The notes under the pieces: model-generated | Seen by the model: the letters and a program-made list of their open reading frames with translations, nothing else | Told to the model about the DNA's origin: nothing | Database searches by the model: none | Source of the DNA: Alphaproteobacteria bacterium | Lineage (GTDB): Bacteria; Pseudomonadota; Alphaproteobacteria; MPNO01 | NCBI GenBank assembly: GCA_965202905.1 | Contig: OZ241868.1 | Location: forward strand, 1,353,699-1,417,698 | Reading direction: 5' to 3' | Length of the DNA stretch: 64,000 nucleotides | In this document: in pieces, positions 1 to 64,000 of the stretch | Layout of the letters: each line of letters opens with the position of its first letter | Numbering within the stretch: position 1 is the first letter of the stretch | Translations under genes and position numbers: made by a program

Positions 1-64
1 CCGCTGGTCGAGGAAGACTTCGCGTGACGCCGCTTCCGCGCCACCGGCCGGGCCGATAGGGGCC

Positions 65-1792
65 GTGCGGGCAATCCTGACCATCTTCTTTCGGGCCGAG
101 GACACGCGGCCGTGGCTGGTGCTGCTCTGCCTTGTCATCGCCGGCGCGCTGGGCAGTGTCGGCTGGGCCAGCCTGCTTCCCCTGCTCTCGCTCTCGACCG
201 GCGGGCTGGAGAACGATTCCTCGCTGCCGACCAGCCTGGTCCGCGACGGCTTCGCGGCGGTCGGCCTGGCGCCCAGCGTCGGTTCGCTGATCATCCTGGC
301 GGTCGGCAGCATCGCCTTGAAATGCGTCGTCCTGATGCTGGCGATGCGCTATGTCGGCTATACGGTCGCGACCGTCGCCACCCGGATGCGCGTCCGCCTG
401 ATGGATCAGCTCCTCCTTGCGCGCTGGAGCTATTTCACCCAGAAGCCGATCGGCCGGATCGCCAACGCGATCAGCAACGACGCCACCCGGGCCGGGGATT
501 CCTACCTCCAGGCGGCGACGTTCATCGGCAACGGCGCCCGGACCGTGGCCTATACGGCGGTGGCGGTGCTGGTTTCCTGGAAGCTCGCGCTGCTGGCGCT
601 GTGCATAGGCGGGGCGATCGCGGCCTCGCTCAGCGTGCTGGTCCGCATCACCCGCAAGGCCGGGCTGCGGCAGACCCAGCGGACATCGGAGCTGGTGACC
701 TATCTGAGCGATGCGCTGGGCAACATCAAGCCGCTGAAGGCGATGGCCCGCCAGGAGAGCTTCGCGCGGCTGAGCCAGGACAGGATCGCCAGGCTGCGCA
801 ACGCGCTCAGGCGCCAGGTGATCTCGAATCACGCGCTGAAGAATGCCCAGGAAATCCTGATCTCGATCTGCATCGGCGTCGGCTTCTATCTCGGCGTGAC
901 GATCTGGGAGGTGTCGTCTGCCGAGCTGGTGGTCATCGGGCTGTTGATGTTCCAGACCATCCTCAGCGTCGGGCGCATGCAGCAGCAGTTCCAGAAGACC
1001 CTGCTGCTGGAAAGCGCCTATCTGTCGCTGCAGGCCCTGATCGAGGAGGTCGAGGCGGCGCGCGAGCCGCTCGGCGGTATCCGCGCGGCGGTGTTCAACG
1101 AGGCCTGCCTGCTCGATGGGGTAAGCTTCGCCTACGGCGACCGGCGGGTGCTGGACGACGCCTCGATGGAGATTCCGGCACGCGGCGTGACCGTGTTGAC
1201 CGGCCCCTCGGGCGTCGGCAAGACGACGGTGAGCGACTTGGTGCTCGGGCTCTGCCGACCCGACCGCGGGCGGGTGACGCTCGACGACATGGCGCTGGAG
1301 GAGATCGACCTCGAGAGCTGGCGGGGCCAGATCGGCTACGTCCCGCAGGAGCCTGTTCTTTTGAACGACACGGTTCGCGCCAACGTCACCCTCGGCGATT
1401 CGGCAATCGGCGAGGACCGGATCTGGCGGGCGCTGGAGGCCGCCGGCGCCGAAGCGTTCGTCCGCGCGCTGGAAGACGGGCTCGGCAGCCCGGTGGGCGA
1501 GCGCGGCGCGATGCTCTCCGGCGGCCAGCGCCAGCGCATCTCGCTCGCCCGGGCGCTTGCGCGCCGGCCGCGCCTGCTGATCCTCGACGAGGGAACCGCC
1601 GGGCTCGACCCGGCGACCGAGCTCGGCATATGCGCGACGGTCGCCGGCCTGGCCGATGAGATGGCCGTCCTGGTAATAACCCACGGCGCCGTCTGGGAGG
1701 CCTACGCCAACCGCGCCTACCACTTCGAGGATGGACGGATTGAGCGCATCGACCCGTTCGCCCGCGCGCTGAAGGCTTCGTCGATCCGGTGA
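65..1792 (+). CDS. ABC transporter fused permease/ATP-binding protein (MsbA-like exporter)
   Basis: 575-aa ORF; hydrophobic N-terminal half; C-terminal Walker A GPSGVGKT, ABC signature LSGGQRQRISLARAL, Walker B LLILDE. Confidence 0.85.
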   Translation: MRAILTIFFRAEDTRPWLVLLCLVIAGALGSVGWASLLPLLSLSTGGLENDSSLPTSLVRDGFAAVGLAPSVGSLIILAVGSIALKCVVLMLAMRYVGYTVATVATRMRVRLMDQLLLARWSYFTQKPIGRIANAISNDATRAGDSYLQAATFIGNGARTVAYTAVAVLVSWKLALLALCIGGAIAASLSVLVRITRKAGLRQTQRTSELVTYLSDALGNIKPLKAMARQESFARLSQDRIARLRNALRRQVISNHALKNAQEILISICIGVGFYLGVTIWEVSSAELVVIGLLMFQTILSVGRMQQQFQKTLLLESAYLSLQALIEEVEAAREPLGGIRAAVFNEACLLDGVSFAYGDRRVLDDASMEIPARGVTVLTGPSGVGKTTVSDLVLGLCRPDRGRVTLDDMALEEIDLESWRGQIGYVPQEPVLLNDTVRANVTLGDSAIGEDRIWRALEAAGAEAFVRALEDGLGSPVGERGAMLSGGQRQRISLARALARRPRLLILDEGTAGLDPATELGICATVAGLADEMAVLVITHGAVWEAYANRAYHFEDGRIERIDPFARALKASSIR

Positions 1793-2835
1793 CCGACGCC
1801 GATGGGCCGCTGGTCTGGGGGCTGCTCGGCCGCAACGCCGGCGACAACGCGCAGGTGCGTCAGCTCGTCGAGGCGCTGGGCTACCGGTCCGCGCTCAAAA
1901 ACCTCGCCTTCAGCCGCTTGTCGCTGGCGCCGAATATCGTGCTGGGCGCCGGCCGCCTGTCGCTTGCCGGCACGGAAAGGCATGGGCTCGCACCGCCCTG
2001 GCCAGAGCTCGTCGTCTCGGCCGGGCGGCGGGCGGCGCCGGCCGCAAGATGGATCCGGACGCAGGCGGGCGGGCGGACCCGCCTGGTGCAGCTCGGCCGG
2101 CCGCAGGCTCCGCTGCGGTTCTTCGACCTGATCGTCACGACGCCGCAATACGGCCTGCCGAAGCGCGAGAACATCGTCCACAACCTGCTACCCTTCCAGC
2201 GGGCCGCGGAGGCGCCCGAAAAGCCCCTCGCCGCGTGGCGTGAGTCATTTTCGGCGCTGCCGCGGCCGTTGATCGCGCTGCTGGTCGGCGGCCCGGCGTG
2301 GCCGTTCGCTTTCGGCCCGGCCGAAGCCAAGGCGCTCGGCGAGCGCGCGGGCCGCGCGGCCGCCGAGAGCGGCGGCACACTCCTGGTCAGCACCGGTCCC
2401 AGGACCGGACCGGCGGCGACCGAGGCGTTGTCGGCAGCCCTGGCGGGCAGCTTTGCGCTCAACGACTGGCGCGACCCGAAACCGGATTTCTATCAGAGCG
2501 CGCTGCGCCTCGCCGACCGCTTCGTGGTCACCGGCGACAGCGTCTCGATGATGGCGGAGGCCGTCCGCACCGGCCAGCCGGTCGAGATCTACGATCTGCC
2601 GCGGCGGACAGGCCCGATCGCCGATCTGGCGCGCCTGGCCGAGACTCCGGCGTTCGCCGCCGCCGCACAGCTCGGTTTCGGCCTGCCGCTGCGTGATGCG
2701 GGACGGGTTCGCGACGCGCTGATCGACAGGGGCCTGGCCGCCCCGTTCGGTGCGGCCGCCCAGCCCTGCGCCGCGGTCATGGACCGGGAAATGCAGGACA
2801 CCCTGGCCCGAGTCCGCGCGCTGCTCGCCGTCTGA
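1789..2835 (+). CDS. ELM1/DUF1022-family protein (mitochondrial fission ELM1-like)
   Basis: N-terminus PLVWGLLGRNAGDNAQVRQLVEALG and LVQLGRP resemble bacterial ELM1-family proteins; start overlaps stop of upstream ABC gene (ATGA), suggesting an operon. Confidence 0.7.
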   Translation: MTDADGPLVWGLLGRNAGDNAQVRQLVEALGYRSALKNLAFSRLSLAPNIVLGAGRLSLAGTERHGLAPPWPELVVSAGRRAAPAARWIRTQAGGRTRLVQLGRPQAPLRFFDLIVTTPQYGLPKRENIVHNLLPFQRAAEAPEKPLAAWRESFSALPRPLIALLVGGPAWPFAFGPAEAKALGERAGRAAAESGGTLLVSTGPRTGPAATEALSAALAGSFALNDWRDPKPDFYQSALRLADRFVVTGDSVSMMAEAVRTGQPVEIYDLPRRTGPIADLARLAETPAFAAAAQLGFGLPLRDAGRVRDALIDRGLAAPFGAAAQPCAAVMDREMQDTLARVRALLAV

Positions 2836-3192
2836 GCCACTGAACAAGCGCGGCCCGGTCACGCCGAAAGCCGTCTTGCCGGCTTCGCCCGGCGCTGCAA
2901 CCGGCGATAGCGGCTCAACGCCGGTTCCCCGAGCGTTATGTCCGCACCGACCCCGAACGGACGCTCCGCAGCGCGCGCGAATGGCTCTTGCGCAGATCGC
3001 CGGCAACCCGTACGCGAAGATCCAACGCGTAAGGCTTTCCCATGATCCGCCCCCAGAAACGGCGAATCGCAAATCGCCCTTTATGGGATCCACATGATTC
3101 GGATTTCTCGCCAACCGCATTAAATCCGTTTTGCCCGGGCCGGCCAATCGATGCATCCTGGGCGCCACCGAGTGAGGGAGACTTGAAGCACG

Positions 3193-4578
3193 ATGCCGGA
3201 CGATGTCCCGGCGGGCGGTCGCTACGACCCGCGCGCTCACCAGATGATGACGTTCCACAATCGCGTGCCCGCCTTCCGCGAAGGCGCCGACAGCCCGCGC
3301 GCGCTGCTGGAGCGCTGCCTAACGGCGATCGGCGCGCGCGAAGACGAGATCATGGCCTGGGAGGTGATCGCGGACGACGCTGCCCGGGCCACCGCCGACG
3401 AGGCGACCGCGCGCTATGCCGCCGGCCGGCCGCTGTCGCCGGTCGACGGGCTGCCGATCGGCATCAAGGACCTGATCGAGACAGCGGACATGGCCACCGA
3501 GTTCGGCAGCGTTCTCTACGCCGGTCACCGCCCGCTCCAGGATGCGGCCTGCGTCCATGCGCTGCGCGAGGGCGGGGCGGTGATCGTCGGCAAGACCGTG
3601 ACCGTGACCTTCGGCGGCGGCGATCCGGCGCGCACGCGCAACCCGCACGACATTGCCCGGACGCCCGGCGGCTCCTCGGCCGGCGCCGCCGCCTCGGTGG
3701 GCGCAGCCACGGTGCCGGCCGGGATCGGCACCCACGCGCGCGGCTCGACCATCCGCCCGGCGAGTTTCTGCGGCGCCTTCGCGCTCAAGCCGACTTTCGG
3801 GGCAATCAACCGCCAGGGCGTCTTTTCGGCCGCCCACAGCATGGATCACCTCGGCGCCTTCGCCGGCTCGCTGTCCGATGTCTGGATCATCGCGCGCCAC
3901 ATGGCGCGGCTTGCCGGCGGGGATCCCGGCCATCCCGGGCTGTATGGCGGCGCCGCCCCGCCCGCGCCGCGCAAGCCGCAGCGACTCATCCGGCTGGACA
4001 CCGCCGGCCGGGCCGAGACCGACGAGCGCACCGCGGCGGCTTTCGAGAACGCGGTCGAGGAACTGGCCTCGGCCGGCGTCGCCGTTTTCGCGCGCGGCGA
4101 CGATCCCGCCATCGAGGCCTACGAGCGCGCGCTCGCCGAAGTCCCCGACCTGTGGCGCAACCTCTACCGGTTCGAGATGCGCTGGCCGATGCTGCAGCTT
4201 CTCGCCCGCTACCCGGAACAAATCCCGCCGCGGCTCAAGGCGGGGCTCGAAGAGGGCGCCGGCATGACCCAGGAGACCTATCGCGAGGCGCTGGTCCGGC
4301 GCGCCCACTTGCGCGCGCTGCACCGCGAACTCGCCAACCGCGCCGACGGATTCATTACCCTGTCCTCGCCCGGCCCGGGCCCGGTCGGCATGGACCAGGG
4401 CAGCGCGATCTACAACGAGGCGTCCTCGGTGCTCGGCGCACCGGCCATCTCGCTGCCGCTACTCGCCGTCGACGGCGCCCCGGTCGGCGTCCAGCTCCAG
4501 GGCCAGTTCGATGCCGACGAGGCGCTGACGGCCCGCGGCCTGTGGATCGCCGAGCATCTTCTGGGGCGGGCGGTCTAG
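3193..4578 (+). CDS. amidase (amidase-signature family)
   Basis: 461 aa; GGSSAGAAASVGAATVPAGIGTHARGSTIRPASFCG matches the amidase signature region. Confidence 0.85.
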   Translation: MPDDVPAGGRYDPRAHQMMTFHNRVPAFREGADSPRALLERCLTAIGAREDEIMAWEVIADDAARATADEATARYAAGRPLSPVDGLPIGIKDLIETADMATEFGSVLYAGHRPLQDAACVHALREGGAVIVGKTVTVTFGGGDPARTRNPHDIARTPGGSSAGAAASVGAATVPAGIGTHARGSTIRPASFCGAFALKPTFGAINRQGVFSAAHSMDHLGAFAGSLSDVWIIARHMARLAGGDPGHPGLYGGAAPPAPRKPQRLIRLDTAGRAETDERTAAAFENAVEELASAGVAVFARGDDPAIEAYERALAEVPDLWRNLYRFEMRWPMLQLLARYPEQIPPRLKAGLEEGAGMTQETYREALVRRAHLRALHRELANRADGFITLSSPGPGPVGMDQGSAIYNEASSVLGAPAISLPLLAVDGAPVGVQLQGQFDADEALTARGLWIAEHLLGRAV

Positions 4579-4706
4579 TGGATCAACCGAGACATTGAAT
4601 CCCGGCCGATGATGATCTGGCGACCAGAACGCATTCAAATGTCTCGATAAGTTGACCCATCAACAGAAAAACCAGTGGTTCGAAGCGAAAGATTCGAACC
4701 ACTAGG
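4575..4706. repeat. MITE-like repeat, copy A (CTAGTGG termini plus internal 13-bp-stem hairpin)
   Basis: ~93% identical to the reverse complement of 13894-14038; termini ctagtgg...ccactag; hairpin ctagtggttcgaa-gcgaaaga-ttcgaaccactag; overlaps stop codons of amidase (TAG 4576-4578) and the deiodinase-like gene (4702-4704). Confidence 0.8.
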
Positions 4707-5484
4707 ACATACCCGCCGCCTCCTCCTCGGTCTTGTAGTAGTTGCCGGGCACGCGGGGGGCCACATCCTGCGAGGGCGCGGCGCGGCGGTCGCCGGCGTT
4801 CTTGAGCATCACCCGGTAGTCCTCGACCGCCTGCGGGCCGGCGCGTTCGAGGCCTGCCTGGAAGCCGGCCCGGTCGCGGGTGCTCCAGGCGCTGCGCTCG
4901 GAATAGAACGGCACCCATTGTTGCTCGATGCGTCTGTCCTGGAAATCGAGCACGTTCTCGAGCGCCTCCTCGACATCGGCGGCGCCGGTCCAGGCGGATT
5001 TGTAGTGGATGAACCCGCCGCGCCCGATGATCCAGGTCATGTTCGGCAGCATGCCATAGGTGCGGTGCGCAGCGCCGACGAGGTCGTCCAGAAGCACTTG
5101 GCGCCTGAGGCCCGAATACTCGACGAAAGCCCGCGCGACGGCGCGCTTGTCCTCCATCGACGTGTGGTGGCGGTAATTCTCGCCCGGATGGGCCTCGCGG
5201 GTGTAGACGAATACCGAGCGCACGGCCCGGTCGGCGTAGCGGCTGGCGAGTGCCTCCATCGGCTCGGCCGCCATCGCGCAGAAGGGTCAGGTGAACGAGC
5301 CGAACTCGAGGATCGCAACACCCCTCCGCCACAGGGAGTTCATCTCCACCGTCTCGCCGGTCGCGAGATCCTCCAGCGGGAAGGACGGCGCGCGCATGGT
5401 CGCCTTGGGCGCGTGGGCCGCAAACGCCTCGAACTCCTCGCTGCCGCCGGCGAATACGCTGTAATTATATTGGGCCGCATCCAT
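4702..5484 (-). CDS. iodothyronine deiodinase-like thioredoxin-fold protein, candidate selenoprotein (in-frame UGA at 5287-5289)
   Basis: ORF 4702-5274 (starts at annotated M of ...PFCAMAAEP) is preceded in the same frame by TGA and then 65 codons (MDAAQYNYSV...ILEFGSFT) from ATG 5482-5484, which has an AGGAGGA Shine-Dalgarno sequence upstream; the joined sequence FGSFT-U-PFC plus downstream YTREAHP matches the deiodinase active-site region. Confidence 0.55.
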
Positions 5485-5751
5485 TGAACTCGGGTCCTCC
5501 TCTGTCTCCGACCCGTGAAATAGGGCGGTTTTTCGCGCCCGAACAGCATCGGGCGTCAAGATTTCGTGCGCCGCGGATCGCGGTATCGCTCGATCGGCGC
5601 GTCCGGATCGAGGCTGTCGCCCGGGCGCGGCCGCGCGTGAACCGGGCGAACAGCCCAGCGCCCGCGATCGTTGCCCCGCCGCCGGTCGCCGCCGGTACGG
5701 CGCGAACGGAAGATGCGCTAGACTTGGCCGATCGCGACGAGGGAGGCTCCG

Positions 5752-7143
5752 ATGACCGGCACGACGGCAATCCGCGCCCGCTGGGCTCTGACCTGGGACG
5801 GCAATGCGAGCCGCATCGAGACCGACCGGTGGATCCTCGTCGAGGGCGCCCGCATCGCCGCGGTCGCCGACGCCCGCCCGGACGGTGCCGACCGCATCAT
5901 CGACCGGCCGGACACGCTGGTCGCGCCGGGGTTGATGAACATGCACAATCATGGGATCTCGGCGCTCCTGTTCCGCGGCATCGCCGAGGATCGGACGACC
6001 GCGTCCTGGGCCTCCGATACGGTCTACGGCCTGATCATGCCGCTCCAGGGCCTCGCGATGGAGGTGCTGGACGCGGCGGAGTTGCGGGCGGTCACCGCGC
6101 TCGGCTTCCTCGCGCCGCTGAAGAGCGGGGCGACCACGGTGATGGACACTTTCCGCCTCGGCCAGGCGGTGAGCTTCGAGGTCGCAGCGGAGATGGGTTT
6201 CCGGCTCTACGGCATGCCCTACATCTTCTCGACCGAGGATTTGGCGATCGGCGCCGACGGGCTGCCGGTCTATGCCGTGCGCCAGGGCGCGCAGAGCGAT
6301 CTGGAGCGCTGCCTTGGCCTGTTCGAGGCTTATGACGGCGGGGCCGACGGGCGGCTCAGAGTCGGGTTCGGCCCGCACGGCGTCGATACCTGCGATCCCG
6401 AACTGCTGGCCGCGATCCGCGATGCGGCGCGCGAACGCGGCGCGAAGGTCACCATCCACATCTCGCAAAGCGCACCCGAGGACGAGACCGTGCGCGGGCG
6501 CTACGGTCGCTCGCCGGCCGAGCAGCTCGGCCATCTCGGCCTCCTGGGCCCGGACCTGCTCGCCGCGCATTGCGTCTATGCCAGCCGGGACGATCTCGCG
6601 CTGATCGCGCGGTCGGGGACCGCGGTGGTGAACTGCCCGGCTTCGTTCGCCCGCGGCGCGGTGTCCGCGATCTGGCAGCGGACGAGGGATTTGGGGATCA
6701 CGACCGCGATCGGGCTCGACGGGTATTCGATGGACATGGTGGGCGAGATGCGCATGGCCGCCATCGTCTCCAAGCTTGCCACCGGGCTGTCCGAAAAGGC
6801 CGCCGCCTGCGATCTGGTGAGGGCCGCGACCCTCGACAGCGCCGCCGCCCTCGGCCGGTCCGATCTCGGCCGCATCGCGCCGGGGGCGACGGCCGATCTG
6901 GCGGTCTTCGACATGTCCGGCGCGCATCTGGCGCCGGTCAGCGATCCAATCAAGACGCTGGTCTGGCACGCCAACCCGGGCGATGTGGCCGCCGTCCTGG
7001 TCGACGGCGCCATCGTTGTCGAGGACGGCCGCCACCTGCTGGTCGACGAGTCCGCAATCGTCGAGGCCGGCGCCGCCGCCGTCCGCAAAGTCTGGGCCGA
7101 GGGGCTCGAGAGGGGCCTGATCCGGGAGGGCGAGGTTCTTTAG
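5752..7143 (+). CDS. amidohydrolase-family protein (TRZ/ATZ- or SsnA-like aminohydrolase)
   Basis: 463 aa; N-terminal metal-binding motif LVAPGLMNMHNHG; overall TIM-barrel amidohydrolase-like organisation; GGGAGG Shine-Dalgarno sequence before ATG. Confidence 0.75.
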   Translation: MTGTTAIRARWALTWDGNASRIETDRWILVEGARIAAVADARPDGADRIIDRPDTLVAPGLMNMHNHGISALLFRGIAEDRTTASWASDTVYGLIMPLQGLAMEVLDAAELRAVTALGFLAPLKSGATTVMDTFRLGQAVSFEVAAEMGFRLYGMPYIFSTEDLAIGADGLPVYAVRQGAQSDLERCLGLFEAYDGGADGRLRVGFGPHGVDTCDPELLAAIRDAARERGAKVTIHISQSAPEDETVRGRYGRSPAEQLGHLGLLGPDLLAAHCVYASRDDLALIARSGTAVVNCPASFARGAVSAIWQRTRDLGITTAIGLDGYSMDMVGEMRMAAIVSKLATGLSEKAAACDLVRAATLDSAAALGRSDLGRIAPGATADLAVFDMSGAHLAPVSDPIKTLVWHANPGDVAAVLVDGAIVVEDGRHLLVDESAIVEAGAAAVRKVWAEGLERGLIREGEVL

Positions 7144-7181
7144 CGCAGGACCGGCGTCACCTCGGCAACCGCGCCGCCGGC

Positions 7182-7766
7182 TCAGCGCAGGCCGTCTTCG
7201 CCCTTGACCTCGGACACGGTCAGGCCGCCGACACGGGGGAAGGGGCGGCCGGAATCGGTCACCGCGATGGCGACCAGGATCTCGTCGGCGCGCGGGGCGT
7301 CGCACACGCGCACCTCGACGCCGTCGAAATGGCTGCGCACATAGGCCGCGTCCTTGTGGCCGAGCGGGATGTCGATCGCGCTGCCGGGGCCGCCCAGCTT
7401 CTTGACCGAGGGGACCAGCGCCGCGCCCTTCTCGACCGCCTCGCGCAGCGGCGCGCCGAGCTTGGGGTGCAGGATCGCCGCGGCATGCTCCCATTCGCCG
7501 CGCTCGCCGACGATGGCGGCCTTGCCGAAGCTCTCGGCCTGGCCGGGCTGGATGCCGAGCGCGTTCACGCACATCTCTCCCAGCATAGCGCCGAGCTCGG
7601 CGCCGATCTCCATCAGCTCGTCCAGATCCTCGACATAGCGGCCGGCAAAAGGGTTCCTGACGACGGCGATCGCCGCGGCCTTGCGGGTGGGCGGGTCGAC
7701 CGGCCGGCCCATGTCGGTCCGCGTCTCCTCGACGATCACACTGGTCTTGCGGATCTCTGCGCTCAT
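7182..7766 (-). CDS. 'amino acid synthesis' family protein (PF06684-like)
   Basis: MSAEIRKTSVIVEETRT...AAIAVVRNPFAGRYVEDL...GKAAIVGERGEWEHAAAILH...IDIPLGHKDAAYVRSHFD matches this family as I recall it; start chosen at the second Met so that it abuts the stop of the upstream Rieske gene. Confidence 0.65.
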   Translation of the reverse strand: MSAEIRKTSVIVEETRTDMGRPVDPPTRKAAAIAVVRNPFAGRYVEDLDELMEIGAELGAMLGEMCVNALGIQPGQAESFGKAAIVGERGEWEHAAAILHPKLGAPLREAVEKGAALVPSVKKLGGPGSAIDIPLGHKDAAYVRSHFDGVEVRVCDAPRADEILVAIAVTDSGRPFPRVGGLTVSEVKGEDGLR

Positions 7767-7767
7767 C

Positions 7768-8787
7768 TCAGGCCTCGGCTTCGATGCGTTGGGCAATCTT
7801 GCGGCGGAACAGCATGGCCGACGCGTCGAGGTCGAGCCCGACGCGCGGCCCGCCTTCGTAGCCGTCCTCCTCGCGCTGGATCTCCTCGAGCACCGCCTTG
7901 TCCTCGGCGAAGGCGACGCGGAACTGCTCGGAGATCGCCTCGCCCACGCTTGGATCCCCGGCGGCGAAGTTGCGCACGTGCAGCCAATAGTCGAGGCAGC
8001 TCGTCCCGGTCTCCGGCGTCATGAAGTGGCAGGAGAACAGCCGGATCGCGCTCTGCAGGTTGCCTTCGCGCGCACCCGCCCCGGCCGGCGCGGTGCCCAA
8101 ATCGATGATGGATATCGAAGGCGTGTACATCAGATAGTACTGCCAGCGATCGACCTTGCCGGGAAAATTGCCGAACGCCCGGGCGAGCCCGGACGGCTCG
8201 GAATCGAGCGTCCAGCGGTGGGTCGTCACCCCCCAGTCCCGCTCCTCGTATTCGACCGGGACGCCGACTCCATCCGGGCTGCCGAGCGTCGTCGGGTGGA
8301 CGTATTCGACGTGGCTCGGATCGCACAGGTTGTCGCACAGCAGCAGATAGTCGGCCGCGACATGCAGGGCGTCGCCGTGGGCGACACCCCAGCCCGGCTC
8401 GTGGTATTGGGGCAGGTCGTAGATCTCGCTCTCATCGGCCTTGTCGGGCTCGCCCATCCAGATCCACGCCAGACCGAGCCGATCGGCCATCGGGTAGGAT
8501 CGGACGCGGGCGTTGGGCGGGATCACCTCCTGGCCGGGCGCCTTCACGCAGGTCCCCGCGGCATCGAACACCAGCCCGTGATAGCCGCACTGGAGTGTAT
8601 CGCCGACCAGCCTGCCGCGCGACAGCGGCAGCAGCCGGTGGGGACAGCGGTCGCGCAGCGCGACCGGCGCGCCGTCCTCGGTCCGGTACATGACCACCGC
8701 CTCGCCGAGGATGGTCCGGCGCTGGAGCGACCGGTCGAGCTCACTGGACCACGCGGCGACGTACCATGCGTTACGAACGAAGGCCAT
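7768..8787 (-). CDS. Rieske [2Fe-2S] non-heme iron oxygenase, alpha-subunit-like (VanA/PobA-type)
   Basis: Rieske motif CPHRLLPLSRGRLVGDTLQCGYHG; catalytic-domain motif DNLCDPSHVEYVHP; ~339 aa, typical of single-component-type oxygenase subunits. Confidence 0.85.
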   Translation of the reverse strand: MAFVRNAWYVAAWSSELDRSLQRRTILGEAVVMYRTEDGAPVALRDRCPHRLLPLSRGRLVGDTLQCGYHGLVFDAAGTCVKAPGQEVIPPNARVRSYPMADRLGLAWIWMGEPDKADESEIYDLPQYHEPGWGVAHGDALHVAADYLLLCDNLCDPSHVEYVHPTTLGSPDGVGVPVEYEERDWGVTTHRWTLDSEPSGLARAFGNFPGKVDRWQYYLMYTPSISIIDLGTAPAGAGAREGNLQSAIRLFSCHFMTPETGTSCLDYWLHVRNFAAGDPSVGEAISEQFRVAFAEDKAVLEEIQREEDGYEGGPRVGLDLDASAMLFRRKIAQRIEAEA

Positions 8788-9073
8788 CTCGGGCTCCCCC
8801 GAATCTCGCTGTCCGTGAATGAGAACCTTACCCGATTATTCGTATGTGTACAAACAATTTTCAGTCGCAGCGGCGCGGTGCGATCCAGCGGTGCGATCCA
8901 GCGGCGCAGGCAGCGCGGCGTCATCGCGAACAGGGCCGCCCGAGCCGAACTATATCGTCGGGCCGGAGAGACGCTTCGGCAGTATAGTGCCGCGCAAGGC
9001 GGCACTGCGGAAATTTCATAACGAAGGGTTGACGACTCCGGGCGTACCCCGGGCCGTGTAAAGGAATCGCAGG

Positions 9074-12000
9074 ATGCGAAACGAATTCCAGGCCAAGGCC
9101 GAACGCATCGAGTCGCTCGCCGCGAAGGCGCACAGACGCAAAGGCGTAGAGGCCGCCCGGTTCCTCAAGCGTTTCTACGAACAGGTCGCGCCGCAAGACC
9201 TGCTGCCGCACGCCGAGCCGAGCCTGATCGGCGGCGCGTTGTCGGCTTGGCGGCTACTGCGCTCGCGGATGCACGGAACGTCCCGGGTGCGCGTGTTCAA
9301 CCCCGACAAGAAGGCCGACGGCTGGACCTCGCCGCACACCGTCGTCGAGATCGTCAATGACGACATGCCGTTCCTGGTCGATTCGGTCGCCGCCGAGATC
9401 AACCGGCAGAACCTGTCGATTCACCAGGTGATCCATCCCGTCGTCCATGTCCGGCGCGACCGCGCGGGACGGCTCAAGTCGCTGCTGGAGTCCCCGGCCA
9501 TGGACGACGGCGCGACGGCCGAATCGGTGATGCATTTCGAGATCACCGAGCTGCGCCGGCCGGAAACGCTGGAGCGGCTCCAGGAAAGCCTGGAAAAGGT
9601 CCTCCAGGATGTGCGTGCCTCGGTCGAGGACTGGCGGGCGATGCGGGTGCGTGTCGCCGAAATCGTCGTGCTCTTCGACGAGACCCCGCCGCCGGCGCCC
9701 GATGCCGACCTCGACGAGGCCAAGACGTTCCTGCGCTGGCTGGACGAGCGCAATTTTACCTTCATCGGCTATCGCGAATACGATTTCGCCAGCGACCGGG
9801 ACGGCGCCACGCTGTGGCTGCGGCCGGAATCCGGCCTGGGCGTGCTGCGCGATCCGAAGCAGAACGTGCTGACCGGGCTCGCCGACGGCGCGCTCGTGCC
9901 GGCCGACGTCGCCGCCTATATCCTCGAGCCCCGGGTGGTGATGGTCTCAAAGGCCAACGGGCGTTCGCGGGTGCATCGGGCGGTGCATCTGGACACGATC
10001 ATGGTCAAGAAGTTCGACGCCGGGGGTACGGTCACCGGCCTGCAAATCTTCGTCGGGCTGTTCACCTCCTCGGTCTACCACCAGCCGCTGTCCGACATCC
10101 CGGTGCTGTCCCGCAAGGTCGACAGCGTGATCGCGCGCGCCGGCTTCCGGCCAGCCAGCCATGACGGGATGGCGCTGCTCAACATCCTGGAATCGCTGCC
10201 GCGCGACGACTTGTTCCAATACTCCGACGAGGACCTGCTGGCGACGGTTCTCGGCGTGCTGAACCTTCAGGGACGCCAGCGGGTGGCGCTGTTCGTGCGC
10301 CGTGATCCTTTTGGGCGGTTCGTGTCCTGCCTGATCTACATGCCGCGCGAGCGCTACACGACGCAGATACGCGAACGCATGCAGCAGATCGTCGAGGAGG
10401 GCTTCGGCGGCCCGGTGTCGGTGTTTTACGTCCAGGTCTCCGATGCACCCCATGCCCGGCTGCAGTTCATCGTGCGCATCGAACGCGAGCGCGAGCCCGA
10501 TCTCGACGAGATCGAGCGTCGGCTGGTCGAGACCGGCCGCGACTGGCGCGACGAGTTCAGCCGGGCGCTGGTCGCCGCCCGTGGCGAGGCGGAGGGTCTG
10601 GAGATCTTCGACCTCTACGCCGACGCCTTCCCCGCGAGCTACCGGGAACGCAACGGCTCCGTTGTGGCGCTGCGTGACCTCGCAAAGATCGAGGCGGTGC
10701 TGGCCAGCGGCGAGATCGCCGCCGACCTGTACCGCCCCGACGAGGGGCCCGACAACCGGATCCGGTTCAAGGTCTATAACCCCGACAATCAGATGGCCCT
10801 GTCCGACGTCCTTCCGCGGCTGGAGAACATGGGGTTGCGGGTGATCGACGAGTTCTCGCACCGGGTCCTCCGCGCCGGCGCCGGGCGCGAAGTCTGGCTC
10901 CACGATTTCGGCCTGGAGACCAGGCTCGGCCGCGCCGTCGACTTCGATCGGGTCAAGCCGAATTTCGAGGCATTGTTCACCGAAGTCTGCCGCGGCGCGA
11001 TAGAGGATGACGGGTTCAACGCGCTGGTTGCGGCAACCGGCCTCGACGCCAGGCAAGTCTCGGTGTTGCGCGCCTATTGCAAGTATCTCCGCCAAGCGGC
11101 GATCCCGTTCAGCCAAGCCTATATGGAAGCGACGCTCCTGGCCAACCCGCGGATCGCCGGGTCGATCGTCGCCCTGTTCGAGGCGCTCTACGATCCCAAT
11201 GCCGAGGACCGGCGCGAGCGCCGGATCAAGACCTTGCTCGGCAAGATCGAGACCGCGCTCGATGCGGTCGAGAGCCTCGATCAGGATCGGATCCTGCGGC
11301 GGTTTCTGAACGTCGTGCTGGCGACGCTCAGGACGAACTACTATCAGAGCGACGCCGACGGCGCGCCGAAGCCCTGCATTTCGTTCAAGATCGACTCGCA
11401 TGCGGTCGACGGGCTGCCCGCGCCGGCGCCGCTGGTGGAGATCTTCGTCTATTCGCCGCGGGTCGAGGCGATCCACCTGCGCGGCGGCAAGGTGGCGCGC
11501 GGCGGCATCAGGTGGTCGGACCGGCGCGAGGATTTCCGCACCGAAATCCTCAGCCTGATGAAGGCGCAGATGACCAAGAACGGCGTCATCGTCCCGGTCG
11601 GCGCCAAGGGCGGCTTCGTGGTCAAGCGGCCGCCCGCCGATGGCGCGCGCGAGGCGTTGCAGGCCGAAGGCATCGCCTGCTACCGGACGATGATGTCGGG
11701 CATGTTGGATCTGACGGACAACCTTATGCCAGGCGGGCTGGTCCATCCCGAGCGCGCGGTCCGCCGCGACGGGGACGATCCCTATCTCGTCGTCGCGGCC
11801 GACAAGGGAACCACGACCTTCTCGGACATCGCCAACGCCGTCGCGCGCGACTACGACTTTTGGCTCGACGACGCCTTCGCCTCGGGCGGCTCCGCCGGCT
11901 ACGACCATAAGCAAATGGGGATTACCGCGCGCGGGGCCTGGGAGTCCGTCAAGCGGCATTTCCGCGAGATCGGCATCGACACCCAGACCCGGGATTTCAC

Positions 12001-13897
12001 CTGTGTCGGGATCGGCGACATGTCGGGCGACGTCTTCGGCAACGCCATGCTGCTGTCGCCCCACATCAGGCTGGTCGGCGCGTTCAATCACCTGCACATC
12101 TTCATCGATCCCGACCCCGACCCGGCCGCAAGCCTGTGCGAGCGCAGGCGGCTGTTCGCGCTGCCGCGCTCGTCCTGGTCGGACTACGAGGCGGCGCTGC
12201 TCTCCAAGGGCGGCGGCGTCTTCGAGCGCGGCGCCAAGTCGATCAGGATCACGTCCGAGATGCGCGCCTGTCTCGGCCTGTCGGCCGGCGGCGCGATGAC
12301 TCCCAACAACCTCATCCGCGCGATGCTCAAGGCGCCGGTGGACCTGTTGTGGTTCGGCGGGATCGGCACATACGTCAAGGCCCGCAACGAAGCCCATGCC
12401 GAGGCCGGCGACCGGATCAACGATGCGCTCAGGGTCGATGCGAACGAGCTGCGCTGCCGTGTCATCGGCGAGGGCGCCAATCTGGGCTGCACGCAGCGCG
12501 GCCGGATCGCCTACGGGCTTGCCGGGGGCCGGATCAACACCGACTTCATCGACAACTCCGCCGGGGTGTCGACATCCGATCACGAGGTCAATATCAAGAT
12601 CCTGCTGGGCGAGGTGATGGCCGCGGGCAAGCTCTCGCGCAAGAGCCGCGATACGCTGCTGGCCGAGACGACCGACGAGCTTGCCCGGCACGTCCTGGTG
12701 GACAACTACCGCCAATCCATGGCGATCACTCATGCCGAGGCCCGCGGGAGCGCGCTGATCGGCGACGCGGCGCGGCTGATCCGTGCGCTCGAGCGCGCCG
12801 GCCGTCTCGACCGCGCGGTCGAGTTCCTGCCCGACGACGAGACGCTGGCGGCGCGGCGCGCGGCCGGGCTCGGCCTCACCCGGCCGGAGATCGCCGTCCT
12901 GCTCGCCTATTCCAAAATGACGCTCTACGACGAGATCCTGGCCAGCGACGTGCCCGATGACCCCTTCCTGGTCCACGATGTCGGTCTCTACTTCCCGGGG
13001 CCGCTGCGCTCGAAATTCGCCGCGTTCGTCCCGGGCCATCGGCTGCGGCGCGAGATCAGCGCGACCTATATCACCAACAGCTTCGTCAACCGGGTCGGGC
13101 CGACCTTCGTCGGCGAGGTGAGCGAAAAGACCGGCGCCTCGCCCATCGAGATCGCCAAGGCCTACCTGATCGCACGACAGATCTTCGGATTGCATGCCCA
13201 TTGGGCCGATATCGAGGCGCTCGACAACAAGGTCGCCGCCGCGGTGCAGACCGGCCTGAACCTCGATGTTCACCGGCTGGTCGAACGGGTGACGATCTGG
13301 ATGCTGCGCAACGGCCCGAGACCGCTGGACGTGACGCGCGCGATCGGACAGTACGGCGTCGGGATCGCCGGCTTGGCCGACGGCATGGACCGGCTCATCC
13401 CCACCGATCTGCGCGCCGGCGTCCGGGCCGCCGCCGAAAGCTCTGTCGAGCGCGGCGTCCCCCGCTCGCTGGCGCGACGGGTCGCCGCCCTGGAGGTCCT
13501 GTTCTCCGGCTGCGACATCGTGCGGATCGCCGCCGACGGCGGGCATTCGGCGTCCGATGTCGCCGAGGTCTATTACGAGATCGGCCGCCGGCTGAGCCTC
13601 GATTGGCTGCGTCGGGCCGCCGAAACCCTGCCGGTCGAGACCGACTGGCACGCGATGGCCGCGGCGGCGATCGTCGAGGACCTCTACGCCCTGCAAAGCA
13701 GGCTGGCAGTACGCATCATGGACACTTGCAGCGGCGGACCCGGCGGCAACAGCGCGATCGAGGCGTGGTGCGCCGGCAACCGGTCCCGCTTCGATCGCGC
13801 CCGGGCCATAGCGGCCGACCTGCGCGCCGCCGGCGCCGCCGATCTTGCCATGCTCACGGTGGCAAACCGCGAGGTCCGCGCGCTACTCGGCCGCTAG
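9074..13897 (+). CDS. gdhB: NAD-specific glutamate dehydrogenase, large (~1600 aa) bacterial type
   Basis: 1607-aa ORF; size and conserved blocks are typical of the 180-kDa NAD-GDH family found in Pseudomonas and alphaproteobacteria. Confidence 0.9.
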   Translation: MRNEFQAKAERIESLAAKAHRRKGVEAARFLKRFYEQVAPQDLLPHAEPSLIGGALSAWRLLRSRMHGTSRVRVFNPDKKADGWTSPHTVVEIVNDDMPFLVDSVAAEINRQNLSIHQVIHPVVHVRRDRAGRLKSLLESPAMDDGATAESVMHFEITELRRPETLERLQESLEKVLQDVRASVEDWRAMRVRVAEIVVLFDETPPPAPDADLDEAKTFLRWLDERNFTFIGYREYDFASDRDGATLWLRPESGLGVLRDPKQNVLTGLADGALVPADVAAYILEPRVVMVSKANGRSRVHRAVHLDTIMVKKFDAGGTVTGLQIFVGLFTSSVYHQPLSDIPVLSRKVDSVIARAGFRPASHDGMALLNILESLPRDDLFQYSDEDLLATVLGVLNLQGRQRVALFVRRDPFGRFVSCLIYMPRERYTTQIRERMQQIVEEGFGGPVSVFYVQVSDAPHARLQFIVRIEREREPDLDEIERRLVETGRDWRDEFSRALVAARGEAEGLEIFDLYADAFPASYRERNGSVVALRDLAKIEAVLASGEIAADLYRPDEGPDNRIRFKVYNPDNQMALSDVLPRLENMGLRVIDEFSHRVLRAGAGREVWLHDFGLETRLGRAVDFDRVKPNFEALFTEVCRGAIEDDGFNALVAATGLDARQVSVLRAYCKYLRQAAIPFSQAYMEATLLANPRIAGSIVALFEALYDPNAEDRRERRIKTLLGKIETALDAVESLDQDRILRRFLNVVLATLRTNYYQSDADGAPKPCISFKIDSHAVDGLPAPAPLVEIFVYSPRVEAIHLRGGKVARGGIRWSDRREDFRTEILSLMKAQMTKNGVIVPVGAKGGFVVKRPPADGAREALQAEGIACYRTMMSGMLDLTDNLMPGGLVHPERAVRRDGDDPYLVVAADKGTTTFSDIANAVARDYDFWLDDAFASGGSAGYDHKQMGITARGAWESVKRHFREIGIDTQTRDFTCVGIGDMSGDVFGNAMLLSPHIRLVGAFNHLHIFIDPDPDPAASLCERRRLFALPRSSWSDYEAALLSKGGGVFERGAKSIRITSEMRACLGLSAGGAMTPNNLIRAMLKAPVDLLWFGGIGTYVKARNEAHAEAGDRINDALRVDANELRCRVIGEGANLGCTQRGRIAYGLAGGRINTDFIDNSAGVSTSDHEVNIKILLGEVMAAGKLSRKSRDTLLAETTDELARHVLVDNYRQSMAITHAEARGSALIGDAARLIRALERAGRLDRAVEFLPDDETLAARRAAGLGLTRPEIAVLLAYSKMTLYDEILASDVPDDPFLVHDVGLYFPGPLRSKFAAFVPGHRLRREISATYITNSFVNRVGPTFVGEVSEKTGASPIEIAKAYLIARQIFGLHAHWADIEALDNKVAAAVQTGLNLDVHRLVERVTIWMLRNGPRPLDVTRAIGQYGVGIAGLADGMDRLIPTDLRAGVRAAAESSVERGVPRSLARRVAALEVLFSGCDIVRIAADGGHSASDVAEVYYEIGRRLSLDWLRRAAETLPVETDWHAMAAAAIVEDLYALQSRLAVRIMDTCSGGPGGNSAIEAWCAGNRSRFDRARAIAADLRAAGAADLAMLTVANREVRALLGR

Positions 13898-14038
13898 TGG
13901 TTCGAATCTTTCGCTTCGAACCACTAGTTTCATGTTGATTGATCAACTTATCGAGATATTTGAATGCGTTATGGTCGCCAGATCATCATCGGCCGGAGGC
14001 TTCACCAGGGGATTCAAATGCCTCGGTTGATCCACTAG
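13894..14038. repeat. MITE-like repeat, copy B (inverted relative to copy A)
   Basis: Reverse complement aligns to 4575-4706 with one 15-bp indel; the gdh stop codon TAG 13895-13897 lies in the terminal CTAG; the last ~31 codons and stop of the SDR gene (13943-14038) are encoded by the repeat. Confidence 0.8.
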
Positions 14039-14905
14039 CGCGGCCAGCCCCTCGCGGTAGCTCGGGTAGCGCAGCGCGACGCCGAGTTCCTGCTTGATCC
14101 GCCGATTGCACACCCGCCGGTTCTCCGAATAGAACCGCTGTGCCGCCGGTGACAGATCGGCGGTCTCGAAGGGTTCGGCCGCTGGCGGCTCGATGCCGAG
14201 CAGGCCGGCCGCATGTGCGATGACGACGGGCTGGGCCGCCGGTTCGTCGTCGCAGACATTGTAGATCGCGCCTGAGCGCGGCCGCTCCATCGAGGCCAGC
14301 AAGACGCCCAGGATGTCCGCGACATGGATTCTCGAGAACACCTGTCCCGGCTTGACAATGCGCCGAGCCGAGCCGGCGCGAAGCCGTTCCAGCGCGTTGC
14401 GGCCAGGGCCATAGATGCCGGCCAGACGGAAGATGTGGACGGGAATGCCGTTCATCGCACCCAGCTTCAGCCACGCGCCTTCGACCGTCAGCCTGCGCAG
14501 GGCGGGCTCGGTGGCGGGATCCGGCGCCGTGGTTTCGTCCACCCAGCCACCGTCGCGGTCGCCGTAGACGCCGGTGGTCGACAGGTAACCGATCCATTCC
14601 AGCGCGCTGGCCGCGGCGATGTCCCTGCCGTGGTGGACGAGCGCGGGATCGCCGTCATCGCCCGGCGGGATCGAGGCCAGCAGGTGGGTCGCGCCCGAAA
14701 GAGCCTCGCCGCCGCTCGCCATCGGACGGTCGCCAGCGAAGACATGGGCCTCGATCCCGCGCTCCGCCATCGCCGCGACGGACCGCTCGGTGCGCCGGGT
14801 GCCGGCGATGCCGCGCCCGGCGGCGGCCAGATGTCCCGCGACATATCCCAGCCCGAAGCAGAAAACTCTCTTGGCGGCGCCGATCACGGAAAGCTCCTTG
14901 CTCAC
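13943..14905 (-). CDS. NAD(P)-binding epimerase/dehydratase (extended SDR) family protein
   Basis: 320 aa; Rossmann-like N-terminus, YxxxK-type region; C-terminal ~31 aa derive from the repeat element. Confidence 0.65.
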   Translation of the reverse strand: MSKELSVIGAAKRVFCFGLGYVAGHLAAAGRGIAGTRRTERSVAAMAERGIEAHVFAGDRPMASGGEALSGATHLLASIPPGDDGDPALVHHGRDIAAASALEWIGYLSTTGVYGDRDGGWVDETTAPDPATEPALRRLTVEGAWLKLGAMNGIPVHIFRLAGIYGPGRNALERLRAGSARRIVKPGQVFSRIHVADILGVLLASMERPRSGAIYNVCDDEPAAQPVVIAHAAGLLGIEPPAAEPFETADLSPAAQRFYSENRRVCNRRIKQELGVALRYPSYREGLAALVDQPRHLNPLVKPPADDDLATITHSNISIS

Positions 14906-14950
14906 GGATGAACGGGTGATGCGGGCGGAACGCCGGAATAGTATCCGGAT

Positions 14951-15826
14951 TTGCCCCAGGATGTGTATGGGAGGTGCGTTTTGGCGAGGCGCAAGCGCCT
15001 GTTAGACGAGCAGCCGAACCGGATCTGGCCGATCCTTGCCTTCGCGGTCGGCGCGGCCGCGCTGCTGCTGACGCCGCCGGGCGACACTGTGGCGAGCGAG
15101 GAGGACGCCGGTCGCTACAGCGAATGCATGTCGCTTGCCCGTACCGCGCCCGAGGAGGCGCAGAAAAAGGCGCTCGAATGGACCCGTCAGGGCGGCGGAG
15201 ATGCGGCCGATCACTGCCTGGCGGTGGCCTTGCTCGGGCTCGGCCGGTACGAGATGTCCGCCCGGAGCCTCGAGGCGCTTTCCGAACGCACCCGCAAGGC
15301 CCGCCCGTCCCTGTCGGTCGAACTGCTCGGCCAGGCGGCCAATGCCTGGCTGATCGCCGGCAAGCCGCAAGCGGCCTATGCCGCCCAGACCCGTGCGCTG
15401 AAGGAACGGCCCGGCGATGTCGAGATCCTGATCGACCGCTCGATCGCGCTGGCCTCGAGCGCCAGGTACTGGGAGGCGCTGGACGATCTCAACGCCGTGC
15501 TCGATCTGGCGCCCGGCCGGGTGGACGCGCTGATTTTCCGCGCCGCCGCCTATCGCCGGCTGGATACGCTGGAACTTGCCGAGGACGACATCGCGCGCGT
15601 GCTGGGCCTGGCCCCGGAAAACGTCGACGGCCTGCTCGAGCGCGGGATCATCCGGCGGCTCAAGGGCGACATCGGCGGCGCCCAAGCCGACTGGATGGCG
15701 ATCCTGCGCATCGCCCCCGATTCGCCCGCGGCCGAGTACGCCCGACTCAACATCGAAAAGATCGCCGTCAAGCAGGCGCCGCCCGCCCCCGACGAGCCGG
15801 ATAATACCAAACCGGCCAATCGCTGA
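14951..15826 (+). CDS. tetratricopeptide-repeat protein with N-terminal membrane anchor
   Basis: 291 aa; hydrophobic segment IWPILAFAVGAAALLL; several TPR-like helical repeats. Confidence 0.65.
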   Translation: MPQDVYGRCVLARRKRLLDEQPNRIWPILAFAVGAAALLLTPPGDTVASEEDAGRYSECMSLARTAPEEAQKKALEWTRQGGGDAADHCLAVALLGLGRYEMSARSLEALSERTRKARPSLSVELLGQAANAWLIAGKPQAAYAAQTRALKERPGDVEILIDRSIALASSARYWEALDDLNAVLDLAPGRVDALIFRAAAYRRLDTLELAEDDIARVLGLAPENVDGLLERGIIRRLKGDIGGAQADWMAILRIAPDSPAAEYARLNIEKIAVKQAPPAPDEPDNTKPANR

Positions 15827-15845
15827 ACCGGGGCTTCCAGCCCGC

Positions 15846-18800
15846 TCAGGCCGTCTGCCCGGTCTCCGCCTCGGCGATAACGGGATGGTCGTAGCGGTGC
15901 ATCATCTCGTTCGGAACGACCTGCCAGAACCGCGGCGCCTCGCGGTCCCAGTCGATCAGCAGCCGCTCGGCGAAGCGTGACTGAGTCTCGCGGACATGCT
16001 CCTCGACCAGGGCCCTCAGCACACCCTCCCAATGGGCGACCTGGATGCGCTGGAAGAAGACGGTACCGCCGTTGACCCGCGAGGCGAAGGTCTCGGAGGC
16101 GTCGTAGACGAAAGCCATGCCGCCGGTCATGCCTGCGCCGAAATTGTCGCCGACCGCGCCGAGCACCACCGCGATCCCGTTGGTCATGTACTCGCAGCCG
16201 TTGGAGCCGCAGCCCTCCACGACCACCGTCGCGCCCGAGTTGCGCACCGCGAACCGCTCGCCCGCCTGGCCGGCGGCGAACAGCCTGCCGGCGGTCGCGC
16301 CGTAGAGAACGGTGTTGCCGACGATGGTGTTCTCGTTGGAGGCCAGCTTGCTCGCCGTCGCCAGGCGGACGACGATGGTGCCGCCCGACAGGCCCTTGCC
16401 GACATAGTCGTTGGCGTCGCCGAACACTTCGAGCTTGAGGCCCTGGACGGCGAACGCCCCGAGGCTTTGTCCGGCCGAGCCGCGCAGCCGCACCGTGATG
16501 TGGCCGGGCTGGAGGCCGGTCATGCCGTAGCGCCGTGCGATCATGGCCGAGAACCTGGTGCCGATGGCGCGCTGGGTGTTCCGGATATTGTAGGCGAGCT
16601 GCATCTTCTCGCCGAGCTCGAGCGCGGGCGCCGCGTCCTGGATCATCTGGGCGTCCAGCGTGTCCGGGACCTCGTTGCGGCCTTCCAGCGTGCAGAAATG
16701 CGAGTGATCGCCTGGATCGGCCTGGACCAGCATCGGGTTGAAGTCCAGATCGTCGAGATGGGCGTTGCCGCGCCCGACCTGGCCCAGGAGCTCGGTCCGG
16801 CCGATGATGTCGGTCAGCCGGCGGGCGCCGAGCGAGGCCAGGATCTCGCGGATCTCCTCGGCGACGAAGCTGAACAAATTGACCACCTTCTCGGGCGTCC
16901 CGGAAAACTTCTCGCGCAGCCGCGGGTCCTGGGTACACACGCCCACCGGGCAGGTGTTGGAATGGCACTGCCGCACCATGATGCAGCCCATGGCGACCAG
17001 CGAGGCGGTGCCGATGCCGAACTCCTCGGCGCCCAGGAGCGCCGCGATCACCACCTCGCGACCGGTCTTCAGCCCGCCGTCGACGCGCAGCACCACCCGG
17101 TGGCGCAGTTGGTTCAGGGTCAGCACCTGGTTGACCTCGGACAGGCCCAGTTCCCAGGGCAGGCCGGCATACTTGATCGAGGATTGCGGGCTCGCGCCGG
17201 TGCCGCCCGAATGGCCCGAGATCAGAATCACGTCGGCCTTGGCCTTGGCGACACCTGCCGCAATCGTGCCGATGCCGCTTTGCGAGACCAGCTTCACGCA
17301 GACCTTGGCGTCGGGGTTGATCTGCTTGAGGTCGTAAATGAGCTGCGCCAGGTCCTCGATCGAATAGATGTCGTGGTGAGGCGGCGGCGAGATCAGCGTG
17401 ACGCCGGGCGTCGAGTGGCGCAGCTTCGCGATCATCTCTGAGACCTTGATGCCGGGAAGCTGGCCGCCCTCGCCGGGCTTGGCGCCCTGGGCGATCTTGA
17501 TCTCGATCTCGCGGCAGTTGTTGAGGTATTCCGCCGTCACCCCGAATCGGCCCGAGGCGACCTGCTTGATCGCCGAACTCGCGTTGTCGCCGTTCGGGCG
17601 CGGGCGATAGCGCCCGGGATCCTCGCCGCCCTCGCCGGAATCCGATTTAGCGCCGATGCGGTTCATCGCGATCGACAGGACCGCGTGCGCCTCGGGGCTC
17701 AGCGCGCCCAGCGAGATGCCGGGCGCGACCAGCCGTTTGCGGATCGCGGTAATCGATTCGACCTCCTCGATCGGCACCGGGTCGGCCTTGGGCGAGAACT
17801 CCATCAGGTCGCGCAGGTTGATCGGCGGCGCGCTGCGCACCCCGTCGAGGTATTTGCGGTATGTGGCGAACGAATCGGTGGCGACCGCGGACTGCAGGAT
17901 GTGGATCTGGCGCCCCTCGAAGGCGTGGCTTTCGCCATTCTGACGGAAGCGGTAGAGCCCGCCCACGGGAAGGGCCGCGATCTCCGCGTCGAAGGCGCGC
18001 TCATGCAGCGCGAGCGTCATGCGGCGGATGCCGTGCAGCCCGATGCCCGAGATCCGCGACGTCATGCCCGGGAAATAGCTGTTCACCAGCCAGCGGCTGA
18101 GCCCCACGGCCTCGAACTTGTAGGCGCCGCGATAGGACGACACGATCGAGATGCCCATCTTGGACATCACCTTGAGAATGCCTTGGTCGATCGCGGTCTT
18201 GTAGCGGGCGATGCACTCCTGGAGCGTCAGGGCGCCGAACAGCCCGCGGCGGTGGCGGTCGGCGATCGTGTCCTGGGCGAGATAGGCGTTGACCGTCGTC
18301 GCGCCCACGCCGATCAGGACGGCGAAGTAGTGCACGTCCATGCACTCCGCGCTCTCGACATTGAGCGAGGTGAAGGTCCTCAGCGACTGGGAGACCAGAT
18401 GGCTGTGAACCCCGCCGGCGGCCAGGATCATCGGGATCGCCGCGCGCTCCGGCCCGATGTTGCGGTCGGAGAGGATGAGGTGGATCGCTCCGCCCCGGAC
18501 GGCGTCCTCGGCCTGGCGCTGGATGCGGTGCATCGCACGCCGCAACGCCAGCTCGTCGTCGTTGTTGCGGAACGTGCAGTCGATCACGGCCGCGGTCTTG
18601 CCCAGATAGTCGCGCAAGGCCGCGAACGCGGCGTTGGTCACTACCGGCGATTCGAGCTGCAAGAGCCGCATCTGGCTCTCGTCCCGGCTCAGGATGTTGC
18701 CGAGGTTGCCGAGCCTCGTGCGCAGGCTCATCACCCGGTACTCGCGCAAGGAGTCGATCGGCGGGTTGGTCACTTGGCTGAACGACTGGCGGAAGAAGTG

Positions 18801-20414
18801 GTGCAACCCGCGATACTGCTCCGACAGCACCGCCAGCGGCGTGTCGTCGCCCATCGAGCCCACCGCCTCCTTGGCGTCGACGACCATCGGATGCAGCAGA
18901 AGCTCCACCTCCTCCAGCGAATAGCCCGCCGCGATCTGGCGGCGGCGCAGCGCTTCGCCGGCGAGCCCGACGCGGACCGGCTCGCCGGCGCGGATCAGGC
19001 TGTCGAGCTTTGTGAGGTTGCCGAGCCAGTCCGAATAGGGCTCCTCGGCGGCGAGCCGTTTCTTGACGTCCGCGTCGTGGAAGAGCGCGCCCTCGTCGAG
19101 ATCGACGGCCAGCACTTCGCCCGGCCCCAGCCGGCCCTTCTCGACGACCTGGGATTCCGGCGAATAGACCATCCCGGTCTCCGAGCCGACGATCAACAGC
19201 CCGTTCTGCAGGATCGAATAGCGCATCGGTCGGAGCCCGTTGCGGTCCATCGCCGCGACCACCCAGCGGCCGTCGGTGCCGGTGATCGCCGCCGGGCCGT
19301 CCCACGGCTCCATGACGCAGTTGAGATAGCTGAAGAACGCCTTGATCTCCGCGTCGATGTCAGCCTTCTGCGACCACGCGGCCGGGATCATCATGCAGCT
19401 CGCGAACGGCGCGGACCGGCCGGTCCGGCAGAGCAGCTCGAAGACGTTATCGAGCGCGGAGGAGTCCGAGCCGCCCGGCTCGATGACCGGCTTGAGGTCC
19501 TCGACACGCTCGCCGAAGACCTCGGCATCCATCCGGGTCTCGTGGCTCTTCATCCAGTTGACGTTGCCCGACAGGGTGTTGATCTCGCCGTTATGGGCAA
19601 GCATCCGGAACGGCTGGGCGAGCCGCCAAGTCGGGAACGTGTTGGTCGAGTAACGCTGGTGGTAGATGGCGAAGCGCGAGACGAAGCGCTCGTCCAGCAG
19701 GTCGGGGTAGAAGGCCGTCAGTTGCTCGGCCAGGAACATCCCCTTGTAGATCACCGAGCGCGAGGACAGCGAGCACAGGTAGAAGTCGTTGATGTTCTCG
19801 GCGCGCACCTGATTCTCGATCAGCCGGCGGATGATATAGAGATCGGCCTCGAAACGGTCGCCGGAGACTCCGGGAGTGCCGGCGATCATGATCTGCTCGA
19901 TCTCCGGGCGCGTTGCGTTGGCTTTCTCGCCGATCACGTCGACATCGATCGGTACTTGGCGCCAGCCGTAGATCAGGTAGCCGAACTTAAGGATCTCGGA
20001 TTCCACGATGCAACGGCAGCGCTCCTGGCCGGCAAGGTTGGTGCGCGGCAGAAACACCATGCCGACCGCGATCGGGCCGCCGCCGGCGTTGTGGCCGGTG
20101 CGACGGATATGCTCCTTGAAGAAATCCTGCGGGATGTCGACGTGGATGCCGGCGCCGTCGCCGGTCTTGCCGTCGGCATCGACCGCGCCGCGGTGCCAGA
20201 CCGCCTTCAGCGCCTGGATCCCGGCCTCGACCACCTCGCGCCGGGCGATCCCGTCGACCGCGGCCACCAGCCCGACGCCGCAGGCCTCGTGCTCGTGCGC
20301 CGGATCGTAGAGCCCGCGCCCGGCCAGCCGCGCCGCCTCGCGTTCCCAGCGCGCGACGAATTTCGCGCCGTCGTCACGTCGATCGGGGTTTCCTGGTCTC
20401 GCCATCGGGTTCAC
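15846..20414 (-). CDS. gltB: glutamate synthase large subunit
   Basis: 1522 aa; N-terminal amidotransferase Cys (ACGVGLVA), FMN and 3Fe-4S central domain, C-terminal GXGXG domain. Confidence 0.95.
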   Translation of the reverse strand: MNPMARPGNPDRRDDGAKFVARWEREAARLAGRGLYDPAHEHEACGVGLVAAVDGIARREVVEAGIQALKAVWHRGAVDADGKTGDGAGIHVDIPQDFFKEHIRRTGHNAGGGPIAVGMVFLPRTNLAGQERCRCIVESEILKFGYLIYGWRQVPIDVDVIGEKANATRPEIEQIMIAGTPGVSGDRFEADLYIIRRLIENQVRAENINDFYLCSLSSRSVIYKGMFLAEQLTAFYPDLLDERFVSRFAIYHQRYSTNTFPTWRLAQPFRMLAHNGEINTLSGNVNWMKSHETRMDAEVFGERVEDLKPVIEPGGSDSSALDNVFELLCRTGRSAPFASCMMIPAAWSQKADIDAEIKAFFSYLNCVMEPWDGPAAITGTDGRWVVAAMDRNGLRPMRYSILQNGLLIVGSETGMVYSPESQVVEKGRLGPGEVLAVDLDEGALFHDADVKKRLAAEEPYSDWLGNLTKLDSLIRAGEPVRVGLAGEALRRRQIAAGYSLEEVELLLHPMVVDAKEAVGSMGDDTPLAVLSEQYRGLHHFFRQSFSQVTNPPIDSLREYRVMSLRTRLGNLGNILSRDESQMRLLQLESPVVTNAAFAALRDYLGKTAAVIDCTFRNNDDELALRRAMHRIQRQAEDAVRGGAIHLILSDRNIGPERAAIPMILAAGGVHSHLVSQSLRTFTSLNVESAECMDVHYFAVLIGVGATTVNAYLAQDTIADRHRRGLFGALTLQECIARYKTAIDQGILKVMSKMGISIVSSYRGAYKFEAVGLSRWLVNSYFPGMTSRISGIGLHGIRRMTLALHERAFDAEIAALPVGGLYRFRQNGESHAFEGRQIHILQSAVATDSFATYRKYLDGVRSAPPINLRDLMEFSPKADPVPIEEVESITAIRKRLVAPGISLGALSPEAHAVLSIAMNRIGAKSDSGEGGEDPGRYRPRPNGDNASSAIKQVASGRFGVTAEYLNNCREIEIKIAQGAKPGEGGQLPGIKVSEMIAKLRHSTPGVTLISPPPHHDIYSIEDLAQLIYDLKQINPDAKVCVKLVSQSGIGTIAAGVAKAKADVILISGHSGGTGASPQSSIKYAGLPWELGLSEVNQVLTLNQLRHRVVLRVDGGLKTGREVVIAALLGAEEFGIGTASLVAMGCIMVRQCHSNTCPVGVCTQDPRLREKFSGTPEKVVNLFSFVAEEIREILASLGARRLTDIIGRTELLGQVGRGNAHLDDLDFNPMLVQADPGDHSHFCTLEGRNEVPDTLDAQMIQDAAPALELGEKMQLAYNIRNTQRAIGTRFSAMIARRYGMTGLQPGHITVRLRGSAGQSLGAFAVQGLKLEVFGDANDYVGKGLSGGTIVVRLATASKLASNENTIVGNTVLYGATAGRLFAAGQAGERFAVRNSGATVVVEGCGSNGCEYMTNGIAVVLGAVGDNFGAGMTGGMAFVYDASETFASRVNGGTVFFQRIQVAHWEGVLRALVEEHVRETQSRFAERLLIDWDREAPRFWQVVPNEMMHRYDHPVIAEAETGQTA

Positions 20415-21862
20415 TCCGCTGCGGTGGTGACGGCGCCGGTGCGCGCCTCGCGTCCGGAGATGTAGGCGTGCATCGCCTCGGCGGCGTCGCGGCCGTCGCG
20501 GATGCCCCAGACCACCAGCGATGCGCCGCGCACGATGTCGCCAGCGGCGAACACGCCGTCGATCCCGGTCATCATCGTGCGGTAGTCGATGCGCACCGTG
20601 CCCCAGCGGCTGACCTTGAGCTCCGGGGCGCCGAACAGCCGCGGCAGATCCTCGGGATCGAAGCCCAGCGCCTTGATCACCAGACCGGCCTCAACGGTAA
20701 AGCTCGATCCCTCGATCGGCTCCGGCGTCTGGCGGCCCGACGCATCGGGCACGCCGAGATGAATGCGCGTGGAACGGACCGCGCGCACCGCGCCGTCCCC
20801 CAGCAACGCCTCGGGCGTCGCGAGAAACACAAAGCGGACGCCCTCCTCCTCGGCGTACTGCACCTCGCGCCGCGAGCCCGGCATGTTCTCCCGGTCGCGG
20901 CGGTAGAGGCAGCTTATGGATTTGGCGCCCTGGCGGACGGCGGTGCGCACGCAGTCCATGGCGGTGTCGCCGCCGCCGATCACCACCACGTCCTTGCCCG
21001 CCGAGTCCAGCCGGCCGTCATCGAAGGCGGGCACCGCGTCGCCCAGCCCCTTACGGTTGGATGCGATCAGGTAGTCGAGCGCGGGCGCCACGTTGTCCAG
21101 GCCCGCGCCCGGAAGCTGGATGTCGCGCGCCTTGTAAACCCCGGTCGCGATCAGCACAGCGTCGTGGCGGCCGCGGATCTCCGCCAGGCCGGCGTCGCGC
21201 CCCACCTCGAAATTGCGGTGGAAGACGATGCCGGCCTCCTCGAACAGCGCGATCCGCCGCCGGACGATCTTTTTCTCCAGCTTGAAGTTGGGGATGCCGT
21301 AGACCATCAGCCCGCCCATCCGGTCGTGGCGGTCGTAGACGTGGACGGCATAGCCGCGGCGGCGCATCTGCTCGGCCGCGGCGAGCCCGGCGGGTCCGGC
21401 GCCGATGACGCCGACCGACCGGCCGAGCTCGCGGGCCGGCAGCGGCGGCTTGATCCAGCCGCGCTCCCAGGCCGTATCGGTGATGTAGCGCTCGACCGAG
21501 CCGATGGTCACCGTGCCGTGGCCGGACTGCTCGATGACGCAGTTGCCCTCGCACAGCCGGTCCTGTGGGCATATCCGGCCGCAAATTTCGGGGAAATTGT
21601 TGGTCGCCGAGGAGATCGCGTAAGCTTCCTCCAGCCGCCCCGCCGCGGTCAACATCAGCCAGTCGGGGATGTTGTTGTGCACCGGGCAGTGGACTTGGCA
21701 GAACGGCACGCCGCACTGCGAGCACCGGCTGGCCTGGGTCGCCGCGCCTTCAGACGAGTAATCGCGGTAGATCTCCTGGAAATCAGCCCGGCGGACCGCG
21801 GCTTCGCGCTTTTCCGGCGTCCGCCGATCCAGATCGACGAATTTCAACATCCCGTCGGACAT
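20411..21862 (-). CDS. gltD: glutamate synthase small subunit (NADPH)
   Basis: 483 aa; Cys-rich Fe-S N-terminus; FAD and NADPH Rossmann motifs VGVIGAGPAGLAAA and VVVIGGGDTAMD; 4-bp overlap with gltB. Confidence 0.95.
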   Translation of the reverse strand: MSDGMLKFVDLDRRTPEKREAAVRRADFQEIYRDYSSEGAATQASRCSQCGVPFCQVHCPVHNNIPDWLMLTAAGRLEEAYAISSATNNFPEICGRICPQDRLCEGNCVIEQSGHGTVTIGSVERYITDTAWERGWIKPPLPARELGRSVGVIGAGPAGLAAAEQMRRRGYAVHVYDRHDRMGGLMVYGIPNFKLEKKIVRRRIALFEEAGIVFHRNFEVGRDAGLAEIRGRHDAVLIATGVYKARDIQLPGAGLDNVAPALDYLIASNRKGLGDAVPAFDDGRLDSAGKDVVVIGGGDTAMDCVRTAVRQGAKSISCLYRRDRENMPGSRREVQYAEEEGVRFVFLATPEALLGDGAVRAVRSTRIHLGVPDASGRQTPEPIEGSSFTVEAGLVIKALGFDPEDLPRLFGAPELKVSRWGTVRIDYRTMMTGIDGVFAAGDIVRGASLVVWGIRDGRDAAEAMHAYISGREARTGAVTTAAE

Positions 21863-22123
21863 GGGCTCCCCCCGGACCCGTCATGCGGACCGCACGCGCA
21901 CTCAGCAAACTAATCTAGCAGGTCAGGTCCATATAACAAGCCCAATTAGTCAGTGATACTGCCCTAGCCAAGCTCGGCCGATCCGGGCCAATTGTCCACA
22001 GGCACGATGCCTCTAAGCCCGCACCCAAAGATAGTACCGAAACAGGACAATAACTTAACTCCTTGGCGCTTGGGCCGAATCCCGGTCTGATGTATAGGAC
22101 GGCCGTCATCCAGGGGGCAGGAC

Positions 22124-22924
22124 GTGACACTCCTTCAGCTCGCCGTGATCGCGGTCGTTCAGGGCATCACGGAATTTCTGCCGATCAGTTCCTCGGCGCA
22201 TTTGCGGCTGATCCCCTTGCTAAGCGATTGGCCGGACCAGGGCCTGCTGATCGACATCGCGGTCCATGTCGGGACCCTTTTCGCGGTGATCGCCTATCTG
22301 TGGCGCGACTGCCTGGTGATGGCGGCGGGGCTGACCCGGCTCAACGCCGGGATGAGCGATCCCGGCCTCCGCATGATCGCCTGCCTGGCCATCGCGACCG
22401 TCCCGGTGGTCATCGCGGGCTATGTCCTGTCCACCCGTTTCGGCGAAGCATGGCGCAACTCGCTGGCGCTGATCGCCTGGTCGACGCTGATCTTCGGGAT
22501 CGTCCTTTACGGTGCGGATCGTATCGGCCCGAAGATCCGCCGGATCGAGCACATGACCGGCTTGTCCTCGCTGATGATCGGCATCGCCCAGGTCCTTGCC
22601 CTGATCCCCGGGGCCAGCCGCGCCGGCGTGACGATGACGGCGGCCCGCATGTTGGGCTACGATCGCCGCGACGCCGCGCGCTTCTCGATGTTGATGTCGA
22701 TCCCGACGATTGTCGCCGCGGGCGCGCTGGCCACGGTCGAGCTCGTCGAGACCGGCGATGTCGTCGTCCAGGCCAACGCCGTGGTCGCCGGCCTGATCGC
22801 CTTCGTCACGGCCCTGATCGCGATCGCCCTGATGATGGGCTGGCTGGCCCGGTCGGGCTTCGCGCCGTTCGTCGTTTATCGCGTCGTCCTGGGCGGCGTG
22901 CTGCTGGGCGTCGTCTACCTGTAG
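22124..22924 (+). CDS. uppP: undecaprenyl-diphosphatase
   Basis: 266 aa; N-terminus AVVQGITEFLPISSSAHL is diagnostic of BacA/UppP. Confidence 0.9.
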   Translation: MTLLQLAVIAVVQGITEFLPISSSAHLRLIPLLSDWPDQGLLIDIAVHVGTLFAVIAYLWRDCLVMAAGLTRLNAGMSDPGLRMIACLAIATVPVVIAGYVLSTRFGEAWRNSLALIAWSTLIFGIVLYGADRIGPKIRRIEHMTGLSSLMIGIAQVLALIPGASRAGVTMTAARMLGYDRRDAARFSMLMSIPTIVAAGALATVELVETGDVVVQANAVVAGLIAFVTALIAIALMMGWLARSGFAPFVVYRVVLGGVLLGVVYL

Positions 22925-22934
22925 GCGGGCGCTC

Positions 22935-23879
22935 TCACGCCGCGCCGGCCCACTGCCCGCCACGGCGATACCTGCCGAGATAACCCGGGACGATCGATTC
23001 GACAGCCGTCGGCGTAATGCCGAGCCCGGCGAGCCCCGGCGCCTCGCCCGCCACGATGTCGCTGCCGAGCAGCCGCACCTGATCTCGGGTCAGCAGCGGC
23101 GGAAACGGCGACAGCTCCATGAAAAAGGCCTCGATCATGGCGATCGCGGACGGCGCCGGCGCCAGCAGACGCCGCCGGCCGGTCTGCGCCAGGACATAGG
23201 CCATGATCTCCTTGAAGGTGTAGACCCTGGGCCCGGCGAATTCGTAGAGCCGGGCCGCGCCCCCGGCGATCTCGAGCGCGGCCATGATGCCGGCTGCGAC
23301 ATCGGCCACGTAGACCGGCTGGAAACGGGTGTTTCCGCCGCCGATCAGCGGCAACACGGGAGAGATCCGCGCGAGCCAGGCGAACCGGTTGTAGAAGTCG
23401 TCCTCCATGCCGAAGACCATGCTCGGCCGGACGATGATCGCCGGTTCGAACGCCGCGCGGACCGCCTCCTCGCCCGCGGCCTTGGACCGCGCGTAGTGAG
23501 CGCGCGCGCGCGCGTCCGCCCCGATCGCCGAGACATGCACCAAGCGCCGGACGCCGGCATCCGCGGCTGCCCGCGCGATACGGCCGGCGCCGGCGGCATG
23601 GATGGAATCGAAGCGCTGGCGGCCGCGCTCGTAGAGCACGCCCACGAGATTGATCACGGTATCGGCCCCGGCCACCGCGGCCACGACCGAGCCGTCATCG
23701 CGGATATTGGCCTGGATCGGAGCGATCTGGCCGACATCGCCCATCGGCTTGAGGAACCGCGCGGCTTCGGGGTTACGCACAGCGGCGCGGATCTGCGCGC
23801 CGGACCGCGCGAGCTCGCGCACCACATAGCGGCCGATGAACCCGGATGCTCCGAAGACCGTTGCAATCCGCACGGCCAT
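22935..23879 (-). CDS. complex I NDUFA9-like SDR family protein
   Basis: 314 aa; VFGASGFIGRYVVREL Rossmann motif; family is common in alphaproteobacteria. Confidence 0.8.
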   Translation of the reverse strand: MAVRIATVFGASGFIGRYVVRELARSGAQIRAAVRNPEAARFLKPMGDVGQIAPIQANIRDDGSVVAAVAGADTVINLVGVLYERGRQRFDSIHAAGAGRIARAAADAGVRRLVHVSAIGADARARAHYARSKAAGEEAVRAAFEPAIIVRPSMVFGMEDDFYNRFAWLARISPVLPLIGGGNTRFQPVYVADVAAGIMAALEIAGGAARLYEFAGPRVYTFKEIMAYVLAQTGRRRLLAPAPSAIAMIEAFFMELSPFPPLLTRDQVRLLGSDIVAGEAPGLAGLGITPTAVESIVPGYLGRYRRGGQWAGAA

Positions 23880-24006
23880 GACCGCTCCTCCCCGTCCGAT
23901 CCGCGCTAATATCGGCGATCGGTTGCCGCGTCAACCGCGGGTGAAAGCGGTTGACAAGCTCGCGCGGTCTGGCTACGGAGCGGGCCGGCCCGGGCCGCAC
24001 CCGGAT

Positions 24007-24093
24007 GCCCAGGTGGCGGAATTGGTAGACGCGCAGGTTTCAGGTACCTGTGACCGCAAGGTCGTGGAAGTTCGAGTCTTCTCCTGGGCACCA
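24007..24093 (+). tRNA. tRNA-Leu (anticodon CAG)
   Basis: GCCCAGGTGGCGGAATTGGTAGACGC...; anticodon loop TTCAGGT; long variable arm; T-arm GGAAGTTCGAGTCTTCC; acceptor stem plus ACCA. Confidence 0.85.
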
Positions 24094-24142
24094 CTGCATC
24101 CATCCCGGCTGCGGGCCGCCTTGCGGGATCTGCGGTGATGCG

Positions 24143-24754
24143 ATGAGCGTCGATTTTCACGAGGGCGACCTGCCGGACGGGCTCGATCTCGGCAGCGCGG
24201 TCGCGGTCGATACCGAGACACTGGGGCTGAAACCCGAGCGCGACAGGCTCTGCCTTGCGCAGCTCAGCGCCGGCGACGGCAACGCCCATCTCGTGCAGTT
24301 TCGCCGCGACGCCTACGATGCGCCCAACCTGGCGCGCCTGCTCGTGGACCCGGCGGTCACCAAGATCTTTCATTTTGCGCGCTTCGACGTGGCCATGTTG
24401 GAGCGCTATCTCGGCGTCCGCTGCCGGCCGGTCTATTGCACCAAGATCGCCTCGAAGCTCGCCCGTACCTACACCGACCGCCATTCGCTGAAGGATCTGA
24501 CCCGCGAGCTTCTGGGCATCGAGATCTCCAAGGAACAGCAGTCTTCGGACTGGGGTGCCGAAACCCTGAGCCCGAAGCAGATCGACTACGCCGCCGCCGA
24601 CGTGCTGCACCTGCACGCCATCCGCGAGGCGCTGGACGGGATGTTGACGCGCGAGCGGCGCGGCGATCTGGCCGCAGCCTGTTTCGGGTTCTTACCCGAC
24701 CGCGCGGCGCTCGATCTCGGCGGCTGGGACGATACGGACATCTTCGCCCACTAA
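24143..24754 (+). CDS. 3'-5' exonuclease, short RNase D-like (DEDD family)
   Basis: Start at MSVDFHEG; exo motif I VAVDTETLGL; ~203 aa. Confidence 0.75.
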   Translation: MSVDFHEGDLPDGLDLGSAVAVDTETLGLKPERDRLCLAQLSAGDGNAHLVQFRRDAYDAPNLARLLVDPAVTKIFHFARFDVAMLERYLGVRCRPVYCTKIASKLARTYTDRHSLKDLTRELLGIEISKEQQSSDWGAETLSPKQIDYAAADVLHLHAIREALDGMLTRERRGDLAAACFGFLPDRAALDLGGWDDTDIFAH

Positions 24755-24855
24755 GAACCCGCCGTTTGCCAAGCCACATGGCGAATAGCCCAGATCCGCG
24801 AATGCCCGCTGATGCATGACCGGGCGCCCCACGTGAATCAGAGGTTCCCTGACAT

Positions 24856-25629
24856 TCATCGGGCGAAAAAAGCGTCGGTGATGAGAAAATTGAATCCCAG
24901 GATGAGCACCGAGGAGGAGACCACCGCGTTGGTGGTCGCGGCCCCCACCCCTTGCGCTCCGCCGCGCGAATTGTAGCCGTGGTAGCAGCCCATCAGGGCG
25001 ATCAGAAACCCGAACACGGCGGCTTTGACCATGCCGGACAGGATGTCGATGACCTCAAGGAACTGGAAGGTGCTCTTGAGATAGACGGTGGGATTGAAGC
25101 CGAGCTTATGCACGCTGATCAGATAGCCGCCGAACACGCCGACGGCATCGGCCATCAGCACGCACAGCGGCAGGGTCAGCGTGGCGGCGAGCAGCCTGGG
25201 CGCGACGAGATACTTGAACGGGTTGGTCGACAGCGTGGTCAGGGCGTCGATCTGCTCGGTCACCCGCATGGTGCCGATCTCGGCCGCCATGGCCGCGCCG
25301 ATGCGTCCGGCGACCATCAGCCCGGCCAGCACCGGAGCGAGTTCCCGGGTCACGGACAGCACCACCACGGTGGCGACCGCGCTTTCGGCGTTGAACCGGG
25401 CGAAGCCGGTATAGCTCTGCAGCGCCAGCACCATGCCGGTAAACAGCGCCGTCATGCCGACAACCGGCAGCGAGTAGTAGCCGATCTCGATCATCTGGCG
25501 GCCGATCAGCCGGAAGTAGATCGGCGGGCGCACGCAATGCATCACGCCCCTGCCGGCGAACAGGGACAGACGCCCGGTCGCGGCGAAGAACGACAGCAGC
25601 ACCCGCCCGATCGACGCGACCGCCGTCAT
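24856..25629 (-). CDS. mlaE: MlaE-family ABC transporter permease
   Basis: 257 aa; polytopic membrane protein with conserved MlaE/YrbE blocks. Confidence 0.8.
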   Translation of the reverse strand: MTAVASIGRVLLSFFAATGRLSLFAGRGVMHCVRPPIYFRLIGRQMIEIGYYSLPVVGMTALFTGMVLALQSYTGFARFNAESAVATVVVLSVTRELAPVLAGLMVAGRIGAAMAAEIGTMRVTEQIDALTTLSTNPFKYLVAPRLLAATLTLPLCVLMADAVGVFGGYLISVHKLGFNPTVYLKSTFQFLEVIDILSGMVKAAVFGFLIALMGCYHGYNSRGGAQGVGAATTNAVVSSSVLILGFNFLITDAFFAR

Positions 25630-26723
25630 TTCTCCTCTCCATCCACGCCGCCGCGATAGACGCGCCGGACCCGCGGGCCGATCCGGGAGAGGATTTCGTA
25701 GCCGATCGTGCCGGCCTCCGCGGCCATCGCATCGGCGTCGTGCCGCGGACCGATCAACTCGACGGTTTCGCCTGGGCGTACCCGGTCGGCCGCGATTCCC
25801 GTCACATCGAAGCTCACCAGATCCATGGACACCCGTCCGACCACCGGGACCGGAACATCGCCGATGCGCGCGCGGCCGCGGTTGGACAAGGATCTGGCCA
25901 ATCCGTCGGCGTAGCCCATCGCGACGGTCGCCAGACTGCGGCCGGCGGCGACGCGGCAGGTGGCGCCGTATCCAACAACAGTATCGGCGTCAACGTGCTG
26001 AAATTGCATGATTTTTGCCTCCAGCCGCACGGTCTGCGCCATCGGGTTGGCCTGCCCGCGCATCGCCGACAGCCCATAGATCGCGGCCCCGGGGCGGACG
26101 AGGCCGTAGTGGAAGTCCGGGCCCATGAAGATCCCGGCCGAGTTGGCCAGCGAGGCCGGCGCGTCCGGCAGTTGCGCCCGCAGCCTGTCGAAGACCCGCT
26201 TCTGGTCCCGGTTCATCGGGTTGTCCGGCTCATCCGCGCAGGCGAGATGGCTCATCACCGCGGTGAGCGCGATCCCCTCCAGCCGCTCCGGCCGGCGGGC
26301 GATTGCCGCCACATCATTGATGCCCAGGCCGAGCCGCGCCATGCCGGTATCAAGCATCAGCGCGGCCGGCCGGCCGCCGGTCCGCCCGCCATGACGAGCC
26401 CAGCACGAAACGGCGTCCAGGGTGCACAGGACCGGCGTCAGCGCCGCCTCGTCGTAGAGCGCCTCTTCGCCGGCGACGTGTCCGTCGAGGACGTAGATCC
26501 TCGGCGCCTCGCGGGTTCCAGCGAGGCGGGCGCGGAGCGCGCAACCCTCCCCGGTGCTCGCGACGAAGAAGACGCCGCAGCCGGCGGCGGCGAGCGCGCG
26601 GCCGACCGGCCCCAGGCCCAGGCCGTAGGCATCGGCCTTGACCGCCGCGCCACAGACCGCGCCCGGCGCGCGCGCGGCCAGGGCGCGCCAATTGGCCACG
26701 ACCGCGTCGAGATCGACGATCAT
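25626..26723 (-). CDS. alr: alanine racemase
   Basis: 365 aa; PLP-lysine motif AVKADAYGLG; conserved dnaB-alr linkage. Confidence 0.9.
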   Translation of the reverse strand: MIVDLDAVVANWRALAARAPGAVCGAAVKADAYGLGLGPVGRALAAAGCGVFFVASTGEGCALRARLAGTREAPRIYVLDGHVAGEEALYDEAALTPVLCTLDAVSCWARHGGRTGGRPAALMLDTGMARLGLGINDVAAIARRPERLEGIALTAVMSHLACADEPDNPMNRDQKRVFDRLRAQLPDAPASLANSAGIFMGPDFHYGLVRPGAAIYGLSAMRGQANPMAQTVRLEAKIMQFQHVDADTVVGYGATCRVAAGRSLATVAMGYADGLARSLSNRGRARIGDVPVPVVGRVSMDLVSFDVTGIAADRVRPGETVELIGPRHDADAMAAEAGTIGYEILSRIGPRVRRVYRGGVDGEEK

Positions 26724-26749
26724 CCGGGCCCGTTCGTGGCCTCGCGCGC

Positions 26750-28276
26750 TCAGAACGGAACATCCTCGTCGCGCCCCTCTTCGCCGTAATCGTGCGAGGC
26801 GTCCTCCAGGTTGTCAAACTTGGTCACCTCGGCATAGAAGCGGAGCGAGACTCGGCCGGTCGGGCCGTGGCGCTGCTTGGCGACGATCACCTCGGCCAAG
26901 CCGTGGGAATCCCTGAGGCGGTCCTCCCAGTTGCCGCGGCGTTCGAGAAACTTGTCCTCGGTCTCCTCCGGGCGGCGTGTCGGCTCCAGCCGGTCGAGAT
27001 AGTATTCCTCGCGGAAGATGAACATGACCACATCGGCGTCCTGCTCGATGGTTCCGGACTCGCGGAGGTCGGCGAGTTGGGGGCGCTTGTCCTCGCGCTG
27101 CTCGACCGCGCGCGAGAGCTGGGACAGCGCCAGCACCGGGACGTCGAGCTCCTTGGCCAGAGTCTTGAGACCGCGGGTGATCTCGGAGATTTCCTGAACC
27201 CGGTTCTCGTTGCGGTTCGCCCGGCTGCCCTGCAGAAGTTGCAGGTAGTCGACCACGATCAGGGCAAGCCCATGCTGGCGCTTGAGCCGGCGCGCCCGGG
27301 TGCGCAGCGCCGAAACGGTGAGCGCCGGCGTGTCGTCGATGAAGAACTCCGCCATCTCCAGTTGCTGGCTGGCGAGAACCAGGCGGTCGAACTCCTGGGC
27401 GTTGAGCTCGCCGCAACGGATCTTGTCCGAGGCGATCTGCGCGTCCTCGGCGAGGATCCGGTTGGCAAGCTGCTCGGCCGACATCTCCAGCGAATAGAAT
27501 CCGATCGCCGGCTGCCTGGATTTGTCGCCGGCCGCGTCGCGGGTGATCGCCTTGGCGAGGTTGAAGGCGATATTGGTCGCCAGCGCCGTCTTTCCCATCG
27601 ACGGCCGGCCGGCCAGGATGACCAGATCGGATTTGTGGAGCCCGCCCAGCAGCAGGTCGAGATTGTGGAAGCCGGTGGCCACGCCGGCGATCCTGCCCTC
27701 GCGCCGGTAGGCGGCCTGGGCCATCTCGATCGCACTGGCCATCGCGACCCTGAAGTGCTGGAAGCCGCCGTCGTAATCGCCGGTCGTCGCCAGATCGTAG
27801 AGCTTCTGCTCGGCGGTCTCGATCTGATCGGTGGCGCTAATCTCGAGGTCTTCGACATAGGCGTCGTTGACCATGTCGGTGCCCAGCCCGATCAGCTCGC
27901 GCCGCAGGTGCAGATCGTGGATCAGCCGCCCGTAATCCTGGGCGTTGATGATCGTGGCCGCGCTGGCGGCAAGGCGGGCGACGTATTGCGCCCCGCCGAC
28001 CTCGCGATAGATCTCGTCGGACTCGAAGAAATATTTCAGCGTCGTCGGGTCGGCGCGCTGCCCGCGCTCGACCATCCGCGCGCAGGCCTCGTAGATGCGG
28101 CCGTGGAATTCCTCGCTGAAATGCTCGGCGGTCAGGAACTCCGAGACCCTCTCATAGGCGCGGTTGTTGAGCAGGATCGCGCCAAGAAGGCCCATCTCCG
28201 CCTCGATGTTCGCCGGCGGCCTGCGGAAGCCGTCGGCTTCCGGTGCCGGATCCAAGATCGGAACTGTCTCTGCCAC
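26750..28276 (-). CDS. dnaB: replicative DNA helicase
   Basis: 508 aa; Walker A GRPSMGKTALA and DnaB helicase motifs. Confidence 0.95.
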   Translation of the reverse strand: MAETVPILDPAPEADGFRRPPANIEAEMGLLGAILLNNRAYERVSEFLTAEHFSEEFHGRIYEACARMVERGQRADPTTLKYFFESDEIYREVGGAQYVARLAASAATIINAQDYGRLIHDLHLRRELIGLGTDMVNDAYVEDLEISATDQIETAEQKLYDLATTGDYDGGFQHFRVAMASAIEMAQAAYRREGRIAGVATGFHNLDLLLGGLHKSDLVILAGRPSMGKTALATNIAFNLAKAITRDAAGDKSRQPAIGFYSLEMSAEQLANRILAEDAQIASDKIRCGELNAQEFDRLVLASQQLEMAEFFIDDTPALTVSALRTRARRLKRQHGLALIVVDYLQLLQGSRANRNENRVQEISEITRGLKTLAKELDVPVLALSQLSRAVEQREDKRPQLADLRESGTIEQDADVVMFIFREEYYLDRLEPTRRPEETEDKFLERRGNWEDRLRDSHGLAEVIVAKQRHGPTGRVSLRFYAEVTKFDNLEDASHDYGEEGRDEDVPF

Positions 28277-28432
28277 GTCTTTCCCTCATGAACGAGCCGG
28301 GACGTTAGTCCGGCGCGCTGGCGCCGGGTAGAGACGAGAAGCGGACATCCCTGAGGAAACCGGGGACAAGATCGGCGGTCCTTCGCCTGACTGTGAATTA
28401 CGGGGAAATTGTGGTGGCGACGCCGATTCGCG

Positions 28433-29689
28433 TCACCGCGCGATCAGACCGACCCCCAGGCCGCCATGCCGGTGGGCCTCTTCGGCTTGCTGGGCGCGCT
28501 CCCAGTCGGCGATGTAGTCGCGGGTCAGCGGCGCCGCCGCCTGGTCGCGGGTGATCTGCATCTGGAAGACCATCTGGTTCCAGTACTTGAACGCCATCTC
28601 GCAGCCCGTGAGGTAGAACTCCCACATCCGGCAGAAACGCTCGTCGTATAGTGTGGCCGCGCGCTCGCGGTTGGCCTGGAACCGGTCGTGCCAATGCCCC
28701 AGGGTCTTGGCGTAGTGCAGCCGCAGGATCTCGATATCGGTGACGTAGAGTTTCTCGCGCTCGAGCGCGGCCAGGACCTCCGACATCGCCGGCGTGTAGC
28801 CGCCGGGGAAGATGTACTTGCGCAGCCAGGCGCTGGTCGCGCCCGGCGGCTCCATCCGGCCGATCGAATGCAGCAGGGCGATCCCGTCCTCGGCCAGAAG
28901 CTCGCGCAGCTTGGCGAAGAACTCGCGGAAATGCCCGGTGCCGACATGTTCGAACATGCCGACCGAAACGATCCGGTCGTAGGGTCCGGCCTGGTGGCGA
29001 TAGTCCTGCAGCAGGAAACGGACCCGGTCATCGAGCCCGGCGTCGGCCGCGCGCCGGACCGAGACGCGGTGCTGTTCCTCGGACAGGGTGACGCCGGTCA
29101 CCTGGAGATCGGCGAGCCCGGCGAGATAGAGCGCAAGCCCGCCCCAGCCGGAGCCGATGTCGAGCAGCCGCTGCCCCGATTCCAAACACAGCTTGGCCGC
29201 AAGATGGCGCTTTTTGTTGAGCTGGGCGGTCTCCAAGCTGTCGTCGTCCGAGGCGAAATAGGCGCACGAATACTGCCGGTCCTTGTCCAGGAACAGGTTG
29301 TAGAGCGTGTCCGAGAGGTCGTAGTGGTGGGCGACGTTGCGCCGGGCCCGGCCAACCGGGTTGTGCTGCTGTAGCCAGCGCATGCGGTAGTTCAGCCATT
29401 CCGAGAGCCTGAAGACCGGATTGTCGCTGGCCGCCTGGGCGTTGATGCAGCAAAACGCAATGAAATCGCCCAGCGTGCCCTCTTCGATCGTCAGCGTCTC
29501 ATCCATGTAGGCCTCGCCGACATGGAGCCAGGGGTTGGTGACGAGGCTGGTGTGCAGCCGGCGGTCGTGCAGCCGGACCGCGCAGCCCGGGCCGGGCGCA
29601 CCTTCGAAACAGTACGTCTTGCCATTCGCATCCGTCAGCGAAAGCCGGCCGACGGTGACGACCTTTTCCAATGCCCAGCGCAACAGCAT
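28433..29689 (-). CDS. cfa: cyclopropane-fatty-acyl-phospholipid synthase
   Basis: 418 aa; SAM motif LLDIGSGWGGLA; conserved Cfa C-terminal region. Confidence 0.9.
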   Translation of the reverse strand: MLLRWALEKVVTVGRLSLTDANGKTYCFEGAPGPGCAVRLHDRRLHTSLVTNPWLHVGEAYMDETLTIEEGTLGDFIAFCCINAQAASDNPVFRLSEWLNYRMRWLQQHNPVGRARRNVAHHYDLSDTLYNLFLDKDRQYSCAYFASDDDSLETAQLNKKRHLAAKLCLESGQRLLDIGSGWGGLALYLAGLADLQVTGVTLSEEQHRVSVRRAADAGLDDRVRFLLQDYRHQAGPYDRIVSVGMFEHVGTGHFREFFAKLRELLAEDGIALLHSIGRMEPPGATSAWLRKYIFPGGYTPAMSEVLAALEREKLYVTDIEILRLHYAKTLGHWHDRFQANRERAATLYDERFCRMWEFYLTGCEMAFKYWNQMVFQMQITRDQAAAPLTRDYIADWERAQQAEEAHRHGGLGVGLIAR

Positions 29690-30005
29690 CGTGAACGCTC
29701 CCTAACCCGTCCTGACGTCCCGGTCCTCTTGCCGCGGTTCGGTAGCCGCGTCTTGCCGCGCCGATTGGTTGTCCAAAACCCGCCCGGCAGCGCCGCTCAA
29801 CGAAAATTTATCCTCGTCCTTGTTGGTTTTCAATGCGTTGAGCGATGCCGCTTTGCCCACACGCGGGCCGACGCCGGAACGTCCTCACAGCGGCGGCCAG
29901 CGCCGGGAACAGCTTAGGAAAAGCCTCTTGCGACAGGGGCCACAACCGCGCGCCGGATGCGCCGGAAAGGATGGCCGGAACGATGGTCTCGGCCCAGTTT
30001 GCTGA

Positions 30006-31030
30006 GGAACCTCTGAATATGTCGGATGGGTGTACAGATTGAGTGCATGATTGTGGCCCGTTCATGTGGAGCTCGCAGTCATGCATCAGCAGACGTTTGC
30101 GATCTGGACTATGACAACAAGAAGCGCAGGACGCGGCGCGAGCGCTTCCTGGAGCGGATGGACAGGTTGATCCCGTGGGACCGTCTTGAGGCCCGGGTGG
30201 TGCCGGACGAGACGACGATCCTGAATTTCCGTCACCGTCTGGAGCATCACGGGCTCGGTCGTGGCCTGTTCGAGGAGATCAACGGCCATCTGGCCGAACA
30301 CGGCGTGATCTTGCGGGCAGGCGCGATCATCGACGCGCGCATCGTCGCAGCGCCGTCGGCGGCGAAGAACAAGGGGAAGGAACGTGACCCGGAGATGCAT
30401 CGGACCAAGAAGGGCAACCAGTGGTATTTCGGGATGAAGCTGCATATCGGCGTCGACAACCGGTTGAGGCCGGCGCACCGCCTGGAGGGCGCGGCGGCGA
30501 ACGTTCACGACCTCACGCCGTCCGCGCAACGCCTGCACGGCGAGGGGAAGGATTTGTCGGCGGACGCCGGCTGCCAGGGGATCGAGAAACGCACCGAATG
30601 CGAGAAACGCCAAGCAGGTTGGCGCATCGCCATGCGGCCGGGCAAACGGCGGGTTCTGGATCCCGACAGTGCGGCGGAGAAAGCCGAGCAGCGGAAGGTC
30701 AGCGTCCGCGCGAAGGTGGGGCATCCGTTTCGGCTGGCGCAGCGGGCGTTGGGGTATGACAAGGTGCGCTACCGGAGGCTGGAGAAGACTATTCGGCGGC
30801 TGGCGCTGCTGCCGGGCTTCTCGAACCCGATGACCGCGCGCCCGATGACCGCGCGCCCGCATCCGGCGTGACAGTGATGGGCGTAGTCTGCCCGGACGGC
30901 CCCCACGGGGCCGATCGGGGCGAAATGGCGACCATTACCGGCCCCGTGAACGCGCTCTCAAGGCGCAAACACCCAACAAACCGCAAAAACCTCCACCGTT
31001 GCGGAAAATACCTCCCAAACCAGAGGGTCC
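30006..31030 (+). mobile_element. IS5-family insertion sequence with ~165-bp internal in-frame deletion
   Basis: Imperfect terminal inverted repeats GGAACCTCTGAATAT (left) and reverse complement GGACCCTCTGGTTTG (right); ~1025 bp, equal to IS5 length (~1.2 kb) minus the deletion; flanks ctga / ctaa resemble the IS5 4-bp YTAR target duplication. Confidence 0.65.
30026..30871 (+). CDS. IS5-family transposase, internally deleted (likely defective)
   Basis: Aligns from memory to E. coli IS5 InsH; ~55 aa missing between WDRLEARV and VPDETTILNFRH; DDE region retained (MHRTKKGNQWYFGMKLHIGVD ... DAGCQG). Confidence 0.7.
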   Translation: MGVQIECMIVARSCGARSHASADVCDLDYDNKKRRTRRERFLERMDRLIPWDRLEARVVPDETTILNFRHRLEHHGLGRGLFEEINGHLAEHGVILRAGAIIDARIVAAPSAAKNKGKERDPEMHRTKKGNQWYFGMKLHIGVDNRLRPAHRLEGAAANVHDLTPSAQRLHGEGKDLSADAGCQGIEKRTECEKRQAGWRIAMRPGKRRVLDPDSAAEKAEQRKVSVRAKVGHPFRLAQRALGYDKVRYRRLEKTIRRLALLPGFSNPMTARPMTARPHPA

Positions 31031-31828
31031 CTAAATCCTCGGGCTGCCGGGAAGCCGGGTGAACCGCACCGGCATCATCGAGCGTTCGACCAGCCTGCCA
31101 TCCGGCGCCTTGCGGCCGAGGATCAGCTCCTGATGGTCCTCGGAGGCGCCCACGGGTGCGACGATTCTCCCGCCCGGCTTGAGCTGGCGGATCAGCGCGT
31201 CGGGGATGAAGTCGGTCGCTTGGCGGACGATGATCGCATCGAACTTGCGGTCGTCGACGCGCCAGCCGAAATAGGGATCGTGGTTTGCCAGCCGGACTTT
31301 GTCCTGGTAGCCTAGGCGGATCAGGCGGTTCATCGCCGCCGCCGCAACCCGGGGTTGGATGTCGACGATGCTCAGGCCGCCCACCAGCTCGGCGATGATC
31401 GCGGCGTGATAGCCGCCGCCGATTCCGAGCAGAAGCACCTCATCTCCCTTCTCGAGCGCGGCGAGGTCAGTCATCAGCGCAACGATGTATGGCTGGGAGA
31501 CCGTCTGGCCGAAGCCCACCGGCAGCGGCCGGTTCAGATAGGCGAACGAGGCCAGTTCGGGCGGGACGAACGCGTGGCGCGGCACGCGCGCCATGACATT
31601 GAGGACTCGCTGGTCAAGGGTCGACTTGCCGATCCAACCGCTGGTCAGTCGGGTCTCCGCGACGATGGTCTGGACCATCTTGCCACGGTTGGCCTTGAAA
31701 CCGCCCGCGATGCCGCCGCCGGCGGTTTCCCCCGCGGTCGGCCTTGCCTCCGCCGCGGCGTTGGCTGCCGTCGCCGCGATCGCCAAGCATGCCGTCGTTG
31801 CGGCCATTCCGCGCGCCAACCTGCCCAT
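31031..31828 (-). CDS. pcm: protein-L-isoaspartate O-methyltransferase with signal peptide
   Basis: GQTVSQPYIVALMTDLA and VLLLGIGGGY SAM motif; N-terminal signal-like segment. Confidence 0.85.
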   Translation of the reverse strand: MGRLARGMAATTACLAIAATAANAAAEARPTAGETAGGGIAGGFKANRGKMVQTIVAETRLTSGWIGKSTLDQRVLNVMARVPRHAFVPPELASFAYLNRPLPVGFGQTVSQPYIVALMTDLAALEKGDEVLLLGIGGGYHAAIIAELVGGLSIVDIQPRVAAAAMNRLIRLGYQDKVRLANHDPYFGWRVDDRKFDAIIVRQATDFIPDALIRQLKPGGRIVAPVGASEDHQELILGRKAPDGRLVERSMMPVRFTRLPGSPRI

Positions 31829-31936
31829 CGTTCCGGTCTCCCGCGCCGCTATCTTTCGGCTTTGGCGCTACTATACCTTCCCTGCGCCCGTCCTGTCGCC
31901 GAAACCGGTGAGGCTGCGGGCGCCGCGGAGAGCGCC

Positions 31937-32821
31937 GTGATCGTCGTCTTCGGCTCGATCAACGTCGACATCGCGCTGCCGGTCCCGGCGCTGCCGCGGC
32001 CGGGCGAGACGGTGCTGGGCGAAGGCTATGAGCTGTCGCCGGGCGGCAAGGGGACCAATCAGGCGCTGGCCGCCGCGCGGGCCGGCGCCGAGGTCGCGCT
32101 GCTCGGCCACGTCGGCCGGGACGGATTCGCCGAGACGGCGTTGTCGCTGCTACGTGGGGTGCGGTCGGCCGATGCGCCGACCGGGCTGGCCGCGATCGGC
32201 GTCGACTCCCGGGGCGACAACCAGATCATCGTCGCCAGCGGCGCCAACCGTCTGGCCCGCGCGCAGGATGTGCCCGACACAATGCTCGGACCCGCGGCGG
32301 TCGTCCTCATGCAGCTCGAGCTGCCGATCGCGGAGGTTGCCGCATTGGCCCCGGCGCGCCCATGCGCGCGGCGTGCGCGTGGTTCTCAACGCCGCGCCGG
32401 CCGCCCCCAGCACCGGACGATGTCCTGCGCGCGCTGGACGTGCTGGCGGTTAACCGGATCGAGGCCGGGCTGCTGGCCCAAACCCTGGGGATCGAGCCGG
32501 CCTCGGCTGACCCGCGCGCCCGTGAGATCGGCCGGCCCGTTGTCGTAACCCTGGGCGCGCAGGGCGCGGCGGCCTTCGGCGCTGAGCCAGACATCCGCGT
32601 CGGCGCGCTGCTGATCGAGTCGCGCGATGCAACCGGCGCCGGCGATGCCTTCATCGGCGCCTTCGCCGCGGTTCTCGACTTGCGGCGGGGAGATCGGGGA
32701 AGCGATGCGACACGGCGCGGTCGCCGGCGGGCTTGCCTGCCGACGGGCCGGCGCCCAGCAGGCGCTGCCGGGCCGCGCGGCGATCGAAGCGCGGCTGGCC
32801 GACCTCGCCGATCCGCTATAG
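31937..32821 (+). pseudogene. ribokinase/PfkB-family sugar kinase disrupted by three +1 frameshifts
   Basis: Frame 2: VIVVFGSINVDIA...GGKGTNQALAAARAG...; frame 0: RRAHARGVRVVLNAAPAAP; frame 1: PDDVLRALDVLAVNRIEAG...DATGAGDAFIGAFAAVLD; frame 2: GGEIGEAMRHGAVAGGLACRRAGAQQALP; frame shifts at ~32350, ~32400 and ~32685. Confidence 0.6.
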
Positions 32822-32823
32822 CG

Positions 32824-33546
32824 CTACGGAAAAAGCTCCCGAACCGCGATCCAGAGCATCGCCGGGCTGATGATTCCGAACAGGATCGCGATCGCCGTTT
32901 CCATGCTCCGCTGGGTGAACGCGCCCTGAAGCCGGGGCCCGATCTGGCCGCCGACGATCACGCTCGGGATCGTCCAGCAGACCAGATTCCAGGGCGCCGC
33001 GTGGACGCCGGCGGCGGCGATCAGCGCCGATATACGGGTGAACGACGCACACGCCATGGTGACGATCACGATCAGCACCGAAATTGCCGCGGCGACCGGC
33101 AGCGGGACCCGGTTCCGCCGGACGAGCTGGGGCATGACCGCCTCGCCGATGCCGACCGAGACCATGCCGGTCTCGGCCGCGCCCCGATCGGTCTCGCCCC
33201 GGTCCGTCTCGCCGGAATCCTCCGCCAGCGCCGTCTCGACCGGGGCGCGATGGCGCATCAGGATGAAGAAGAGCAGGATCATGAGGACCGCATAGGCGGC
33301 TTTGAGCCAGGACTGGTTAACTTGGTGGGCCAGCAACGCGCCGACGACGCCGACCGGCGCCGCGACCAGGATGAACGGCGCGGCCGCGCGGAAGTCGATC
33401 AGCCCGCGGCGGTAATAGCCGACGAAGCCCGATGAGAATCCGAACGCCTGGGTGAGCAGGGCCGCACCGCCGATGCCGCTCAACATCGCGGCGGTCGCGA
33501 CGCAGATCGAGACCGGGAACATGAACCAGTAGATCGCCCAGTCCAT
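32824..33546 (-). CDS. TauE/SafE-family (DUF81) membrane transporter
   Basis: 240 aa; two hydrophobic halves with a charged linker containing the tandem ETDRGETDRG. Confidence 0.75.
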   Translation of the reverse strand: MDWAIYWFMFPVSICVATAAMLSGIGGAALLTQAFGFSSGFVGYYRRGLIDFRAAAPFILVAAPVGVVGALLAHQVNQSWLKAAYAVLMILLFFILMRHRAPVETALAEDSGETDRGETDRGAAETGMVSVGIGEAVMPQLVRRNRVPLPVAAAISVLIVIVTMACASFTRISALIAAAGVHAAPWNLVCWTIPSVIVGGQIGPRLQGAFTQRSMETAIAILFGIISPAMLWIAVRELFP

Positions 33547-33608
33547 CGATACGGCCTCGCGATACGGCCCGCCGGCTCAGGCGTCGCGGCTGCGGTTCTC
33601 CGGCGGAG

Positions 33609-33926
33609 TCAATTCAGCGAGCCGGCGGACACGTAGCGGCCGTCCCGGAATCCGGTGAAAAGCCCTTCGACCGCCGGATGGTCGATCGGCCGCGGCGACT
33701 CCTCCGGGCCGAGATTGCGCTCGGCCACATAAGTCGCATGCGTGTGGCCGTCGACCAGGACATGGTACCAGGGGTCATGCTTGGGTGGCCGGCTCTTTGC
33801 CATCCGCTCGTACCACTCCTCGGTCCCCTCGAAGACCGCATCGACATCGTAGATCACGCCGCGGTATCCGAACAGGCGATGACGCACGAGCTGTCCGACG
33901 GAAAATCGGGCGGGTTGCTTTGGCAT
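33609..33926 (-). CDS. hspQ: heat-shock protein HspQ (hemimethylated-DNA-binding YccV-like domain)
   Basis: FSVGQLVRHRLFGYRGVIYDVD matches the HspQ N-terminus; start taken at MPKQPARF. Confidence 0.75.
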   Translation of the reverse strand: MPKQPARFSVGQLVRHRLFGYRGVIYDVDAVFEGTEEWYERMAKSRPPKHDPWYHVLVDGHTHATYVAERNLGPEESPRPIDHPAVEGLFTGFRDGRYVSAGSLN

Positions 33927-34285
33927 CCGGTGCCACGGCCGGCGGGGACCAGCCCGGTGATCCGGAATGGCCTCCGAACGCCCCCTTCGTCGCAAAATTC
34001 AGCGCGAAGACCCCCGCGGCTCCGCTTGCCGCAGATCGAATAACATGGATCGCGCCGCGCGAACAAGCCATCGGACGGCGCTATCGTCAGGCGCCGACGC
34101 TAGGTAATGGGCAAGGCGAAGTGGACCGGCGGCAAGGCCAGGCGGCGACAAACCCATCCCCCATGCAACCGCACAGGCACAGCATCGGAGCGGTATCCCC
34201 GCCCTCCGGCGGGCGCATCAACGCCCCTCCAAACCGAAACAACGTCACCGCTTCCCACCAGGGTTTGAGAAATACCGGCTACCGC

Positions 34286-35065
34286 CTATGCCGGATCGCG
34301 CTCCGGCGTGTCTCGGTTCAGGGCGATTAAACAGCCCGGCTGCGCGGCCCGGCCGCCCGCAGCGCGCACACCGCGGCGCCAGCGACCGGCGGCGCCAGCG
34401 ACCGGCGCCGCGGCATAGACCTGCTTGGTGGCCTCGACGAACAGGACTCCGCCCAGGCGCGGGAACCAGCCGCCGCCGATTCGCTCCATCGCGGACGCCG
34501 ACGCGATCAGGATGCGGCGGCCGCTGGGTGGCATGAACAGGCCGAACCGCACGCCCAGCGGATCGAACATCGTATCGCGTAGCAGCGTGGAAAGCTGCGC
34601 GTTGGTATAGGGATGGCCGTGCCCGAACGGCGTGCGGTCGAGCCGCGCCCAGATCCCGGTGCGGTTGGGAACGACCACCAGGAGGCAGGCGCCGTCGGCC
34701 ATCACCCGCCAGATCTCCCGCAGCATCGGCCGACGCTGTTCGGAGGATTCGAGCGCATGCACCAGAAGGACCCGGTCCATCGACATGTCGGGCAGCGGAA
34801 GCTCCGCTTCGTCGGTCAGCGCGGTCAGGTTGGGCGCATCGACCGGCCAGCGCAGCACCCCCTGGCGCGCCGGCATCACCGAGATCACCCGCGCCGCCTC
34901 GTCGCGGAAGGCGCCCAGATAGGGGCTCGTGTACCCCACGCCCAGGACGTTCATGCCAGCGACATCGGTCCAATGGCCGCGCAGGTGGTCGCGGATCACC
35001 CGCCGGGCGACCCGGCCCACCTTGGAGCGGTAGAAGTTCCTGAGATCGACGACGTTCGACCGCAT
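34286..35065 (-). CDS. class I SAM-dependent methyltransferase
   Basis: 259 aa; motif I VLGVGYTSPYL and overall methyltransferase-type fold. Confidence 0.6.
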   Translation of the reverse strand: MRSNVVDLRNFYRSKVGRVARRVIRDHLRGHWTDVAGMNVLGVGYTSPYLGAFRDEAARVISVMPARQGVLRWPVDAPNLTALTDEAELPLPDMSMDRVLLVHALESSEQRRPMLREIWRVMADGACLLVVVPNRTGIWARLDRTPFGHGHPYTNAQLSTLLRDTMFDPLGVRFGLFMPPSGRRILIASASAMERIGGGWFPRLGGVLFVEATKQVYAAAPVAGAAGRWRRGVRAAGGRAAQPGCLIALNRDTPERDPA

Positions 35066-35196
35066 CTCGGCACTTTAGCACAGTTGGCGACAGCACAGTT
35101 GGCGACCGCGCCGTGATTTGGTAGCCTGTCGCCATCTCCGCACCCGAAACCCGCCACGGTCCAGGGCGCCAGGGCAATTCCCAAGACGGTCGCATC

Positions 35197-35880
35197 ATGC
35201 AACTCCGCTATTCGCCAACATCTCCGTTCGTCCGCAAGGTCATGGTCCTGGCGGTCGAGACGGGGCTCGAGTCGTCGCTCGAACGAATCGAAGTCGACAC
35301 CTTCAACCCCGAGGATGTGCGTAACTCGCCGAACCCGCTGGGCAAGGTTCCCTGCCTGATCACCGACGACGGCGAGGTGCTGTTCGATTCGCCGGTCATC
35401 CTGGAATATCTCGACCGCCGCCATGACGGCCCGCCCCTGCTCGCCGCGGACGGTCCGGAGCGCTGGACCGCGCTGCGCCGCCAGGCGCTGGCCGACGGCA
35501 TCCTCGAAAGCGCCGTCCTGATCTTCGTCGAGGCCCTGCGCAAGCCGGAGCGGCGCTCGGCGGGATGGATCGCCCACAATAAGGCGGCTATCGACCGGGC
35601 GATCGACGCGCTGGAAGGCGAGGCGGCCGACCTCGCCGGCCCGTTCGATATCGGAACGATCGCGATCGCCGTGGCGCTCGCGTTCGTCGATCAGACCTTC
35701 CCGGAAGACGACTGGCGCGGTGGCCATGCCGCGCTCGCACGGTGGTTCGAGGAGGTTAACGCCCGCCCGTCGATGCGCCGGACGGCGCCGGTCAAAGCCG
35801 AGCGCCAGGGACCGCGTCGGCGGCCCGCAGCGACTGGGCTGTCGGAACGACAACGCGCTGAACTCTGCCGGAACCCGTAA
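35197..35880 (+). CDS. glutathione S-transferase
   Basis: 227 aa; N-terminal thioredoxin-like GST domain (SPFVRKV...GKVPCL) plus helical C-terminal domain. Confidence 0.8.
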   Translation: MQLRYSPTSPFVRKVMVLAVETGLESSLERIEVDTFNPEDVRNSPNPLGKVPCLITDDGEVLFDSPVILEYLDRRHDGPPLLAADGPERWTALRRQALADGILESAVLIFVEALRKPERRSAGWIAHNKAAIDRAIDALEGEAADLAGPFDIGTIAIAVALAFVDQTFPEDDWRGGHAALARWFEEVNARPSMRRTAPVKAERQGPRRRPAATGLSERQRAELCRNP

Positions 35881-36022
35881 CCTTCCGGCGATTGTACGAT
35901 CGACCGTGTTGCATTATGGTGGCTGTGGATTGAGGGGCGTCGAATTCACACAGCGGCACGGTCAACAAGCCATAGCAGGCAGGGCCAACCGAAGAGGCAA
36001 ACGATAAGGAGTTTGTCGAACG

Positions 36023-36919
36023 ATGCGAAACCTGGGACTTAGCACCGCGAGCGCGCTTGCGGCACTAATGCTGGCGGGCTGCGGCGGCTTGGAGTTGCAG
36101 AATGCCGAGTCGTTGTCCGCGCCGGGCGACACCTTCGACAAGGGTCTCTATACGGGGTACGTAGATCTGGCGAAGTCGGAGTACGCCGAGAGCGACTACC
36201 GCGATTCGGACACGTTTGCGGTCCGCGCCGCGCGGATCTCCGGCGGGGAGATCGTCGGTCCGGAAGAGATCTCGACGCGCGCGCTGCCCGAAGGCGCGGT
36301 CGTCGAACTGAGCGATGCGCGCAAGCGTCTGGTCGCGGCCCTGATCTCGGGCGCGCGGGAGAAGGCCCCGGCGGGTGCGGCCAATGCCCAGGTCATGTTC
36401 GACTGCTGGATGCAGGAGCAAGAGGAGAACTTCCAGCCCGAGGACATCGCGCGCTGCCGCGGCGGCTTCATGACCGCGATGGCGAAGATCGATGAGACGA
36501 TGAAGCCGGCGCCCAGGCCCGTCGCGGCCAGGCCGGCGACGCCCATCGTGGCGAAGCAGGCGCAGCATACGGCTCCCAAACCCGCCAGGCGGATTTTCGT
36601 CGTCTATTTCCCGTTCGACAGCGACAAGATCACGCCGACCTCCAGGCGCGTCATCCTGAACGCCATCGATGCGGCGAAGTCGATGGGCGCGAAGCGGGTC
36701 GCGGTCTCCGGCCATACCGATACCGCGGGCCCGAAACGCTACAACACCGCGCTGGCCGAGGCGCGGACGCGGGCGGTTGCCAACGCACTCGCCAAGGGCG
36801 GCTTCGAGGAGGGCCGCATGAATCTCGGCTCGTTCGGCGAAGCGCTGCCGGCGGTGGCGACCGGCGACGGGGTGCGCTATCAACAGAATCGCCGCGCGGT
36901 GATCGAAATCTCCCAATAG
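36023..36919 (+). CDS. OmpA-family lipoprotein
   Basis: Lipobox LMLAGCGG; C-terminal OmpA-like domain FPFDSDKIT...SGHTDTAGPKRYNTALAEARTRAV. Confidence 0.8.
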   Translation: MRNLGLSTASALAALMLAGCGGLELQNAESLSAPGDTFDKGLYTGYVDLAKSEYAESDYRDSDTFAVRAARISGGEIVGPEEISTRALPEGAVVELSDARKRLVAALISGAREKAPAGAANAQVMFDCWMQEQEENFQPEDIARCRGGFMTAMAKIDETMKPAPRPVAARPATPIVAKQAQHTAPKPARRIFVVYFPFDSDKITPTSRRVILNAIDAAKSMGAKRVAVSGHTDTAGPKRYNTALAEARTRAVANALAKGGFEEGRMNLGSFGEALPAVATGDGVRYQQNRRAVIEISQ

Positions 36920-36942
36920 CCCGCGCATAGCGGCACTCAGCG

Positions 36943-36969
36943 AAGGGGCGCCCGCGGGCGCCCCTTTTC
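36943..36969. terminator. bidirectional rho-independent terminator
   Basis: Perfect palindrome GGGGCGCCCGCGGGCGCCCC followed by TTTT (and preceded by AA), between the convergent ompA-like and thiolase genes. Confidence 0.7.
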
Positions 36970-36996
36970 TCGTCGGCGGTCGTGACGTGCAGGTGC

Positions 36997-38181
36997 TCAG
37001 TCGCGCTTCAGGCACATCGCAATGCCCATGCCGCCGCCAATGCACAGCGTCGCCAAGCCCTTGCGGGCGCCGCTGCGGACCATCTCGTGCACCAGCGTGA
37101 CCAGGATGCGCGCGCCGGACGCGCCGATCGGGTGGCCGATCGAGATCGCGCCGCCGTTGACGTTGACCTTTCCGGTGTCCCAGCCGAGCTCCTTGTTGAC
37201 TGCACAGGCCTGGGCGGCGAAGGCCTCGTTCGCCTCGATCAGGTCGAGGTCGTCCGGCGACCAGCCTGCCTTGTCGAGCGCCGCCCGGCTGGCCGGGATT
37301 GGCCCCGAGCCCATCAGTGCGGGATCGACCCCGGCCTGGGCCCACGACGCGATCCGGGCGAGCGGGGCAAGACCGCGCCGGGAGGCCTCATCGGCCGTCA
37401 TCAGCACCAGCGCCGCGGCGCCGTCGTTGATGCCCGAGGCGTTACCGGCGGTCACCGTCCCGTTGCGGTCGAAGGCCGGCCGCAGCCCGGCGAGCGTCTC
37501 AACGGTGGTGCCGGGCCGGGGATGTTCGTCCGCCACGACGCGCGTCTCGCCCTTCCTGTCGGCAACGACGACCGGAGCGATCTCCGTATCGAACCGGCCG
37601 GCCTTCTGCGCCGCCGCCGCCTTGCGCTGGGAGGCCGCGGCGAATTCGTCCTGCTGCTCGCGGGTGATCTGCCAGCGCCCGGCGACATTCTCCGCAGTGG
37701 CGCCCATGTGGTAGCCGTTGAAGACATCCCACAGCCCGTCCCGAATCATCGTATCGACCAGCTCGGCGTCGCCCATTTTGGTGCCGTTGCGCAGGTGCAG
37801 GCAATGCGGCGCGGCGCTCATGGACTCCTGGCCGCCGGCGATCACGATCTTCGAATCGCCCAGCGCGATCGCCTGCCCGCCCATCGCCACCGCGCGCAGG
37901 CCCGAGCCGCACACCTGGTTGACCCCCAGCGCCGGCGCCTCGATCGGCACCCCGGCCGCGATGGAGGCCTGCCGCGCCGGGTTCATGCCGGCGCCTGCGG
38001 CGAGAACCTGGCCCATAACGACCTCGGAGACCTCCTCGGGCGCGACGCCGGCGCGTTGCATCGCCGCGGTCATTGCGACCGTCCCGAGCTCGGCCGCCGA
38101 GCACATGCCGAGCGCGCCGTTGAAGGCGCCGACCGGCGTGCGCGCGGCGCCGACAATAACCACCCGTCCCATGCGATTCAC
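36997..38181 (-). CDS. phaA: acetyl-CoA C-acetyltransferase (thiolase II)
   Basis: 394 aa; thiolase N- and C-terminal signatures ([40 protein letters not shown]). Confidence 0.9.
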
Positions 38182-38520
38182 CCTCCTCCGGCTGCGACCG
38201 GCGCACGATAGGCGGCGCCCGCCCGGCGCTCAAGGCTTGTGGCGTCGCGATCCGGCCGGCTACGGTCTTTTCTACTCTGCCGCCTCCGCGTGCCCGGAGC
38301 GGTCGGCCAGCGCCGCCGGCGCGCCGTCGTCGGTGCGGAACAGGACGACCGGGTCCTCGCAGATCGTCCGGGCGAGCAGATCCCGGCCGAGATCCCCGGC
38401 GAGCGAGGCGACGCACCAGGCATTGCGCAGAAACATCGGCGCTCTCCATACTGGTCGGCCGCCGCGACCCTGGACCCGGACTCCGCGCGCGCAAGTGCTT
38501 TGACGCGGAGAGAATCGATG

Positions 38521-40201
38521 CCCGGGCACGATCTGGTCCTCCACAACGGACGTATCGTCACGCTCGACGGCGCCTCGCGCATCGCCCGGGCGGTGGCGGT
38601 GCGCGAGGGCCGGATCGCCGCGGTCGGCGAGGATGCGGAGATCCTGGCCGGTGCGGGCCCGCGCACGCGGCGCATCGACCTCAACGGCGCCGCGGTCACG
38701 CCCGGTATCTTCGACGCCCATCCCCATATGGACCGCGAGGGGCTGAAGCGCCGGGGCGGCCATCCGATCGAGGGCCTCGGCTCGATCGCGGGAATCTGCG
38801 AGGCGGTGCGCGAGGCCGCGGCGCGGACCCCGGCGGGCGAGTGGATCATCGCCATGCCGATGGAGCTCGCGCCCGAGGACGGTATGCCGCGCTATGTCAG
38901 TGAGCCGGAGGATCTCGCCGAAGGCCGTTTCCCCAATCGTCATGACCTCGACGGCGCGGCGCCGGACCATCCGGTCCTGATCCGCGGCGCCTGGGGCTGG
39001 TGGTCCAAGCCGCCGTTCCCGAGCGTCGCCAACTCACGCGCCCTGGAGCTCGCCGGCATTGGCCGCGACACCGCCGCGCCGCACCGGAGCGAGATCCTCA
39101 AGGAAGCCTCGGGCGAGCCGACGGGGGCGATGCTGGAGACCAACCGCGCCCCGGTCCTCGAATACACGCTCCTTGGCTGCGTACCCCGTTTCACCTTCGA
39201 GGACCGGATCGCCGCCGCGCGAATCGGCCCCAGGCTCTACAACGCCGCAGGCACCACCGCGGGGTTCGAGGGCCACGGCCTGACCCCGGCGTTGATCGAG
39301 GCCTACCGCCGCGCCGCCGAGTCGGGCGACCTGTCGGTCCGGCTGACCGCGAGCCTGAGCGTGCCCAGCGCGGTGATGAACGATGCCGGGGTAGCCGACC
39401 TGCTCCATCAATGGGCCGGGCGCATCGCGGCCCCCGGACGGCGCGAGGGGAACCTGGTCACCGACGGGATCTGTCTCGATTTCGGGCGATCCCGCAGTCG
39501 CGCGGATCATCGCCACCGGCTATCCTTACGAGGCTTGGGCCGGCCATTTCAGCCAGTCGGTCGGGCAGGAGAGACTCATCGCCATTGCGGTCCTGGCCGC
39601 CCGGCTCGGCATCCGGCTCGCCTGCATCTGCTACGACATCGAGGCTCTGCTCCAGGCCTACGAGGCGGTCGACCGCGAGGTTCCGATCCGCGACCGCCGC
39701 TGGGTGATGATGCACCTGACCCGGGCCAGCGACGACCAGCTCCGCCGGATCAAGGCGCTCGGCGTGATCGTGACCATGACACCCAACTTCATGTACCACG
39801 CAACCACGCGGCTGGGCCTTGCCGGGCTCGGCGCCGAGGGCACGCCGATCCGCCGGGTGATCGACGCCGGCATCCCGGTCGCGCTGTCGTCCGACAACGT
39901 GCCGGTCTCGATGTTCTGGGCGATGTGGTCGGCGTTGACCCGCTATGCCGGCGATTTGGGCGGACGGCTGGGCGAATCCGGACTCGCGCGCGAGGAGGCG
40001 CTGCGCCTGATCGCCCAGACCGGCCATGCGCTCACCTGGGACGAGGGACAGCGCGGGGCGATCGTACCGGGCATGGACGCCGATCTCACGGTGCTCGACC
40101 GCGATCCGCTGGTCTGTGCCGAGGACGAGATCAGGGACATCGCGGCCACGCGGACCTTCCTCGCCGGCCGCGAGGTCAGTCGTTCGCCATCGTTGCCTTG
40201 A
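38521..40201 (+). pseudogene. amidohydrolase-3 family metal-dependent hydrolase with one frameshift (or sequencing error) near 39480
   Basis: N-terminal part in frame 1 (MPGHDLVLHNGRIVTLDG...DGICLDF) continues in frame 2 (SGDPAVARIIATGYPYEAW...MMHLTRASDDQL...); the two ORFs are otherwise collinear with one ~560-aa protein. Confidence 0.55.
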
Positions 40202-40472
40202 CGATCTCGCGATCGACGACCATGTCCGCGGTGTCCGCGCGATAGGCGGCCATGTAGTCGGTCTGCATATGGTGGTCGACCGCCGCTTGGTCGGCGTAGA
40301 CCTCATAGAGCCGCACGATGTCCGATGTCCCCTCGGGTACGACGATGTCGAACCGCTCGCAGTCTGACTCTTCTCTCAGCACCCGCTCGCGGTGCTGCCT
40401 GCCCCGCGCGACGAACGCATCGCGCTTTCCTTCGGCGATCTTCAACTCGACAAGCAGGACGACGGCGCTCAT
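40176..40472 (-). CDS. antibiotic-biosynthesis-monooxygenase (ABM) domain protein
   Basis: ~98 aa from MSAVVLLVELK; ferredoxin-like ABM pattern; convergent 26-bp overlap with the amidohydrolase end. Confidence 0.6.
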   Translation of the reverse strand: MSAVVLLVELKIAEGKRDAFVARGRQHRERVLREESDCERFDIVVPEGTSDIVRLYEVYADQAAVDHHMQTDYMAAYRADTADMVVDREIVKATMAND

Positions 40473-40677
40473 CCGGACCTCCTTTATCCTTCGGTTATCG
40501 TCGCGGCGGAGAAATATTATTGCACCAAAACGGGTTATGGCAGATTTGCATGAGGGCTTCAAACGCGTATTGAAACTAAATCAACACGGTGCATGAATCA
40601 TGAACAAGGCGACGCAAGCGCCGACAGAGGCTGCCCACGCGCCGACTCGGGCCGACGCCGGCGGGCCGCCCTCTGGT

Positions 40678-41007
40678 TCAATCCTCGCGCGGCTCCCACA
40701 TCCAGGCTGGAATGTCGCACACCCCATGCAGGACGCGCCAGACATCAATGTCCGCCTCCCTCTCGACATGGAAGATCAGGTACGGAAACCTTCCGGGCGG
40801 CCGGAAGCGCAGGCCGGGAATATCCAGCTCGTGCGCATGGCGCGGCGAGCCGCTCCCCGGCCGGTCGCCGATTCGGTGGCGCGCATCTTCCAGCGCGTCG
40901 ATGAAGGCCAGCGCAACCGCCGGTTTCGCCTCGACCAGATAGTGATCGACCGCCTCATCGATATCGCGTCTCGCCCGCTCTCGAAGGACGACCGGCTTGC
41001 CGCTCAC
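40678..41007 (-). CDS. parE: type II toxin, ParE/RelE family
   Basis: GTG start; ...RRDIDEAVDHY...GSGSPRHAHELDIPGLRFRPPGRFPYLIFHVEREADIDVWRVLHG matches the ParE pattern. Confidence 0.75.
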   Translation of the reverse strand: MSGKPVVLRERARRDIDEAVDHYLVEAKPAVALAFIDALEDARHRIGDRPGSGSPRHAHELDIPGLRFRPPGRFPYLIFHVEREADIDVWRVLHGVCDIPAWMWEPRED

Positions 41008-41243
41008 CGCCGGCCGGCTTCGCGGACCCGGCCGCAGAGTCGGTCGAAGTAGTCCGCATCGGCCGTGACCGCCGGCGACGACGACGCGCCTTCGAGAAGC
41101 AGGGCGCGCAAGCGCTGACGATCCTGATCCTTGCGGATCAGTTCCCGGACATACTCGCTTGACGTGCTGTAGCCGCACGCGCTGACCTGATCGTCCACGA
41201 AGTTCTTGAGCGCCGCGGGAAGCGATGTGTTCATCGTGGTCAT
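41004..41243 (-). CDS. parD: type II antitoxin, ParD (ribbon-helix-helix)
   Basis: 79 aa; MNTSLPAALKNFVDDQVSACGYSTSSEYVRELIRKDQDRQ is ParD-like; GTGA overlap with the toxin start. Confidence 0.75.
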   Translation of the reverse strand: MTTMNTSLPAALKNFVDDQVSACGYSTSSEYVRELIRKDQDRQRLRALLLEGASSSPAVTADADYFDRLCGRVREAGRR

Positions 41244-41249
41244 GAGCCG

Positions 41250-41290
41250 AGACTACGAGACTAACGGCATTGGCAAAGTTTGGCAAGAAG
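41250..41290 (-). promoter_or_regulatory. candidate parDE operator/promoter (direct repeats)
   Basis: TTGGCAA repeated at 41270-41276 and 41280-41286 (10-bp phasing) and GAGACTA repeated twice, 7-45 bp upstream of the parD ATG. Confidence 0.3.
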
Positions 41291-41664
41291 CCGCCGTTCG
41301 GTTCGCGTCCCTTGAGGCAACGACAATCGCCGCCATCCACCGACAGGCGTGCGAATCGGGCGTTCACCCCGCATTTCCCCAGTGAACTTCGGCTCTGGAC
41401 CTTCTGAACGCTGCGTGGACCACCGCGGCCAAAGGCTGCTGCTTAATGACCACCACTGCAACAAATGGTGAAACCACGGCTGCCAGTACTGGCGGCGTGG
41501 TAGAGAACGCGCTGATTTTGGCATTTTACAGCCAAATTCCGGGCATCATCCGTTCACGAAGTGCCGATGTCGCCCCGATCTCTCAAAAGCACTCGGAAAC
41601 CGGGTTGAGTTTCCAGATTTTGGTCCATAGCTTCACAGAAGGCGCTCCAAATGAGAAATTTCGG

Positions 41665-41859
41665 ATGAAGACACAGAATTTCGCCGGACTCGCGCTGGCC
41701 GTTCTCGCGATGAGCGGTCTGACCGGTTGCGGTTCGGCCTATTCCGGCCTGATGGGTGCCTCGGGCCTCGGCGCCGCCGACACCACCCGCCAACACTTCC
41801 TCGAAGTCCTGCTGCAAGAGGCGCTCTCGCCGGGTGAGGAACGGGAGGCAGCGGCATGA
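41665..41859 (+). CDS. small Gly-rich lipoprotein (entericidin-like?)
   Basis: 64 aa; signal plus lipobox LAMSGLTGC; stop overlaps start of the next gene (ATGA); reduced GC. Confidence 0.4.
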   Translation: MKTQNFAGLALAVLAMSGLTGCGSAYSGLMGASGLGAADTTRQHFLEVLLQEALSPGEEREAAA

Positions 41860-43007
41860 CGGTCACCATCCCATCCACCCGCGATTTCGGCACTGCGTTC
41901 CAGCGATTTCAGGAACTGATCAAAGCCAAATCCGGCCACCCGTTCCGGAGTTTCGACGAAGGCCTCGCCAGAGAACGGGAAAGCTATAAGCCGCGCTTGC
42001 GCGACCATGCTCTATCCCTGCTGGACATCGGGGCTTGGTCCGAGGACGAGATCGGTTCGGGTACGATCCTGAACCGTACGATCGAAGCGATCGAGATCCA
42101 GGATGGCCGCCTCAAACGGACCAACAACCTTGTATTGTGGCAGAACCGTTATGGCCACGCCAACCGCGATCACCGCGCCCTGCTGGAGGCGGCGACGAAC
42201 CCGAAACTGCGTACCGAGTTCGAGGGCCTGCTGTTTGGCCTATATCACAGCAATGAGGACGAGAGCGCGACCTTCGATCGGCTGAGCGATTTGGCGGGCC
42301 GCAAGTATCCGCTCATCGCCTATCTTTTTTTCCTCAAGGATATGGACCGGTTCATGCCGATCCAGCCAACGGGTTTCGACCGCGCCTTCCGCGCACTTGG
42401 CATCGATTTCACCACGCTACGCCAATGCAGTTGGGATAACTACGCCGCCTATAACGCAACGCTGGATGGATTGCGATCCTTGATCGCCGATGCGGCCGGG
42501 ATCAATGCCGTCCGTCTGGTCGATGCGCATTCCTTCTGCTGGATTTTCTCGTTGCTTATCAACAAGAAGGAAGACAAGGGGGCTCTTGAACGGGCGCCGG
42601 GGGGTAAGGATAAGGGCCGCACTCTCGAGGGGCGGGAGAAATCCATCATCGATATGCGTTATTCGGTCGAGAATACGGTGCGAAACGCGAATGGCCAGAT
42701 CGTGAAACGCACGGTGAAGAACAAGGATCTGCGGATGAGTTCTGCCGAGCTTGATAAGCATATCGCCTCTCTGCTCGACCGTCAGGATGACCGTTGCGCG
42801 TTGACCGGAATACCTTTCCATTTCCACGATCCCGACTCGGACAAGAACCTGCTTCCGTCATTGGATCGGATCGACAGCGACGGTCACTACGAAGCGGGTA
42901 ACCTCCAGATCCTCTGTCGGTTCATCAATGTCTGGAAAGGCGCCTATGACAATGAGGAGTTCAAGCGCCTGCTGATGCTCGTGCGCGACGTCGAAGCGGA
43001 AGAATAG
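41856..43007 (+). CDS. two-domain protein: uncharacterised N-terminal domain plus C-terminal HNH-like nuclease motif
   Basis: 383 aa; C-terminus RCALTGIPFHFHDPDSDKNLLPSLDRIDSDGHYEAGNLQILCRFINVWKG fits the HNH pattern (C-x2-T...H-x-H...N...N-x2-K); no Walker motifs; GC ~55% against ~68% background. Confidence 0.65.
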   Translation: MTVTIPSTRDFGTAFQRFQELIKAKSGHPFRSFDEGLARERESYKPRLRDHALSLLDIGAWSEDEIGSGTILNRTIEAIEIQDGRLKRTNNLVLWQNRYGHANRDHRALLEAATNPKLRTEFEGLLFGLYHSNEDESATFDRLSDLAGRKYPLIAYLFFLKDMDRFMPIQPTGFDRAFRALGIDFTTLRQCSWDNYAAYNATLDGLRSLIADAAGINAVRLVDAHSFCWIFSLLINKKEDKGALERAPGGKDKGRTLEGREKSIIDMRYSVENTVRNANGQIVKRTVKNKDLRMSSAELDKHIASLLDRQDDRCALTGIPFHFHDPDSDKNLLPSLDRIDSDGHYEAGNLQILCRFINVWKGAYDNEEFKRLLMLVRDVEAEE

Positions 43008-43478
43008 ATGGGTATCAACCTCGTCATCGCCGTCACCGATGGAGACCGGTTCGAGATGCTGCGGCGGCAGCCGGACCTTGGCGAGGTGAATTTCTGGACG
43101 CCCTCGGCGGCGAACTTCCGCGCGCTCCAGCCGAACGAACTGTTCTGTTCAAGCTGTACGCGCTGCACAACGTGATCGTCGGCGGAGGCATATTCGCCTA
43201 TGCCAATGCGTTGCCGTGTTCGTTGGCCTGGGGGCGTTCGGCGAGACGAATGGCGCGTGCTCAGCGCGGGAGATGCATGCCCGCATTGCCAAATATCTCC
43301 AGGCGGACTTGGACGGCCGCCAAGTCAGGCATCGACCGCGAGCGGGTCAGCCCTCTCATGGCCGGAACCCACGAGTCGGGCAGAGAGTTGGGGACCATGG
43401 TCAGATGAAGTTATTCAAAAAGAAGGTGCGTGTAACTCCCGAAATTTTTTGGATCGCCAAGTTCAGAATGTCATGATC
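43008..43478 (+). pseudogene. decayed remnant of a putative HNH/restriction-type endonuclease gene (at least two frameshifts plus truncation)
   Basis: Frame 0 MGINLVIAVTDGDRFEMLRRQPDLGEVNFWTPS...ELF, frame 2 ...NVIVGGGIFAYANALPCSLAW, frame 1 GAFGETNGACSAREMHARIAKYLQ; collinear pieces of one N-terminal domain that then dissolve into AT-rich DNA. Confidence 0.45.
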
Positions 43479-43493
43479 GAATGAAAGAATTAT

Positions 43494-43805
43494 ATGAGAC
43501 AGTTATTTGAAAAATGTGAGATCGAAATCCTGAATGAAAAATTATTCACATTTTGCACTTTCTTTCCAATATTATCAATAAGCTTGGCTAATTTAGAAGA
43601 CGATATTCAGCTGTGTTACTCGAATCGAATTGCCGCAGAACTGGAGAGCCGATTCGGTAGAGGTATTGAAGAACAGTTCAAAATCCGTACGTTAGAATAT
43701 CTTTTTTCTTACTTAGCTTTTGTTATTCCAGGATGCATGAAAGTAGATATTCCTTTCTTCAGAGACCTCAAATTTGTGAGGAGCAAAAAGGGGGTATCAG
43801 CATGA
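43494..43805 (+). CDS. hypothetical protein in ~35% GC tract (orphan, possibly non-functional)
   Basis: 103-aa ORF in strongly AT-rich DNA, unlike the host composition. Confidence 0.3.
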   Translation: MRQLFEKCEIEILNEKLFTFCTFFPILSISLANLEDDIQLCYSNRIAAELESRFGRGIEEQFKIRTLEYLFSYLAFVIPGCMKVDIPFFRDLKFVRSKKGVSA

Positions 43806-44001
43806 GGTTGAGCCTCGAGAGACGGCCCGAGTAGAATCGGATGATGGCCGTCGTCTCGCTCTTCCTTTATCCTTTGGTTCTCGCGCTAGTCTAGCAGGTT
43901 TATCGTCACGGTCACCCCGCTTCACAAGCACCTCGCCCGCAACAGAGCGGATCGCGAACGGTGGGATACGATGTCGAGACCTCCGATCGCGCTCACCGCG
44001 G

Positions 44002-45003
44002 TCAGTGGCCAGCCGCCTCTTCGCGCAACAGGCCGAGACGGGTGAGGATCTCGCGGTCGGAGAAGACGAACAGGACCGTGCCGGGCGCGGCCGCGAAATG
44101 GCTGATCCAGTGGCCGGCAGGCAGGGTGAAGACATCGTTGCGGGACCATTCGAGCGTCGTCTCGCCGATCGACGAACGGCCTTCGCCCTCAATAACCAGG
44201 CATCCCGCGCTGGCGTTGGTGCGACAGGGCGCGCTCGGCCGGCCGGAGTGGAGCGCGACCAGCGAGCACTCGATCGTCGGCAGTGCCGGGCCCCCGGTGA
44301 GCGGGTTGGTGTAGCGCAGCCGCCGGGCGCCGTCCGCCTCCGGCGCAAGCCCGGCGAGCGCCTGGGCGGCGCTTGCCCAGGGGTAGCGGAACATCGGCGA
44401 ATACGGCGTCTCGCCCGGCGGGCCCGCCGGCACCAAGCCCGGCGAGGCGAACGCCGGGTCCGCCGGCAGTTCGCCGGCCGGGCCCGGCTCGAATACGCCG
44501 TTGTCGAGAAACCGGTTGAGCGGCACGTCCAGCACGTCAAGCCAGACCATCCGCCCCTCGGCCTCGTGGACATGTTCATGCCAAGTCCAGCCCGGCGTCA
44601 GGATCATATCGCCGCGCACCATCGGACACGACTTGCCGTCGACGACGGTTTCCGCGCCTTGGCCGTCGATGACGAAGCGCAGCGCGTTCATCGTGTGGCG
44701 GTGCGGCCGGGCGCGCTCGCCCGGCAACAGGACCTGCAGCGCCGCGCTCAGCGTCACGCTGGTGCCGTTGCCGCGGCCCTCGGCGACCCGGTGGGGGCTG
44801 TTGAGCTGCAGCACCCGGCGCTCGGCCTCGTCCATCGACACCGCATCGATCGCCGCCTCGATCAGCGGATCCATCACCGACCATCGCCAGATGTGGGGCG
44901 GTTCCGGCGGCCGGTTGGTCGTGCCCGCCTGCTCCCAGAGCGCGGCCACGCTCGCCGCGTTCATCGCTTCGTGAAACGCATCGCGTGAAACCGGTTCGGC
45001 CAT
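44002..45003 (-). CDS. bicupin dioxygenase (gentisate 1,2-dioxygenase-like)
   Basis: 333 aa; two cupin domains with His-containing motifs (HRHTMNALRFVIDGQG, HEHVHEAEG). Confidence 0.7.
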   Translation of the reverse strand: MAEPVSRDAFHEAMNAASVAALWEQAGTTNRPPEPPHIWRWSVMDPLIEAAIDAVSMDEAERRVLQLNSPHRVAEGRGNGTSVTLSAALQVLLPGERARPHRHTMNALRFVIDGQGAETVVDGKSCPMVRGDMILTPGWTWHEHVHEAEGRMVWLDVLDVPLNRFLDNGVFEPGPAGELPADPAFASPGLVPAGPPGETPYSPMFRYPWASAAQALAGLAPEADGARRLRYTNPLTGGPALPTIECSLVALHSGRPSAPCRTNASAGCLVIEGEGRSSIGETTLEWSRNDVFTLPAGHWISHFAAAPGTVLFVFSDREILTRLGLLREEAAGH

Positions 45004-45218
45004 CGGCCCTGTCCCCTCAAAGCAGGCTGCCGGACTGCCGGACTATTGTGGCCCCGATCGCGCGCGGCGCCAAGGCGCCTGCGCAATCGGCGACAGCTTC
45101 GTCCCGCGTCCCTGGCCCGGCGTTCAGGCGCGGGGCCTTGACCGCGCAGGATCCGGGGCATATTTGCCAGAGGTTCGCCGGGGCTTGACGCGAATCCTCA
45201 ATTCGATCGAGAGATACG

Positions 45219-45623
45219 ATGATCAACCACCACAGCGCGCTGATCTACACCATGGTGCTGGCATCGGCCGCAGACCGCGATATGACCGACAGCGAGGTCC
45301 GCCGCATCGGCGAGATCGTCAGCCGACTGCCGGTCTTCGAGGATTTCGACGTTGAGACGCTGACCGACACCGCGGCGGAGTGCGCCGGGCTGCTGGACGC
45401 CGATGACGGGCTCGACACCGTGCTGCAGGTGATCCGCGAGGCGCTGCCCCGGAAACTGCGCGAGACCGGCTACGCGGTGGCCTGCGAGATCGTCGCCGCG
45501 GACGGCACCGCAAACCGGGAGGAGCTCCGGCTGCTCGAGCTGCTCGGCCAAAGCCTGGAGATCGACCGGCTGTCGGCCGCCGCCATCGAACGCGGCGCGC
45601 GCGCCCGCCACATGAAGCTCTAG
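45219..45623 (+). CDS. TerB-like (tellurite-resistance TerB family) protein
   Basis: 134 aa; helical TerB-like pattern with acidic residues (ADRDMTDSEVRRIGEIV ... AADGTANREELRLLELLG). Confidence 0.6.
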   Translation: MINHHSALIYTMVLASAADRDMTDSEVRRIGEIVSRLPVFEDFDVETLTDTAAECAGLLDADDGLDTVLQVIREALPRKLRETGYAVACEIVAADGTANREELRLLELLGQSLEIDRLSAAAIERGARARHMKL

Positions 45624-45640
45624 CCATTTCCACCGCCGTC

Positions 45641-46648
45641 GTGCCCGGCCGGCCGCCGGGCCGCGCGATCGCGGCCTGGCTCTATCTCTGTGCCGCGATG
45701 GTCTTCGCGATGGTTGTGCTCGGCGGGCTGACCCGGCTCACGGGCTCGGGCCTGTCGATGGTCGACTGGCAGCCGGTCGCCGGCGTCCTGCCGCCGATGA
45801 ACGAGGCGGACTGGCAGGCGCTGTTCGAGCGGTACAAGGCGTCACCCGAGTTCCAGCGGGTCAATTTCTGGATGACGGTCGACGATTTCCGCTCGATCTT
45901 CTGGCTGGAGTTCCTCCATCGGCTGGGCGGCCGGCTGATCGGCCTCGTCTTCGGCGTGCCGCTGATCTATTTCCTGATCCGCCGCCGCATCGGCGGAGCG
46001 CTGGGGCTGCGGCTGGTTGTGCTGTTCATTCTCGGCGGCGGCCAGGGGCTGCTCGGCTGGTACATGGTCCGGAGCGGGCTGGTCGACCGGCCGGACGTCA
46101 GCCATTACAGGCTCGCCGCGCACCTGATGCTGGCGGTCGCGCTGTACGGCTACCTGCTGTGGACGGCGCTTGGAATCCGCGCGGAGCGCGCTGGCCGGCC
46201 GCAACTCGGCGGCCATCTCGGCCTGGTGATCGGCGGCGTCGCGCTCACGATGACCTGGGGGGCGTTGGTCGCAGGCCTCGACGCCGGCCACATCTACCCG
46301 ACTTTTCCGCTGATGGACGGCAGGCTGATCCCGGCCGAGGCGCTGACGATGACGCCCTGGCCGGTCGATGCGACCGAGAATGCCGCGACGGTCCAGTTCC
46401 TGCACCGTGCGCTCGCCGTCGCGCTGGTGGTCGTGGTGCTGGCGCTGCGGTGGCGCGGCCGCATGGCGGAACGGCGGCGCGTGCGCATTCTCGACTGGCT
46501 CGCACTGATGGCGCTGATCCAGACGGGCCTGGGGATCGCGACCCTGCTCGCCGGCGTGCCCGCGGCGCTGGCGGCCGCCCATCAGGCCGGCGGGATGATC
46601 CTGCTTAGCCTCGCGATCTACGCCGCTCATATCTGGCAACGCGCTTGA
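45641..46648 (+). CDS. ctaA: heme A synthase (COX15/CtaA)
   Basis: 335 aa; GGLTRLTGSGLSMVDWQP and His-rich TM repeats. Confidence 0.85.
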   Translation: MPGRPPGRAIAAWLYLCAAMVFAMVVLGGLTRLTGSGLSMVDWQPVAGVLPPMNEADWQALFERYKASPEFQRVNFWMTVDDFRSIFWLEFLHRLGGRLIGLVFGVPLIYFLIRRRIGGALGLRLVVLFILGGGQGLLGWYMVRSGLVDRPDVSHYRLAAHLMLAVALYGYLLWTALGIRAERAGRPQLGGHLGLVIGGVALTMTWGALVAGLDAGHIYPTFPLMDGRLIPAEALTMTPWPVDATENAATVQFLHRALAVALVVVVLALRWRGRMAERRRVRILDWLALMALIQTGLGIATLLAGVPAALAAAHQAGGMILLSLAIYAAHIWQRA

Positions 46649-46805
46649 CGACGCGTCGGCAATCGTAGAGACTGCCCGATGTGGCGATTTGGCCCGACCG
46701 GCTTGCGGCCACGAAAAACAACCTGCTAAAAGGTCGGAGGAAATGCAAGCCCGCCGACCGTCCGGTCGGGGGGTTTTTGCTGTGCGCTAGCGGAAGAGGG
46801 ACGGG

Positions 46806-48011
46806 ATGAGGGACGGGAATGTCGCGGGCGCGAAACGGTGGCGGCGCCAGACGGAGCTGGTTCGCGGCGGGCTGATGCGGTCCCAGCACGGCGAGACCGC
46901 CGAGGCGATCTACACCACCTCCGGCTATGTCTATGGCGCGGCCGAAGAGGCCGAGGACGCCTTCGCCAACCGGACCGAGCGGTTCATCTACTCGCGCTAC
47001 GCCAACCCGACGGTCGAGATGTTCCAGGAGCGCCTGCGCTTGATCGAGAACGCGCCTGCGTGCTGGGCGACCGCCTCGGGCATGTCGGCGGTCTTCGCCG
47101 CGATCGTCTCAATGGTCCGGGCCGGCGATCACGTCGTCGGCGCGCGCGCGCTGTTCGGCTCATGCTTGTACATCCTGACCGACATCCTGCCGCGGCTGGG
47201 CGTTGAGACCACGATCGTCGACGGGCCGGATCTGGAGGGCTGGCAGGACGCGCTCTCGCGGCCGACGCGCTGCGTGTTCATCGAGACGCCGTCGAACCCC
47301 GGGCTCGACATCTTCGACATCGCCGCGATCTCCGATCTCGCCCACCAGGCCGGCGCGCTGGTGATCATCGACAACGTCTTCGCCACCCCGGTGCTCCAGC
47401 ATCCGCTGGAGCTCGGCGCCGATATCGTCGTCTATTCCGCGACCAAGCACATCGACGGCCAGGGACGGTGCCTCGGCGGCGCGATCCTGGGCAGCGAGGA
47501 ATACTGCACCGAGATTGTCAAGCCATTCCTGCGCCACACCGGCCCCTCGCTCAGCCCGTTCAACGCCTGGATTCTTCTCAAGGGGCTGGAGACGCTCGAC
47601 CTGCGCATCCGCCAGCATTGCCACAACGCACGCGAGATCGCCGATTTCCTGGAACGGCAGAAGGGGATCTCGCGGGTGCTCTATCCCGGGCTCGAAAGCC
47701 ACCCGCAGCACGCGCTCGCCAAGCGGCAGATGAGCGATTTCGGCAGCGTGGTCACCGTCGAACTCGCGGGTGGCAAGGATCGCGCGTTCCGGTTCCTGAA
47801 TTCCCTGTCGCTGATCGACATCTCCAACAACCTGGGCGACGCCAAGTCGCTGGTCACCCACCCCGCGACCACCACCCACCAGCGGCTGTCGCCCGCGGAG
47901 CGCGCCGGGCTCGGCATCACCGACGGGGTGGTGCGCATCTCGGTCGGGCTGGAAGATCCCGAGGACATCAAAGAGGATATCGACGCCGCGCTGAAAGCCG
48001 CCGGGGCGTGA
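46806..48011 (+). CDS. metZ: O-succinylhomoserine sulfhydrylase (Cys/Met-metabolism PLP family)
   Basis: 401 aa; SGYVYG, PLP-lysine region YSATKHIDGQG. Confidence 0.8.
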   Translation: MRDGNVAGAKRWRRQTELVRGGLMRSQHGETAEAIYTTSGYVYGAAEEAEDAFANRTERFIYSRYANPTVEMFQERLRLIENAPACWATASGMSAVFAAIVSMVRAGDHVVGARALFGSCLYILTDILPRLGVETTIVDGPDLEGWQDALSRPTRCVFIETPSNPGLDIFDIAAISDLAHQAGALVIIDNVFATPVLQHPLELGADIVVYSATKHIDGQGRCLGGAILGSEEYCTEIVKPFLRHTGPSLSPFNAWILLKGLETLDLRIRQHCHNAREIADFLERQKGISRVLYPGLESHPQHALAKRQMSDFGSVVTVELAGGKDRAFRFLNSLSLIDISNNLGDAKSLVTHPATTTHQRLSPAERAGLGITDGVVRISVGLEDPEDIKEDIDAALKAAGA

Positions 48012-48086
48012 GCGCCGGGCGGCTTTCACGGCCGACGCAATCCCGCTAATATCCGCCGCCACCGACGCGAACGCTGAGAAACGCCC

Positions 48087-48479
48087 ATGTACACGGCCAA
48101 GACCAGGGAGATCCGGGTTTCGGTCGAGCCTGCCTATCTCGACGGGCAGTCCTCGCCGAGCGACGGCCATTATGTCTGGGCCTACCACGTCAAGATCGAC
48201 AACGAGGGGGGCAGGACGGTCCAGCTTCTGACCCGGCACTGGAAGATCACCGACGGCATGGGCCGGATCCAGGAGGTCCGCGGCGCGGGCGTGGTCGGCG
48301 AGCAGCCGGTCCTGCAGCCGGGCGAGAGCTTCGAATACACCTCGGGCACGCCGCTGCCGACGCCTTCGGGCATCATGCTCGGCACCTACGGTATGCGGGC
48401 GCTTGACGGCGAGCGGTTCGATATCGAAATTCCGGCTTTCTCGCTGGACAGCCCGCACGAGGCCAAGCGAGTCAACTGA
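48087..48479 (+). CDS. apaG: ApaG-domain protein
   Basis: 130 aa; [14 protein letters not shown]...[12 protein letters not shown]...VVGEQPVL is ApaG/DUF525. Confidence 0.85.
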
Positions 48480-48540
48480 GGGGCGCCGCCGAAGGTCGGG
48501 GCGAGCGCCGAGTCAAGGGAAGCGTGTCGAAGTGTCGTTC

Positions 48541-49170
48541 GAGCAAGTCGGGCTGTCGCCCATCGAGACCGGCGAGGATCGCCCGAGCCTCGAACAGGTC
48601 CGCGAGGCGGTACGGACCCTGATCCGCTGGGCCGGCGACGACCCCGGGCGCGAAGGCCTGCTGGAGACCCCGGACCGGGTCGCCAGGGCCTATGGCGAAT
48701 GGTTCTCCGGCTATTTCGAGGACCCCGAGGAGATCCTCGCCAAGACCTTCGAGGAGACCGAGGGCTATGACGAGATGGTCGTGCTGCGCAATGTGCGGTT
48801 CAACTCCCATTGCGAGCACCACATGGCGCCGATCATCGGCCGCGCCCATATCGGCTACCTGCCGCGGCGCCGGGTCGTGGGCATCTCCAAGCTCGCCCGG
48901 CTGGTCGAGGTCTACGCCAAGCGGCTACAGATCCAGGAAAAGATGACCGCCCAGATCGCCCAGGCCGTCATGCACGTTCTTCAGCCCGAAGGCGTCGGCG
49001 TGGTCATCGAGGCCACGCATGAGTGTATGTCGACCCGCGGCGTCGACAAGCCGGGCGCGACCCTGATCACCAGCCAGATGACGGGTCCGTTCCGCGGCGA
49101 CCCCTCGACGCGGCGCGAGTTCCTGGCGGCGATCGGCAACCCCCAGATGGGCCAGTCCTTCTCGGCATAA
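48541..49170 (+). CDS. folE: GTP cyclohydrolase I
   Basis: GTG start; [25 protein letters not shown] and [15 protein letters not shown] motifs. Confidence 0.85.
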
Positions 49171-49215
49171 GCCGTCCAGGGTGTTGGCCTGCGCCAACAT
49201 GGGCAGGGCCGTCAG

Positions 49216-50664
49216 GTGCTCGACTTTCGTCCGATCATCTTCGTCATGGGGATCCTGCTCACCACGCTGGCGCTGGCCATGTTCGCGCCCATGGCGGCGG
49301 ATCTGGCCGGCGGCCATCCCGATTGGAAGGTCTTCGCCGGCTCCAGCGGACTGACCCTGTTCATCGGTGTGACCATGGTGCTGACCGCGCGCAGCCCGCG
49401 GTTCGAGATCAACATCCGCCAGGCGTTCCTGTTGACCACCGGAAGCTGGCTGGTGTTGACCATGTTCGCGGCCCTGCCGTTTTCCTTCGCCTCGATCGGG
49501 CTGTCCTATACCGACGCCTTCTTCGAGGCGATGTCGGGCATCACGACGACCGGCTCGACGGTGATCGCCGGTCTCGATACCGCGCCGGCCGGTCTGCTGC
49601 TGTGGCGGGCGCTGCTGCAATGGCTGGGCGGCATCGGCATCATCGTCATGGCGGTGGCCGTCCTGCCGATGCTGCAGATCGGCGGGATGCAGCTCTTCCA
49701 CACCGAATCCTCGGACCGCTCGGACAAGGTGCTGCCGCGGGTCACCCAGATCACCGCCGGGATCGGCCTGACCTATCTCGGCCTGACCGTCCTCTGCGCG
49801 CTGCTGCTGATGGCCGTCGGCGTGACCGGCTTCGACGCCGTGGCGCACGCGATGACGACGATCGCGACCGGCGGGTTCTCGACCTCGGATGCCTCGGTGG
49901 CCGCGTTCGCCAACCCCGACGCGGAAGTCGTCATCACGGTGTTCATGCTCTCCGGCGCGCTGCCCTTCGTGCTCTACCTCCAGGCGGTGCGCGGCGATCC
50001 GAGAGCGATCGTGCGCGACAACCAGGTGCGCACCTTCATCGCCATCGTCGTGTGCGTGGTCGTCGCGATGACGCTGTGGCGGGTGCTGGCGGGCGGGGCG
50101 CCGGTCCTCCAGGCGATGCGCGAGGTCGCCTTCAACGCGGTCTCGATCATCACCGGCACCGGCTATGCGACCACCGCCTATGACGGCTGGGGCAACTTCG
50201 CGATCGCGGCGTTCTTTTTCATCATGTTCATCGGCGGCTGCGCCGGCTCGACGACCTGCGGTATCAAGGTCTTCCGCTTCCAGGTGCTCTATGTGACCGC
50301 GGAGGCGCAGATCCACCGCCTGGTCCAGCCCCACGGCGTGTTCGTGCCTCACTTCAACCGGCGCCCGATCGACCATGAGGCGGCAAGCTCGGTGATGAGC
50401 TTCTTCTTCCTGTTCGCCGCCACCTACGCGGTGCTGGCCCTGCTGCTGGGCGCTCTCGGGCTCGACTTCATCACCGCGGTCTCCGGCGCCGCGACCGCGA
50501 TCTGCAATGTCGGCCCGGCGCTGGGGCCGATCATCGGTCCCAGCGGCACCTTCGCGCCGCTGCCCGATGCGGCCAAATGGGTGCTCTCGGCCGGCATGTT
50601 GCTCGGCCGGCTGGAGCTGTTTACCGTTCTGGTACTGTTGACGCCGTCGTTTTGGAGGGGTTAG
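49216..50664 (+). CDS. trkH: Trk-type potassium uptake protein TrkH
   Basis: 482 aa; repeated M-P-M pore-loop units with GFST/GYAT-type selectivity sequences. Confidence 0.9.
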   Translation: MLDFRPIIFVMGILLTTLALAMFAPMAADLAGGHPDWKVFAGSSGLTLFIGVTMVLTARSPRFEINIRQAFLLTTGSWLVLTMFAALPFSFASIGLSYTDAFFEAMSGITTTGSTVIAGLDTAPAGLLLWRALLQWLGGIGIIVMAVAVLPMLQIGGMQLFHTESSDRSDKVLPRVTQITAGIGLTYLGLTVLCALLLMAVGVTGFDAVAHAMTTIATGGFSTSDASVAAFANPDAEVVITVFMLSGALPFVLYLQAVRGDPRAIVRDNQVRTFIAIVVCVVVAMTLWRVLAGGAPVLQAMREVAFNAVSIITGTGYATTAYDGWGNFAIAAFFFIMFIGGCAGSTTCGIKVFRFQVLYVTAEAQIHRLVQPHGVFVPHFNRRPIDHEAASSVMSFFFLFAATYAVLALLLGALGLDFITAVSGAATAICNVGPALGPIIGPSGTFAPLPDAAKWVLSAGMLLGRLELFTVLVLLTPSFWRG

Positions 50665-50687
50665 TGGCGGACGGGACGGGGGCGCGG

Positions 50688-51833
50688 ATGAGCGATGTCG
50701 AAGCGATCGGGCGGCTGGTCGGCTTCGACACCACATCGTCCAAGCCCAACCTGCCGCTAATCGATGCGGTCGCCGACGACCTCGCGGTCCACGGCGCGAC
50801 GATCCGCAAGGCGCCGGACGAGACTGGCGCGAAGGCCAATCTGTTCGCCACCTTCGGGCCATCCGAGCCGGGCGGGATCGTCCTGTCCGGCCATTCCGAC
50901 GTGGTCCCCGTCGAGGGTCAGCCCTGGTCGTCGGACCCCTTCCGCATGGTCGAACGCGACGGCCGGCTCTACGGCCGCGGCACCGCCGACATGAAGGGCT
51001 TCATCGGCTGTGTCGTGGCGCTGGCGCCGGAGATCGCCGCCGCGCGGCTGCGCCGGCCGATCCACATCGTGCTGTCCTATGACGAGGAGGTCGGCTGCGT
51101 CGGGGTCCGCGCGCTGATCGCGCTGATCGGCCGGGATCTGCCCAAGCCGGAGCTTGCCATCGTCGGCGAGCCGACCGGCATGAAGGTGGTCAACGCCCAC
51201 AAGGGCATCTCCCAGCAGGAGACCGTCGTCACCGGCCGCGACGGGCATTCCAGCCGGCCGGGGGCGGGCGTGAGCGCGATCCTCTATGCCGGCGAGTTCA
51301 TCCGCCGCGTCGAGACCGTCATCGGCGAGCTGCCCCGGGACGGCGCGGCCGCCGCGTTCGACCCACCGGGTACGACCTTCAATATCGGCACGATAACCGG
51401 GGGGACCGCCGTCAATATCATCGCCCGGCGCTGCGCGTTCCGCTGGGAGTTCCGTCAGACCCCGAACGTCGATCCGGCCGAGGTGCTCGCGCGGCTCGAC
51501 GGCTTCGCGGCCCAGGCGCTGGCGCCGCGGATGCGCGCCGTCGATCCCGACGCCGGGATCGAGACCGTCGTCAACATCGCCGCGCCCACATTGGGACCGC
51601 TGCCGGGCTCCCCGGCCGAAGCGCTGGCGCTCAGGCTGACCGGCCAGAACGGCGCCGAGACGGCGTCGTATGTCTGCGAGGCCGGCCTGTTCGCCGAGGC
51701 CGGCATCCCCTCGATCGTCTGCGGGCCGGGCCATGTGGCCCAGGCGCATCAGCCCGACGAGTTCGTCAGCCGCGATCAAATCGCGCAGTGCACCGCGTTC
51801 CTGCGCCGCGTCATCCGCTCCGCGGCCGCGTGA
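50688..51833 (+). CDS. M20-family deacylase (acetylornithine deacetylase ArgE-like)
   Basis: SGHSDVVPV, GRGTADMKG and YDEEVGCVG metal-binding motifs. Confidence 0.8.
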   Translation: MSDVEAIGRLVGFDTTSSKPNLPLIDAVADDLAVHGATIRKAPDETGAKANLFATFGPSEPGGIVLSGHSDVVPVEGQPWSSDPFRMVERDGRLYGRGTADMKGFIGCVVALAPEIAAARLRRPIHIVLSYDEEVGCVGVRALIALIGRDLPKPELAIVGEPTGMKVVNAHKGISQQETVVTGRDGHSSRPGAGVSAILYAGEFIRRVETVIGELPRDGAAAAFDPPGTTFNIGTITGGTAVNIIARRCAFRWEFRQTPNVDPAEVLARLDGFAAQALAPRMRAVDPDAGIETVVNIAAPTLGPLPGSPAEALALRLTGQNGAETASYVCEAGLFAEAGIPSIVCGPGHVAQAHQPDEFVSRDQIAQCTAFLRRVIRSAAA

Positions 51834-51934
51834 GCGCGCGCGATCCGTAGCGACGAGATCGACGCATCGGTCTCGGATGCGCCGATATCGAGCGCCGGGC
51901 CTTGGCGCAACACGGGCCTTGGCGCACGGGGCGG

Positions 51935-52825
51935 TCAGGCGGCCGTCTGCGAGCGTCGGCCGCTTTCCCACTTCACGACGCTCACCGCGACGATCACCAG
52001 GGCGGCGCCGAAGAGTTGGACCGGGGTCAGCACCTGATCGAGAACCGAGAAGCCGAAAACGATCGCGGCCAGCGGTTCGATGTTCATGACCAGCCCGGTC
52101 CGCACGGTTCCGATGATGAACATCGCGGCGAAGAATGAGACCGAGGCTACGGTGTAGAACAGCGGGACGATGAAGAACGCGACCACCGAACGCGGCGTCG
52201 TCGGCAGCGGGTAGTCCCAGGTGAGGACGGTGGCGGCGATCATGACGACCGCTGCGGTCATGTGGCCGTAGAAGACCAGCGGCCGCGGGTCTCCATAGCG
52301 CGCGATTATCGGCGCGGCGATGACGGCAAGCGCCGAGAACGAGGCGGCCGCGGTTGCGGCGAGCACGATGCCCCAAGGATCGAGGCCGCCGGCGGTGACG
52401 CCGAGCGCAAAGACGAGGCCGATGAAGGCCGCCACCAGGCCAACGCCGAGCGCCCAGGACGGCCTGTCCAGCCCGATGGCGAAGGCGGTGACTCCGATGA
52501 AGATGGGATAGAGGTAGAAGGTGATCACCGCCAGCGCGACCGGCAGGCGGTCGAACGCCTCGACCAGACAGTAGGAATAGATCGACAAAAGGATCCCGAG
52601 CGCCAGCGAGACGGCGCGGTCGCGCGGGGCCATCGCGATCGGGACGCCGACGGACCGGAGATAGCAGTAGAGCGCGGCCGCCGCGAACACGTTGCGGAAG
52701 GTCACCAGCGACAGCGGGCTCGCGCCGCCGCCATAGGCCACCACCGAGGATGTCGAGTTCGCCGCGTAGCAGAGCGCGGACAGCACGACCAGAAACAGGC
52801 CCAGCCCGTAACGCTTGTCAGTCAT
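51935..52825 (-). CDS. EamA/DMT-family transporter
   Basis: Start at MTDKRYGLGLFLVV; ten predicted TM helices in two EamA repeats. Confidence 0.7.
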   Translation of the reverse strand: MTDKRYGLGLFLVVLSALCYAANSTSSVVAYGGGASPLSLVTFRNVFAAAALYCYLRSVGVPIAMAPRDRAVSLALGILLSIYSYCLVEAFDRLPVALAVITFYLYPIFIGVTAFAIGLDRPSWALGVGLVAAFIGLVFALGVTAGGLDPWGIVLAATAAASFSALAVIAAPIIARYGDPRPLVFYGHMTAAVVMIAATVLTWDYPLPTTPRSVVAFFIVPLFYTVASVSFFAAMFIIGTVRTGLVMNIEPLAAIVFGFSVLDQVLTPVQLFGAALVIVAVSVVKWESGRRSQTAA

Positions 52826-53042
52826 CGTCTTGCCGCTCCCGGCGCCGGCGCACCGTCCCTGCCGCTTCCCGGTGTGTGCCGCCGGTGCTGCGGTTTCGAC
52901 GCGGTCGCGAAGCCTTCGGGCGACCCTGTCTGGAGCGGGCGCGACGGACGGCTTGGGCAGCGACCCGGGCTCCCGCGCGATCGCGGTCGGTCCGTGCGGT
53001 CCCCGTATCGGTTGTCGAAACCGGCAACTTGTCGGGGAGTCC

Positions 53043-53513
53043 TTAAAACGGAATCTCGTCGTCCAGATCCGCGCCGCCGCCACCGCCTGAAGAACCGCCG
53101 AAGCCGCCGCCGGGCTGGTCCATTCCGCCGCCCATGCCACCGCCGCCCATGCCCTCGCCGGCGCGACCGTCCAGCATGGTGAGCTCTCCGCGATAGCGTT
53201 GCAGCACGATTTCGGTCGAATAGCGGTCCTGGCCCTGCTGATCCTGCCATTTGCGGGTCTGGAGCTGGCCCTCCAGATAGACCTTGGATCCCTTGCGCAG
53301 GTATTTCTGGGCGACCTCCCCCAGCCGTTCGTTGAAGATCACTACCCGATGCCATTCGGTCCGCTCGCGCTGCTCCCCCGAGTTGCGGTCGCGCCAGCGC
53401 TCGGAGGTTGCCACCGAAAGATTGACGATGGGGTTTCCGTCGTTGGTGTGACGGACTTCGGGATCCCGCCCCAAATTCCCGATCAGAATGACCTTGTTGA
53501 CGCTGCCCGCCAT
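53043..53513 (-). CDS. ssb: single-stranded DNA-binding protein
   Basis: [21 protein letters not shown]...TEWHRVVIF; Gly-rich tail ending in DDEIPF. Confidence 0.9.
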
Positions 53514-53654
53514 CTGCGCCTCCCATGCCGGGGTGATGACGCGATCATACCGCAATGCCTCCCGACCGCCAAAGGGCGGCCGGTTTCGCGCGCTGGACTT
53601 GGGGATAAAGGCGCCGGCAGAAAGAACGACGCCGGCTCGATTTACGGTTCCCGG

Positions 53655-54608
53655 CTAGGAATCGATGACGCGGACCGGCTCGCCGGCCAGCCACGCCCGG
53701 ATGTTCTCGACCGCGCCGCCGTAATAGCCGCGATAGTTCTCCACTGTCACATAGCCCAGATGCGGGGTGACCACGATGTTGTCGAGCCGGCGGAACGCAT
53801 GGTCATCGGGCAGCGGCTCGACATCGAAGACATCGAGCGCCGCGCCGGCGATCGCGCGACGCTCCAGAACGTCTATCAGGGCCGCCTCGTCGACGATCGG
53901 CCCGCGCGAGGTGTTGATCAAATATGCCCCGGGTTTCATCAGCGCGAAATCGGCCGCCGCGATCAGCCCGCGGCTGCGCTCGCTCAGAATCTGGTGGATG
54001 GTGATCACATCGGATTCGGCCATGATCTGCGATTTGGTGGCCCGGCCCACGCCGAACGCCGCGCAGCGCTCTTCGGTGAGATTCCGGCTCCAGGCGATCG
54101 CCTCCATTCCGAACGCCTTGCCGATCGTTGCGACCTGGCTGCCGAGCCGTCCGAGCCCGATGACGCCCAGCGTCTTGCCGCGCAGGCCATAGCCCACCGT
54201 CCGCTGCCAGCCGCCGTCTCGCGTGGCGCGGTCCTCGCGCGGGATATTGCGAACCAGCGCCAGGATCAGCCCCCAGGTCAGCTCGGCCGTCGGATAGCCC
54301 AGCGCCGGCGTGCCGCAGACCACCACGCCGCGCGCGTGCGCGGCCGCGATGTCGATCGACCGGTTGCGCATCCCGCTGGTCAGCAGCAGTTCCAGCCTGG
54401 GCAGCTTCTCGAACTGCGAGCGCGGAAACGGCGTGCGCTCGCGCATGATGCAGATGATCTCGAAGTCGCCCAGCCGCCGGGCGACCTCGTCTTCGCCGTC
54501 GATATGGGTGTGGAAGACCTCGATCTCGACCTCGCCCTTCAGCACCGACCAGTCGGCCATCTCCAGCGCGCAGCGCTGATAGTCGTCGATGATGGCGCAG
54601 CGTTTCAT
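53655..54608 (-). CDS. D-isomer-specific 2-hydroxyacid dehydrogenase family protein
   Basis: 317 aa; GKTLGVIGLGRLG NAD motif and catalytic Arg/Glu/His region. Confidence 0.85.
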   Translation of the reverse strand: MKRCAIIDDYQRCALEMADWSVLKGEVEIEVFHTHIDGEDEVARRLGDFEIICIMRERTPFPRSQFEKLPRLELLLTSGMRNRSIDIAAAHARGVVVCGTPALGYPTAELTWGLILALVRNIPREDRATRDGGWQRTVGYGLRGKTLGVIGLGRLGSQVATIGKAFGMEAIAWSRNLTEERCAAFGVGRATKSQIMAESDVITIHQILSERSRGLIAAADFALMKPGAYLINTSRGPIVDEAALIDVLERRAIAGAALDVFDVEPLPDDHAFRRLDNIVVTPHLGYVTVENYRGYYGGAVENIRAWLAGEPVRVIDS

Positions 54609-54668
54609 CGGCCCCTCCCTGCGTGATGGCCTATACTATCAAGAACGCATCACGGGGAGATCGCGGTC

Positions 54669-55631
54669 ATGGGCCATCTGCTGGATGGGAAATGGACAAG
54701 CGAGGACAGGCTGGTCGAGCTCGACGGCGGCAAATACGCCAAGAAGCCGGCCCGGTTTCGCGGCCGCGTGAGCGCGGACGGCTCCAGCGGCTTCCCGGCC
54801 GCGCCGGGCCGCTATCGCCTCTACTCCTCGCCGGGCTGCCCCTGGGCGCACCGCGCGGTGCTGTTCCGTGTCCTCAAGCGGCTGGAGAACGTGATCGGCC
54901 TGACCGATACCGGGCAGCGCGAGGGCGGCGAAGGTTGGGCGTTCGGCAGCGAGGGCCACATCGTGCCGGGCGCCGACCGCCGGGTGAAATACCTGCACGA
55001 GATCTATTCCCTTTCCGATCCGACCTGCACGAGCCGGGTGACGGTTCCGACCCTGTGGGATTCGGAGACCCGGAAGATCGTCAGCAACGAATCCTCGGAG
55101 ATCATCCGGATGTTCAACTCCGAGTTCGCGGAGTTCGCCGAGCCCAGCCCGGATTACTGCCCGGCCGGCAAGATGGCCGAGATCGATGCGGTGAACGCCC
55201 GGGTGCTGGACGGCATCAACAACGCGGTCAACGAGTGCGGCCGTTCGGTCTCTCAGGAGGCCTACGAGGCCGCGTTCGACAAGCTGTTCGGCACGCTGGA
55301 CGAGCTCGAGGCGCGCCTGTCGGGCCGGCGCTATCTCTGCGGCGGCGCGCAGACCGAGGCGGACTGGCGGCTTTATCCCAACCTGATCCGCTTCGATTCG
55401 GTCTACTATGTTGGCTACAAGTGCAACCTCCGCCGGATCGAGGATTTTCCGAACCTGTCGAACTATCTGCGCGACCTCTACCAGACCCCAGGCATCGCCG
55501 CGGTCAGCGACGTCGCGGCGATGAAGCGCGGCAGCTTCTCCAAGGCCGGCCCCATCGGCGCCAACGGCATCATCCCCAAGGGCCCGGCCCTCGGCCTCGA
55601 CCGCCCGCACGACCGCGGCCGGTTCAATTAA
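54669..55631 (+). CDS. yqjG: glutathionyl-hydroquinone reductase (Xi-class GST, YqjG/ECM4-like)
   Basis: RYRLYSSPGCPWAHRAVLF with the characteristic CPWA motif; 320 aa. Confidence 0.8.
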   Translation: MGHLLDGKWTSEDRLVELDGGKYAKKPARFRGRVSADGSSGFPAAPGRYRLYSSPGCPWAHRAVLFRVLKRLENVIGLTDTGQREGGEGWAFGSEGHIVPGADRRVKYLHEIYSLSDPTCTSRVTVPTLWDSETRKIVSNESSEIIRMFNSEFAEFAEPSPDYCPAGKMAEIDAVNARVLDGINNAVNECGRSVSQEAYEAAFDKLFGTLDELEARLSGRRYLCGGAQTEADWRLYPNLIRFDSVYYVGYKCNLRRIEDFPNLSNYLRDLYQTPGIAAVSDVAAMKRGSFSKAGPIGANGIIPKGPALGLDRPHDRGRFN

Positions 55632-55933
55632 CGCATTTCGGAAGAGCAAGAGTCGCAGGTGCTGTCGGTGGTTCACGCGAGGCTTCGCGTACCCGGCGCT
55701 AAGGGACCATATCACATCACAGGCGTCATGGCGCTCATGCAGGCGCAGGCAGCATCAACGCGGGACAGGTTCATAACCAGTCTGCGACATGCCTACTCGA
55801 AGTTGCCGGGGTCGTAGATTTCGATGCGCCGGGGCTGTCCCGGATGCGCCGGAATCGACGGAGATGAAGGCGATTCGGCTGGCTTCCGCCGCTGCGGGGG
55901 GCCATATTGGGCAAAGTCGGTTTTCGGGTCGTC

Positions 55934-58801
55934 ATGCAGTCCAAGATCGTCGTTCGCGGCGCGCGTGAGCACAACCTCAAGAACGTCGATGTCGAGCTGC
56001 CGCGCAACGCGCTGGTAGTGCTGACCGGGCTGTCGGGCTCCGGGAAATCGACGCTCGCCTTCGATACCATCTATGCCGAGGGGCAGCGGCGCTATGTCGA
56101 GAGCCTGTCGGCCTATGCGCGCCAGTTCCTCGAAATGATGCGGAAGCCCGATGTCGATTCGATCGACGGGCTGTCGCCGGCGATCTCGATCGAGCAGAAG
56201 ACCACCTCGCGCAACCCGCGCTCGACCGTCGGCACGGTGACCGAGATCTACGACTACATGCGGCTGCTGTTCGCCCGCGTCGGGATTCCCTATTCGCCGG
56301 CGACCGGCCTGCCGATCGAGAGCCAGACCGTCACCCAGATGGTGGACCGCATGGCCGGGATGGACGAGGGCACCCGGCTCTATCTCCTGGCGCCCATCGT
56401 CCGCGGCCGCAAGGGCGAGTACCGCAAGGAGTTCCAGGACCTCCAGAAGCGCGGCTTCACCCGGGTGAAGGTCGACGGCGCCCTGCACGAGATCGACGCG
56501 GCGCCGGTGCTCGACAAGAAGCTCAAGCACGACATCGAGGTCGTGGTCGACCGCATCGTGGTCCGCCCTGACCTCGGCAACCGGCTGGCCGATTCGCTGG
56601 AGACCGCGCTCGCGCTCACCGAAGGGATCGCAGTCGCCGAGAACGCGGAGAACGGCGAGCGCACGGTCTTCTCGGCCAAATTCGCCTGCCCCGTCTCCGG
56701 CTTCACCATCGACGAGATCGAGCCGCGGCTGTTCTCGTTCAACAACCCGTTCGGCGCATGTTCGACCTGCGACGGGCTCGGCACCCGGATGTTCTTCGAT
56801 CCGGACCTCGTGGCACCCGATCCCGGGAAGTCGCTGCGCGGCGGCGCGATCGCGCCGTGGACGGGCTCGTCCTCGAGCTATTACGACCAGACTCTCGAGT
56901 CCCTGGCCCGGCACTTCAAGATCTCGACCCAGACGCCGTTCGAGGATCTGGCCGGGCCGGTGCGCGAGGCGATCCTCTACGGCACGGGCGAGACGCCGGT
57001 CGAGATGTCCTATTCCGACGGCAAGCGCAGCTATTCGATCAACCGCCCCTTCGAGGGCGTTCTGCCCAACATGGAGCGGCGCTTCCGCGAAACCGACTCG
57101 TCCTGGGTGCGCGAGGAGCTCGGCCGCTATCAGAACGTCAGCCGTTGCGATGCCTGCGAGGGCATGCGCCTGAAGCCCGAGGCGCTGGCGGTCAAGCTCG
57201 CCGGGCGGCACATCAGCCAGGTCGCCGACATGTCGATCGCCGAGTCGCTCGCCTGGTTCCGGGAGCTGCCCGCGACGCTGACGGCGAAGAGCCAGGAGAT
57301 CGCGCGCAGCATCCTCAAGGAGATCAACGAGCGCCTGGGCTTCCTGGTCGATGTCGGGCTCGAATACCTGACGCTTTCCAGGACCTCGGGCACGCTATCG
57401 GGCGGAGAAAGCCAGCGCATCCGGCTGGCCTCGCAGATCGGCTCGGGCCTGACCGGCGTGCTCTATGTCCTCGATGAGCCCTCGATCGGGCTGCATCAGC
57501 GGGACAACGCGCGGCTGCTGGAGACGCTGCGCCGGCTGCGCGATCTCGGCAACACGGTCATCGTCGTCGAACACGACGAGGAGGCGATCCGGGCCGCCGA
57601 TTTCCTGATCGACCTCGGCCCCGGCGCCGGCGTCCACGGCGGCGAGGTGGTCGCCTCGGGCACGCCGCAGGCCGTGATGCGCTCCAGGCGCAGCCTGACC
57701 GCCCAGTATCTTCGCGGCGACCGGACGATCGAGCTGCCGGCCGCGCGGCGCCCGGCCGGGCGCGACCGGCGCATCCGGATCGAAGGGGCGTCGGCCAACA
57801 ACCTGCACTCCGTGACCGTTGAAATCCCGCTCGCCACGCTGACCTGCGTCACCGGCGTGTCGGGCAGCGGCAAATCGACCCTGATCATCGAGACGCTCTA
57901 CAAGGCGATCGCCAGGCGTCTGCACGGCGCGCGCGCCCATCCCGGCGCCTGTGAGAAGATCGAGGGGCTGGAGCTGATCGACAAGATCGTCGACATCGAC
58001 CAGTCGCCGATCGGCCGCACCCCGCGCTCGAACCCGGCGACCTACACCGGCGCCTTCACCTCGATCCGCGACTGGTTCGCCGGCCTGCCGGAGGCGCGGG
58101 CCCGCGGCTACAAGCCCGGCCGCTTCTCCTTCAACGTCAAGGGCGGACGCTGCGAGGCGTGCCAGGGCGACGGAATGATCAAGATCGAGATGCACTTCCT
58201 GCCCGATGTCTACGTCCAGTGCGATGTCTGCAAGGGCGATCGCTACAACCGCGAGACCCTCGAAATCGCCTTTCGCGAGAAATCGATCGCCCAGGTGCTC
58301 GACATGACCGTCGACGAGGGCTGCGCGTTCTTCGCCGCCGTGCCGGCAATCCGCGACAAGCTGGTCATGCTGCAACGCGTCGGCCTCGGCTACGTCAGGA
58401 TCGGCCAGCAGGCGACCACCCTCTCGGGCGGCGAGGCCCAGCGGATCAAGCTGTCCAAGGAGCTGTCCCGGCGCTCGACCGGGCGGACGGTCTATATCCT
58501 GGACGAGCCGACGACGGGGCTCCATTTCGAGGATGTGCGCAAGTTGCTCGATGTCCTGCAGACGCTCGTCGACCAGGGCAACACGGTCATCGTGATCGAG
58601 CACAACCTGGAGGTCATCAAGACGGCGGACTGGATCGTCGACCTCGGCCCGGAGGGTGGCGACAAGGGCGGGCGGATCGTCGCCGCCGGAACGCCCGAAG
58701 ATGTCGCGCAGGCGCCGGAGAGCTTCACCGGCCGGTACCTCCAGCCCTATGTCGGTGTCGTCCCCCCGGCCGCGCGTCAGCAGGCCCGCAAGCGCGCCTG
58801 A
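55934..58801 (+). CDS. uvrA: excinuclease ABC subunit A
   Basis: Start at [18 protein letters not shown]; two ABC ATPase modules ([25 protein letters not shown]) and zinc-finger Cys clusters. Confidence 0.95.
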
Positions 58802-58877
58802 GGAGGGCTCGACCCTCAAGGACCGTTCAGGCATTTTGCGGTTTCATGACACCGCCCGCGTTTGGACCGTTCGCCAG

Positions 58878-59579
58878 ATGACTGAAATCCGTGGCCCGCA
58901 GATGCGCCGCGAGGACATCCTCGACGGCACCGTCGAGACGATGGTGCGTGACGCGCTCGTCCGCCAAAACGTCCCGATAAGGTCCGCCGAGGAACGCCGG
59001 GCGATCATGCGCTCGATGCTGGACAGGCTCGCGCCGGACGACGATCTGTGGGTGTTCGGCTACGGCTCCCTGATCTGGAACCCCGCGTTCGAGTTCATCG
59101 AGAGCCGCTGCGGCCGGGTATACGGCTATCACCGCCGCTTTACCTTCTGGTCCAAGCTCGGCCGCGGCAGCGAGCACCGGCCGGGTATGATGCTGGGGCT
59201 GGCCCGGGGCGGATCCTGCGCCGGGTTGGCGCTCCGGGTCGCCCGTGAACATGCCGAGCACGAGCTGCAATCGGTCTTCATGCGCGAGATGTTGACCAGC
59301 AGCTATCACGCCCGCCTGGTGCCGGTCCATACCGGGCGGGGCGTCGTCCGCGGCATCGCTTTCGTCGCCAATCCCGGGCACGCCTTCTATGCCGGACGGG
59401 TGCCGCTGGAGACCGCGGCCCGGCACATTGCCTTCGCGGAGGGACATCTGGGGCCCTGCCGGGACTACCTGTACAACACGGTGCTGCACCTGAAGGCGCA
59501 TGGGATTTGCGACCGCGGGATGCAGACGCTGCTGCACCTCGTGGAAGAGAACAGGGCAACCCTGCCCGAGGCGGAATGA
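58878..59579 (+). CDS. chaC: gamma-glutamylcyclotransferase (ChaC family)
   Basis: [12 protein letters not shown] and GYHRRF motifs; start at MTEIRG. Confidence 0.8.
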
Positions 59580-60937
59580 AGCCGGTCCACATCGTCGGCG
59601 GCGGGCTCGCCGGCTCGGAAGCCGCTTGGCAATGCGCCCGCGCCGGGGCGCCGGCGGTCCTGCACGAGATGCGGCCTCGGCGCGGCACCGAGGCGCACCG
59701 GACCGGCCGGCTGGCCGAGCTGGTGTGCTCGAACTCCTTTCGCTCCGATGATGCGAGCGCCAGCGCGATCGGCCTGCTGCACGCCGAGATGCGCCTGCTG
59801 TCCTCGGTGATCCTGGCCTCGGCCGACGCCCACAAGGTGCCGGCGGGCGGCGCGCTGGCCGTCGACCGCGACGACTTCGCCGGCGCGGTCGAGACCGCGA
59901 TCGAGTCCGAACCGCTGATCCGTGTAGAGCGCGCCGAGATCGACGGCCTGCCGCCGGCGGACTGGGACAGCGTGGTCGTCGCCACCGGCCCGCTGACCGC
60001 GCCGGGTCTGGCCGAGGCGATCGGCCGGCTGAGCGGGGAAGACTCACTGGCGTTCTTCGACGCCATCGCGCCGATCGTCTACACCGACAGCGTCGATTTC
60101 GACATCGCGTGGTTCCAGTCGCGCTACGACAAGGCGGGGCCGGCCGGCTCCGGCTCGGACTACATCAACTGCCCGCTGGACGAGGCGCGGTACGAGGCGT
60201 TCATCGATACGCTGCTGGTGGGCGAGACCACCGGGTTCAAGGAGTGGGAGACCGGCACGCCCTATTTCGAGGGCTGCCTGCCGATCGAGGTGATGGCGGC
60301 GCGCGGGCGCGAGACCCTGCGCTTCGGGCCGATGAAGCCGGTCGGGCTGACCGATCCCAGGACCGGCGCCCGGGCGCATGCGGTCGTCCAGCTTCGCCAG
60401 GACAACGCGCTGGGGACGCTCTACAACATGGTCGGCTTCCAGACCAAGCTGCGTCACGCCGAGCAGGCTCGCGTGTTCCGCACGATTCCGGGACTCGAAA
60501 GGGCGCGGTTCGCCCGGCTTGGCGGGCTGCACCGCAACACGTTTCTCAATGCGCCGCGGCTGCTCGATGCCGGCCTGCGCATGAAGGCCGAGCCGCGGCT
60601 GCGGTTCGCCGGCCAGATCACCGGGGTCGAGGGCTACGTCGAAAGCGCGGCCATCGGCCTGCTCGCCGGCCGGTTCGCCGCTGCCGAAAGGATCGGCTTG
60701 GCCTTGCCGCCGCCGCCGCCCACCACCGCGCTCGGCGCGTTGCTCGCCCACATCACCGGCGGCGCCGAGGCCGAGACCTTTCAGCCGATGAATATCAATT
60801 TCGGCCTGTTCCCGCCGCTCGCCGAGCGGCGGCGGGGGCGTGAGCGCAAGCAGGGTTACTGCGCGCGCGCACTTGCCGATCTCACCGCCTGGCGCGGCGC
60901 CGTACCCCTATCGGCCGCGCAAGGCCGCCCAGGTTAG
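59576..60937 (+). CDS. trmFO: methylenetetrahydrofolate--tRNA-(uracil54-C5)-methyltransferase
   Basis: Start [18 protein letters not shown] (FAD motif); ATGA overlap with chaC. Confidence 0.9.
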
Positions 60938-61743
60938 CCGGATCTGACCGCCGAGTGCGCCGGCTTCCAGGCCGGGGGCAAAGACATCGAATTGGCGCCG
61001 TTCGAGCCGGTCGAGATATCGTTCCGTCAAGACCAGCGGCAGGAAGGCCGCACGCGCCGGACCGGCATGGCGCCGCCCGGCCGACCGGAGGTGGCCGCGC
61101 GCCGCCGCGGCGATCGGCTGAACGGCCCTGCGAAGCGCCTGGGGCGGCTCGCGGGAGAAGATCCGCTCGGCCGGGATCCCAGCCTCGTCGAGCAGGGATT
61201 TGGGTATGTAGAGACGACGCCGACCGGCATGGAAGGGCAGCGCGCGCAGGAGCCCCGCAAGCCCCCCGGCGAGCCCTGCATGCAGCGCGGCCGCGAGCGC
61301 GCCCGCATCGGCGGCGCCCAGGGCCTCCAGGCCCAGCACGCAGAGCTCGCCCGCCGAGCCGGCGACACAGGCCTCCAGCGCTTCCAGGTCGGCAAACGGC
61401 TCGGGCTCGAGATCGCACCCCCTGGCATCGACCATCCGGTCCAGCCGTTCCCGGCTCAGACTGTGCGCGTCGACCGCCCGGGCAAGCTCCTCGACCACCG
61501 CGTGGCCGCGCGGCGCGCCGTCATAGATCCCTTCGATCGCCTCGCGCCACCATTGCAGGCGGATGTGGCCCAGCATCGGCTCGCTGACCACCTCGGCGAT
61601 TCTGGCGATCTCGATATTGAAGGCATAGAGCGCCATCAGCGCCGGCCGGCGGGCATCGGGCGCGAACAGCGCCGCCAAGTAGCGCTCGTGGTCCAAACGC
61701 CTGACCTCGCCCGCGCAATAGGTCTGAGAATCGGTCATGCTCA
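60908..61743 (-). CDS. squalene/phytoene-synthase-fold protein lacking both Asp-rich motifs
   Basis: 278 aa; isoprenoid-synthase-like helices, but the motif positions read [14 protein letters not shown] and [16 protein letters not shown] instead of DxxxD-type sequences. Confidence 0.6.
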
Positions 61744-61773
61744 TCGCGCTTCGGATCGACGTATAGTGGGGTC

Positions 61774-62502
61774 GTGCGTTCGGCGATACCATTCGATATA
61801 CGGCGGATCGATACCCGCTCGCGGCCCGACTTGGCCGCCTGCGCGGCGGCGCTGGGTCAGGCGCGCGGCTTGGCCGACGATGTCGCGACGCCCGCCGCCG
61901 AACGCATCGCGGCGCTGGACCGCCTGGCTGCGGAAACGCCCGATCCTGGCTTGCGCAAGGCCATCCAGGCCTGCCAGAAGGCTGTCTCGACCCCGCGCTT
62001 CGCCAATTGGTCGGCATTGATCCTTTATTGCCGATTTGCAACCGCGCCGGTGGTGCGACACATGCAGACGCTGCACCGGCGGGCCGATGAGTCGCCGGCG
62101 AACGCGATCTGGCCGGAGAGCTATTGCGCGGCCGCGCTGATCCTCGATCTGATTTTGGACTGCAAGGCGGACTATGTCGAGCGCGACCGGGTGTTCCTGC
62201 CAGCGGACTGGCTGCGCGGGGCCGGCGTGGAGCCGTCGGCGCTGGGCGCCGGACGGGCCAGCCCGGGGCTGCGCACGGTCATCGACCGTATGCTCGCGCG
62301 CACCGACGAAATGCTCCGCGATGCCCGCAGCGGCGCGCGCGAGACACCCGACCGACGGTTCCGCCGGGCCGCGCTGGAAGGGATCGCCGCCCGCTACCTC
62401 CTGGCGGCGAAGCTGCGCCGGCGCGATCCTTTGGCTACGCGCATCGAGCTCCGCGCCGCCGACCGGATTCGCTGCGCGATCCGCGCCCGGCTCGGGCGCT
62501 AG
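61774..62502 (+). CDS. hpnC: squalene synthase HpnC-like (hydroxysqualene synthase family)
   Basis: GTG start; region I GLADDVATP, region II LILYCRFATAPVVRHM, region III LILDCKADYVERDRVFLP; N-terminus shorter than canonical HpnC. Confidence 0.6.
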   Translation: MRSAIPFDIRRIDTRSRPDLAACAAALGQARGLADDVATPAAERIAALDRLAAETPDPGLRKAIQACQKAVSTPRFANWSALILYCRFATAPVVRHMQTLHRRADESPANAIWPESYCAAALILDLILDCKADYVERDRVFLPADWLRGAGVEPSALGAGRASPGLRTVIDRMLARTDEMLRDARSGARETPDRRFRRAALEGIAARYLLAAKLRRRDPLATRIELRAADRIRCAIRARLGR

Positions 62503-62505
62503 GCG

Positions 62506-63780
62506 ATGGGCACGGTCCACGTCATCGGCGCCGGTCTGTCGGGTCTGTCGTGCGCCCTTCGTCTGGCGCTGGCCGGCCGAAACGTCGCGGTCTACGAATC
62601 GGCGGGCCACGCCGGCGGCCGCTGCCGCTCCTTCGTCGACGACAGCCTGGGCTGCCTGATCGACAACGGCAGCCACATGATGCTGGGCGCCAACGGGGCC
62701 ACGCGGACCTTTCTCGCCGACATCGGCTCCGAGGACGCGGTTGCCGAGATCGCCCCGGCCGTCTTTCCGTTCAGGGACGTCAGGACCGGCCGGACCTGGC
62801 GGATCGCGCCCGGCGCCGGAATGGCGCCGTTCTGGCTGCTGTCCAAGGACCGTCGGGTGCCGGGCGCGAGCTGGCGCGACTATCTGAGCGTCACGCGCCT
62901 TGCCCGCGCCGACGGCCTGGATACCGTGCGCGACTGCGTGGGCGAGGACGGGCCGCTCTACGAATGCTTCTGGCAGCCGTTGTCGAGGGCGGTGCTCAAC
63001 ACCGATGCCAGCGAGGGTTCGGCGTTGCTGCTATGGCGAGTGATCAAGGCGACGTTCCTGCGCGGCGAGCGGGCGTGCCGGCCCTATTTCTTCCACGCCG
63101 GGCTTTCACCGGCGTTGATCGATCCGGCGATCCGGGCGCTCCGCGCCGCCGGCGTACCGATCCGCCTGAAGGCGCGGCTGCGCGGGATCTCCCGGCGCGA
63201 GGGCCGGGCATCGCTGCTCCATTTCGCCGAGGGACCGCTGAGCATCGGCGCGCACGGCGCGGTCGTCCTCGCCGTCCCGCCGGAGGCGTGCGCGGAACTC
63301 CTGCCCGGGACCGTCACCCCGCAGCGCGCCAATCCGATCGTGAACGCCCACTTCCGTCTGGATCGGCCCGTGGCGCTGCCCTTCGGAATGCCGTTCCTCG
63401 GCCTGATCGGATGCTCGTCGCAATGGCTGTTCGCGCGCGACAACATCGTCTCGGTGACCGTAAGCGCCGCGGATGCGCTGATCGACCGTCCGGGCCGGGA
63501 TCTCGCCAACATCCTGTGGGCCGATGTGGCGACGGCGCTCGGCCGCAATCCCGGGCGCGTGCCGCCCTGGCGAATCATCAAGGAACGGCGCGCGACTTTC
63601 GCCCAGACGCCGGACGGGATCACCCGCCGGCCGGCGGCGCGCACGCCGCTGAAGAACGTGCTGCTGGCCGGGGATTGGACCGATACCGGGCTGCCGGCGA
63701 CCATCGAGAGCAGCATCGGCTCGGGCTTTCAGGCCGCGCGGCTTGCGCTCGCCCAGCCCGGGGCGCAGCGTGCGGCTTGA
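62506..63780 (+). CDS. hpnE: squalene-associated FAD-dependent desaturase (hydroxysqualene dehydroxylase)
   Basis: VHVIGAGLSGLSCALRLALAGRNVAVYESAGHAGGRCRS FAD-binding fold; sits directly after hpnC. Confidence 0.8.
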   Translation: MGTVHVIGAGLSGLSCALRLALAGRNVAVYESAGHAGGRCRSFVDDSLGCLIDNGSHMMLGANGATRTFLADIGSEDAVAEIAPAVFPFRDVRTGRTWRIAPGAGMAPFWLLSKDRRVPGASWRDYLSVTRLARADGLDTVRDCVGEDGPLYECFWQPLSRAVLNTDASEGSALLLWRVIKATFLRGERACRPYFFHAGLSPALIDPAIRALRAAGVPIRLKARLRGISRREGRASLLHFAEGPLSIGAHGAVVLAVPPEACAELLPGTVTPQRANPIVNAHFRLDRPVALPFGMPFLGLIGCSSQWLFARDNIVSVTVSAADALIDRPGRDLANILWADVATALGRNPGRVPPWRIIKERRATFAQTPDGITRRPAARTPLKNVLLAGDWTDTGLPATIESSIGSGFQAARLALAQPGAQRAA

Positions 63781-63921
63781 CCGTGGGACGGGACGGGCCA
63801 TATCGTCGCACCAATGGGCCGCTTGACCCGACTCGCGATCGAACCGACACTGTCGGCAATCTGGAAAGTTGTCCAATAGTCTGGTCGTTTGCCGAAACGG
63901 CTAGACATACTTGGGGGTGTA

Positions 63922-64000
63922 GATGGCAAAGATCCTTGAGAACCTGAACAATACGATCATCGCAGGAGTCGTTCTGGCGGTTGTCCTGGCAATCGTCGTC
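63922..64000 (+). CDS. 5' fragment of a membrane protein gene (runs off the window)
   Basis: MAKILENLNNTIIAGVVLAVVLAIVV... in frame to the window end. Confidence 0.3.

Follow-up and report, generated by a model that had tools for sequence, protein, structure and literature searches.

Two near-identical repeats stand in inverted orientation around a 9.2-kb segment of an alphaproteobacterial genome of ~68% G+C, within the 64-kb stretch of DNA analysed here (the window). The locus raises the question of what these repeats are, how they came to lie at the ends of genes, and whether they affect the genes that they separate. The best explanation, to which we assign a probability of about 0.9, is that they are independent insertions of a MITE that descends from an IS630-family IS of ~1146 bp, which presumably mobilises it in trans; trans-mobilisation is the part that we infer from sequence. 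The original prediction of a small, non-autonomous, MITE-like repeat is supported by a dispersed family, an empty site, and an IS630-family IS with matching ends.

Copy A proper occupies positions 4578–4702 (plus strand; 125 bp), with the termini 5'-GTGG...CCAC-3' defined by alignment to copy B, and copy B proper occupies positions 13897–14035 (minus strand; 139 bp), inverted with respect to copy A and carrying 15 additional nucleotides in the apex. Together with their flanking CTAG tetranucleotides, the copies span 4575–4705 (+) and 13894–14038 (−) and are ~93% identical; the extent first proposed for copy B and the start proposed for copy A were exact, but copy A ends at 4705 rather than at 4706. 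The single 15-nt indel noted earlier between the near-identical copies is placed by the alignment in the apical part, with few substitutions elsewhere. In a listing of repeats, no inverted repeats of the window are longer than this pair. Its hairpin core (28 nt) and an internal block (25 nt) are each present exactly twice in the window, with none of 100 shuffles yielding either. Both copies fall below the ~300 bp taken as the upper size of a MITE; neither contains an ORF of its own, and the only reading frame to cross them is a read-through of the SDR gene. Both copies were also correctly described as sitting at convergent gene junctions, where an amidase gene (PF01425) faces a 190-aa gene at copy A, and the NAD-glutamate dehydrogenase gene (gdh) faces an SDR/epimerase-family gene at copy B. 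The reported scarcity of CTAG holds as well: the window contains 17 such sites, where base composition would predict 191 and a Markov estimate gives 68, and five of the 17 fall inside the two elements.

The proposal of a dispersed repeat is borne out by copies in other genomes. At least 90 distinct insertions of the ~133-bp architecture were found, of which 54 are full-length copies in 16 alphaproteobacterial genomes and the remainder lie on metagenome contigs; one MAG carries 14 near-identical copies. In nhmmer comparisons with the family profile, copy A matches positions 1–133 (E = 3e-29) and copy B matches with E = 4e-28, and the count of two copies for the source genome covers the 64-kb window. 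With the left end as seed, a scan matched at least 120 metagenome contigs, and a metagenome scan for the loop specific to the window (GCGAAAGA) gave no match. In environmental Alphaproteobacteria, represented by soil, peat, and sediment metagenomes, the family has a wide distribution, and it was not found on sequenced plasmids. No recurring gene accompanies the elements, the flanking genes being unrelated across at least 90 sites. Several copies sit at contig ends. The sequence of the family is absent from the papers in the literature searched, and the family seems to be undescribed so far.

The insertion that produced copy B can be compared with an empty site. In one relative (L090), the SDR/gdh junction reads ...GAGGGG-CTAG-CGGCCGAGTAG, which holds one CTAG and lacks the element; the filled site of the window reads ...GCG-CTAG-[element]-CTAG-CGGCCGAGTAG; a second relative (L089) likewise has a single CTAG without the element, and in both genomes this CTAG provides the gdh stop. 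At the junction of copy A, relatives without the element carry an unrelated 125-nt GC-rich spacer and TGA stops, so that this junction lacks a clean empty site.

A scan with the left end of the MITE also revealed the autonomous partner, a 1146-bp IS (L158), and ~28 left-end hits, among the matches listed, run on into a 359-aa ORF. The ORF scores 270 bits against NCBIfam NF033545 ‘IS630 family transposase’ (cut-off 100) and contains the Pfam domains DDE_3, HTH_23, HTH_32, and HTH_29. Over the left 30 nt, the IS agrees with the MITE at 30/30 positions in one copy (L122), 28/30 in another (L034), 24/30 in copy B, and 21/30 in copy A; over the right 22 nt, the agreement is 20/22 in two copies (L034 and L057) and 18/22 in both window copies. 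At the right end, annotated relatives of the IS on rhizobial plasmids read GCGTTAGATTCGATCCAC and the MITE reads GCGTTAGATTCGAACCAC, each followed by TAG. The 7-bp terminal inverted repeats first assigned to the element give way to longer ones, which correspond to IRL and IRR at the two ends of the parent IS. The window copies are among those more diverged from the IS ends and may be old and immobile. The 64-kb window contains no IS630-family transposase gene, and the IS630-family transposases in two MITE-bearing genomes (L067 and L031) are just 53% and 44% identical to that of the partner, the element in L031 having different ends.

Insertion takes place in a narrow sequence context. CTAG is present on both sides of 58 of the 90 insertions listed (left in 74, right in 69), whereas seven of the 90 have a base other than C at the outer left position (TTAG, ATAG, or GTAG), with the right CTAG kept in the tabulated pairs. 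Whether CTAG or TA is duplicated had been left undecided; these NTAG-left insertions and the IS630-family partner resolve the duplication as TA inside CTAG, although at the CTAG sites the sequence alone is compatible with a 4-bp duplication too. TA is duplicated by the IS630 family, and IS630 itself favours TA within CTAG (PMC2170065 and references listed there). The TA within each flanking CTAG of the window copies is accordingly the target-site duplication and lies outside the element proper.

The MITE retains IRL (the left inverted repeat, ~27–30 nt) and the last 18–22 nt of the right end (IRR) of the IS. To these it adds an inverted copy of IRL, which creates a long stem, and, next to a spacer rich in A, a short arm that is complementary to IRR and creates a terminal hairpin. 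In the proposed mechanism, a DDE transposase would excise the element and insert it at a TA dinucleotide, as in IS630/Tc1-mariner elements, with a strong preference for the context 5'-CTAG-3' and with duplication of the TA; the first base of the element, G, and its last base, C, would then restore a full CTAG at both junctions. The duplication of TA and the rebuilding of CTAG by the G...C termini follow from membership in the IS630 family.

The consequences for the flanking genes can be read base by base. In the left CTAG of copy A (4575–4578), C belongs to the target, TA (4576–4577) is the duplicated target, and the element begins at G; the amidase ORF (3193–4578) stops at the TAG within it (4576–4578), whereas amidase relatives share the last residues (...GRAV) but have a TGA stop. 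In the right CTAG of copy A (4702–4705), C is the last base of the element, TA (4703–4704) is duplicated, and G belongs to the target, and the 190-aa gene (ORF 4702–5274, minus strand; homologues P0127–P0129) takes its TAG stop from 4702–4704. At the hairpin end of copy B, the CTAG (13894–13897) contains one copy of the duplication (TA, 13895–13896) and the TAG stop (13895–13897) of the gdh ORF (9074–13897); the CTAG at the IRL end (14035–14038) contains the second copy (TA, 14036–14037) and does not fall in the reading frame of the SDR gene. The terminal TAG is the stop of the flanking gene at three of the four flanks in the window, and a long ORF stops at the terminal TAG at ~28 of 108 flanks across the family. 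Since CTAG is rare and the traced CTAG targets are TAG stops preceded by C (the gdh stop of L090 and L089), insertions land at gene ends, and since the G...C termini rebuild CTAG on both sides, the flanking genes retain TAG stops. The SDR gene, whose frame misses the TAG, reads on into copy B, losing three residues and gaining 30: the extension encoded by the element (13943–14034, minus strand) is VDQPRHLNPLVKPPADDDLATITHSNISIS followed by a stop, and it replaces the ancestral ending ...AAE. SDR homologues end in ...EGLAALAAE or ...EGLAAE in the alignment and cover only 87–89% of the window ORF, and the source's own annotation counts the 30 element-encoded residues as SDR protein. The family offers a clean case in which insertion at gene ends spares the genes through the choice of target, the parent IS obtaining its own stop likewise; the elements also create false C-terminal extensions in annotation and break short-read assemblies.

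Most of copy A is predicted to fold into a long imperfect stem-loop (4578–4660, plus strand) in which a left arm derived from IRL and the inverted IRL copy enclose a variable apex, with a conserved bulge of 4–5 nt. Its predicted folding energy is −44 kcal/mol (z = −6; about −4 to −6 for the predicted structures overall), and compensatory changes occur at five pairs of the long stem among 30 family members. An A-rich spacer follows (4661–4671, plus strand), which forms a T-run directly after the hairpin on the minus strand; family members have a mean of 5.2 A in the 9 nt upstream of the hairpin. The terminal hairpin of copy A (4672–4705, minus strand), which immediately follows the stop of the 190-aa gene, has a stem of 13 with one mismatch and a loop of 8, followed by TTTTT, and its loop and 3' arm are homologous to the IRR of the parent IS. 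The terminal hairpin of copy B (13893–13928, plus strand) lies directly after gdh and has 14 pairs and a loop of 8, followed by a T-rich tail. The perfect 13-bp stem described earlier is found in copy B but not in copy A, in which an internal CTAG has become CCAG. Taken alone, the hairpin is predicted to fold at about −19 to −20 kcal/mol. Covariation is found in both stems, and, by comparison of the elements with the IS, the terminal hairpin and A-tract are without counterpart in the parent, with pairing kept by compensatory changes.

These observations also bear on other origins of the repeats. The family might be a MITE of IS5-type descent that, like MITEPsy1, duplicates all 4 bp of the CTAG target, the element proper then being TGG...CCA. 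A filled site of the form CTAG-X-CTAG and an empty site with a single CTAG fit a 4-bp duplication equally, and MITEPsy1, which duplicates CTAG or YTAA, is a precedent (PMC3189936); however, the partner with matching ends belongs to the IS630 family, its ORF ends exactly at ...CCAC before the TAG, and the combination of left NTAG and right CTAG is unpredicted by a 4-bp duplication, so that this origin is very improbable. A composite transposon whose ends are the two copies, or a local inverted duplication, could have carried in the 9.2-kb segment, as the inverted arrangement would allow, but relatives without the element keep gdh (inside) beside the SDR gene (outside) and a 188-aa gene (inside) beside the amidase gene (outside), and each copy has its own CTAG on either side; hardly any weight is given to this explanation. 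The bracketed 9.2-kb segment was rejected as a unit, both junctions being ancestral gene neighbourhoods by synteny in relatives, and because both neighbourhoods are conserved in relatives without the element, the copies are independent insertions.

The folded structure invites two further explanations. If the repeats were REP/REPIN-like or IS200/IS605-type (PATE) elements, they would be moved as single-stranded DNA by a hairpin-recognising HUH tyrosine transposase, with CTAG as the cleavage tetranucleotide and without duplication. The two hairpins have similar stem bases (TGGATCGAA and TGGTTCGAA), each adjoining CTAG, and the conserved bulge of the long stem and the compensatory changes in both stems would be in keeping with such a mode of transfer. 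This origin is nevertheless exceedingly unlikely, as no gene recurs beside the elements, their ends are those of a DDE IS630-family IS, and the wobble pairs are without strand bias (GT 29 versus AC 14 in the long stem; AC 18 versus GT 14 in the hairpin). The strong predicted structure and the covariation of both stems would also suit a non-mobile, vertically inherited structured ncRNA gene or 3'-UTR regulatory element, but an Rfam search gave no match at the gathering threshold (just chance-level snoRNA hits, E ≥ 1.4), the flanking genes are unrelated, and covariation of inverted repeats is equally expected of transposase-binding sites. With an empty site and IS ends in place, a non-mobile origin is untenable, and an ncRNA gene is scarcely credible.

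The right-end hairpin with its A-tract, an addition of the MITE, looks like an intrinsic terminator. A terminator role had been suggested previously, and a terminator scan ranks the hairpin as the best terminator-like site in the region, the two hairpins being the top two sites in positions 4000–15000; that of copy A precedes its T-run downstream of the 190-aa gene on the minus strand, and that of copy B its T-rich tail downstream of gdh on the plus strand. Termination is at present a prediction, as is any effect of the elements on transcription. Should the conserved hairpin and U-tract indeed end transcripts, the MITE would amount to a mobile terminator. Relative to the converging genes, the orientation of the elements is without bias (15 left versus 13 right), which counts against strong selection for a terminator role. 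It seems unlikely that the added hairpin (10–13 bp) and A-tract, rather than having arisen by accident with the MITE, turn it into a portable intrinsic terminator that inserts itself at stop codons, or serve a transposition step undescribed for IS630 elements. In the former case, hosts would tolerate or retain the element as an insulator of tightly packed convergent genes; in the latter, the fold-back ends would be required in transposition.

The closest known relatives of the family are the alphaproteobacterial IS on rhizobial plasmids annotated as ‘IS630 family transposase’, with which it shares terminal sequences (~30 nt on the left, ~20 nt on the right), CTAG flanks, and the TA duplication. 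The transposase ORF of the IS extends to the last base of the element (...CCAC) and takes its TAG stop from the target, and host genes beside the MITE likewise take the G of TAG from the element; compared with the parent, the window elements are 125–139 bp long, without an ORF, and have the extra inverted IRL copy, the A-tract, and the IRR-complementary arm. The partner belongs to a group that we take to be IS870-like and alphaproteobacterial, and IS870 of Agrobacterium vitis depends on insertion at CTAG for the stop codon that closes its ORF. The pneumococcal repeat unit RUP, which is attributed to IS630-Spn1, and other MITEs derived from IS630/Tc1-mariner elements, such as Stowaway, are likewise non-coding, ~100–150 bp long, and dispersed intergenically at TA targets with IS630-type ends; they have no sequence relationship to the present family, their hosts are Firmicutes or plants, and strict CTAG targeting and the added terminal hairpin set the window family apart from them. 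Correia elements (Neisseria), ERIC/IRU (enterobacteria), and RIME (rhizobia) are also small palindromic repeats dispersed at gene ends, and Correia elements duplicate a TA target and have known effects on transcription and RNA processing. The repeats were earlier likened to such elements, but they are probably unrelated to them, and the family is placed with the IS630-derived MITEs instead: Correia, ERIC/IRU, and RIME are not known to have a cognate transposase, whereas the window family has an identifiable IS partner. MITEPsy1 of Pseudomonas syringae is, like the present family, a bacterial MITE of ~100 bp that inserts at CTAG, but it differs in its IS5-family origin, its 4-nt duplication, and its inverted repeats (GGAAGGTCTGAAAAAGCC) (PMC3189936).

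The non-coding repeat present in two copies in the window is a MITE of a well-known kind, derived from an IS630/Tc1-mariner-type element. The original prediction had described two near-identical copies in inverted orientation, and reading and aligning both regions bears this out: copy A lies at 4575-4705 on the plus strand and copy B at 13894-14038 on the minus strand, and they differ by a small number of substitutions and one apical indel of 15 nt. Within the window, the 28-nt core of the hairpin has exactly two occurrences, as does a 25-nt internal block, where chance predicts none, and neither a repeat search nor the family profile finds a third copy there. Folding of each copy yields a long imperfect stem-loop and, at the terminus, a hairpin whose stem is 13 bp and whose loop is 8 nt (z = -3.7 to -6.0). 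The G+C content of the window is about 68%, and CTAG is scarce in it: composition predicts 191 occurrences and a Markov estimate 68, whereas 17 are present; 5 of the 17 are located in the two elements, and the internal CTAG of copy A now reads CCAG (4672-4675).

Copy A is flanked on its left by an amidase gene (3193-4578, plus strand) and on its right by a conserved 190-aa gene (4702-5274, minus strand), and copy B by the NAD-glutamate dehydrogenase gene gdh (9074-13897, plus strand) and an SDR/epimerase-family gene (13943-14905, minus strand). Three of these four genes stop at the TAG within the terminal CTAG. The fourth, the SDR gene, is not in frame with CTAG and reads 30 codons into copy B; its homologues, with C-termini of ...EGLAALAAE or ...EGLAAE, cover only 87-89% of the ORF in the window.

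The window holds several further features. A 761-aa ORF without a Pfam match (5287-7572, minus strand) is probably a wrong reading frame, because in a relative (L092) the genes in the syntenic region are one for an MFS transporter and one of 65 aa. A 130-nt direct repeat with 72% identity (8646-8775 and 38298-38427), the first copy of which lies within a VanA-like Rieske oxygenase gene, probably represents paralogous genes. The tRNA-Leu(CAG) gene at 24007-24093 is followed by two inverted-repeat pairs (24754-24837 / 30061-30657; one of 31 nt at 90%, the other of 41 nt at 78%) around about 5.2-5.8 kb, and a small integrated element may reside beside this tRNA gene. An alphaproteobacterial SAM riboswitch, which settles the taxonomy of the window in broad terms, is located at 46671-46749 on the plus strand (RF00521, 60.7 bits).

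The repeat is dispersed, as had been proposed: when a single genome from each species was scanned for the hairpin stem, with any loop sequence allowed, 88 loci were returned, about 60 of which share the architecture of the window copies. This architecture reads CTAG-TGGATCRAMCnnGACATTTGAgtCC-(variable apex)-TTCAAATGTCnnG-bulge-TTGATCCATCA-A-rich spacer, continuing after the spacer as GTGGTTCGAA-rCGTyAGA-TTCGAACCAC-TAG, with a typical length of 133 bp. In a profile search, 16 genomes of Rhodospirillales, Hyphomicrobiales, and Rhodobacterales together carry 54 full-length copies; one MAG accounts for 14 of these, which are near-identical, and another for 11. Where a copy lies at the end of a short-read contig, its sequence breaks off about 55 nt into the element, which is the behaviour expected of a repeat that breaks assemblies. 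The loop GCGAAAGA, which is specific to the window, has no match in a metagenome scan. Variants include a long stem alone with CTAG on both ends (L068:6484-6577), tandem copies with one common CTAG (L057), and the same terminal hairpin fused to a different palindromic module (L008). CTAG-bounded palindromic elements of differing sequence (L017:6661-6790, L050:~50-140 on the minus strand, and L008:912-990, where the module is foreign and the terminal hairpin the same) keep the layout of long stem, A-rich spacer, and short hairpin, which suggests that several MITE families arose from different CTAG-targeting IS630 members. One full-length copy of the MITE, which is otherwise alphaproteobacterial, resides in a MAG that bears the label 'Actinomycetota', on a contig of 1.1 Mb (L051, CAVWTJ010000012.1); this reflects either mis-binning or mislabelling, or inter-phylum transfer.

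Relatives found through SDR protein homologues on long contigs reveal the insertion site of copy B. The convergent SDR/gdh junction of one relative (L090) reads ...GAGGGG-CTAG-CGGCCGAGTAG... without the element, the window reads ...GCG-CTAG-(element)-CTAG-CGGCCGAGTAG..., and in another relative (L089) the single CTAG at this junction is the gdh stop; the junction in relatives is thus a clean empty site for copy B. The history of the copy A junction is less simple: relatives with an 83% identical 188-aa protein keep the same amidase/188-aa junction, where the element is absent, both genes end in TGA, and an unrelated GC-rich 125-nt spacer is found. This spacer (L092:4568-4692, also L093-L095) has palindromes of its own (CCCCGGATAAGCGCTCCGCGCTTTCCGGGG...) and looks like another intergenic repeat class. 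Since both junctions are conserved gene neighbourhoods, copies A and B are separate insertions, and a 9.2-kb composite transposon with the two copies as its ends is ruled out by synteny.

Among the first 88 loci, no full-length autonomous element was apparent, no end pairs lay 0.7-3 kb apart, no genes recurred beside the element, and the only repeat common to several loci was an unrelated IS4/IS5-like end in L067. The partner IS was found by a second metagenome scan seeded with the MITE left end GTGGATCRAMCNNGACATTTGA, which returned at least 120 loci; the left-end matches listed comprise 43 MITEs with the canonical hairpin, other MITE variants, and about 28 that run into an ORF. The full partner is 1146 bp long (L158:1086-2237 including both CTAGs, minus strand) and encodes a 359-aa protein that matches the NCBIfam model NF033545 'IS630 family transposase' with 270 bits (cut-off 100) and contains DDE_3 and homeodomain-like HTH domains in Pfam. 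The left 30 nt of the IS are matched at 30/30 (L122) and 28/30 (L034) by the best MITEs and at 24/30 and 21/30 by the window copies, and the right 22 nt at 20/22 (L034, L057) and 18/22, respectively. From sequence, we infer that the MITE would be moved by this partner in trans.

Full-length relatives of the IS (76-79% nucleotide identity), annotated 'IS630 family transposase', occur on 490 plasmids of Methylocystis, Mesorhizobium, Sinorhizobium, Nitrobacter, Bradyrhizobium, and Rhizobium, with a right end of GCGTTAGATTCGATCCAC before TAG, compared with GCGTTAGATTCGAACCAC before TAG in the MITE. The transposase ORF of every intact copy extends to the last IS base (...GHQVLDSIH), and its stop codon consists of the TA of the duplication and the flanking G. 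A stop supplied by the target has been described for IS870 of Agrobacterium vitis. On a Rhizobium sp. B230/85 plasmid (NZ_CP072159.1; L217:1449-1452), a full-length IS is inserted at the stop codon of a gene of the octopine/nopaline dehydrogenase family, and the transposase and the converging host CDS are annotated to end within one CTAG. Two MITE-bearing genomes carry other IS630-family elements: one is CTAG-flanked with differing ends (L031:~20-1225, 44% amino acid identity), and the other, whose left end is broken by an unrelated IS4/IS5-like element, ends in ...CCAATCCAC before TAG with an ORF to the last base (L067:3913-4995, 53% amino acid identity).

IS630-family elements move by cut-and-paste and duplicate TA, and IS630 prefers the TA within CTAG (PMC2170065 and its references). 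Among the matches listed, CTAG borders 58 of 90 distinct insertions at both ends; seven insertions have T, A, or G as their outer left base with TAG kept, and the tabulated pairs keep the right CTAG. The combination of NTAG on the left with CTAG on the right is predicted by duplication of TA with termini G...C and is not predicted by a 4-base duplication. An IS5-type 4-bp duplication is rejected for this reason and because the partner with matching ends belongs to the IS630 family; HUH/REP-type mobilisation is likewise rejected, since the ends are those of a DDE IS630-family IS and no gene recurs beside the elements. In the proposed TA mechanism, the TA of a CTAG target would be duplicated on insertion and the terminal G and C would rebuild CTAG at both junctions, so that a gene ending at the target TAG would keep its stop; in about 28 of 108 flanks, a long ORF stops exactly at the terminal TAG. 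Most decayed terminal CTAGs in the flanks of the 90 listed members now read CTGG or CCAG, each a transition at TA. CTAG depletion is usually attributed to very-short-patch repair, and the decay pattern, including the CCAG of copy A, appears consistent with it.

The long stem of the MITE is the left inverted repeat of the partner IS paired with an inverted copy of itself, with compensatory changes at five pairs across genomes, and the terminal hairpin is the right inverted repeat paired with a short arm in place of the IS coding sequence. The sample selected by the left end alone is unbiased for this hairpin, and among its listed matches both partners have changed in 6 of 13 pairs (as in GTGGTGCGAA/TTCGCACCAC and GGGGTTCG/CGAACCCC), a covariation reached by 0 of 500 shuffles. 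The 9 nt upstream of the hairpin contain a mean of 5.2 A among the matches listed, and the opposite strand reads as a hairpin with a U-tract; a terminator scan ranks the two elements as the best terminator-like sites of the region, one directly after gdh and the other directly after the 190-aa gene. The element has no preferred orientation relative to converging genes (15 versus 13) and its wobble pairs have no strand bias, which argues against strong selection as a terminator.

Two other identities were discarded: an attC-like site, given ill-fitting R'/R'' motifs and the lack of a cassette array, and a tRNA-derived SINE, as GGTTCGAATC is only superficially T-arm-like. Rfam contains no family match to the element at gathering or E-value thresholds, three MITE variants had no BLASTN match among 72,556 plasmids, and a full-text literature search for the terminal sequence strings returned unrelated primers only; we found no prior description of this MITE family in Rfam, plasmid, or full-text searches. 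The closest analogue is RUP with IS630-Spn1, which is the same kind of pair. The likeness to Correia, ERIC, and RIME elements is limited to general look. MITEPsy1 is likewise a CTAG-targeting MITE, but unlike the element described here, it is IS5-derived and has a 4-nt duplication (PMC3189936).

Follow-up and report, generated by a model that had tools for sequence, protein, structure and literature searches.

A predicted selenocysteine codon in a deiodinase-like thioredoxin-fold gene of an alphaproteobacterium

On the minus strand of the 64-kb window (the whole stretch of alphaproteobacterial DNA that was analysed), a reading frame is interrupted by a TGA codon within a motif that resembles the active site of iodothyronine deiodinases. 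The locus raises the question of whether this TGA ends translation or is decoded as selenocysteine (Sec) and, in the latter case, what kind of protein is made. Read directly, the frame opens with ATG at 5484-5482, meets the TGA at 5289-5287, and closes with TAG at 4704-4702. The translation begins with MDAAQYNY...EFGSFT (65 codons) and resumes in the same frame past the TGA with PFCAMAAEPME...; with UGA read as Sec, the whole gene comprises 260 codons and the product 260 residues. An earlier, sequence-only reading had proposed this course of the frame, which was borne out by the sequence and its translation. Both motifs quoted there, FGSFT-U-PFC and YTREAHP, were found as well, the latter as YTREAHPGE. 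The features of the locus are collected in Table 1.

Table 1. Features of the deiodinase-like locus, in window coordinates
Feature	Position	Strand	Description and basis
Complete coding sequence of the predicted selenoprotein	4702..5484	-	65 codons, UGA (Sec66), 194 codons, TAG stop 4702-4704
Shine-Dalgarno-like AGGAGGA	5495..5501	-	10 nt upstream of ATG 5484-5482; sequence read
N-terminal 65 codons	5290..5484	-	YNY motif, APSFPLEDLATGE, EFGSFT; N-terminal strands and beta1 of the thioredoxin fold
In-frame UGA, predicted Sec codon (U66), catalytic nucleophile, start of helix alpha1	5287..5289	-	TGA in 49/49 loci; Cys relatives; aligns with Dio3 Sec170
Active-site motif F-G-S-F-T-U-P-F-C, residues 61-69	5278..5304	-	Motif match; Dio3 alignment
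SECIS-like stem-loop inside the coding sequence	5232..5280	-	Helices +9 to +57 from the U of UGA; fold and family-level support
R-E-A-H-P-G-E block, residues 96-102	5179..5199	-	HMMER alignment to 4TR3; nearly invariant across the superfamily
C-terminal extension, residues ~190-260	4705..4917	-	Conserved columns; helices 205-229 in the model
Intrinsic terminator	4662..4705	-	13-bp stem overlapping the TAG stop, then TTTTTCTGTT

The N-termini of homologues, M-x(3-5)-YNY, concur with ATG 5484-5482 as the start. The Shine-Dalgarno sequence had been placed 8 nt ahead of this codon; AGGAGGA is located at 5501-5495, so the spacing is longer by two nucleotides. The GC3 amounts to 0.86 in the N-terminal piece and 0.89 in the C-terminal part, compared with 0.88-0.91 in the neighbouring genes. 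For the long antisense ORF (4675-5487, plus strand), the GC1 of 0.87 and the GC3 of 0.65 identify it as the mirror image of the real gene. This antisense ORF had been held responsible for the absence of the upstream part from the ORF track. What makes ORF and gene callers miss it is the TGA instead, and the ORF list gives this frame a length of 761 aa with its end at 5287.

Related loci were retrieved by C-terminal peptide patterns, and the search was therefore blind to the TGA. In the tblastn matches, TGA occupied the identical column in all 49 related genome loci and was never replaced by TAA or TAG, although these counts are not independent because the loci are phylogenetically related. The loci belong to at least five phyla (Alpha-, Beta-, and Gammaproteobacteria, Acidobacteriota, Acidimicrobiia, Polyangiaceae, and Holophagae), and the matches cover query residues 1 to about 256, thus crossing the TGA. 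Loci L053 to L055 likewise carry TGA at the Sec column. The family consensus around it is FGS[FY]T-U-P[FY]C, with U-P-[FY]-C in 47 loci and U-A-Y-C in two; the window has U66-P-F-C69. As 49 of 49 related loci have TGA at the same column, the arrangement goes beyond chance. The window further contains 184 TGA sites flanked on either side by 50 or more open codons, a number in line with its GC content of 68%; none of the 40 with the highest GC3 lies in a redox-motif context.

Cysteine takes the place of Sec in the close orthologue P0005 (FGSFTCPYC) and in 92 of 103 full-length distant relatives. This tally was based on the best 150 cluster representatives together with P0005: 92 have Cys, 48 begin just past the column, and 11 carry another residue. 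For the N-terminal 65 codons, dN/dS was 0.14 against L053 and 0.08 against L055, the nearest relatives. Judging from these alignments, the stretch ahead of the UGA is conserved and evolves under purifying selection, for which reason no gene boundary is placed at the UGA. A global reassignment of TGA was ruled out, since neighbouring genes end in TGA as an ordinary stop. Comparison with its relatives makes it very likely that the UGA at 5289-5287 encodes selenocysteine. The shared TGA column, the conserved upstream codons, and the Sec/Cys pairing agree with the sequence-only reading, which had favoured Sec decoding over a random nonsense mutation and had named the residue at this column in orthologues, and the lack of a gene boundary there, as the points to be checked.

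A SECIS element 3' of the UGA had been proposed as well, and the stem-loop quoted for it (GCGGC-CGAG...CUCG-CCA-GCCGC) is present in the window sequence. The apical loop GAUGGA (6 nt, G first) is located at 5255-5260, 26 nt past the UGA, and the AUGGA within it is invariant in the family. The 60 nt from the UGA fold with an MFE of -23.1 kcal/mol. Taken alone, the window hairpin stays within chance at 68% GC (z = -1.15; 23 of 200 dinucleotide shuffles fold as well), and synonymous resampling gave z = -1.33 (p = 0.10).

At the level of the family, a stem-loop was found 3' of the UGA with its loop within 16-37 nt. In 20 of 50 genes, no local fold is more stable than that of the 42-nt segment starting 12-18 nt past the UGA, and in 94% this segment ranks among the top 10% of local folds (median z = -2.4). 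Synonymous-codon resampling of the post-UGA RNA yielded z < 0 in 50 of 50 genes, with a median of -2.2 and p <= 0.05 in 29. The apical loop lies 25-31 nt past the UGA in 49 of the 50 genes, and in 29 of them the helix that it closes has 7 bp or more, compared with 10% of control positions. As the pairing register varies from clade to clade, RNAalifold, applied to 49 post-UGA segments, returned just 2 trivial pairs instead of a single consensus structure; its place was taken by stability, position, and the counting of pairs in a given register. In the majority register, 74% of cells are paired versus 25-51% with the partners slid, and the covariation score of the family hairpin was 0.164 versus 0.096 in shuffles. 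The Cys orthologue is devoid of the hairpin (z = +0.15 and +0.8), this control being one sequence with a GC content of only 49%.

[quoted passage not shown] Applied to the MFE folds of the GC-rich genes studied here, these strict criteria fail to discriminate, with 26-30% of real sites passing versus 19-25% of controls; the top stem in the window is 3 bp. The proposed SECIS is thus backed by stability and position across the family, but neither by the window hairpin on its own nor by the strict consensus.

According to strong comparative evidence, the mRNA stem-loop, with its apical loop about 26 nt downstream, would recruit SelB with Sec-tRNA(Sec), Sec would be inserted at position 66, and translation would run on to the TAG at 4702. 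The locus is best explained as one intact, monocistronic gene whose product is a soluble selenoprotein with a thioredoxin fold, a member of the deiodinase-like family of prokaryotes. Based on the sequence comparisons, we put the probability that the gene truly decodes Sec and encodes a deiodinase-like selenoprotein at about 0.8.

The predicted fold is that of thioredoxin, with a Prx-like module at the N-terminus and Sec at beta1-alpha1, as in deiodinases. T4_deiodinase (PF00837) is the top Pfam match of the protein, with 25.7 bits just below the gathering score of 27, and this profile matched 31 of 31 family members tested (E <= 0.01, best 2e-10), AhpC-TSA being about equally good. NF038285 'deiodinase family protein' (deiodinase_rel) leads the NCBIfam matches by a wide margin and covers the catalytic core, residues 24-164; at 56.8 bits against a cutoff of 250 the window protein is a non-member, and the 347-position model is longer and differs in architecture. 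A structure model was obtained from the Cys orthologue P0005 combined with N- and C-terminal fragments. Helices are predicted at 205-229, and no conclusion is drawn on the C-terminal tail because the termini of the model are of low confidence. The extension holds conserved FYSER-AW-RD...GL-RAGPQAV-D helices and a tail ending in PRVPGNYY, which is confined to the long sub-form (L001-L030).

The rival that survives best accepts a genuine selenoprotein and denies the deiodinase kinship. The protein would then be a generic TlpA/ResA- or Prx-like thiol-disulfide oxidoreductase or peroxidase, and its likeness to deiodinases would reflect shared thioredoxin-fold ancestry. Suitable homes, all UxxC, are 'Thiol-disulfide isomerase-like, cd02966', 'Prx-like thiol:disulfide oxidoreductase, PF00578', and 'Redoxin family, PF08534', and Foldseek ranked ResA, TlpA, and Bcp above the deiodinases. 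We consider this reading unlikely. The profile-to-sequence search of solved structures placed mouse Dio3 first and Dio2 third, and both profile collections returned a deiodinase family first for the window protein. Furthermore, FGS-x-T-U-P and Y-x-x-E-A-H-P...H reproduce the deiodinase relay, unlike the WCxxC of TlpA/ResA or the PxxxTxxC of Prx, and most Cys relatives show CP[IVLM][FY] without a Cys at +3, comparable to the deiodinase UPPF. The fold is shared with TlpA/ResA/CcmG proteins (e.g., B. subtilis ResA, 1ST9, 2F9S). These are membrane-anchored or periplasmic and carry W-C-x-x-C, whereas the window protein has F-T-U-P-F-C, the E-A-H-P block, and no export signal: its N-terminus MDAAQYNYSVFAGGSEEFEAFAAHAPKATMRAPSF, as read from the sequence, contains no hydrophobic span, and neither a transmembrane anchor nor a signal peptide is apparent.

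The deiodinase likeness claimed in the sequence-only reading is thus upheld by the Pfam match, sub-threshold though it is, by Dio3 as the best solved structure, and by the retained proton-relay residues. Solved structures of vertebrate deiodinases include 4TR3/4TR4 (Dio3) and 9H48 (Dio2). U66 aligns with the Sec170 position of mouse Dio3 (Cys in the crystallised mutant), and further correspondences are Ser63=Ser167, Thr65=Thr169, Tyr94=Tyr197, Glu97=Glu200, His99=His202, Pro100=Pro203, and His107=His219. The roles of the Ser/Thr/Tyr/Glu/His/His proton relay in deiodinases have been described (PMC11592359); S63, T65, Y94, E97, H99, and H107 are invariant or nearly so across the family.

Several features set the window protein apart from Dio1-3. 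The centre of loop D is shorter by 9 residues and lacks Trp207 and Asp211, only the loop edges being kept (GENY---------RHH vs SDGWvttdspyviPQH in Dio3). The N-terminal transmembrane anchor is missing, and a Cys is present at +3 (UPFC instead of the UPPF of deiodinases). An N-terminal YNY motif and a C-terminal helical extension of about 70 residues are added, the extension being absent from deiodinases, ResA, and Prx alike. Finally, the SECIS is of the bacterial type, inside the coding sequence, whereas that of vertebrates resides in the 3' UTR. The window protein is not expected to act on thyroid hormones.

In 2005, Zhang, Fomenko and Gladyshev predicted a deiodinase-like selenoprotein family in their analysis of the Sargasso Sea metagenome (PMC1088965), and reviews from 2022 and 2026 list a 'Deiodinase-like protein' with PF00837, UxxC, and one Sec (PMC9312934, PMC13188914). 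Published representatives are AACY01143874, MBO99264.1, and MFL2763324.1. The window gene shares with this family the UxxC motif, the single Sec, PF00837 as best match, the bacterial origin, the stem-loop 3' of the UGA, and the Cys homologues, and it fits the family description as a probable new member. The literature concurs with the statement of the sequence-only reading that bacterial deiodinase-like selenoproteins are known from in silico prediction only; the family itself has already been described.

The catalytic cycle and the substrate are, on our analysis, much less certain than the assignment as a Sec gene. By homology, Sec66 would sit at the N-terminus of helix alpha1 amid the deiodinase-type Ser/Thr/Tyr/Glu/His/His relay, and its selenolate would attack an electrophilic atom of a small-molecule substrate. 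The likeliest target would be an oxygen, as carried by hydroperoxides and other oxidants; a halogen on an aromatic compound is less probable. Attack would leave a Se-OH or Se-X intermediate, which Cys69 at +3, presumably the resolving residue of the UxxC motif, may convert into an intramolecular selenenylsulfide; thioredoxin, glutaredoxin, or a low-molecular-weight thiol could then reduce the latter again. In rough terms, the reduction of peroxide or other oxidants is our tentative first choice, at slightly less than an even chance. Protein or small-molecule disulfides are rather unlikely targets, and reductive dehalogenation is an outsider, to the same degree as all remaining activities taken together.

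It is more doubtful still that the family comprises true reductive dehalogenases and the prokaryotic ancestor of thyroid-hormone deiodinases. In such an enzyme, Sec66 would abstract X+ from halogenated phenolics or aromatics, which abound in marine and soil habitats, and the selenenyl halide would be resolved by Cys69. If true, this would constitute a new cofactor-free, selenium-dependent route of aerobic dehalogenation.

A second rival regards the gene as a relic: the family would be a true selenoprotein family, but the host would have lost Sec decoding, such that the UGA terminates and the gene is non-functional. Neither selA, selB, selD nor tRNA-Sec was found within the 64-kb window, and the window hairpin is among the weaker ones of the family. 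As a rule, however, Sec genes and the genes that they serve are not linked; among the 49 relatives, just 3 have them within 10 kb of the homologue. In L008, L015, and L037, tRNA-Sec is located 0.5-3.5 kb from the homologue; selB and selA are also nearby in L008, and the gene order in L037 is selC-selB-selA-[homologue]-selD. The gene in the window is fully intact, with Shine-Dalgarno sequence, ATG, terminator, and zero frameshifts, and every family-invariant residue is present in its product. The N-terminal dN/dS of 0.14 was obtained on the short branch to L053 (83-86% identical), and the hairpin is near-identical to that of L053, with just two synonymous changes in or next to the apical loop. 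These observations speak for a working selenoprotein gene, and decay in this host appears very improbable. In L024, a 96-nt 'tRNA-Arg(CCG)' was considered as an unusual tRNA-Sec-like gene; Rfam has nothing there, and it was treated as a false positive.

That the locus instead encodes a 65-aa peptide ending at the UGA and a protein of about 185-190 aa initiated at ATG 5274 or 5259 is scarcely credible: gene callers annotate it so in hundreds of assemblies and an in-frame ATG follows 4 codons past the UGA, but the break would split the thioredoxin fold between beta1 and the catalytic helix, this first post-UGA start is not conserved because many orthologues have Leu or Ile there (CALAAE, CAIAAE), it has no Shine-Dalgarno sequence ahead of it, the relatives with Cys are each made as one uninterrupted protein, and the stop is TGA in every one of the 49 loci.

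As a single selenoprotein gene, the locus exemplifies a family that is systematically mis-annotated, its genes being routinely split by gene callers into two "hypothetical proteins". The family numbers 1,061 clusters. We found 453 clusters of 65-aa N-terminal fragments, one of which (P0121) is identical to the N-terminal piece encoded in the window, and 733 clusters of C-terminal fragments (185-190 aa); in other assemblies the N-terminal piece stands on its own as a hypothetical protein of 65 aa. The selenoprotein complement of many Alpha- and Betaproteobacteria, Acidobacteriota, and Actinomycetota is therefore under-counted.

Deiodinases have long been considered animal-specific. The bacterial family keeps the entire deiodinase proton relay, lacks the substrate-recognition loop, and adds a resolving Cys, and thus offers a natural minimal deiodinase scaffold for probing the ancestral reaction. 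The tight selC-selB-selA-selD linkage in L037 and L008 may furthermore provide compact cassettes with cognate SelB/SECIS pairs for the heterologous expression of native selenoproteins.

Clustering of the ORFs within about 6.5 kb of the gene in 50 loci revealed no neighbour common to more than 8 loci; as a conserved operon is missing, the neighbourhood gives no hint of the substrate. Those that recur are CoxL/CoxS-like or belong to the housekeeping genes of a single marine clade. Genes of aromatic and N-heterocycle catabolism surround the selenoprotein gene both in the window and in its closest relatives, namely a Rieske/VanA oxygenase, an amidase, an amidohydrolase, hydantoinases, and a 3-hydroxyanthranilate dioxygenase.

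Frame translation of the minus strand confirmed the reading frame across the in-frame TGA that had been proposed from the sequence alone, and both quoted motifs, FGSFT-U-PFC and YTREAHPGE, were found in it (see table). The gene is well supported as a selenoprotein of an already predicted kind, and the observation and interpretation of the sequence-only reading were essentially right. Sargasso Sea metagenome data led in 2005 to the prediction of a "deiodinase-like protein" among bacterial selenoproteins, based on four Sec and six Cys sequences, none of them in complete genomes (PMC1088965). Reviews from 2022 and 2026 describe the family as PF00837 with a UxxC motif and one Sec, and note that for almost all families of this sort the evidence is bioinformatic only and the functions are largely unknown (PMC9312934, PMC13188914), which agrees with the earlier remark that these proteins have been predicted only in silico. 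Since the gene fits this family by its published description, as distinct from a comparison with the published representative sequences, it is regarded as a member. New from our analysis are the breadth of the family with conservation of the UGA in 49/49 loci, physical linkage of homologues to sel genes, quantitative SECIS evidence, and a full deiodinase proton relay that is kept while loop D is truncated.

Features of the selenoprotein gene, its surroundings and sel-linked homologous loci
Feature	Location	Strand	Remarks
Shine-Dalgarno-like AGGAGGA	window 5501-5495	minus	10-nt spacer to ATG
Start codon ATG	window 5484-5482	minus	read from sequence
N-terminal part	window, ATG 5484-5482 to TGA	minus	65 residues ending EFGSFT; frame translation
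In-frame TGA (Sec66)	window 5289-5287	minus	frame translation
C-terminal part	window, after TGA up to TAG 4704-4702	minus	194 codons; frame translation
Intrinsic terminator	window, overlapping stop codon of gene		13-bp stem
Antisense ORF	window 4675-5487	plus	270 aa, spans whole gene; GC1 0.87, GC3 0.65
Amidase	window 3193-4578	plus	
Amidohydrolase	window 5752-7143	plus	
AA_synth family protein	window 7182-7796	minus	
Rieske/VanA-type oxygenase	window 7768-8787	minus	
tRNA-Leu(CAG)	window 24007-24093	plus	
SAM_alpha riboswitch RF00521	window 46671-46749	plus	60.7 bits
selC-selB-selA-[homologue]-selD	L037 652-5984		
Homologue and selC-selB-selA	L008 8166-13848		1.8 kb apart
Homologue and selC	L015 8504-9863		selC 0.5 kb downstream of homologue; contig end there

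In the window, which has a GC content of 67.8%, the GC3 of the N-terminal piece (0.86) and of the C-terminal part (0.89) is close to that of four neighbouring genes (0.88-0.91). The long antisense ORF was rejected as a gene; with its high GC1 and lower GC3 it is a GC-rich shadow ORF, the mirror image of the real gene. A genome-wide reassignment of TGA was likewise rejected, because two neighbouring genes use TGA as their terminal stop. As the genes on either side lie on the opposite strand, the selenoprotein gene forms a self-contained unit.

Searching with the joined protein (U replaced by C) gave 733 homologues; almost all were 180-190 aa long and covered only the part after the UGA, while the one full-length homologue, P0005, reads FGSFTCPYC. 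Conversely, with the N-terminal part as query 453 proteins were found, nearly all of exactly 65 aa. Gene callers therefore cut the family at one point everywhere, and its mis-annotation is widespread. The 49 genome loci were retrieved via peptide patterns of the C-terminal half, a search blind to the stop, and span Alpha-, Beta- and Gammaproteobacteria, Acidobacteriota, Holophagae, Acidimicrobiia and Polyangiaceae. Every one of them carries TGA in the same column, TAA or TAG being found in none, within the context FGS[FY]T-TGA-P[FY]C (47/49) or FGSYS-TGA-AYC (2/49), and about 65 codons 5' of the TGA are conserved. Compared with the two closest relatives, L053 and L055 (~83-86% identical), the 60 codons before the UGA showed dN/dS values of 0.14 and 0.08, respectively, versus 0.27 and 0.19 for the 160 codons after it; the pre-UGA codons are thus at least as constrained in these comparisons. 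The corresponding dS values were 0.33 and 0.62 after the UGA (window 5287-4807) and 0.62 and 1.69 before it (5484-5290), and the lower post-UGA dS is consistent with extra synonymous-site constraint in and beyond the SECIS region.

When 1.84 billion cluster representatives were searched exhaustively with HMMER, the wider family amounted to 1,061 clusters (E ≤ 1e-3). Among the best 150 of these plus the query, the U column holds Cys in 92, 48 sequences start just after it, and 11 have another residue, the classical signature of a Sec/Cys pair. Together with the universal TGA and the conserved upstream codons, these relatives support the reading of the UGA as Sec. The 139-aa protein P0286 has Arg in the Sec column (EFGSFT-R-PFC); a TGA-to-CGA/AGA substitution, an error in sequencing or an artefact of gene calling could each account for it. 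Five full-length relatives (P0254, P0263, P0281, P0316 and P0332) carry Ala there, four with Cys at -3 and +3 (FGCxTAPPC), while P0332 has APPS and no Cys at +3; by sequence, the nucleophile appears to have shifted within the same scaffold.

Neither tRNA-Sec nor selA, selB or selD (tblastn with E. coli proteins) was found within the 64-kb window; with identities of 35-53%, the same queries did pick up sel genes in other loci. ARAGORN made four tRNA calls in ~800 kb of related loci. Three are tRNA-Sec, located 0.5-3.5 kb from the homologue in L008, L015 and L037 and confirmed by Rfam RF01852 (70-74 bits). The fourth call, a tRNA-Arg(CCG) in L024 (2605-2700, minus strand), has the length of a tRNA-Sec (96 nt); Rfam supports neither a tRNA nor a tRNA-Sec at this site, and a spurious call in GC-rich coding sequence is the probable explanation. 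For the family as a whole, the sel-gene linkage argues strongly for decoding of the UGA as Sec, and the linked loci provide compact cassettes that pair SelB with its cognate SECIS.

The hairpin proposed 3' of the UGA exists in the window (-23.1 kcal/mol for 60 nt from the UGA), but on its own it is unexceptional in such GC-rich sequence (z = -1.15); its support comes from the family, where the counts stem from related loci and are not independent events. A 42-nt segment starting 12-18 nt past the UGA is the most stable local fold of the gene in 20/50 genes and within the top 10% in 94% of the 50 (median z = -2.4). When synonymous codons were redrawn from each gene's own usage with the protein fixed, 50/50 segments were more stable than expected (median z = -2.2; p ≤ 0.05 in 29/50; window z = -1.33, p = 0.10). 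The apical loop lies 25-31 nt past the UGA in 49/50 genes, within the published range of 16-37 nt, and tops a helix of at least 7 bp in 29/50 versus 10% of control positions. In the majority register, 74% of cells were paired versus 25-51% with partners slid, and the covariation score was 0.164 versus 0.096 in shuffles. RNAalifold found no common structure across the 49 loci, because the pairing register around an invariant AUGGA (coding also for Met-Glu) differs from clade to clade. At the equivalent place of the Cys-form orthologue (n = 1) there was no hairpin (-6.2 kcal/mol, z = +0.15 and +0.8). Strict bSECIS criteria (PMC13188914) did not discriminate here, passing 26-30% of real and 19-25% of control sites; the window agrees in loop (GAUGGA), G position, spacing (26 nt) and energy, with a top stem of only 3 bp. 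Stability, resampling, position and pairing give a clear SECIS signal at the family level.

The proposed likeness to deiodinases was supported: T4_deiodinase was the top Pfam match, although below threshold (25.7 bits, gathering 27), closely followed by AhpC-TSA (24.3, gathering 26), and both were matched by 31/31 full-length members tested. The top NCBIfam match, NF038285 "deiodinase family protein", scored 56.8, far below its cutoff of 250. In a search of all PDB sequences with the family profile, mouse Dio3 ranked first (E = 3e-7) and Dio2 third. The HMMER alignment to Dio3 pairs S63 with Ser167, T65 with Thr169, U66 with Sec170, Y94 with Tyr197, E97 with Glu200, H99 with His202, P100 with Pro203 and H107 with His219. 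The proton-relay residues Ser167, Thr169, Tyr197, Glu200, His202 and His219 of Dio3 (PMC11592359) are invariant or nearly so in the window family, so that the full relay is common to both. Unlike Dio1-3, the family lacks the centre of loop D (nine residues including Trp207 and Asp211) and, as read from sequence, the transmembrane anchor, and has Cys at +3 (UxxC) and an extra conserved C-terminal helical region of ~70 residues. Two Sec sub-forms occur, a long one (L001-L030 and the window, ~250-255 aa) with a C-terminal tail ending P[RK][IV]PGN[FY][FY] and a short one without it (L031-L049, ~222 aa).

We infer that the hairpin ~26 nt past the UGA would recruit SelB with Sec-tRNA(Sec) for insertion of Sec at UGA66. 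Homology suggests that the selenolate of Sec66, positioned at the N-terminal end of helix alpha1, attacks an electrophilic atom of the substrate; Cys69 would resolve the resulting Se-OH or Se-X intermediate into a selenenylsulfide, and the enzyme would be regenerated by a thiol reductant. A second Cys is missing from most Cys-type relatives, which have CP[IVLM][FY], comparable to deiodinase UPPF, and the relay residues are universally present in the superfamily; both features point to small-molecule substrate chemistry rather than protein disulfide exchange. The function of the protein is a testable question.

The gene neighbourhood gave no consistent functional clue across the loci compared. 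Locally (window 3193-8787) it consists of catabolic enzymes, and across the window and its nearest relatives the gene is surrounded by amidase, amidohydrolase, Rieske/VanA oxygenase and hydantoinase genes. Synteny with L053 and L054 is partial; hydantoinase A/B and 3-hydroxyanthranilate dioxygenase are additional in these two. No MFS gene adjoins the selenoprotein gene in the window; an MFS_3 transporter gene lies directly upstream on the same strand in the three closest relatives, L053 and L054 (8337-9719) and L055 (8360-9670), and a divergently oriented MFS gene occurs in six related loci (L013, L014, L016, L019, L020 and L023), five of them labelled Rhodospirillaceae. The only cross-clade association seen was a CoxL/xanthine-dehydrogenase-like molybdoenzyme large subunit (786 aa) with a 2Fe-2S small subunit (163 aa), both assigned by reading their sequences, which recur in ~12 loci (L002, L004-L007, L024-L027 and L031-L033) 2-7 kb from the homologue. 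The SAM_alpha riboswitch in the window indicates an alphaproteobacterial source.

What the first reader, a model, noticed from the sequence alone, without database searches (positions are those of the whole stretch)
41665..43007. Candidate novel defence-type module: small lipoprotein translationally coupled to a 383-aa protein with unknown N-terminal domain and C-terminal HNH-like nuclease
A 64-aa Gly-rich lipoprotein (MKTQNFAGLALAVLAMSGLTGC..., entericidin-like in size and composition) ends with TGA overlapping the ATG of the next gene (gcggcATGAcgg), implying co-translation. The 383-aa product has ~300 aa with no recognisable ATPase, methyltransferase or helicase motif, then RCALTGIPFHFHDPDSDKNLLPSLDRIDSDGHYEAGNLQILCRFINVWKG. 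That segment fits the HNH beta-beta-alpha-metal pattern (C-x2-T, H-x-H, catalytic Asn, N-x2-K) with partly replaced zinc-ligand cysteines. There is no adjacent methyltransferase, so it is not a classic type II restriction-modification system. A lipoprotein plus a sensor/HNH effector pair inside a decaying defence island next to a toxin-antitoxin pair does not match any named system I can recall (Septu, Zorya, Gabija, Shedu and others have different partners). It is the most likely previously undescribed system in the window.
Basis: partly seen in the sequence, partly recalled or inferred. Interest (0 to 1): 0.7.

Follow-up and report, generated by a model that had tools for sequence, protein, structure and literature searches.

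The report
Orphaned restriction-operon nuclease, not lipoprotein pair
The "lipoprotein" is a leftover tail of a deleted restriction-enzyme gene fused to unrelated DNA, while the 383-aa gene is an intact member of a large, unnamed family of probable DNA-cutting defence proteins that normally sits at the end of type I restriction-modification operons.

Summary
Both ORFs and the ATGA overlap are present as described, but the two-gene system is not real. The last 26 codons of the "lipoprotein" are the 3' end of an hsdS gene. In the closest relatives an intact hsdS ends with the same ATGA overlap. Everything upstream of 41762 is unrelated, and the ORF has no relative anywhere.

The 383-aa gene is real and appears to be under purifying selection. 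It belongs to a large family (more than 1000 sequence clusters, mostly Alphaproteobacteria) that has no match in Pfam, NCBIfam or PADLOC. In 26 of 66 loci with usable upstream sequence it follows hsdR-hsdM-hsdS.

The downstream gene varies between loci. It is usually a predicted nuclease. In this window it is an HNH_2 gene, now frameshifted and truncated.

The protein has two domains:
- **N-terminal:** an all-helical domain with a distant 8-oxoguanine-glycosylase-like fold.
- **C-terminal:** a PacI-type His-Me finger. The canonical His is Arg, and an invariant Tyr, Asp and Asn match the PacI motif.

Relatives swap either domain for other nuclease domains or other N-terminal domains. My best reading is a modification-sensing (END-like, type IV-like) restriction nuclease orphaned by decay of a 3.4-kb island. 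That makes it a new variant of a known kind. The function is untested.

The parts
41665..41761 (+). 5' two-thirds of the 'lipoprotein' ORF (MKTQNFAGLALAVLAMSGLTGC...). It has a signal-peptide-like sequence and a lipobox. Its origin is unknown and it is unrelated to hsdS.
   Evidence: It has no homology to the hsdS genes of relatives at DNA or protein level; scores equal those of shuffled sequence. No relative was found in related loci or in the metagenome scan. Only weak sub-threshold lipoprotein-signal matches appeared.
41762..41859 (+). 3' relic of a type I restriction-modification specificity gene (hsdS). It supplies the last ~26-32 codons and the TGA of the 'lipoprotein' ORF.
   Evidence: The blastn homology to L006-L008, L010 and L011 begins at 41762, which corresponds to ~94 nt before the end of hsdS in those loci. 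The protein tail is 19/27 identical to L007 HsdS, with the same frame and the same ATGA overlap.
41843..41848 (+). Shine-Dalgarno sequence GGGAGG, 7 nt upstream of the ATG of the 383-aa gene. It is conserved in relatives.
   Evidence: Read directly from the sequence. The junction alignment with L007 and L010 shows cgggaggc.gc.gcATGAcgg conserved.
41856..43007 (+). Intact 383-aa gene of an unnamed family, with a predicted sensor domain and a nuclease domain.
   Evidence: 1082 homologues in the 5.8-billion-sequence search. 2626 cluster representatives at 50% identity reach E<=1e-3. dN/dS is 0.11-0.19. The only indel is an in-frame +3 nt. The AlphaFold2 model has mean pLDDT 88.8.
41856..42584 (+). 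N-terminal all-helical domain (residues 1-243) with a distant 8-oxoguanine-glycosylase / HhH-GPD-like fold. It is the proposed DNA or base sensor.
42630..43004 (+). C-terminal module (residues 259-383): a long helix followed by a PacI-type His-Me finger (HNH-like) nuclease domain. The core motif lies at 42858-42938 (S335-K361).
43008..43323 (+). Pseudogene relic of the downstream HNH_2 (PF13391) endonuclease gene. Its ATG directly follows the TAG of the 383-aa gene.
   Evidence: tblastn with the 306-aa L007 protein finds residues 1-45, 44-75 and 73-106 in three different frames. Residues 107-306, which include the HNH_2 domain, are absent. 1-nt deletions lie at 43145, 43232 and 43322. The intact gene is present in L006-L008 and L010.
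40681..41243 (-). parE (40681-41001) and parD (41007-41243) toxin-antitoxin pair. They are context and lie inside the same low-GC island.
   Evidence: ParE_toxin PF05016 E=3.8e-10 and ParD_antitoxin PF03693 E=4.5e-4. TIGR02606 E=1.6e-11.
40480..40500 (.). Left copy of an imperfect direct repeat (TCCTTTATCCTTCGGTTATCG) that brackets the low-GC island.
   Evidence: It matches 43863-43883 at 19 of 21 positions, with weaker similarity over ~45 nt. GC falls from ~0.72 to 0.55-0.64 between the copies.
43863..43883 (.). Right copy of the same direct repeat (TCCTTTATCCTTTGGTTCTCG).

Best explanation
The region is the stump of a mobile defence cassette. About 3.4 kb of low-GC DNA lies between imperfect direct repeats at 40480 and 43863. 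The cassette once carried an EcoAI-type type I restriction-modification operon laid out hsdR-hsdM-hsdS-[this gene]-[HNH_2 endonuclease].

A deletion removed hsdR, hsdM and all but the last ~98 nt of hsdS. That tail became joined to unrelated DNA that happens to open with a lipoprotein-like signal. The resulting chimeric ORF inherits the ancestral hsdS stop/start overlap (ATGA) with the next gene, so it is not a functional partner. The downstream HNH_2 gene has decayed through frameshifts and truncation.

The 383-aa gene alone is intact. I read its product as a self-contained nuclease with two domains:
- An N-terminal helical domain with a fold like the Ogg/EndoIII DNA glycosylases. It probably binds DNA and probes bases. 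It is most likely a non-catalytic sensor of unusual or hypermodified bases, as in the END nucleases.
- A C-terminal PacI-type His-Me finger that cuts DNA. I infer that Y345 acts as the general base or nucleophile in place of the usual histidine, that D337 and N358 hold the metal, and that R338 and K361 contact the phosphate.

In intact operons the gene would be co-expressed with the type I enzyme and would extend restriction to DNA that type I enzymes cannot attack.

Shown here: the chimeric origin of the small ORF, the operon context, the decay of the neighbours, the domain folds and motifs, and the domain shuffling across the family. Inferred: nuclease activity, dependence on DNA modification, a defence role, and expression in this genome.
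For: Relic origin of the small ORF:
- Nucleotide homology to L006-L008, L010 and L011 runs only from 41762 to 43320.
- The HsdS tail, frame and ATGA junction are identical in layout.
- No hsdS signal exists upstream of 41762, and no hsdR or hsdM lies anywhere in the window.

Operon context:
- 26 of 66 loci have hsdS within 1.6 kb upstream on the same strand, and 15 of these have a 4-nt stop/start overlap.
- Gene calls show hsdR-hsdM-hsdS-gene-HNH_2 or hsdR-hsdM-hsdS-gene-DUF4011 helicase.
- A RefSeq-annotated Paracoccus plasmid carries an EcoAI-family R subunit, an FRG protein, a methyltransferase, a NucS-domain protein, the S subunit and then the family gene annotated 'hypothetical protein'.
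- Elsewhere the gene follows a type ISP enzyme, ZorD or a UvrD-nuclease.
- Downstream genes include a DrmC-like PLD protein, PDC-S11 (NucS_C), PDC-S37/Hhe and HNH_2.

The gene is maintained: dN/dS is 0.11-0.19 and there are no frameshifts, against 2-3 in the adjacent 315 nt.

Folds:
- PacI lacks the catalytic His and uses a Tyr, with Asp and Asn on the metal (PMC5714182, PMC4081073).
- HHpred matched the sensor domain of END-Mag to the T. maritima and M. jannaschii Oggs as well (PMC12191111).

Modularity typical of modification-dependent nucleases:
- The N-domain is fused instead to NOV_C/DUF3883, HNH_2 or HNH.
- The C-terminal module is fused to another N-terminal domain in viral contigs.
- Two members carry an N-terminal DUF3427 (E=1e-7).
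Against: - No biochemical or phage data exist for any member of the family.
- No family member hits PF21790, HhH-GPD or any HNH Pfam model.
- The PacI sequence match alone is weak (E=0.67).
- PacI's two Cys4 zinc sites are not retained; only C314 and C354 are invariant.
- The invariant acidic and basic residues in the N-domain (E42, K45, D223, H225) could mean the domain is an enzyme and not a passive sensor.
- The tight coupling to hsdS could reflect a physical role in the type I complex and not an independent nuclease.
- No promoter was identified for the orphaned gene in this window, so it may be silent here.
Confidence: 0.6

Rival explanations
1. One reading: the 64-aa lipoprotein and the 383-aa HNH protein form a co-translated two-gene defence system, with an envelope sensor and a nuclease effector.
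For: The ORF, the lipobox and the ATGA overlap are real. A gene caller did call an ORF here (137-aa version).
Against: The ORF's 3' third is an hsdS relic. None of 88 related loci and no metagenome contig carries a relative. It is a singleton in a collection of 15 billion proteins. In relatives the upstream overlapping gene is hsdS.
Confidence: 0.03
2. The protein is an accessory or 'guard' subunit of the type I restriction enzyme, by analogy with PrrC, which is embedded in EcoprrI. It would be held latent by the HsdM/HsdS complex and unleashed as a nuclease when a phage anti-restriction protein disables the enzyme.
For: A 4-nt stop/start overlap with hsdS occurs in 15 loci, and the position at the 3' end of hsdRMS operons is conserved. 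The long form carries an extra ~107-aa N-terminal domain in 28 loci, which could be a docking domain. The precedent of nucleases embedded in type I loci comes from my own knowledge of PrrC and RloC.
Against: About 60% of loci lack hsdRMS. The gene also follows type ISP, ZorD or UvrD-nuclease genes, or stands alone. An intact copy persists here without any hsdM or hsdS. A guard nuclease that needs masking would be expected to be toxic or quickly lost in that situation. Fusions of a sensor domain to a nuclease domain are typical of autonomous enzymes.
Confidence: 0.12
3. The N-terminal domain is an active DNA glycosylase (as in Brig1, Dag or PabI-type restriction glycosylases). It would excise a modified or foreign base, and the C-terminal domain would then cleave at or near the abasic site.
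For: The fold resembles the Ogg/EndoIII glycosylases. Invariant E42, K45, N90, N91 and H225 and near-invariant D162 and D223 could form an active site. Defence glycosylases of the HhH superfamily are documented (bioRxiv 10.1101/2025.10.29.685425).
Against: By sequence position, the residues expected to be the HhH-GPD catalytic Lys and Asp (K150, D175) vary across the family. This is my inference without a structural superposition. Published fusions of this fold to nucleases have inactive sensors (PMC12191111). No Pfam glycosylase model matches.
Confidence: 0.15
4. The copy in this window is a non-functional leftover. It is intact only because the island decayed recently, and it is not transcribed.
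For: Its operon promoter and upstream genes are gone. No sigma-70-like promoter was found between 41244 and 41856. Both neighbours are relics. W41R and F359V differ from residues that are >=90% conserved among close relatives.
Against: There are no frameshifts in 1149 nt, against 2-3 in the next 315 nt. If indels fell uniformly, the probability of zero is ~7e-4 or lower. All residues that are invariant across the family are retained. dN/dS is 0.19 against the closest relative. The Shine-Dalgarno sequence is kept, and read-through from upstream is possible.
Confidence: 0.25

Closest known systems
END nucleases (iEndoIII/Ogg-like sensor fused to a nuclease; Yee et al., bioRxiv 2025, PMC12191111)
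   Same: Both are single polypeptides that combine an Ogg/EndoIII-like helical domain with a DNA nuclease domain. The structural neighbours are the same: HHpred matched END-Mag's sensor to the T. maritima and M. jannaschii Oggs, and these are the Ogg hits found here. Both lie in defence islands, and END-PaCF1 lies in an island with a type I R-M system. Both families show modular swapping of the nuclease domain.
   Different: The domain order is reversed here, with the sensor at the N-terminus. The nuclease is a PacI-type His-Me finger, whereas the paper lists PLD, NucS-like PD-(D/E)xK and McrB fusions. No member hits PF21790, so sequence-level homology to the END sensors is unproven. This family is frequently translationally coupled to hsdS, whereas END-PaCF1 had no conserved neighbour. 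Its function is untested.
PacI restriction endonuclease (His-Me finger group 20; PDB 3ldy/3m7k)
   Same: The core motif and its spacing are the same: DRxDSxxxYxxxNxxxxCxxxNxxK. Arg occupies the position of the canonical His. A Tyr lies in the loop, and Asp and Asn match PacI's metal ligands. PacI is the best structural match among HNH domains (PMC5714182, PMC4081073).
   Different: PacI is a 142-aa type IIP homodimer with two Cys4 zinc sites and a small HTH-like N-terminal part. Here only two cysteines are conserved, and a 240-aa Ogg-like domain and a long helix precede the finger. Sequence similarity is marginal (E=0.67). The 2017 survey listed only 4 bacterial members of the PacI group, whereas this family has more than 1000 clusters.
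Modular type IV / modification-dependent endonucleases (McaZI-type DUF3427-DUF3883, PUA/EVE/SRA-HNH; Lutz et al. 2019, PMC6765204) and PD-T4-1
   Same: The layout is a reader domain plus a nuclease domain with extensive shuffling. Paralogues of the N-domain carry NOV_C/DUF3883 or HNH_2, and their NOV_C part matches the PADLOC models PD-T4-1 and PDC-S36. Two members carry DUF3427. The genes sit in defence islands.
   Different: The family itself has no PADLOC, Pfam or NCBIfam model. Specificity for modified DNA is only inferred.
Genes embedded in type I R-M operons (PrrC in EcoprrI; the E. coli immigration control region with hsdRMS, mrr and mcrBC)
   Same: The gene is co-located, and apparently co-transcribed, with hsdRMS and with further nucleases that look like type IV enzymes.
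   Different: It has no sequence or fold relation to PrrC (an ABC-ATPase-like anticodon nuclease), Mrr or McrBC. Any dependence on the type I enzyme is untested, and many loci lack hsdRMS.

Membership tests
Bacterial lipoprotein / entericidin-like small protein (the 64-aa ORF) | Signal peptide with a lipobox [LVI][ASTVI][GAS]C | tested here: met
   The sequence MKTQNFAGLALAVLAMSGLTGC contains LTGC. This is a short, composition-driven pattern in a 60-70% GC genome.
Bacterial lipoprotein / entericidin-like small protein (the 64-aa ORF) | A conserved gene with homologues, or retention next to homologues of the 383-aa gene | tested here: not met
   No relative was found in 88 related loci or in the metagenome scan. 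It is a singleton in the protein collection. Only sub-threshold NCBIfam signal-peptide matches appeared. Its C-terminal third is an hsdS tail.
Type I restriction-modification system (EcoAI-type) | hsdR, hsdM and hsdS genes present | tested here: not met
   Only the last ~98 nt of hsdS remain. No hsdR, hsdM or hsdS match exists elsewhere in the 64-kb window. Relatives have all three genes.
His-Me finger (HNH) superfamily, PacI group | Beta-beta-alpha-metal fold | tested here: met
His-Me finger (HNH) superfamily, PacI group | Canonical general-base His absent; Tyr in the omega-loop instead; metal held by Asp and Asn | tested here: met
   The profile alignment to PacI pairs D337-R338 with PacI D-R, Y345 with the Tyr of the EGY motif, and N358 with the Asn of CN. 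All are invariant in 34 diverse members, and no His is invariant in the domain. PacI's mechanism is taken from PMC5714182 and PMC4081073. Catalysis itself is not testable here.
His-Me finger (HNH) superfamily, PacI group | Two Cys4 zinc sites | tested here: not met
   Only C314 and C354 are invariant. The positions of the partner cysteines are T317 and I/V357.
His-Me finger (HNH) superfamily, PacI group | Significant sequence match to a curated HNH model or to PacI | tested here: inconclusive
   No Pfam HNH family matched any of 34+68 members. The profile against PDB sequences hits PacI only, at E=0.67.
END nucleases (PMC12191111) | EndoIII/Ogg-like sensor domain | tested here: inconclusive
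END nucleases (PMC12191111) | Sensor lacks the glycosylase catalytic residues | tested here: inconclusive
   The sequence positions that I infer correspond to the HhH Lys and Asp (K150, D175) vary across the family. No residue-level structural superposition was available.
END nucleases (PMC12191111) | Sensor fused to a DNA nuclease domain in one polypeptide | tested here: met
   The fused domain is a PacI-like finger here, and NOV_C, HNH_2 or HNH in paralogues. The HNH type and the N-terminal position of the sensor are not among the published architectures.
END nucleases (PMC12191111) | Restricts phages with hypermodified DNA | not testable with these tools
   This needs phage challenge experiments.
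HNH_2 (PF13391) endonuclease (downstream ORF at 43008) | HNH_2 catalytic domain present and reading frame intact | tested here: not met
   Only residues 1-106 of 306 are recognisable, spread over three frames. The HNH_2 region (residues 203-251 in L010) is missing.
Known defence systems in PADLOC-DB v2.0.0 | Match to any model | tested here: not met
   There were 0 families at E<=1 for the 383-aa protein, the 64-aa ORF and the 55-aa ORF.

The most novel reading that the evidence does not exclude
The family would be an undescribed class of restriction nuclease that pairs an Ogg-like base-sensing domain with a tyrosine-dependent PacI-type His-Me finger. It would be built into type I R-M operons, translationally coupled to hsdS, so that a single operon attacks both unmodified DNA (through HsdR) and hypermodified DNA (through this enzyme and the variable type IV-like gene behind it). 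This would also turn the PacI-type finger from a rarity (4 bacterial members in the 2017 survey) into a widespread bacterial effector module.
Probability: 0.35. Interest if true: 0.6.

Novelty: new variant of a known kind. Interest (0 to 1): 0.42.

Why it matters
The proposed lipoprotein-nuclease system does not exist, and showing that saves follow-up effort. What remains is a concrete and testable lead:
- The family is large and entirely unannotated, found mainly in Alphaproteobacteria and also in Acidobacteriota (Vicinamibacterales) and viral contigs.
- It sits at the 3' end of type I R-M, type ISP and Zorya loci.
- It combines a glycosylase-like fold with the unusual tyrosine-type PacI nuclease motif.

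If the family is active, three things would follow. The recently proposed END-nuclease principle would extend to a new nuclease class and a new domain order. There would be many natural examples of the PacI catalytic variant. Some type I operons would appear to carry a built-in second line of defence against phages with modified DNA.

The copy in this window is only an orphan in a decayed island, so it is a poor experimental starting point. Intact operons such as L010 or the Paracoccus seriniphilus plasmid are better.

Tried and rejected
- **Family libraries.** Pfam, NCBIfam and PADLOC scans of the 383-aa protein, the 64-aa ORF and the 55-aa ORF gave nothing useful. A single-sequence search against PDB sequences gave only noise.
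- **Long-form N-terminal domain.** I looked in the window for the ~107-aa N-terminal extension of the long form. It is absent.
- **Paralogy with downstream genes.** I tested whether the downstream PLD and NucS_C proteins of other loci share the N-domain, which would make them END-type paralogues. hhalign probability was below 1%. Their C-terminal parts look to me more like EVE/PUA-type domains; this is my reading of the consensus and was not tested.
- **Extent of the hsdS relic.** I tested whether hsdS homology extends upstream of 41762. It does not; scores equal shuffled controls.
- **Origin of the lipoprotein-like 5' part.** The metagenome scan found no relative.
- **Unavailable resources.** The AFDB50 fold library was not available. 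The PacI structure paper is not held. The END paper has no held supplements, so no END sequence could be compared.
- **Unhelpful literature hit.** A search for genes 'downstream of hsdS' led to a Zymomonas paper that was irrelevant.
- **Promoter and terminator scan.** It found no promoter in front of the gene. Its hits cluster in the AT-rich patch, and the terminator count equals that of shuffled sequence.
- **tRNA scan.** No tRNA gene was found between 30000 and 55000 that could serve as an integration site.
- **First structure model.** The first AlphaFold2 model, built from close homologues only, had a poor C-terminal domain (pLDDT 50-74). It was replaced by a model built on a diverse alignment.
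Full report
**1. The observation**

ORF 41856..43007 (+, 383 aa) and the quoted C-terminal peptide are in the sequence. An ATG at 41665 opens a 64-aa frame with a lipobox (LTGC). Its TGA (41857-41859) overlaps the ATG (41856-41858) of the 383-aa gene. A GGGAGG Shine-Dalgarno sequence lies at 41843-41848. A ParD/ParE pair lies at 40681..41243 on the minus strand. GC content drops from ~0.72 to 0.55-0.64 between ~40250 and ~43400, and to 0.36 at 43400-43700. The physical description is therefore correct.

**2. The 'lipoprotein' is a chimeric relic**

The 383-aa protein has more than 1000 homologues. Its closest relatives are P0002 and P0004, at 80% identity. They lie in operons laid out hsdR-(FRG)-hsdM-hsdS-[382 aa]-[306-aa HNH_2 protein]. 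In these operons the hsdS stop overlaps the start of the 382-aa gene by 4 nt.

Nucleotide homology between the window and these loci runs only from 41762 to 43320. That span covers the last ~94 nt of hsdS, the whole gene, and the first ~314 nt of the HNH_2 gene. The C-terminal 27 residues of the 'lipoprotein' are ADTTRQHFLEVLLQEALSPGEEREAAA. The end of L007 HsdS reads ADTTRQRLLEALLHEALEPASDREAAA, in the same frame and with the same ATGA junction.

Upstream of 41762 there is no hsdS signal at DNA or protein level; scores equal shuffled controls. No hsdR, hsdM or hsdS match exists anywhere else in the window. The small ORF has no relative in 88 related loci or in a metagenome scan. In the 15-billion-protein collection only a 137-aa version of it is recorded, as a singleton. 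The translational coupling is therefore a fossil of the hsdS-gene junction.

**3. The downstream gene is a pseudogene**

ATG 43008 directly follows the TAG of the 383-aa gene. It opens the start of the HNH_2 gene (MGINLVIAVTDGD...). Residues 1-45, 44-75 and 73-106 lie in three different frames, and the rest, including the HNH_2 domain, is missing. The alignment with L007 and L010 shows 1-nt deletions at 43145, 43232 and 43322. The 383-aa gene has only one in-frame 3-nt insertion, in its linker at 42560.

If the indel rate of the relic applied to the gene, the chance of no frameshift in 1149 nt would be about 7e-4 or lower. This is a rough calculation made after the fact. dN/dS against the nearest relatives is 0.11-0.19. 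All residues that are invariant across the family are retained. The gene has therefore been maintained while both its neighbours decayed. Whether it is still expressed is unknown, because no promoter-like site lies in front of it.

**4. Genomic context of the family**

In a scan of one genome per species, 77 loci were recovered. They are mostly Alphaproteobacteria (Rhizobiales, Rhodobacterales, Sphingomonadales, Rhodospirillales), with some Vicinamibacterales.

Upstream genes:
- Of 66 loci with usable upstream sequence, 26 have hsdS within 1.6 kb upstream on the same strand. In 15 of these the hsdS stop overlaps the family gene's start by 4 nt.
- Two further loci keep only an hsdR 5' fragment directly upstream. 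They are decayed in a way similar to this window.
- A RefSeq-annotated Paracoccus seriniphilus plasmid carries, in order, an EcoAI/FtnUII-family R subunit, an FRG protein, a methyltransferase, a NucS-domain protein, the S subunit, and then a 489-aa 'hypothetical protein' that is the family gene.
- Where hsdRMS is absent, the upstream gene can be a type ISP enzyme (L023), ZorD (L083), a ~1050-aa UvrD-PD-(D/E)xK protein or an AAA_27 protein.

Downstream genes vary and are mostly nucleases:
- HNH_2
- a PLD protein that matches a PADLOC DrmC model end to end (E=2e-180)
- a NucS_C protein that matches PDC-S11 (E=3.5e-155)
- a DUF4011/AAA_11/AAA_12/MTES_1575 helicase-nuclease that matches PDC-S37/Hhe
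- PRTase-CE with a wHTH domain
- an AIG2/GGACT protein

About 28 loci encode a long form with an extra ~107-aa N-terminal domain. That domain is absent from the window.

**5. Anatomy of the protein**

No curated library recognises the protein, and every annotated plasmid homologue is 'hypothetical protein'. A first AlphaFold2 model built on close homologues was mediocre (pLDDT 75). A second model built on 34 diverse members reached pLDDT 88.8. It shows three parts:
- a helical domain (residues 1-243)
- a disordered linker
- a long helix (259-278) followed by a beta-beta-alpha unit (strands 334-338 and 350-354, helix 355-360)

PacI is the documented His-Me finger that lacks the general-base histidine. 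It uses a tyrosine in the loop instead, and the metal is held by Asp and Asn (PMC5714182; PMC4081073). In the family, D337, R338, S341, Y345, N349, C354, N358, W360, K361 and C314 are invariant across members that are 29-60% identical. Only two of the zinc-ligand cysteine positions persist. The 2017 His-Me survey listed PacI's group as mainly from giant viruses, with four bacterial members. This family would therefore be a large bacterial expansion of that variant.

**6. Modularity**

Among the 150 best representatives of 50%-identity clusters, 33 have the full architecture. Of those, 14 also have N-terminal extensions of at least 90 aa. Another 68 keep the N-domain but carry a different C-terminus. 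In that group, 59 have NOV_C/DUF3883 (a PD-(D/E)xK domain), 6 have HNH_2 and 1 has HNH. The NOV_C parts match the PADLOC models PD-T4-1 and PDC-S36.

Conversely, viral/prophage contigs encode ~330-aa proteins with an unrelated N-terminal domain followed by the same long helix and PacI-like module. Two members carry DUF3427 (E=1e-7), the modified-DNA reader domain of SauUSI and McaZI (PMC6765204). This two-way shuffling of a putative reader and a nuclease is the signature of modification-dependent restriction enzymes.

**7. Comparison with known systems**

The closest published concept is the END nucleases (PMC12191111). In these, an inactive EndoIII/Ogg-like sensor is fused to a PLD, NucS-like or McrB module, and the enzyme restricts phages with hypermodified DNA. 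HHpred matched END-Mag's sensor to the T. maritima and M. jannaschii Oggs as well.

The differences are:
- the sensor is N-terminal
- the nuclease is PacI-type, which is not among the reported fusions
- no sequence-level link to END sensors could be shown
- the family is often translationally coupled to hsdS

Membership in the END family is therefore unproven. 'Works like an END or type IV nuclease' is the best-supported mechanism, and I put it at about 0.5. Section 9 gives the confidence in each part of the overall explanation.

The rival explanations are:
- a PrrC-like guard of the type I enzyme. The coupling to hsdS supports this. The many loci without hsdRMS, and this orphan copy, argue against it.
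- an active glycosylase-nuclease
- simple non-function of this copy

**8. Island boundaries**

An imperfect direct repeat brackets the low-GC stretch. The copies lie at 40480-40500 and 43863-43883 and match at 19 of 21 positions, with weaker similarity over ~45 nt. By my estimate about 0.004 such pairs are expected by chance in 4.5 kb. This is consistent with a heavily reduced integrated element that now contains only parDE, the chimeric ORF, the 383-aa gene, the HNH_2 relic and an AT-rich patch.

**9. Verdict**

The finding as framed, a lipoprotein plus HNH effector forming a new system, is not supported. The underlying gene is a genuine, uncharacterised defence-island nuclease candidate. It is a new variant of a known kind. 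My confidence by part:
- about 0.9 that the small ORF is a relic
- about 0.75 for the two-domain assignment
- about 0.5 for a modification-dependent restriction function

Noticed in passing
window 40480-40500 and 43863-43883: An imperfect 21-nt direct repeat (19 of 21 identical, with weaker similarity over ~45 nt) brackets the 3.4-kb low-GC stretch. The copies may be att-like ends of a reduced integrated element. The left copy lies just upstream of a small ABM-like ORF (40176..40562, minus strand). The right copy lies just beyond the stop of the cupin-like ORF 44002..45003 (minus strand).
   Followed up: partly
window 43400-43850: An AT-rich patch (GC 0.36-0.41) lies in a ~70% GC genome. It holds a 103-aa ORF (43494..43805, MRQLFEKCEIEILNEK...) that was not tested for homologues. 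Five of the six sigma-70-like promoter hits in the scanned region (40500-44100) fall here or just past its right edge (the fifth runs 43808-43837). It lies between the end of the HNH_2 relic and the right repeat.
   Followed up: no
window 38239-40245: The 668-aa ORF starts like an amidohydrolase, but its last third reads like out-of-frame sequence. A separate ORF in another frame (39704..40201) carries a plausible amidohydrolase C-terminus. This suggests a frameshifted host gene next to the island.
   Followed up: no
L092-L100 (IMG/VR viral contigs), e.g. L093:330-1310: A family of ~330-aa proteins has an unrelated ~190-aa N-terminal domain (MKVFIANFGRENYEWPECLARGTIAT...) followed by the same long helix and PacI-like finger. 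They have no Pfam, NCBIfam or PADLOC match.
   Followed up: partly
P0053 residues 1-107; L013-L083 (about 28 loci): The long form of the family carries an extra, well-conserved ~107-aa N-terminal domain (MTLAIAEAEAILRSRLGEPAKPPTDY...LRVEV...FLDWY) with no Pfam match. Other members have different extensions, with hits to DUF3427 and weak hits to DUF7225. The extension is absent from the window copy and its closest relatives.
   Followed up: partly
L083 (Shimia marina) and L023 (Brucella anthropi): A family member lies directly downstream of a ZorD homologue (PADLOC E=0) in L083 and of a 1640-aa type ISP restriction-modification enzyme in L023. The association is therefore with defence operons in general, not only with classical type I systems.
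   Followed up: partly
L053 and L059: In these two loci only the first ~100 codons of hsdR remain directly upstream of the family gene. This is a second kind of decayed type I operon that has kept the gene.
   Followed up: no
window 41595-41614: A hairpin followed by a T-rich tail (GGAAACCGGGTTGAGTTTCC AGATTTTGGT) lies ~50 nt upstream of the ATG at 41665, inside the 137-aa ORF that a gene caller reported. The number of terminator-like hits in the region is no higher than in shuffled sequence.
   Followed up: no
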